A DNA stretch of 20,000 nt from an uncultured virus (IMG/VR IMGVR_UViG_3300011008_000092) (lineage: Duplodnaviria; Heunggongvirae; Uroviricota; Caudoviricetes), in the IMG/VR virus record IMGVR_UViG_3300011008_000092, one strand, 5' to 3'. The notes under the pieces were generated by a model, which was not told the DNA's origin, did not search any database, and was given only the letters and a program-made list of their open reading frames with translations. Each line of letters starts with the position of its first letter. Position 1 is the stretch's first letter. The translations under genes and the position numbers were made by a program. Positions 1 to 20,000 of the stretch are shown here, one piece after another.

Positions 1-2
1 TC

Positions 3-3000
3 GAAACGCTCATCAAGTGGTACTACGTCACCTCGCCTGTTAGTCACAATCGGGTCTGCACTCTTCAATGTAGCTGCATGATGGGTGTCATCAACAGAAC
101 GTCCAAGACTTACCACAACTCCCCTGCCAAGTGCCTGAACACATGCCTCAGCGGTGTTACCTGTGTCCACTACATTGTCAATGATGATAGGAAGCTTGCC
201 TTCGGGTAACTGTCCTTCCATGCGGATGCCTAGGTCTGAGCTGCTGATGGCTGCTCCTGTCTCCTTCTTGGTGTCATACTGACTGGCTCTCGGTGCACCT
301 TTCAGTACATCGGCAACCTCACTGCCTGTCAATTCTCCAAGTACCTTGGCAACATCAAGCATGTCTGTTGCTTCTCCTGTATGCGATGGAACAGGAACCA
401 GAACAGCATTCTCAGGTATCAGAGGCTTCATCATTTCAGCAACCTCACGGACTGCCTCAGCATCACGGCTCTTCACACGTTTAGCCAAAGAACTGACGTT
501 GCGGTATTTGTCAACGGCTACGAATGGGGTAATACCGTTACCTACCTCTTCCTTCAGTGCTTCCATGAAGATGGCAGAAGCTTTCTCCTTCTCACCCTTC
601 TGAACGGCTTCCATATAGTCGTTGTTGCGACGTTCCAGCCAGTCCTCAACCTTGCGTCGTGGGTTCACTCCGTCAACGAAGTCTTTCAGTACCTGGTCGT
701 AAACCTGTGCTGCTGACTTGTAATTGATATGAAGGAAATCAGTAACCTGCTTCCAGAAGTCCTGTAGTGCCTTGCTGATATTCTTCCAGATATTTCCCCA
801 CTTGCTGGTATAGTTGCCGTCACGCTTTGACATACGTTCATACTCAGCCTTCAGACGCTCCTGACCTCGCTCGCCACTGGCGGTTGCAATAACCCCCTCA
901 ACAAGTGCGTTCTCATCAGTAATCTCAGGATTGCGCTCCTGCACGAAACGCCAAGTGTCTGCATCTGCCTTGATAAGAGATACGACATTGTTCCAACTAT
1001 CCGGATTCAACTTCCGCAAAGCTTCACTCCAAAGGTGTGCGTACTCATGGATAGGCAACTTGCCGTCAATCTTACGTGGATCGAGATAGAGTTTGCCTCT
1101 GTAGGCGAAACCATAGGTCTTACCATCAGGGGTGTGCATACGCCTCAACTCTCCGTTCTCGCTCTGGTCATTCTCTGCCTGCTTGCGGATGCGACGATTC
1201 TCACGTACATCTGTGGTAACATCAATACCCATGTCCTGCAGGTGCTCTACAAGTGCGCCACCTGTCTCACGGTCTGTCAGCACATTCTCCAACTCTTCAC
1301 GGCTGCGCTCACGACGGCTCTGCAACTCATCGTCAATGGCATCCATGTCGGCCTGCTGCTGCCGGATAGTCTCCTGTAGGGTGTTCCACTTCTCGCTTCC
1401 CTTCTCTATATTCGTTGTACCAAGGAGGAAACGGGCGGTGGAAGCTACAGAACTGCGCTTCTTACGGCTCTTCTGCAACTCATCATCGGTCATCGACTTG
1501 ATGTCAGCAGGCTTCAACGTCGGTTCTTTCTTCTGTATGGCAGCCTCAGCTCTTGCCTGTACGACAGAGGCAGATTGTTTCACCTGGTCCATAATGGAGT
1601 TCTGACGCTCCCTGATATTTGCCTTGACTTCCTCTATCGGGTCACTGATTGGGTTGTCATACTTCAGACGGAAATAATCTGCATAGGGTTTCGTCTTACG
1701 GTCACTGTCAGAAAGCCATTTGTCAAAGCGGTCTTTGGGCACACCAAGCATCTGCATGACGTGCTTATCCCACCAGCCTGGCTCATAGTTGCGCTCGTAG
1801 GCTTTCTTGGCTTCTCCCCATGTAGGATAGCCGTACATCACCTTGTGCTCGTCAAAGGTGCCATCCTCATTCTTCTGGTCTACGATATATACCCTGCCCT
1901 TGAAATTGTCAAGGTCTGCATCGTCATTAATGAAGAAATCCATGTGGTCTCCGTCGGCACCGTATTTCTTACCGATATAGCCATAGGTGTCCTTCATCTC
2001 AATACTCCAAGGCTTGCCGTTCTGATCCACACCACTGCGGACACTGCCCTTTGGGTTCTCGATAGACATCTTATAACCTCCAAACTCAACATGACCCATC
2101 TTGTAGTTACCTGCCTTCTTCTGTGCCTCAGTAGGCTCGGTATTGGTGTCTGCCTTTGCAGTCTCCAACCTGTCTTTGAAAACTGCAGGTGTCTCTTTCC
2201 TGTAGTCGGCATTACGCCTCATGAACTCTTCGATAGTGCCACTCTTGCCCTTGGTGATAGGATTGATGTCAACTCGGATTCCTTCAATCGTCAATGGCTC
2301 ATCGGTGCCAGAAAGCATGTTGAAAAGGTCATCCTCCCTTGCCTTACCCTTGTACTCCAACAGTACGTCAAGGTCACTGTCATCATTGGCAGTGCCATTG
2401 GTCCTGGAGCCGATAATCTTCATATCAACAATCTCTGCATCGGCATCATTGTCCCCCCTGACAACATCAAAGTAATCACGGACCTGATTCAATATCTCAT
2501 CCTCACTGTAGGTTTCAAGTCCTTGAATGTTGGACTTCTTGCCTTTCTCTATTCCTCCCTGTGGTTGAACAGCCAAGCTTTCACCACTGCCAGCTGTGCC
2601 ACTCTCAGGGGCAGACTGTTGGGGTTGCCCTGCTTCAATAGCTGGATGTCCATCATTGTCATGAGCTTGTGTTGCTGACAGATCTTCTTTGCCTTGATTG
2701 CTTCCTTCTGGAACTCCTGCGGTGACAGGCTTTTCATCCACTCGGTTGCTTGTGCCAGACGGTCTTTGCCCGTCGGCTGCTGGTTCGTTTCTTTCATATT
2801 CTGCTATTTCATTAAATGTTAATTCTTCATCGGCTGCCAACTGACGCATGGCATCCTCATAAGTCTCCCTGTCTCCTCCAAGGGATTCTATGTAGTCGGC
2901 AAAAGCTCCGTCAAGATAGGCAATCACCTCTGGTGTATATTCCTGCTCACTGACAGAAGGTATCCACTCACGGATGGCATCGTTGTCAGGCATACCAAGC

Positions 3001-6000
3001 TCTGCCAGTTCTGCCTCTCGCTCCTCATACTCTTCCATTGCTCGTACATACTGCTCTGCCTCGGCTATACGGTTATTGATAGTCAAATGGGAAATGTCTG
3101 ACGGGGTTCTGGCGGTGGACAGCAAATCAATGATACCATTACGCAGGTCCTCCGTACTGTACATCTTGCCTCCTCCGTTCATGTCAGGCTGGGCTTCATA
3201 CAGGTCATGAACGATTTCCTCTATGCCCTTGCCCTGTCCTTCGGCTGCCAGGTACATATTGAAGGCGTTGGTGCTCTTTCCTCTGCTGATACCTCGCTCC
3301 CATCCTGAGCCAAGCTCCTCACGCAAACCTCTCACATGGTGGTCGCCTCTGTCAAAGCCTTCCCAGTTGATAGTTCCTCTGCCAAGATTCTGAGAGATAT
3401 ACTCTGCAATATCCCTTGGCTCCATGTCATTGATGGCACTGATAGCCTGCGGGTCATCCTTATATATCTCACGGGCTATCCTGAGCTTATCCTGTGCACT
3501 TCTGGCTTTCGACATAGCTTCCATGCGCTGCTCCTGCGGGGTAGAAGGCTCGTTCCTGCCGTTACGCTCGTACAATTCAGAGATACCTTCAACGATTTCT
3601 CTCATGTGGCTGGCTTCCCTGGTCAAAGCATCCTGATAGGCTTCAAGGTCTGTGACGGATTGCGAGATCTGTTTCAGCTCCTCTGGAGTCAGCTCTATAC
3701 GTCCACTGATATAGTCATTCAATTGTCCGTTGAGTGCGTCTATCTGTGGCTGTACCTCGTCACGCTGTTTGTTCCTCAGTGCTATACGCTGGTCATTCAT
3801 GAACTTCTCTGCATCAAAAGAGTCTTGGAAATGTCTCAGCAGGTAGTTGTTGGCGTTGCCTGTAGGAGTCAATCCAAAGTTCATGGTGCCATCCTCGTTC
3901 ACTGCAATATGCTCGTCGTTCTGACCAAAGTTCCTGTTCTGTTCTGCTGGACGTAAACCTTTACGTGCCTGCGAAACGTCACTTCTGCGCTCGGTCTCAA
4001 ACTGCTGCACCTCTTCCTTGGTCATCAGATTGCTGCGCACATCAGCCCATCGTCTCTGACGGGCATCAAGGTCTTGCAGCTCTGCTTCCAGCTCTGCCTG
4101 ACGCTGCTCCAACTGTTGTGCCTCATCAGTGTCAAGAATATCCTTACCGACTGACAGCTGACTGACAACACGGCTCAACTCCTGCTGGGCTTCCGTCTGA
4201 CGGGTCTTAAGTTCGTCTTTCGACTGCTGAATGTCATTGATAACCTGTGGCTTCACCTCGGCTATTGTCTGCTCTTGCTGACGGCTGGCACCAAGCAGAT
4301 ACTCGGCTACAACTGCTGGGTCGCTGCCTTCTGCCGTGAAGTCGGGATTGCCTTCCTTCATGCCTACAATACCATTGTTATAGCGTTCCGTGCGTTGCGC
4401 TATCTCTGCCTGACGGTCTGCCTCACGCTGCTGACGCTGGGCTTCCCTGAATTGGGCTGCCTCCTGCTGGAGCTGTGCTTCTATCTGTAGCTGGTCTGTG
4501 GCTTCCATCATGTTCAACACCTCTTCCTTGGTCATCTTCATGATGTTACCATCGCCATCAGATAGCTGGATGTCGCCATCAGGATAGAAGCCGTCAACAG
4601 TAAACGGCATCGTTTCACCTGCGATAGTAAGCTCTACCTGCTGACCTGCCTCTACATTATTGCCAAGGAGCCAGTTCATCACACGGTTGCCACTCTGTTC
4701 TGCAAGATCGGCACTCAGACGCTCTGCAAACTGACCTGCTGGCATAGCCGTGCCCTGTTCCTTTATCTTGCTGACTGGCCAGTTCGTAGTCTTTGGCTGA
4801 CCTGTCTCGTCGGTATAGGTGACAGTAACAGTACCGAACTTGTTAGCAAGGTCTCCTGACTTATGATAAGCCTGCTGGCCATTGTCAAGTGTTAAGGGAA
4901 TAATCTCACCTGCCTCGTTCCTGTACGGCTCGATAGCTGCCTCATCCAGAGCTGCCTGCTGCTGATGGTGCTCTTCCATCGCTGCCTTGAAACCTTCTGC
5001 CTCGGCATAGGCATTGACATACTTCACGAAAGCATCCCTCTGCTGTGCTGTCATTGACTCTGTGTCAATAGACTCTAGGTTGCCAGTCTTGACAGCCTCA
5101 TCTATCCTCATTGCCTCTTCGGAAGGGAAATAACGGAACATTCTGACATCTGCCATTTTCATCTCATGACCGATGGACTTGATAGTTGGCTGGTCCTGAG
5201 TATAGTAGGCATCCCTTCCTCTCTGACGGGAAGTTTCAATATCAAAGGAAGGTGCTGTGTATTTACTTTCTCCTCCACCATTGTCACCTTCAGTATCAGC
5301 AGGAGGCGGTGGTGTCTCTGCCACTGGCTCCTGTGGTACTTCACCTTCAATCATTCGGGAAGTATCTACTGGTTGCTGCACCGTTCCTTCTTGGGTCTGT
5401 GCTTCTGTCTCTGTCTGGCGTAACGCTTCGTGCTCCTGGATGCGCTGGAGCATCCTCTGACGATATTCACTGACAATCTGCTGTTCCTGTTCTGTCCTGT
5501 ATATGCCATTACCAATTTCTACTATTCCGTTTCCACCTGCCAACTCTTCTGCCTCAGCTTTGCTGTGACCGTACATGGCTCGCTCTACTTCTCCTACATT
5601 GAGGTCGTACATGTCCTCTACCTCTGCTGCAACACGCTTTCCTGCGCCATTTTTTTGCTTATAGGCATTAAGACGACTAAATGCTGCATTAAGAAGAGAC
5701 TGCTCGCTTGGTGTCAATTCAGTTCCTTCGTTAGCCTTTTGCAGAATGGCAGGAATATTCTGAGCCATCGAAAGCAACTCTCGGTCCTCAGCTGTCAGTT
5801 TGTCTGGGTCTGATACTGCCTTTCTGCGAATGGCTTCATAGCTTTCTGTAAGCATATTACTCATGTCAGTGGCAGTCTCTAGCTCATCGAGGCGATTTTG
5901 AATAGCTTCTGTAGTATTCATGTCAGCTTGGAAGCCTAGCCTATTCTGTTCTGCCAATGCCTCCTCATAGCTTCTCATGGGCTTGCGCTCTATAACACCT

Positions 6001-8105
6001 CCTCGTTGGTTCAGTGTCTCGACATATATCTTGCTCCCATCCTCGACAATACGTGTACCTGTCACTGGAGAGAATTGGGCTGGCATCTTGCCTTCAATGA
6101 GGTACATTACCTTGGCTTTCATCGTCTCGGGTGCCTCACTGGCCATAAAGGAACGGTATACTGCCGACAACTGCTGCATATTCTCTGCATCAATGGGCTC
6201 GGCATCATCTTTCACAATCTCTTTTCCTGTCTGAGCCTGAGGTGTGCGCTCGTCGTTCCTGAGTATGCTCTTTAGGAAACTGGGCTGCTCTGCACCTCTG
6301 TTCGCCATCCTCAGTGCAAGCTCTACAGGGTCATCAATACCCATATCACGAAGATATTGCTTCTCTTCAGGAGTAAACTTGAACTTCTGAGCCTGCCTTG
6401 CCTGCTCTACCTGTCCTTTCATACCAAACATGTGAGGAAGTTTAAGGAGTCCTAAGCTGGCTGCACTCTCAGCATAAGCCTCGGCTGCACTCTCAGGAGT
6501 TATCTCAAAAGTGGGATCTGCCTCCTTCATGTCGTGAAGAGAGAAGCCTGCCATTACGCCTGCATCGTATCCGAAACCTAACGCTCCTCGAATAAGTCCT
6601 TCCTTGACGGCACCTTGTGCAATTTTCTCTGGCACTGCTGCTACAGCTCCACCAACCATGAGCGTACCCATCGCTGCTCCCTTCTTCATTTCCTTCCAGG
6701 TCTCACCGATATAGTCATCAAGTTCTGGAGTAAATGCGCTTCCGTCGGGGTTGATGGGTTGACCAGCCTTATAGGTAAGGTCAACAGGTGTTCCAATTAC
6801 TGGTTGCAGTCCGAATGTGGTAGCTCCATGTACGGCTGTAGAACCTATCTGAGCTGCACGGCCTGTGAGCGTATTACTCATCACCATCTGTGCTGCACGT
6901 TCTGCCACACTTCGCTCCACACCTCTTCTGACGAGTCCGTTTGTGACAATCTTGGTGAGTCCACCTGTCATAAACTTGGACAGTCCACCACCTGCTGCAC
7001 CTGTAAGTGCGTACTCAGGCATATTCAAGCCGAATGTCAAAGCACCTGTTCCTACCTTCTCCCAGAAGCCAGGCTGATAGGATTGGGCTGCAAGGTCATC
7101 GAGATAGTTCTGGAAGGGGGTACTGGTAGCCATCCTCGTGAGCTTACCAAAGTCACTGTTTCGGATAGCATTCAGAACAATGTATTCTGCACTTGACTGT
7201 GGCATCCTCTTTTCCACAAGCTGCTGTATCATCCTCTGCTGCATCGTCTGAAGAGCATAACGGCCTGCATCGTTCAGATTCTCACCATCAGTGGTAAAGT
7301 AATCATCCTGAAGCATCTGCGCTGTCATCTGGTCAACGGCTGACTGAATGGCAAGTGACGGGTCGGAAATCTCACTGGCTTCCCTCATCGTTGCCATGTC
7401 AGGACCTAAATAGCCATCAGGAGAAGTGGAAGGGGTATTCCTGCCTGCTGCATCCTTAAGATGCTGTCTGCCTGCCTCCTCTATTCTCTGTAGCTCCTTG
7501 CCGAATACATCCATACCGGCATTGACGGCCTCATCATTCTTGATGATAGAGGCATAGCGAGGATTGCCCATATCTAATGCTGATGGACGCTGCACACCAA
7601 GCCTGATACCTCGTTGGTCACTGGGTACTGTCGGGTCAAGTGCGATACCATTGCGCTGGTTATATTGCTGACGCTGCTGCATCGTGGGGTCGTTCCTCCA
7701 GAACTCATCATTCTCCTGAGCCTGCTGCTGGTTAGCCTGCTTAAGCTGGCCATGTATCATGTCGAAGGTCTTTTCAAGGTCTGTACGCTGGTCAGGACGC
7801 TGCAACTTGGAGGCATCAAACTGAGGTTGTTTATAGCCGTTGATAGGAGTTGACTGTGCTGGCTGCATAGGAGTCGGTGCTGGTGATGCTGGCTGTTGCG
7901 GTTGCGCTGCAACAGGCTCCACCATCATGTCATCAAAGTCCTGCTGACTGCCTACGTCAAGATTCAGCTCCTTACTCTTGTTATAATACCACTCTCTGTC
8001 CTCTTGGTTGTTAAGACTCTGCTTGAAATCGTCATAACTGCCTGTGTCTACGCCAGACTGCTTCATCTGCTCATAGAGCCACTTTCTATCTTCTTCGTTA
8101 TACAT
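3..8105 (-). CDS. Giant large polyvalent protein / putative injected internal virion protein, >2700 aa, C-terminus beyond the window edge
   Basis: ATG at 8105, 3 nt after the upstream TAA (MYNEEDRKWLYEQMKQSG...). I translated long stretches and found no stop; the frame ends ...GDVVPLDERF at position 3. The track lists no closed ORF in this frame, consistent with 2701 open codons. Contains NTase, InPase, HExxH and PRTase motifs. Confidence 0.93.
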   Translation of the reverse strand, partial: MYNEEDRKWLYEQMKQSGVDTGSYDDFKQSLNNQEDREWYYNKSKELNLDVGSQQDFDDMMVEPVAAQPQQPASPAPTPMQPAQSTPINGYKQPQFDASKLQRPDQRTDLEKTFDMIHGQLKQANQQQAQENDEFWRNDPTMQQRQQYNQRNGIALDPTVPSDQRGIRLGVQRPSALDMGNPRYASIIKNDEAVNAGMDVFGKELQRIEEAGRQHLKDAAGRNTPSTSPDGYLGPDMATMREASEISDPSLAIQSAVDQMTAQMLQDDYFTTDGENLNDAGRYALQTMQQRMIQQLVEKRMPQSSAEYIVLNAIRNSDFGKLTRMATSTPFQNYLDDLAAQSYQPGFWEKVGTGALTFGLNMPEYALTGAAGGGLSKFMTGGLTKIVTNGLVRRGVERSVAERAAQMVMSNTLTGRAAQIGSTAVHGATTFGLQPVIGTPVDLTYKAGQPINPDGSAFTPELDDYIGETWKEMKKGAAMGTLMVGGAVAAVPEKIAQGAVKEGLIRGALGFGYDAGVMAGFSLHDMKEADPTFEITPESAAEAYAESAASLGLLKLPHMFGMKGQVEQARQAQKFKFTPEEKQYLRDMGIDDPVELALRMANRGAEQPSFLKSILRNDERTPQAQTGKEIVKDDAEPIDAENMQQLSAVYRSFMASEAPETMKAKVMYLIEGKMPAQFSPVTGTRIVEDGSKIYVETLNQRGGVIERKPMRSYEEALAEQNRLGFQADMNTTEAIQNRLDELETATDMSNMLTESYEAIRRKAVSDPDKLTAEDRELLSMAQNIPAILQKANEGTELTPSEQSLLNAAFSRLNAYKQKNGAGKRVAAEVEDMYDLNVGEVERAMYGHSKAEAEELAGGNGIVEIGNGIYRTEQEQQIVSEYRQRMLQRIQEHEALRQTETEAQTQEGTVQQPVDTSRMIEGEVPQEPVAETPPPPADTEGDNGGGESKYTAPSFDIETSRQRGRDAYYTQDQPTIKSIGHEMKMADVRMFRYFPSEEAMRIDEAVKTGNLESIDTESMTAQQRDAFVKYVNAYAEAEGFKAAMEEHHQQQAALDEAAIEPYRNEAGEIIPLTLDNGQQAYHKSGDLANKFGTVTVTYTDETGQPKTTNWPVSKIKEQGTAMPAGQFAERLSADLAEQSGNRVMNWLLGNNVEAGQQVELTIAGETMPFTVDGFYPDGDIQLSDGDGNIMKMTKEEVLNMMEATDQLQIEAQLQQEAAQFREAQRQQREADRQAEIAQRTERYNNGIVGMKEGNPDFTAEGSDPAVVAEYLLGASRQQEQTIAEVKPQVINDIQQSKDELKTRQTEAQQELSRVVSQLSVGKDILDTDEAQQLEQRQAELEAELQDLDARQRRWADVRSNLMTKEEVQQFETERRSDVSQARKGLRPAEQNRNFGQNDEHIAVNEDGTMNFGLTPTGNANNYLLRHFQDSFDAEKFMNDQRIALRNKQRDEVQPQIDALNGQLNDYISGRIELTPEELKQISQSVTDLEAYQDALTREASHMREIVEGISELYERNGRNEPSTPQEQRMEAMSKARSAQDKLRIAREIYKDDPQAISAINDMEPRDIAEYISQNLGRGTINWEGFDRGDHHVRGLREELGSGWERGISRGKSTNAFNMYLAAEGQGKGIEEIVHDLYEAQPDMNGGGKMYSTEDLRNGIIDLLSTARTPSDISHLTINNRIAEAEQYVRAMEEYEEREAELAELGMPDNDAIREWIPSVSEQEYTPEVIAYLDGAFADYIESLGGDRETYEDAMRQLAADEELTFNEIAEYERNEPAADGQRPSGTSNRVDEKPVTAGVPEGSNQGKEDLSATQAHDNDGHPAIEAGQPQQSAPESGTAGSGESLAVQPQGGIEKGKKSNIQGLETYSEDEILNQVRDYFDVVRGDNDADAEIVDMKIIGSRTNGTANDDSDLDVLLEYKGKAREDDLFNMLSGTDEPLTIEGIRVDINPITKGKSGTIEEFMRRNADYRKETPAVFKDRLETAKADTNTEPTEAQKKAGNYKMGHVEFGGYKMSIENPKGSVRSGVDQNGKPWSIEMKDTYGYIGKKYGADGDHMDFFINDDADLDNFKGRVYIVDQKNEDGTFDEHKVMYGYPTWGEAKKAYERNYEPGWWDKHVMQMLGVPKDRFDKWLSDSDRKTKPYADYFRLKYDNPISDPIEEVKANIRERQNSIMDQVKQSASVVQARAEAAIQKKEPTLKPADIKSMTDDELQKSRKKRSSVASTARFLLGTTNIEKGSEKWNTLQETIRQQQADMDAIDDELQSRRERSREELENVLTDRETGGALVEHLQDMGIDVTTDVRENRRIRKQAENDQSENGELRRMHTPDGKTYGFAYRGKLYLDPRKIDGKLPIHEYAHLWSEALRKLNPDSWNNVVSLIKADADTWRFVQERNPEITDENALVEGVIATASGERGQERLKAEYERMSKRDGNYTSKWGNIWKNISKALQDFWKQVTDFLHINYKSAAQVYDQVLKDFVDGVNPRRKVEDWLERRNNDYMEAVQKGEKEKASAIFMEALKEEVGNGITPFVAVDKYRNVSSLAKRVKSRDAEAVREVAEMMKPLIPENAVLVPVPSHTGEATDMLDVAKVLGELTGSEVADVLKGAPRASQYDTKKETGAAISSSDLGIRMEGQLPEGKLPIIIDNVVDTGNTAEACVQALGRGVVVSLGRSVDDTHHAATLKSADPIVTNRRGDVVPLDERF
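75..520 (-). other. Type I phosphoribosyltransferase (ComF-like) domain within the giant protein
   Basis: VLVPVPSHTG motif followed by PRPP-binding loop IIIDNVVDTGNT (153-188); canonical form is hhhDDhhxTGxT. Boundaries approximate. Confidence 0.8.
680..1260 (-). other. Zincin-like metallopeptidase (MPTase) domain within the giant protein
   Basis: GKTYGFAYRGKLYLD...LPIHEYAHLW with HExxH at 1035-1049, a downstream helix ENALVEGVIA and an 'ALQDFWKQVTDFL' helix, as in polyvalent-protein MPTases. Boundaries approximate. Confidence 0.85.
1670..2150 (-). other. Inorganic pyrophosphatase (InPase) domain of polyvalent proteins
   Basis: NTEPTEAQKKAGNYKMGH...IENPKGSVRSG...TYGYI...DGDHMD...FDEHKVMYG...KTKPYADY; includes the family I PPase-like YGY and DGDxxD motifs. 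Confidence 0.92.
2200..2520 (-). other. DNA polymerase beta superfamily nucleotidyltransferase domain within the giant protein
   Basis: IIGSRTNGTANDDSDLDVLLEY (GS at 2406-2411, DxD at 2367-2375) and a third Asp in IRVDINPI. Confidence 0.88.
2549..2797 (-). CDS. Putative nested (overprinted) 82-aa protein in the +1 frame of the giant gene; function unknown
   Basis: ATG preceded by an A/T-rich island (GAATTAACATTTAATGAAATAGCAGAAT-ATG). Product looks amphipathic and helical. The host frame over the same interval is a low-complexity G/P/A/S/E/Q linker. Gln codons: 8 CAG:2 CAA in the nested frame versus 2:6 in the host frame. Confidence 0.6.
   Translation of the reverse strand: MKETNQQPTGKDRLAQATEWMKSLSPQEFQKEAIKAKKICQQHKLMTMMDIQLLKQGNPNSLPLRVAQLAVVKAWLFNHREE
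7923..8105 (-). repeat. Two tandem ~30-aa repeats at the N-terminus of the giant protein
   Basis: YNEEDRKWLYEQMKQSGVDTGSYDDFKQSL / NNQEDREWYYNKSKELNLDVGSQQDFDDMM, followed by a P/Q/A-rich linker. Confidence 0.85.
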
Positions 8106-8108
8106 AGC

Positions 8109-9434
8109 TTATTTTCTTCTGCTTGGTGGAACGTTTTGATTGTTACTATTCTTCCTACGGCTGGGAGGAGTGTTGTTGCCCTGCTTAACCTTCTTGACAG
8201 AGCCGTACTTCTTACGCATACGCTTCACAAAGGATTCAGGATTCTTCTTATTCAGTCCCTTAGTGCCTCGCCTTCCTGTCTCTATCTGGTTAGCCTTCTT
8301 CCATTCTTCATACTCGGTGGGATATAACTTTCCCCACTCCTCTGCCTCGTCAATCCAGTCCTCATTAGCCTGCCTGGTGGCGTTGGCTCTTGCATAAGAT
8401 GCGCTTGCACTGGCATTAGAGGCATTGGCTGATGCTTTTCGCTGGGCTACCTCATAGGGAAGTAGCTCTTCCATACGCTTGATCTCTGCCTCCTTCTTCT
8501 CAATATCCTTCTCAAGCTGCTTCACTCTGGCTTCGTCGTTGGCGGTCTGTGCCTTCACACGCTCCTGCTGGAGACGTGCCAGTTCTGCCTCTCTGTCAGC
8601 TTTCTGACGTGCCAGCTCCATCTGCTGGTTCTTGTAGTCAATATTGATGCTTTGCAACTCATTGGCTCGCTGGTCTGCCCTGTCTTTGTAGTACAAGGCC
8701 ATCATGTCGTTGGCTGCTTCCCTGCGCTGCTTCATAGTGTAGTCACGGAGTTTATGCTGACGGTCTGTAAGCTCTGCTCCTGTTGTAAGCTTCTGACTGG
8801 GTGCTCCAAGGATTGTTCCGACGAGATTTCCGACATGGCTCAATACGCTGCCTATCTGCTCCCATCGCTCCTGACGCTTAAGCTTCTTCTCGTCATCAAC
8901 ATTCTCCTGATAACTCTTCGTGGTATCATACTGCTGGAGAAGGGGGAATACTTCAAAAGCATCCAAAGGTGGCTGGTCATTGTCAGTAGCCCATCTGTTA
9001 TAGTCACTTACACCTTGCATGATACTGCCTTCATAGCCATTCTGGATGACATTCATGAAGCCTGTGCTCCAGTCGGGTGCATTCTTCTTCCTTTCGTGCC
9101 TGTCAACAATACCTTGCAGACTGCTCACCAACTCGGGATTCTGACTCACTACCTGCTGTGCAAGTTTCTGTCCAGGTGCACTTGATTGCTGTAAATTCGG
9201 TGCTGGCTCTTCAGTGGTAGCGTTCAGGGGCTTTTCCTCAGTTCCCTGATGCTCCAAAGATGACGGCTCAACAGTTTGAACTGTCGGTTCCTGACCTGTA
9301 GTCGGAGACAGTGTTGAGTTCTCAGTTTGTGGCTGCTCACTACTGGAAGTGCTGGTGGCAGATGAAACTTCTTTCGTTTTGTCCTCACCTCCAACAATAT
9401 CATTCGTCGCCTTGAAGATGTCGGTTATTGCCAT
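8109..9434 (-). CDS. Hypothetical phage protein, 441 aa; probable internal virion/ejection protein
   Basis: Disordered S/T/P/Q-rich N-terminus, Gly/hydrophobic segment IGSVLSHVGNLVGTILG, long coiled coil, Ala/Ser tract, basic tail with a PPSRRK repeat. Tightly coupled to both neighbours (15 and 3 nt gaps). Function inferred from composition and position. Confidence 0.7.
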   Translation of the reverse strand: MAITDIFKATNDIVGGEDKTKEVSSATSTSSSEQPQTENSTLSPTTGQEPTVQTVEPSSLEHQGTEEKPLNATTEEPAPNLQQSSAPGQKLAQQVVSQNPELVSSLQGIVDRHERKKNAPDWSTGFMNVIQNGYEGSIMQGVSDYNRWATDNDQPPLDAFEVFPLLQQYDTTKSYQENVDDEKKLKRQERWEQIGSVLSHVGNLVGTILGAPSQKLTTGAELTDRQHKLRDYTMKQRREAANDMMALYYKDRADQRANELQSINIDYKNQQMELARQKADREAELARLQQERVKAQTANDEARVKQLEKDIEKKEAEIKRMEELLPYEVAQRKASANASNASASASYARANATRQANEDWIDEAEEWGKLYPTEYEEWKKANQIETGRRGTKGLNKKNPESFVKRMRKKYGSVKKVKQGNNTPPSRRKNSNNQNVPPSRRK

Positions 9435-9449
9435 GATGCCCTCCTTCCT

Positions 9450-9953
9450 TTAGAATGGTAACAAGTTAGCCATGTTGGAAAGTCCACCTGCTGCATCAGT
9501 GATAGCCTTGCCTTTCTCCTGTGCCTTGCCTAGCTTAGTAGATGCAATGTACTGCGTCATCTCACTGATCTGATTGTCGGCATTGTTCCAGACGGCCTCC
9601 TTCTGAGCTTCACCTGATGCCGCCTGCTTGCCTATCATGTCAGTAACGGCCTGAGCTGCTGCCTGCTTCTGTAGAGCCAGACTCTCATCTGTACCACCGG
9701 CTACTACGTTAGTATCAGCTGCCTGTTTGGTCTTTGCGTTGAGAATTTCCTTCGCTTTCGTCTGTGCACCTTGTGCAGCTGCCGACTGCGTAGGGTCTTG
9801 ATAATACACCTTATCACGATGGTCTTTCACATCCTTGATTCTCTTCTCATAGGCTTCAATGGCCTGATTGTAGCCTTCGTTTACTGCATCTGAGGCGAAT
9901 ATGCCTCCGATAGCAGATCCAATGCCTCCGATAATACTTCCAAATAATCCCAT
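9450..9953 (-). CDS. Hypothetical phage protein, 167 aa; probable small ejection/pilot-type virion protein
   Basis: Gly-rich hydrophobic N-terminus MGLFGSIIGGIGSAIGGIFAS, Ala/Gln-rich helical body and Gly-containing C-terminal helix; first gene of the operon. Confidence 0.72.
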   Translation of the reverse strand: MGLFGSIIGGIGSAIGGIFASDAVNEGYNQAIEAYEKRIKDVKDHRDKVYYQDPTQSAAAQGAQTKAKEILNAKTKQAADTNVVAGGTDESLALQKQAAAQAVTDMIGKQAASGEAQKEAVWNNADNQISEMTQYIASTKLGKAQEKGKAITDAAGGLSNMANLLPF

Positions 9954-9979
9954 AATTTTGCAAAATTAATATTATGCAG

Positions 9980-10063
9980 CAAAGATAAATAATCCATTTT
10001 AGCCTCTAATGATAAATTACGCAATGCCTTTGGCATCACTTTCGGAAAAAAGTCTTATCTTTG
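9980..10063. promoter_or_regulatory. Divergent Bacteroidota -7 promoter elements (TATCTTTG) for the ejection operon and the 126-aa gene
   Basis: CAAAGATA at 9980-9987 (minus-strand TATCTTTG) and TATCTTTG at 10056-10063; neither has a -33 TTTG at the 19-20 bp spacing seen in the host promoters. Confidence 0.6.
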
Positions 10064-10085
10064 CCACAAAATCATAATAGTTACT

Positions 10086-10466
10086 ATGGAAGAAAAGAAA
10101 GGAAAGAAGAAAAGAGAAGCTACCTCTGGTTCATTCAAGAAGGGGCATGAAAAAATGGGAGGCAGAAAGAAAGGTACACCCAATAAGATGACAACAAATC
10201 TTAGAAGGGTGTTGGAAGAGCAACTGCGTCCTCACATTGAAAAGCTTGACAAGTACATTGAGAGCATAAAGGAGCCTGACAAAAAGGCTGCTGTACTTGC
10301 ACAATGGGCACCATACGTCCTGCCTAAGCTCTCCAATATCACTCTTGGTGAGGACGGACAGCGTGACATCACCACTGAGGAATACATCAAGGAGCTTAAC
10401 TCCAACTACAAAAAGGCAGACATCCATATAGATGTTGCCAAAATAAAAATTGTCAATAACGGCTAG
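10086..10466 (+). CDS. Small basic phage protein, terminase small subunit-like
   Basis: N-terminal SGSFKKGHEKMGGRKKGTPNK motif (FKKG...GRxKGxxNK) typical of TerS-like proteins, followed by helices and YVLPKL; A-rich start region; overlaps the integrase 3' end convergently by 14 bp. Confidence 0.6.
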   Translation: MEEKKGKKKREATSGSFKKGHEKMGGRKKGTPNKMTTNLRRVLEEQLRPHIEKLDKYIESIKEPDKKAAVLAQWAPYVLPKLSNITLGEDGQRDITTEEYIKELNSNYKKADIHIDVAKIKIVNNG

Positions 10467-11961
10467 TCACTAGCACAAAACTATTTTTGTGTCTTACCTG
10501 ACGCTCATATAGCTGTGACTGGTCTTTGTCCAGATTCTCCACTTTTATCTGGATTGTACTACGCTCTGGGATGCCGTCAATCATGCCCATCAGCTTTCCT
10601 ATAACCTCATCAACATTGTTGAAACCAATATCTTCAAGCTTGGCTACTACCCTGCCTCTGTAGTATGCCGTTCCCCTTATCATCTGCTTCTTGGAGAATC
10701 TTTCAAACTTATCTTCCTGCTCCTCAGGTAAGCTGGAAGAGTCATCAGTAAAGAAAATCTTCTCGATCACTCGGTCATTGAGATTCCAGGCAGGAGAGAA
10801 GTCCACCTTCCTGATATATCCTCTCGTAATCTTGTGCTGTGAGTGGTTCATGGCAAAGCCTACCTCTGACTCAGACGCTCCACAGTCATTCTGTGCAACA
10901 GTTGCCCATGTATGCCTGAACGTATATATAGAATAGGTGTGTCCATGTTCAATACCTAGTGAATCTTCACATATCTGCTTAATGCCGATGTTGGCATTGG
11001 CGTTGAAACTGTCACTCGTACTCATCCTCTGATGGAAGTTCAGAAGATACTCTGAACTGCTGTCATCCATGTATTTCTCAAAAATAGGCTTCAGGATGTC
11101 GGGAACTCTCATCTCTATATAGGCATTATCAGCCCTTGCCTTTCTCGTTTTCCTGCGTTCATAGCCGATAATACCATTCCTGTAGTTCTCTTTCTTCAGG
11201 TAATATAAGTCGATTGTATTGATACCTGCCAGACAGAGTGTCATCATGGCCACATCCCTTCCAAGCTCTGCCAAAGGAAACTTCATGGGGCTTTCAGGAA
11301 TAGGAGCTGCGAAGAATGCCCTACAGTCATCCAGGCTGATGGCTTTCTTCTCAGGGGTATCTGCCTTCGGTATCTTCACCTTAGGCCAAGGATTCGTCGT
11401 TATCCTTATCAGCCCAGTATCGTAATCATTGTAATCAATGAGAGCCTGCTTGAAGATCTGTCTTACACAGATTGGATACATCTCCTTAGCTCTTGCCGTG
11501 TTGCTCATGGATTTTATCCATCCATTGATAAACATGGATGTCAGGTGGGAAAACATCACTTTATCAGTACCGGCATAACGCTCTAGGTGCTGGTAGGCAA
11601 GCTCATAGTTTCTGGCATTGCGCTGCTGACCGTTACTATACATCTCGTCATGGTACTGTCGGGCATAGTCGGAAAAACATACGTCCAATGTGCCCTGCTC
11701 CAAAAACTGTACCACATCTTTCACACACCAGAAAGATGTATCCACTTTCTTAAGACGCTCATAGTAGTCGGCTATCTTCGTCGTACAGAATTTCAACACA
11801 AATGGGTCGGTCACTACGTGCTTCTTATCACACCCTCTGGAGTCCACCATCTTATCTGTTTTCATGTAGTGGATACCTTTGTTATGAATCACTCTGATGT
11901 AGACTGGCCAGTAGCCATCTGTGCGCTGTTTCTGTACCACAGCTTTGAATGTTGTTGCCAT
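10453..11961 (-). CDS. Tyrosine recombinase/integrase (Bacteroidota type: arm-binding, SAM-like and catalytic domains) with C-terminal extension
   Basis: N-terminal DGYWPVYIRVIH arm-binding motif; catalytic-domain motifs CLAGINTIDL, RRKT, YTFRHTWAT, MNH and nucleophile Tyr in TRGY (10816-10818). Confidence 0.93.
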   Translation of the reverse strand: MATTFKAVVQKQRTDGYWPVYIRVIHNKGIHYMKTDKMVDSRGCDKKHVVTDPFVLKFCTTKIADYYERLKKVDTSFWCVKDVVQFLEQGTLDVCFSDYARQYHDEMYSNGQQRNARNYELAYQHLERYAGTDKVMFSHLTSMFINGWIKSMSNTARAKEMYPICVRQIFKQALIDYNDYDTGLIRITTNPWPKVKIPKADTPEKKAISLDDCRAFFAAPIPESPMKFPLAELGRDVAMMTLCLAGINTIDLYYLKKENYRNGIIGYERRKTRKARADNAYIEMRVPDILKPIFEKYMDDSSSEYLLNFHQRMSTSDSFNANANIGIKQICEDSLGIEHGHTYSIYTFRHTWATVAQNDCGASESEVGFAMNHSQHKITRGYIRKVDFSPAWNLNDRVIEKIFFTDDSSSLPEEQEDKFERFSKKQMIRGTAYYRGRVVAKLEDIGFNNVDEVIGKLMGMIDGIPERSTIQIKVENLDKDQSQLYERQVRHKNSFVLVTSRY

Positions 11962-11963
11962 AC

Positions 11964-12018
11964 GCTCTAAACTTGCTCTAAACTTGATATTGATTTTCTC
12001 TAAATTTACTCTAAACTT
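11964..12018. repeat. Four 11-bp direct repeats (nCTCTAAAyTT) in 11-bp phase; putative integrase arm-type sites
   Basis: GCTCTAAACTT 11964-11974, GCTCTAAACTT 11975-11985, 11-bp spacer, TCTCTAAATTT 11997-12007, ACTCTAAACTT 12008-12018. Confidence 0.85.
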
Positions 12019-12062
12019 TTGCCTTCATTATCAGCATTTTGTGCTGAAAATGCTTTTAAACC

Positions 12063-12106
12063 AAATAAGCGGAAACCGCTTTAAACAAAGGAGTCTCCGC
12101 TTATTT
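12063..12106 (-). terminator. Long inverted repeat downstream of ppdK; probable intrinsic terminator within the att region
   Basis: Perfect arms AAATAAGCGGA (12063-12073) and TCCGCTTATTT (12096-12106) with an imperfect inner stem; 23 bp after the ppdK stop. Confidence 0.7.
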
Positions 12107-12129
12107 TATTGAAATTCAGATACTTCTGT

Positions 12130-14850
12130 TTATTCTTCGACAGCAGCCTGGGCGGCGGCGAGGCGGGCGATGGGCACACGGAATGGAGAGCAAGATGCGT
12201 AGTTCATGCCAATCTTAGCACAGAACTTCACAGAGCTGGGCTCACCACCATGCTCACCGCAGATACCGCAGCGGAGTTCAGGACGCACCTCGCGACCCTT
12301 CTCTACGGCATACTTGATGAGCTTGCCGACACCCTTCTGGTCGAGCACCTGGAACGGGTCTACCTTCAGGATCTTCTTGTCCAGATATACGGGCAGGAAC
12401 GAGGCAATGTCGTCGCGCGAGTAACCGAAGGTCATCTGAGTCAGGTCGTTGGTACCGAACGAGAAGTACTGAGCCTCAGTAGCAATGCGGTCGGCAGTCA
12501 GGGCAGCACGAGGAATCTCAATCATCGTACCAATCTCAAACTCTACCTCGATGCCATACTCGGCGAATACTTCCTTGGCAGCCTCCAGAATGACTTCCTT
12601 CTGCTGCTTCAACTCATAGAGTGTACCAATCAGTGGAACCATGATCTCTGGCATAGGATTCTTGCCTTCCTTCTTCAGCTCGCAGGCTGCACCAAGGATG
12701 GCACGGGTCTGCATAGCGGTGATTTCAGGGAAGGTGATGCCCAGACGGCAACCACGGTGACCCAGCATTGGGTTGTTCTCAGCCAATGAGTCAACACGAC
12801 GCTTGATATCCTCTACGCTGACACCCATCTCCTTAGCCATGGTCTCCTGACCAGCCAAATCGTGGGGAACGAACTCGTGCAATGGGGGATCCAACAGACG
12901 GATGTTAACGGGCAGTCCGTCCATAGCCTCAAGAATACCCTTGAAGTCAGCCTTCTGGTAAGGCAGCAGCTTGGCAAGAGCCTTCTCGCGACCGGCAGCA
13001 TCCTTCGACAGAATCATCTCGCGCATAGCGATAATCTTCTTATCCTCGAAGAACATGTGCTCTGTACGTGTCAGACCGATACCCTTGGCACCGAAGTTAC
13101 GGGCAACCTGAGCGTCGTGTGGAGTATCAGCATTGGTGCGAACCTGCAGTTTGGTGTACTTGTCGCAGAGGTCCATCAGTTCCTTGAAGTCGCCAGAAAG
13201 CTCGGCAGCCTTGGTAGGAACTTCACCAGCATAAACCTGACCGGTAGTACCATTCAGAGAGATATAGTCGCCCTCCTTATATACTACGCCGTCAATCTCA
13301 ACGGTCTTATCCTTATAGCTAACATTCAGTGAACCAACACCCGATACGCAGCACTTACCCATACCACGAGCCACAACGGCAGCGTGTGAGGTCATACCAC
13401 CACGAGCAGTCAGAATACCCTCAGCGGCAGACATACCGGCGAGGTCCTCTGGTGATGTCTCGATACGAACGAGCACAACCTTGTGACCGTCCTTGTGCCA
13501 CTCCTGAGCATCGTCAGCGTGGAATACAATCTGACCACAGGCAGCACCTGGAGATGCAGGCAGACCCTGAGCAATCACCTTGGCAGATGTCAGTGCCTTC
13601 TTATCGAATACGGGGTGCAACAGCTCGTCGAGCTTCTGAGGCTCGCAACGCAGGATGGCAGTCTTCTCGTCAATCTTACCCTCGTGGAGCAGGTCGATGG
13701 CAATCTTCACCATAGCGGCACCTGTACGCTTACCGTTACGTGTCTGGAGGAACCAGAGTTTGCCCTCCTGTACGGTGAACTCCATATCCTGCATATCGCG
13801 ATAGTGCTCCTCGAGCTTCTCCTGGATACCGTTCAGCTGAGCATAGATTTCAGGCATAGCCTCCTCCATAGAAGGATACTTAGCTACGCGCTCTTCCTCA
13901 GAGATACCGGCACGCTCAGCCCAACGCTGTGAACCCAGCTTGGTAATCTGCTGTGGAGTGCGGATACCGGCAACAACGTCCTCACCCTGAGCATTAACCA
14001 GATACTCACCATTGAACACATTCTCACCATTGGCAGCATCGCGGCTGAAGCAAACACCTGTTGCAGAGGTATCGCCCATGTTACCGAATACCATTGCCAT
14101 TACTGATACGGCAGTACCCCACTCGTCGGGAATTCCTTCCATCTTACGATACAGGATAGCGCGCTCGTTCATCCAAGAACGGAACACGGCGCAGATAGCA
14201 CCCCACAACTGTTCGATAGGATCGTTGGGGAAGTCCTTGCCTGTGCGCTCCTTGATGGCAGCCTTGAAGAGCTGAACCAACTTCTTGAGGTCTTCAACCG
14301 AGAGGTCTTTGTCGAGAACGACACCGCTCTCCTTCTTCACCTTCTCAATAATCTCCTCGAATGGATCGATGTCTTCCTTGTTAACAGGCTTCATCTCCAG
14401 CACGACATCACCGTACATCTGTACGAAACGACGGTAAGAGTCGTAAACGAAGTGAGGATTATTGGTCTTCTTGGCCATACCCTCAGCCACCTCGTCGTTC
14501 AGACCGAGGTTCAGAATGGTATCCATCATACCAGGCATAGAGGCACGTGCACCCGAACGTACACTGACCAACAGAGGATTAGCAGCATCGCCGAACTTGC
14601 AGTTCATCAGGTCTTCAATGTGCTTAACAGCAGCCATCACGTCGTCGTTGAGCAACTCCATGATTTTCTCCTGACCCACCTGATAATATTCGTTACAGCA
14701 GTCTGTAGTGATGGTAAAACCTGGAGGAACGGGCACACCGATGTGGTTCATCTCAGCAAGGTTAGCACCCTTGCCACCAAGTTCCTCACGCATTTTTGCA
14801 TTACCTTCGGCCTTTCCGTTACCGAAGAGGTAAACTCTTTTTTGACTCAT
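12130..14850 (-). CDS. ppdK: Pyruvate, phosphate dikinase
   Basis: 906 aa; LGGKGANLAEM, VSVRSGARASMPGMMDT, phospho-His GGMTSHAAVVARG, FSFGTNDLTQ, GICGEHGG. Confidence 0.99.
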   Translation of the reverse strand: MSQKRVYLFGNGKAEGNAKMREELGGKGANLAEMNHIGVPVPPGFTITTDCCNEYYQVGQEKIMELLNDDVMAAVKHIEDLMNCKFGDAANPLLVSVRSGARASMPGMMDTILNLGLNDEVAEGMAKKTNNPHFVYDSYRRFVQMYGDVVLEMKPVNKEDIDPFEEIIEKVKKESGVVLDKDLSVEDLKKLVQLFKAAIKERTGKDFPNDPIEQLWGAICAVFRSWMNERAILYRKMEGIPDEWGTAVSVMAMVFGNMGDTSATGVCFSRDAANGENVFNGEYLVNAQGEDVVAGIRTPQQITKLGSQRWAERAGISEEERVAKYPSMEEAMPEIYAQLNGIQEKLEEHYRDMQDMEFTVQEGKLWFLQTRNGKRTGAAMVKIAIDLLHEGKIDEKTAILRCEPQKLDELLHPVFDKKALTSAKVIAQGLPASPGAACGQIVFHADDAQEWHKDGHKVVLVRIETSPEDLAGMSAAEGILTARGGMTSHAAVVARGMGKCCVSGVGSLNVSYKDKTVEIDGVVYKEGDYISLNGTTGQVYAGEVPTKAAELSGDFKELMDLCDKYTKLQVRTNADTPHDAQVARNFGAKGIGLTRTEHMFFEDKKIIAMREMILSKDAAGREKALAKLLPYQKADFKGILEAMDGLPVNIRLLDPPLHEFVPHDLAGQETMAKEMGVSVEDIKRRVDSLAENNPMLGHRGCRLGITFPEITAMQTRAILGAACELKKEGKNPMPEIMVPLIGTLYELKQQKEVILEAAKEVFAEYGIEVEFEIGTMIEIPRAALTADRIATEAQYFSFGTNDLTQMTFGYSRDDIASFLPVYLDKKILKVDPFQVLDQKGVGKLIKYAVEKGREVRPELRCGICGEHGGEPSSVKFCAKIGMNYASCSPFRVPIARLAAAQAAVEE

Positions 14851-14902
14851 AAGATTAACAATGTATTATTATTTAAATTAATATTGAACTTCAATAGTCC
14901 TG

Positions 14903-14934
14903 CAAAGATAATATAAATTTCTGACTTGTGCAAA
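14903..14934 (-). promoter_or_regulatory. Bacteroidota primary-sigma promoter of ppdK
   Basis: Minus strand TTTG (14934-14931)-N20-TATCTTTG (14910-14903). Confidence 0.8.
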
Positions 14935-14948
14935 TTTTCGCGCTATTA

Positions 14949-14980
14949 TTTGGAAATTACAAAAAAAGTCGCTATCTTTG
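14949..14980 (+). promoter_or_regulatory. Bacteroidota primary-sigma promoter of uxaB
   Basis: TTTG (14949-14952)-N20-TATCTTTG (14973-14980). Confidence 0.8.
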
Positions 14981-15018
14981 CACGACATAAAACAAATCAA
15001 TTAAACATTATTAATATT

Positions 15019-16458
15019 ATGAAACCGTTAAACAAACAATTTGCGCCTAAGAGCGTTATGCCTGAAAAGGTGATTCAGTTTGGTGAAGGAAATTTCCTTC
15101 GTGCTTTTGTTGATTGGATTATCTGGAACATGGACCAGAAGACTGACTTCAATGGTAGTGTCGTTGTGGTACAGCCCATTGAGCGTGGTATGGTTGACTG
15201 GCTGAATGCTCAGGACTGTCTGTATCACGTAAACCTGCAGGGTCGTGAGAATGGCAAGCCTGTAAACACACTGGAGCGTATCGACGTCATTAGCCGTGCG
15301 CTGAATCCCTATTCACAGAACGATGCCTTCATGGCACTGGCTGAACAGCCCGAAATCCGTTTCGTCATCTCGAATACTACAGAGGCCGGTATCGCTTTCG
15401 ATCCTGCTTGTAAGTTGGACGACAAACCTGCATCTTCTTATCCAGGCAAACTGGTACAGCTGCTGTATCGTCGTTACCAGACTTTCAATGGCGACAAGAC
15501 GAAGGGTCTGATTATCTTCCCCTGCGAGCTCATCTTCCTGAATGGTCACGTGCTGAAGGATTGCATCTACAAGTATATCGAGCTCTGGAACCTGGGCGAC
15601 GACTTCAAGAAGTGGTTCGAGGAGGCTTGCGGTGTTTACGCTACCCTCGTTGACCGTATCGTACCAGGATTCCCACGCAATGAGATCAAGGAGATTCAGG
15701 AGAAGATTTCGTATCGCGACAACTTGGTAGTACAGGCTGAGACCTTCCACCTCTGGGTGATTGAGGCTCCGAAGGAGGTTGCTCAGGAATTCCCTGCCGA
15801 CAAGGCCGGACTGCACGTGCTGTTTGTTCCATCAGAAGAGCCGTACCACAAGCGTAAGGTGACGCTGCTGAATGGTCCGCACACCGTACTGTCGCCTGTT
15901 GCCTTCCTGAGCGGTGTTAACATCGTTCGCGATGCCTGCAACCACGAGGTTATCGGCAAGTACATCCACAAGGTACAGTTCGACGAGCTGATGCAGACAC
16001 TCGACCTGCCTATGGACGAGCTGGAGAAGTTTGCCGGCGACGTGCTGGAGCGCTTCGACAACCCATACGTTGACCACCAGGTAACGAGCATCATGCTGAA
16101 CTCATTCCCCAAATTCCAGGCTCGCGACCTGCCAGGCGTAAAGACTTTCCTGGAGCGCAAGGGCGAACTGCCTAAGGGCTTGGTATTCGGTCTGGCTGCC
16201 ATCATCACCTACTACAAGGGTGGCAAGCGTGCTGACGGTGTAGAGATTGTGCCTAACGACGACCAGAAGATTATGGACCTGCTGAAGGAGCTTTGGGCTA
16301 CCGGCGACACCCAGAAGGTGGCTGACGGCGTGCTGGGTGCAGAATTCATCTGGCAGGAAGACCTCAATAAGATTCAGGGTCTGAACGCTATGGTGAAGCA
16401 GTTCCTCGACCTGATTCAGGAGAAGGGTATGCTGGAGGCTGTTAAGACTATCCTGTAA
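15019..16458 (+). CDS. uxaB: Tagaturonate reductase (altronate oxidoreductase), 479 aa
   Basis: PEKVIQFGEGNFLRAFVDW, SNTTEAGI, LVDRIVPG, LLNGPHT, ERFDNPY. Start moved from the track's 14926 to ATG 15019, which lies downstream of the promoter and follows an A-rich start region. Confidence 0.96.
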   Translation: MKPLNKQFAPKSVMPEKVIQFGEGNFLRAFVDWIIWNMDQKTDFNGSVVVVQPIERGMVDWLNAQDCLYHVNLQGRENGKPVNTLERIDVISRALNPYSQNDAFMALAEQPEIRFVISNTTEAGIAFDPACKLDDKPASSYPGKLVQLLYRRYQTFNGDKTKGLIIFPCELIFLNGHVLKDCIYKYIELWNLGDDFKKWFEEACGVYATLVDRIVPGFPRNEIKEIQEKISYRDNLVVQAETFHLWVIEAPKEVAQEFPADKAGLHVLFVPSEEPYHKRKVTLLNGPHTVLSPVAFLSGVNIVRDACNHEVIGKYIHKVQFDELMQTLDLPMDELEKFAGDVLERFDNPYVDHQVTSIMLNSFPKFQARDLPGVKTFLERKGELPKGLVFGLAAIITYYKGGKRADGVEIVPNDDQKIMDLLKELWATGDTQKVADGVLGAEFIWQEDLNKIQGLNAMVKQFLDLIQEKGMLEAVKTIL

Positions 16459-16478
16459 GACTACACCTATTTATATAT

Positions 16479-16515
16479 AAAAGTGAGCCAATGTTTGGTT
16501 GGCTCACTTTTTTTT
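16479..16515 (+). terminator. Intrinsic terminator of uxaB
   Basis: AAAAGTGAGCCAA-tgtttgg-TTGGCTCACTTTT stem-loop ending in a T8 run. Confidence 0.88.
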
Positions 16516-16525
16516 CGTACCTTTG
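16494..16525 (+). promoter_or_regulatory. Promoter of uvrA, overlapping the uxaB terminator
   Basis: TTTG (16494-16497)-N20-TACCTTTG (16518-16525). Confidence 0.75.
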
Positions 16526-16551
16526 CACGCTAAACTTTCAAGGAAAAGTTC

Positions 16552-19371
16552 ATGAGTGAATACATCGAGATAAAAGGAGCCAGGGTGAACAACCTGAAGA
16601 ACGTGGATGTGAAGATTCCACGCAACAAACTGATTGTAGTGGCAGGTGTGAGTGGTAGCGGCAAGTCGTCGCTGGCATTTGATACGCTTTATGCCGAGGG
16701 GCAGCGCCGTTACGTGGAGAGTCTGTCGAGCTATGCCCGCCAGTTTCTGGGGCGTATGAACAAGCCTGAGTGCGACTTTATCAAGGGTATTCCGCCTGCT
16801 ATCGCCATCGAGCAGCGGGTCATCTCGCGCAATCCCCGATCGACCGTAGGTACTACCACAGAAATCTACGAATACCTGCGACTGCTCTTTGCCCGCATCG
16901 GACGTACGTATTCGCCTATCAGCGGACAGGAGGTGAAGAAGCACTCGACGGAGGATATCGTGAAGTGTACGCAACAGTATGCCAAGGGCACTAAATTCGT
17001 AGTGATGGCACCCATCACCCTTCCTGAAGGGCGCACACTGGAACAGCAGCTCAAGATGTACGTTCAGAATGGCTATGCGCGTATCTTCGTGAATAGTGAT
17101 TTCCAACGTATCGATGATTTTCTGAGTAATCAGAGTAATCAGAATACTCCGAGTAATCCGAATAATTACTACCTCGTTATCGACCGCCTGTCGGTTGACG
17201 ATGCAAAGGATGTTGTATCACGACTGATAGATTCAACCGAAACGGCTTTCTATGAAGGCAATGGTGAGTGCCGGCTGATGTTCCTGCCCTCCATGATCAG
17301 TTATGATTTCTCGATGCACTTTGAGGCCGACGGCATGAAGTTTGAGGAGCCCACCGACAATCTGTTCTCGTTTAATTCGCCCGTAGGCGCTTGTCCTGAG
17401 TGTCAGGGCTTTGGCAAGATTATCGGTATTGACGAACAGCTGGTGATTCCCAATACGACGCTATCAGTGTACGACGGCTGCGTAGTCTGCTGGCATGGTG
17501 AGAAAATGGGTATGTGGAAGGATGAGTTCTGCAGAAGGGCTGCAAAGGATGATTTCCCTATCTTCGAACCCTATTACAACCTAACGCAGAAGCAGAAGGA
17601 TATGCTCTGGCATGGACTACCGTCAGAGCGCAACAAGGATATTCACGATCAGGTAAGTATTGACGCTTTTTTCCAAATGGTAAAGGAGAGCCAGTACAAG
17701 ATTCAATACCGCGTCATGCTGAGTCGCTATCGGGGTAAGACCACGTGTCCCAAATGTCACGGTACCCGACTGAAGCCTGAGGCAGACTACGTAAAGATTG
17801 GCGGAAGAAGCATTACCGACCTGGTGCAGATGCCTATCATCAGGCTGAAGCAATGGTTCGACCAGTTGGAACTCTCAGAACAGGAACAGAAGATTGGAAA
17901 ACGACTGCTGACGGAAATCAATTCGCGTCTGCAATTCCTGTTGGACGTAGGTTTGGGGTATCTGACTCTGAACCGCATGTCGAACTCGCTGAGTGGTGGT
18001 GAGAGCCAACGCATCAACCTGACTACCTCGCTGGGGTCGTCGCTCGTAGGTTCCTTATATATATTGGACGAACCAAGCATCGGACTGCATAGTCGCGATA
18101 CCAACAGGCTGATCAAGGTTCTCAAAGAGTTGCAGGCGTTGGGCAATACGGTGGTAGTGGTGGAACACGACGAGGAAATGATGCGGGCTGCCGACTATCT
18201 TATCGACGTAGGACCAGATGCGGGCCGACTGGGTGGCGAAATCGTGTTTGAAGGTAATGCAGAGGACATCAACAAGCAGTCGCTCAAGAAATATCCCAAG
18301 AGCTATACCGTAAAATACCTGTTACACCAAGAGGAAATACCCGTACCCAAGAGCCGTCGCCCCTGGAACCGGCAGATTAAGATCATGGGCGCACGCATGA
18401 ACAATCTGCGCGGCATTGATGTTTCCATACCGCTGAACGTCATGACGGTGGTAACGGGTGTCAGCGGTAGCGGTAAGTCCAGTTTGATTAAGGGCATCCT
18501 CTACCCTGCCCTCAAGCGACTGCTGGGAGATGTTTGCGACAATCCCGGCGAATTCAGAGGATTAGAGGGCGATTACAAAGCCGTTAAGCATGTGGAATTC
18601 GTAGATCAGAATCCTATCGGTAAATCTACCCGTTCAAATCCTGCCACCTACGTCAAGGCATATGACGCCATCCGTGATCTCTTTGCTGAACAGCCTTTGT
18701 CAAAACAACTGGGATTCACGGCGCAGTATTTTTCGTTCAATGCTGACGGTGGCAGATGCGACGAATGTAAAGGTGCTGGCGTTATTACGGTCGAAATGCA
18801 GTTCATGGCCGATCTCGTATTACAATGTGAAGCCTGTCATGGAAAGCGCTTCAAACACGACATCCTGGATGTGCGCTACGAGGGCAAGAACATCGACGAT
18901 GTACTGAACATGACGATATCGGAGGCTATTCAGTTCTTTGGTACATACAATCAGAAAACGATTGTGAACCGCCTGAAGCCCCTTGAGGATGTAGGACTGG
19001 GATATATCAAACTCGGACAGAACTCATCGACCCTCTCAGGCGGTGAGAACCAACGCGTGAAACTGGCATACTTCATCGGCCAAGAGCGACAGGAGCCTTC
19101 ACTCTTCATTTTCGATGAACCAACCACCGGTCTGCATTTCCACGATATCCAGCGCCTGCTTCATGCTTTCGACGCACTCATCAGCAGAGGCCACACCATC
19201 CTTATCATTGAGCACAACATGGAAATCATCAAATGCGCCGACCATGTGATTGACTTAGGACCCGACGGAGGCGACAAAGGCGGCAATCTGGTAGCCTGCG
19301 GAACACCCGAGGAAGTGGCTGACTGCAAAGAAAGTATCACAGGAAAATTCCTGAAAGAAAAACTTTGTTAG
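16552..19371 (+). CDS. uvrA: Excinuclease ABC subunit A (UvrA family; Bacteroidota often carry two paralogues)
   Basis: Two ABC domains (GVSGSGKSS x2, LSGGE x2, DEP x2), [26 protein letters not shown], CxxC zinc-finger pairs. Confidence 0.98.
17124..17168 (+). repeat. In-frame degenerate 9-bp tandem repeat (5 units) inside uvrA
   Basis: gagtaatca gagtaatca gaatactcc gagtaatcc gaataatta, encoding [15 protein letters not shown]. Confidence 0.8.
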
Positions 19372-19379
19372 GTAAAAAT

Positions 19380-19410
19380 TTTGCCAAACCGAAATTTTAT
19401 ATTACCTTTG
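19380..19410 (+). promoter_or_regulatory. Promoter of tRNA-Thr/tRNA-Gly
   Basis: TTTG (19380-19383)-N19-TACCTTTG (19403-19410). Confidence 0.75.
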
Positions 19411-19445
19411 CAGTCGCAAAAAAGCAATGCGGTCTTTTGAATGTT

Positions 19446-19518
<73 letters not shown>

Positions 19519-19561
19519 CTTTCGAGCAAATGGGAGTCAGCACGGTCTGACTCTTTTTCTT

Positions 19562-19634
19562 GCGGTAGTGGCTCAGTTGGTAGAGCATTGGCTTCCCAAG
19601 CCGAGGGTCGCGGGTTCGAGTCCCGTCTACCGCT
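19562..19634 (+). tRNA. tRNA-Gly(CCC)
   Basis: Acceptor GCGGTAG/CTACCGC, anticodon arm TTGGC-TT-CCC-AA-GCCGA, T loop GTTCGAG. Confidence 0.97.
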
Positions 19635-19677
19635 CTTCTACTAAATAGCAGAAGAAAAGAAAAAAAGTGCCCAAAAA

Positions 19678-19709
19678 TTTGCAAGAGTGAAATAAAAGCA
19701 TTACCTTTG
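19678..19709 (+). promoter_or_regulatory. Promoter of tRNA-Ser/tRNA-Glu
   Basis: TTTG (19678-19681)-N20-TACCTTTG (19702-19709). Confidence 0.75.
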
Positions 19710-19760
19710 CACCGCGTTTGAGAGAAAACGCTTAGGTTTTGACAAGAACAACCGGTAAAA

Positions 19761-19847
19761 GGAAGTTTGGGTGAGTGGCTGAAACCAGCAGTTTGCTAAA
19801 CTGCCGTGCGGGTTACCGTACCGGGGGTTCGAATCCCCCAGCTTCCG
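19761..19847 (+). tRNA. tRNA-Ser(GCT)
   Basis: Acceptor GGAAGTT/AGCTTCC, anticodon arm GCAGT-TT-GCT-AA-ACTGC, long variable arm, GTTCGAA. Confidence 0.97.
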
Positions 19848-19901
19848 CTGGGTCAAAAAACTTGGAAAAGAAATTAATGGTCGATTGACACGACAACAAA
19901 T

Positions 19902-19973
19902 GGTCGATTCATCTAATGGTTAGGATACAAGATTCTCAATCTTGGCATAGGGGTTCGATTCCCCTATCGACTA
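19902..19973 (+). tRNA. tRNA-Glu(CTC)
   Basis: Acceptor GGTCGAT/ATCGACT, anticodon arm CAAGA-TT-CTC-AA-TCTTG, T arm AGGGG-TTCGATT-CCCCT. Confidence 0.94.
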
Positions 19974-20000
19974 CGAAGAAACATTCGAAATCCTCTGTAA

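Follow-up and report, generated by a model that had tools for sequence, protein, structure and literature searches.

Where a giant gene stays open through a stretch in which a second frame is open as well, the question arises whether the second frame is a gene, which of the two frames is the older, and what the small product might do. We examined this question in a window of 20,000 nucleotides (the whole stretch of DNA analysed) from an uncultured Caudoviricetes virus, IMG/VR record IMGVR_UViG_3300011008_000092, in which an 82-aa reading frame lies inside the gene for a polyvalent protein. Polyvalent proteins are giant multi-enzyme proteins thought to be delivered by phages into the host cell. 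To our knowledge, embedded genes have rarely been demonstrated in large dsDNA phages, and none has been described for polyvalent proteins.

Layout of the locus and its homologues

The window contains the first 2701 codons of the giant gene, at 3..8105 on the minus strand, and the complete gene of 6183 codons is present in a viral record (G002) that is 100% identical to the window. Pfam detects InPase (E 4e-45) and PBECR5 (E 2.5e-21) in the giant protein, both above cut-offs, LPD3 barely above its cut-off (29.9 bits versus 27), and ART-PolyVal below cut-off. With several conflict-type catalytic domains and LPD domains in one polypeptide, the product is a polyvalent protein. Integrase, TerL, P22-like portal, and SU10-like capsid genes provide a prophage context, and a flanking PPDK falls in the same 90% cluster as a protein named Prevotella sp.; the phage is probably a prophage of a Prevotella-like host.

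The nested reading frame occupies 2549..2797 (minus strand) and is in the +1 frame relative to the giant gene; it has its ATG at 2795-2797 and its TAG at 2549-2551 and encodes the 82-aa product P0001. Over 2547..2798 (minus strand) the host frame encodes a spacer, residues 1770 to 1853 of the giant protein, that is rich in G, E, Q, A, S, and P and poor in hydrophobic residues (hydrophobic fraction of 0.11, versus 0.30 in the nested frame). Downstream enzyme domains follow at 1713..2534 (minus strand): an NTase module, conserved from its start SNIQGLE at 2514-2534 onward, and a Pfam InPase domain at 1713-2129. The TAG had been placed about 30 nt before the NTase domain; it is indeed near the module, but the measured distance is 15 nt to SNIQGLE and about 120 nt to the weak Pfam NTP_transf_2 match (2247-2429), which is below cut-off.

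We do not count the length of the nested frame as proof of a gene, as a +1 ATG-initiated frame of at least 82 aa arises in 57.5% of 2000 synonymous-codon shuffles of the giant gene, and 71% of codon-order shuffles reach 82 aa. Given the host protein sequence and codon usage, the probability that the +1 frame is open is 0.13 in the window and 0.09 to 0.35 per locus across the family described below. Long antisense reading frames (e.g., 1575..2678 on the plus strand) were rejected as a cause of the open frame, since of 7 loci checked, just 3 have a minus-strand open stretch of at least 100 aa over the site. It is thus comparative evidence, rather than length, that places the nested frame above chance.

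Homologous giant genes were found on 11 other viral contigs, and in each of them the giant reading frame is open over the entire ~6.2-kb locus. All 11 also have a homologous ATG-initiated reading frame of 70 to 95 aa in the same +1 frame and at the same place, so that the check on start and stop conservation called for by the original prediction found an intact frame in every other locus. These loci are interrelated and counts over them are not independent; only 4 of 66 pairs are at least 70% nucleotide identical over their overlap. The family consensus is MNRIxEAxxWIxSL..EQL...VKEAKxKYKxKVP....I....L.KEQKLL...RLYLITMYLEEH. A two-member profile searched against 1.84 billion representatives matched small predicted proteins with E values of 5e-9 to 9e-4, and a 6-member profile searched against 5.8 billion clusters matched 13 proteins of 52 to 96 aa, including the exact protein of the window. 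The expectation that gene callers would miss the nested frame is therefore only partly right: the exact 82-aa protein and 12 relatives are already in public protein catalogues, although unnamed.

Other collections yielded little. A whole-genome search found the nested family in 2 of 401 genomes of the same family, at chance level (E of 0.003 and 0.009), and in 0 of 401 genomes of the same order. The positive control of this search recovered the family in 5 of 5 viral records, and we therefore count the family as not found in the genomes searched. Neither blastn nor tblastn matched relatives of the window among INPHARED phages, and 61 relative genomes gave one weak match. A scan of viral sequences with the host-frame piece of the window gave one matching stretch, with no locus recovered, and of the genome-contig scans for the family, the first gave no candidates and another gave 2, again with no locus recovered. 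Among 8000 scored candidates, we found no longer protein with the small protein fused in frame, which is weak evidence.

Conservation, start context, and fold of the nested frame

In a host-protein-guided alignment of 8 loci, the module of the giant protein upstream of the nested frame shows a normal coding pattern, with identities at host codon positions 1, 2, and 3 of 0.70, 0.78, and 0.42, respectively (233 columns). Over the nested frame, the corresponding values are 0.47, 0.56, and 0.65 (75 columns), i.e., the third codon positions of the giant gene are the best-conserved positions there, and downstream of the nested frame third-position identity is ~0.32. The pair formed by the window and locus L048 shows the same switch. 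However, BLAST similarity between these two is found in all three frames (35, 43, and 30 bits), so that some of the similarity in the nested frame reflects nucleotide homology alone.

An OLGenie-like estimate over 55 pairs, with the window left out, gives a nested dNN/dNS of 0.39 (bootstrap 95% CI, 0.25 to 0.57; 0 of 2000 replicates at or above 1) and a host dNN/dSN of 1.30 (CI, 1.00 to 1.72), and the 4 close pairs give dN/dS values of 0.25 for the nested frame and 0.80 for the host frame; the nested-protein-guided alignment used for these estimates favours the nested frame, and the host-guided analysis agrees with them. The proposed comparison of selection in both frames thus finds purifying selection in the nested frame and none in the host frame, where the spacer has no purifying selection of its own. 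Mean pairwise amino acid identity is 0.43 for the nested frame versus 0.34 for the host frame, with the nested value higher in 26 of 28 pairs, and host amino acid identity drops from 0.61 to 0.30 over the spacer. In 11 of 12 loci, the synonymous codons of the nested frame match the usage of the giant gene more closely than those of the host frame. In the window, the shift of the gene's CAG preference into the nested frame that was originally noticed is borne out: the glutamine CAG:CAA count is 150:35 for the whole gene and, within the span, 8:2 when read in the nested frame and 2:6 when read in the host frame. The small gene had been described as overprinted on a linker. Selection and codon usage reverse this order, marking the small gene as probably the older and dominant frame and the linker as the overprint.

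The start of the nested frame is preceded by an A/T-rich, unstructured leader at 2798..2828 (minus strand), a putative SD-independent initiation region. The nested frame, this island, and the A residues at -3 and -12 of the ATG all lie where the original prediction had placed them. The 31-nt island has a GC fraction of 0.23 versus 0.50 for the gene, and 0.2% of the gene's 31-nt segments are equally AT rich. The predicted MFE of the region from -30 to +20 is -0.2 kcal/mol versus a median of -8.9 kcal/mol, and 0.3% of such segments are as weak. In all 12 loci, the -30 to +20 region is among the least structured (fraction, 0.002 to 0.15; geometric mean, 0.017), and in 8 of 8 loci, the 48 nt upstream of the start have a GC fraction of 0.27 to 0.42 versus 0.47 to 0.54 for the locus. 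G is nearly absent at -20 to -11, and the start lies in an A-rich, unstructured, SD-less stretch in every locus. According to PMC6847099, Bacteroidetes mRNAs are without SD sequences and structure tunes their initiation; the small protein would be translated from its own ATG in this manner. In 11 of 12 loci, the ATG coincides with the first residue of the family or is at most one codon away. Since all 11 other loci have the reading frame, selection on it is purifying, and its start context is SD-less, we conclude that the family is very probably a real coding gene, and the original claim of a real overlapping gene stands at this level.

The nested product had been expected to be helical, and AlphaFold2 predicts four helices for both the L056 member (pLDDT, 95.3; pTM, 0.83) and the window member (pLDDT, 81.5; pTM, 0.69). 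The hydrophobic fraction is 0.30 to 0.36 in the nested frame and 0.08 to 0.15 in the host frame across all 12 loci. The nested proteins are mostly basic. We found no consistent relatives of the nested product in Pfam, PHROGs, NCBIfam, PADLOC, or a PDB sequence profile search, and no consistent structure match in Foldseek PDB, BFVD, VIA-align wide, or the ESM Atlas. The best E value (0.0012) was obtained with only 1 of 6 members, and the best PDB structure match had a Z score of 4.9, with Foldseek E values above 3. The best PDB profile match was to the EphA2 SAM domain (E of 0.03), and a SAM-domain identity was rejected because the fold searches gave it no backing.

The copy in the window is the most divergent member of the family, and its present function is correspondingly less certain. 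Scored against an HMM of the 11 other loci, it reaches 27.9 bits, compared with 80 to 103 bits for the others (leave-one-out). Its identity to the other nested proteins is 0.25, where other lineages retain 0.40 at like divergence of the host module. KDR stands where the canonical Met would be, with the ATG 10 codons upstream of that site, and the motifs KEAKxKY and RLYLxTMYLEEH are degraded. These features, together with a dNN/dNS of 0.88 for pairs that include the window (at near-saturated distances) and a probability of an open frame that, at 0.13, is not small, could mean that the window's copy is a decaying relic of a real family, whose frame happens to remain open in a spacer with few stops although a functional protein is not made any more. 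We take this alternative seriously, but several observations make it unlikely. The ATG is retained in a segment that is among the least structured 0.3% and the most AT-rich 0.2%. The nested frame is still preferred in codon choice, by +0.33 bit per codon, and in the glutamine codons. In 11 of 11 pairs that include the window, sites silent in the giant frame and changing in the nested frame differ less (0.35 to 0.49) than the converse class (0.49 to 0.69), i.e., pSN is below pNS. The hydrophobic pattern and the four helices are retained, and the host segment that corresponds to the relatives' predicted binding helices (see below) has codiverged rather than vanished. Near-identical copies of the window locus are also present in 20 runs from 15 studies. 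The listed runs that contain the stretch included no RNA runs, no variants within 2465-3068 were among those listed for four DNA runs, and apart from the identical record G002, we found no close relatives for a dN/dS estimate on the window's own lineage. Taking both sides together, we put the probability that the nested frame of the window is a functional member of a real overlapping-gene family at roughly 0.65.

Association with the upstream module

The original prediction connected the small protein with the enzyme domains downstream of it, as a built-in inhibitor or chaperone. Comparison of the loci points in the other direction. The nested gene occurs together with the conserved upstream module (2799..3530, minus strand; residues ~1526 to 1769 of the giant protein) in 12 of 12 loci. 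In contrast, the first downstream Pfam domain varies over 11 loci, being NTase, PBECR1, InPase, Zeta toxin, or none nearby, and elsewhere the nested gene shows no link to the downstream domains seen in the window. Among the NTase-anchored loci examined (43 metagenomic and 6 viral), L048 is the only one that shares the spacer, and the nested family is present in 0 of 48 others.

We predicted complexes for the L056 locus, rather than for the window, with small self-built alignments, so that binding here means model confidence. The 300-aa upstream module of L056 and its nested protein gave ipSAE values of 0.81, 0.78, and 0.81, compared with 0.00 for the best of 3 controls; among solved complexes, 116 of 157 reach the ipSAE mark used, and among mismatched pairs, 2 of 215 do. 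At least 97% of contacts are common to the runs, with a partner pLDDT of at least 89; residues 264, 278, 281, and 282 of the module and 4, 59, and 63 of the partner are among the predicted contacts. The predicted interface is formed by module residues 253 to 298, the last ~45 residues of the giant protein before the linker, and the predicted binding helices of the relatives read EAWAEAYHLTPEERExFEDY...IINQIIA. In the window, their likely counterpart by alignment is the segment 2799..2978 (minus strand; approximately residues 1710 to 1769, AIREW...YTPE...FADYI...FNEIAE), which has diverged and has insertions. Read in the host frame, the leader at 2798-2828 encodes ..EELTFNEIAE, the counterpart of the relatives' IINQIIAD helix. 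In locus L081, the module is present, and three elements are missing together: its last helix (INQIIAD), the nested frame, and the spacer. On the strength of these models, we lean toward the small protein binding helices encoded upstream of its start. Of the roles first suggested, a partner or chaperone role toward the giant protein gains support in silico (ipSAE of 0.81), and that of an inhibitor of the enzyme domains does not.

Small helical inhibitors beside toxin domains are common, and in both the window and L055, the nested frame ends shortly before the NTase module, as might be expected of an immunity protein or inhibitor of downstream NTase, InPase, or PRTase-type domains embedded just before them. 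However, the inconstant first downstream domain, the absence of the family from 48 other NTase-anchored loci, the constant upstream module, and a predicted interface on the upstream helices all speak against it, and NCBIfam and PADLOC gave no consistent match. An immunity gene for NTase, MPTase, or PRTase domains is therefore unlikely, and we give this reading little weight.

Both frames are on one mRNA, and the helical +1 product directly follows the helices that it is predicted to contact, so that a fused form would be structurally sensible as well. Programmed ribosomal frameshifting into the +1 frame, producing a truncated giant protein with an alternative helical C terminus in the manner of tail-chaperone G/GT or dnaX, would exploit this arrangement. 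It is nevertheless highly improbable: the nested frame has its own ATG in 12 of 12 loci in a context that resembles an initiation site, and in 9 of 12 loci an in-frame stop lies at most 4 codons upstream of that ATG, so that a shift site could hardly be accommodated.

That the nested frame arose by chance, in a spacer that is poor in hydrophobic residues and whose +1 frame has few stops, and is alike among loci only through nucleotide homology or a noncoding element such as an RNA structure or recombination site, is disfavoured at the family level and barely credible, since the frequency of such frames in synonymous shuffles (58%), the three-frame similarity of the window to L048, and the position at the junction of the conserved and variable parts of the giant gene are outweighed by frame-specific conservation (nested positions p2 > p1 > p3; 0.39 versus 1.30 for selection), retention of frame and ATG in 11 of 11 loci although the probability of an open frame is just 0.09 to 0.35 per locus, a pLDDT of 95 for the L056 member, and 0 conserved pairs in an RNAalifold analysis of the 12-locus alignment.

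Relation to known systems

Taken together, the findings suggest a family of mostly basic, four-helix proteins of ~70 to 95 aa, encoded inside the polyvalent-protein gene of a temperate podovirus-like phage clade. Read one base earlier, in the giant frame, this DNA would encode a spacer that is poor in hydrophobic residues, evolves freely, and separates the conserved N-terminal part of the giant protein from a variable array of enzyme domains. The small protein, started in an A-rich, G-poor stretch, would most likely bind two or three giant-protein helices encoded immediately 5' of its start, to judge from the complex models. It may be an obligate partner subunit (an assembly factor or chaperone) that is translated from the shared mRNA next to the growing giant chain, and assembly may be cotranslational and in cis. 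If this is right, the locus offers a concrete handle on the assembly or packaging of giant polyvalent proteins and combines an unusually clean evolutionary signature with a testable mechanism, a small partner encoded within the gene of its client.

In bacteriophage lambda, Rz1 lies in the +1 frame of Rz. The likeness to our loci is that a small phage gene lies wholly within the +1 frame of a larger one. The products of the two-component Rz/Rz1 spanin are shown to form a complex serving one function (PMC5295617 and PMC6139136), and such a complex is predicted in silico for our loci. Unlike that pair, our nested genes lie outside a lysis cassette, the host gene encodes a 6183-aa polyvalent virion-type protein in which the overlapped part is a spacer without selection of its own, and there is no sequence or fold similarity between the two systems. 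A spanin role for the nested product was rejected: the nested proteins have no signal peptide and no N-terminal hydrophobic stretch, and 11 of 12 have no Cys and hence no lipobox.

Type III secretion chaperones and T6SS Eag-type adaptors are small proteins that are encoded together with a client and hold it by a short helical segment adjoining the cargo part. The likeness to these is a functional analogy only. We found neither homology nor a fold match to them, and ours are mostly basic four-helix monomers whose genes overlap that of the client instead of lying beside it.

Overprinting is best known from small genomes, as in phiX174, where E is overprinted within D. In overprinted genes of small viruses and phages (overview in PMC8227390), both frames are read, as is probable for our loci, and, as in our loci, synonymous change is suppressed in one frame and one product is ordered and the other disordered. 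In those cases, however, the nested frame is usually young and disordered, whereas here the nested frame appears older, folded, and selected, and it is the long host frame that supplies the disordered novelty. The usual picture of overprinting appears to be reversed, with folding and selection on the side of the short frame. Moreover, a dsDNA phage of ~40 to 60 kb is not short of coding space. As these loci show, disordered linkers of giant phage proteins can conceal real genes.

As a tentative account of how such an arrangement could arise, we suggest that the giant gene may have swallowed an older small gene when out-of-frame read-through fused two coding regions. The linker would then be the shadow of that gene, and the small protein, made from its internal start, would clamp cotranslationally onto the preceding helices, giving a gene-in-gene holo-complex between a conserved delivery part and a swappable effector array. 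If this were general, one route to building polyvalent proteins and keeping their junctions would be to read through preexisting genes in a different frame.

The domain content of the giant protein resembles that of polyvalent proteins described by Iyer et al. in 2017 (PMC5512222), with InPase, Pol-beta NTase, ART-PolyVal, PBECR5, LPD3, and LPD14 in one polypeptide beside a portal gene. The embedded second gene lies outside the architecture described there, and the available text of that paper contains neither "overlapping" nor "frameshift." In four distant homologues of the host protein (P0003, P0006, P0012, and P0061), the spacers look alike in the host frame.

Conservation and selection in the nested frame

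The sequence features noted in the original prediction are all present in the window. The nested ORF lies in the +1 frame of the giant gene and has its ATG at 2797, its TAG at 2549 to 2551, and 82 codons; the A/T-rich island is 31 nt long with a GC content of 0.23, a value as low as in only 0.2% of the giant gene's windows; and the NTase module's conserved start is 15 nt past the nested stop. The Gln CAG:CAA ratio is 8:2 in the nested frame versus 2:6 in the host frame (150:35 in the whole giant gene), and the hydrophobic fraction of the host reading is 0.11 versus 0.30 for the nested reading. The length of the nested ORF by itself means nothing, as 57.5% of 2000 synonymous shuffles have a +1 ORF at least as long; such ORFs are common because spacers (the host-frame reading of the nested span) without hydrophobic residues seldom give +1 stops. 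For this host protein sequence, an open +1 frame is expected with a probability of 0.13.

Queried by tblastn with the 82-aa product, the first 51 related loci give one match, to L048, a distant giant-gene homolog (32% identity over 81 residues), which has an open +1 ORF at the equivalent position. The window and L048 are similar in all three frames (35, 43, and 30 bits), so nucleotide homology contributes to this similarity. In a codon alignment guided by the host protein, identity at the three host codon positions is 0.58, 0.67, and 0.37 outside the nested span (527 codons) and 0.50, 0.42, and 0.57 inside it (72 codons). The profile of these two products, searched against 1.84 billion representatives, finds the exact window protein, which is already a predicted entry there, and four more small proteins (E values of 5e-9 to 9e-4), and a six-member profile finds 13 proteins of 52 to 96 aa. 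Profile scans of IMG/VR yield 11 distinct viral contigs with a homolog. The predicted overlapping gene is conserved in all 11, with an ATG-initiated ORF of 70 to 95 aa in the +1 frame relative to a giant ORF, which is itself open across the whole ~6.2-kb locus.

When eight loci are aligned with the host protein as a guide, third positions of the host frame have an identity of 0.42 in the upstream module (the conserved giant-protein segment just 5′ of the nested ATG), 0.65 across the nested ORF, and ~0.32 downstream, and host amino acid identity drops from 0.61 in the module to 0.30 over the nested span. Nested-frame codon-position identity ranks p2 > p1 > p3, which is the pattern of an ordinary gene. 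Comparison of dN/dS in both frames, made with our own OLGenie-like script (after the method idea outlined in PMC7531306), also bears out the prediction of a real gene: the nested frame has a value of 0.39 (bootstrap confidence interval, 0.25 to 0.57) versus 1.30 (1.00 to 1.72) for the host frame over 55 pairs that exclude the window. In the four closest pairs, the values are 0.25 and 0.80. In 26 of 28 pairs, the nested products resemble each other more closely than the host readings do, and synonymous codon choice matches the usage of the giant gene better in the nested than in the host frame in 11 of 12 loci; the Gln codon signal first seen in the window is general across the family. Selection and codon usage suggest that the nested frame is older than the host frame, and the giant ORF would read through an older small gene. 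AlphaFold2 predicts four helices for both a canonical member (pLDDT, 95.3; pTM, 0.83) and the window member (pLDDT, 81.5; pTM, 0.69). RNAalifold finds no conserved RNA structure in the 12-locus alignment.

Neither a known family nor a known fold matches the nested protein in Pfam, PHROGs, NCBIfam, PADLOC, PDB sequences, Foldseek searches of PDB or BFVD, VIA-align, or the ESM Atlas, and the family has no match in 50,697 GenBank phage records. A weak match of positions 8 to 56 of the family profile A6 to the SAM domain of the ephrin receptor EphA2 (E value of 0.03; W..SL motif) is unsupported by fold searches. The spacers of four distant giant proteins (P0003, P0006, P0012, and P0061) share the host-frame motif P...G.P..EG with the window, and P0003 also has INQIIADDE; read at the protein level only, their genes probably hide the same nested gene.

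The joint with the enzyme array and a predicted complex

Host proteins align well 5′ of the nested gene (EPRD...HRIEEAR...EAWAEAYHLTPEERExFEDY...IINQIIAD) and diverge completely past it, where the first Pfam domain varies by locus (NTase, PBECR1, InPase, or Zeta toxin). The nested family occurs in 0 of 48 other NTase-anchored loci. In the locus L081, the upstream module runs straight into InPase, and the last helix (INQIIAD), the spacer, and the nested ORF are all absent together, which indicates that the presence of the spacer goes with that of the small gene. Based on these sequence comparisons, we conclude that the gene originally proposed as a possible immunity or chaperone partner of the enzyme domains is associated with the giant protein's conserved N-terminal region, at the point where that region meets the variable array of enzyme domains. 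L081 (IMGVR_UViG_3300028914_000232, about 1501 to 2100) is a natural "minus" form of the module and is useful for dating the overlap.

Among the differences listed for gut-metagenome contigs of four runs, there is clustering in the NTase/InPase region (window 1886 to 2148; at least ~25 in 263 nt for run X5), and none falls across the nested gene and upstream helices (window 2465 to 3068). Run X3 has joints in 1829 to 2385 (a 79-nt skip and a 557-nt step back), which suggests that rearranged variants of the enzyme region exist.

We predicted a complex of the small protein and the adjacent conserved module, both from L056 (a locus other than the window), with our own alignments. The ipSAE values are 0.81, 0.78, and 0.81, and the best of three controls is 0.00; the scoring mark is attained by 116 of 157 solved complexes versus 2 of 215 mismatched pairs, counts that are only rough with our own alignments. 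The runs agree in at least 97% of contacts, with a partner pLDDT of at least 89, and the interface is formed by module residues 253 to 298, the helices encoded directly 5′ of the nested ATG. At this model confidence, the small protein of L056 is predicted to bind its adjacent module. It would be a partner subunit translated from the giant gene's own mRNA and may cap or chaperone the end of the conserved part.

In phage lambda, Rz1 is a gene embedded in the +1 frame of Rz. This pair is the nearest known arrangement (PMC5295617, PMC6139136); the embedded gene's product binds the host gene's product there, and such binding is predicted here. The nested family, unlike Rz/Rz1, lacks the lipoprotein features of a spanin. 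A literature search for polyvalent proteins with overlapping genes or alternative reading frames found nothing relevant; in the founding paper (PMC5512222), "overlapping" and "frameshift" each occur 0 times.

Putative initiation of the nested gene

In all 12 loci, the segment from −30 to +20 around the nested ATG ranks with the least structured segments of its locus (fraction, 0.002 to 0.15; geometric mean, 0.017), and the leader is A-rich, nearly G-free from −20 to −11, and without a Shine-Dalgarno motif. Such a start agrees with initiation in Bacteroidetes as described in PMC6847099. The +1 frame might instead be entered by frameshifting, but 9 of 12 loci have an in-frame stop no more than 4 codons upstream of the ATG, which argues against frameshifting and favors independent initiation. 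L069 and L070 (2965 to 2997) have an additional in-frame ATG 11 codons upstream of the nested start, and in L056 (2725 to 3000) the open +1 frame extends 92 codons upstream, so N-terminally longer isoforms are possible in these three loci.

The window copy and its prophage

The window copy is the family outlier, with a leave-one-out score of 27.9 bits versus 80 to 103 for the others. Its identity to other members is 0.25, whereas equally distant host modules elsewhere keep 0.40; its start is shifted by 10 codons, its motifs are degraded, and dN/dS over window pairs is 0.88, with distances close to saturation. It retains the ATG, an unstructured AT-rich leader, the codon-usage signal, and, by AlphaFold2 prediction, the four-helix fold. 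Differences at sites silent for the giant protein but not for the nested protein (pSN) are rarer than the converse class (pNS) in 11 of 11 window pairs. The host partner segment has co-diverged and is still present in the alignment, and near-identical copies occur in 20 DNA runs from 15 animal-gut studies. Based on these features, we consider it fairly likely that the window copy is currently functional.

The giant ORF runs on the minus strand from 8105 to the window start (2701 codons, 3′ end open); the same gene has 6183 codons in G002, a viral record with 100% identity to the window over the 900 nt compared. Its product meets the description of a polyvalent protein given by Iyer et al. 2017 (PMC5512222), with Pfam matches to InPase, a weak Pol-beta NTase, PBECR5, and LPD3, and ART-PolyVal below the cutoff. 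The gene sits in a prophage. A tyrosine integrase (window 10453 to 11961) lies next to the host pyruvate phosphate dikinase gene and is followed, within window 8109 to 11961, by two unassigned ORFs (441 and 167 aa) that precede the 6183-aa giant gene; G002 continues with a P22-like portal, the large terminase TerL, an SU10-like capsid protein and adaptor, and a second giant ORF (2744 aa), whose first 2210 residues lack any Pfam match. The host is Prevotella-like as judged from the flanking dikinase, which is in the same 90%-identity cluster as a protein named Prevotella sp. Long antisense ORFs are numerous in the giant gene (12 ATG-initiated ORFs of at least 60 aa, the longest of 206 aa, and a length of 367 aa if TTG starts are allowed; for example, window 1575 to 2678 on the plus strand), and one overlaps the nested gene. 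Of the 7 related loci checked, only 3 have antisense open stretches across the nested-gene site, so these ORFs appear to be a side effect of codon bias.
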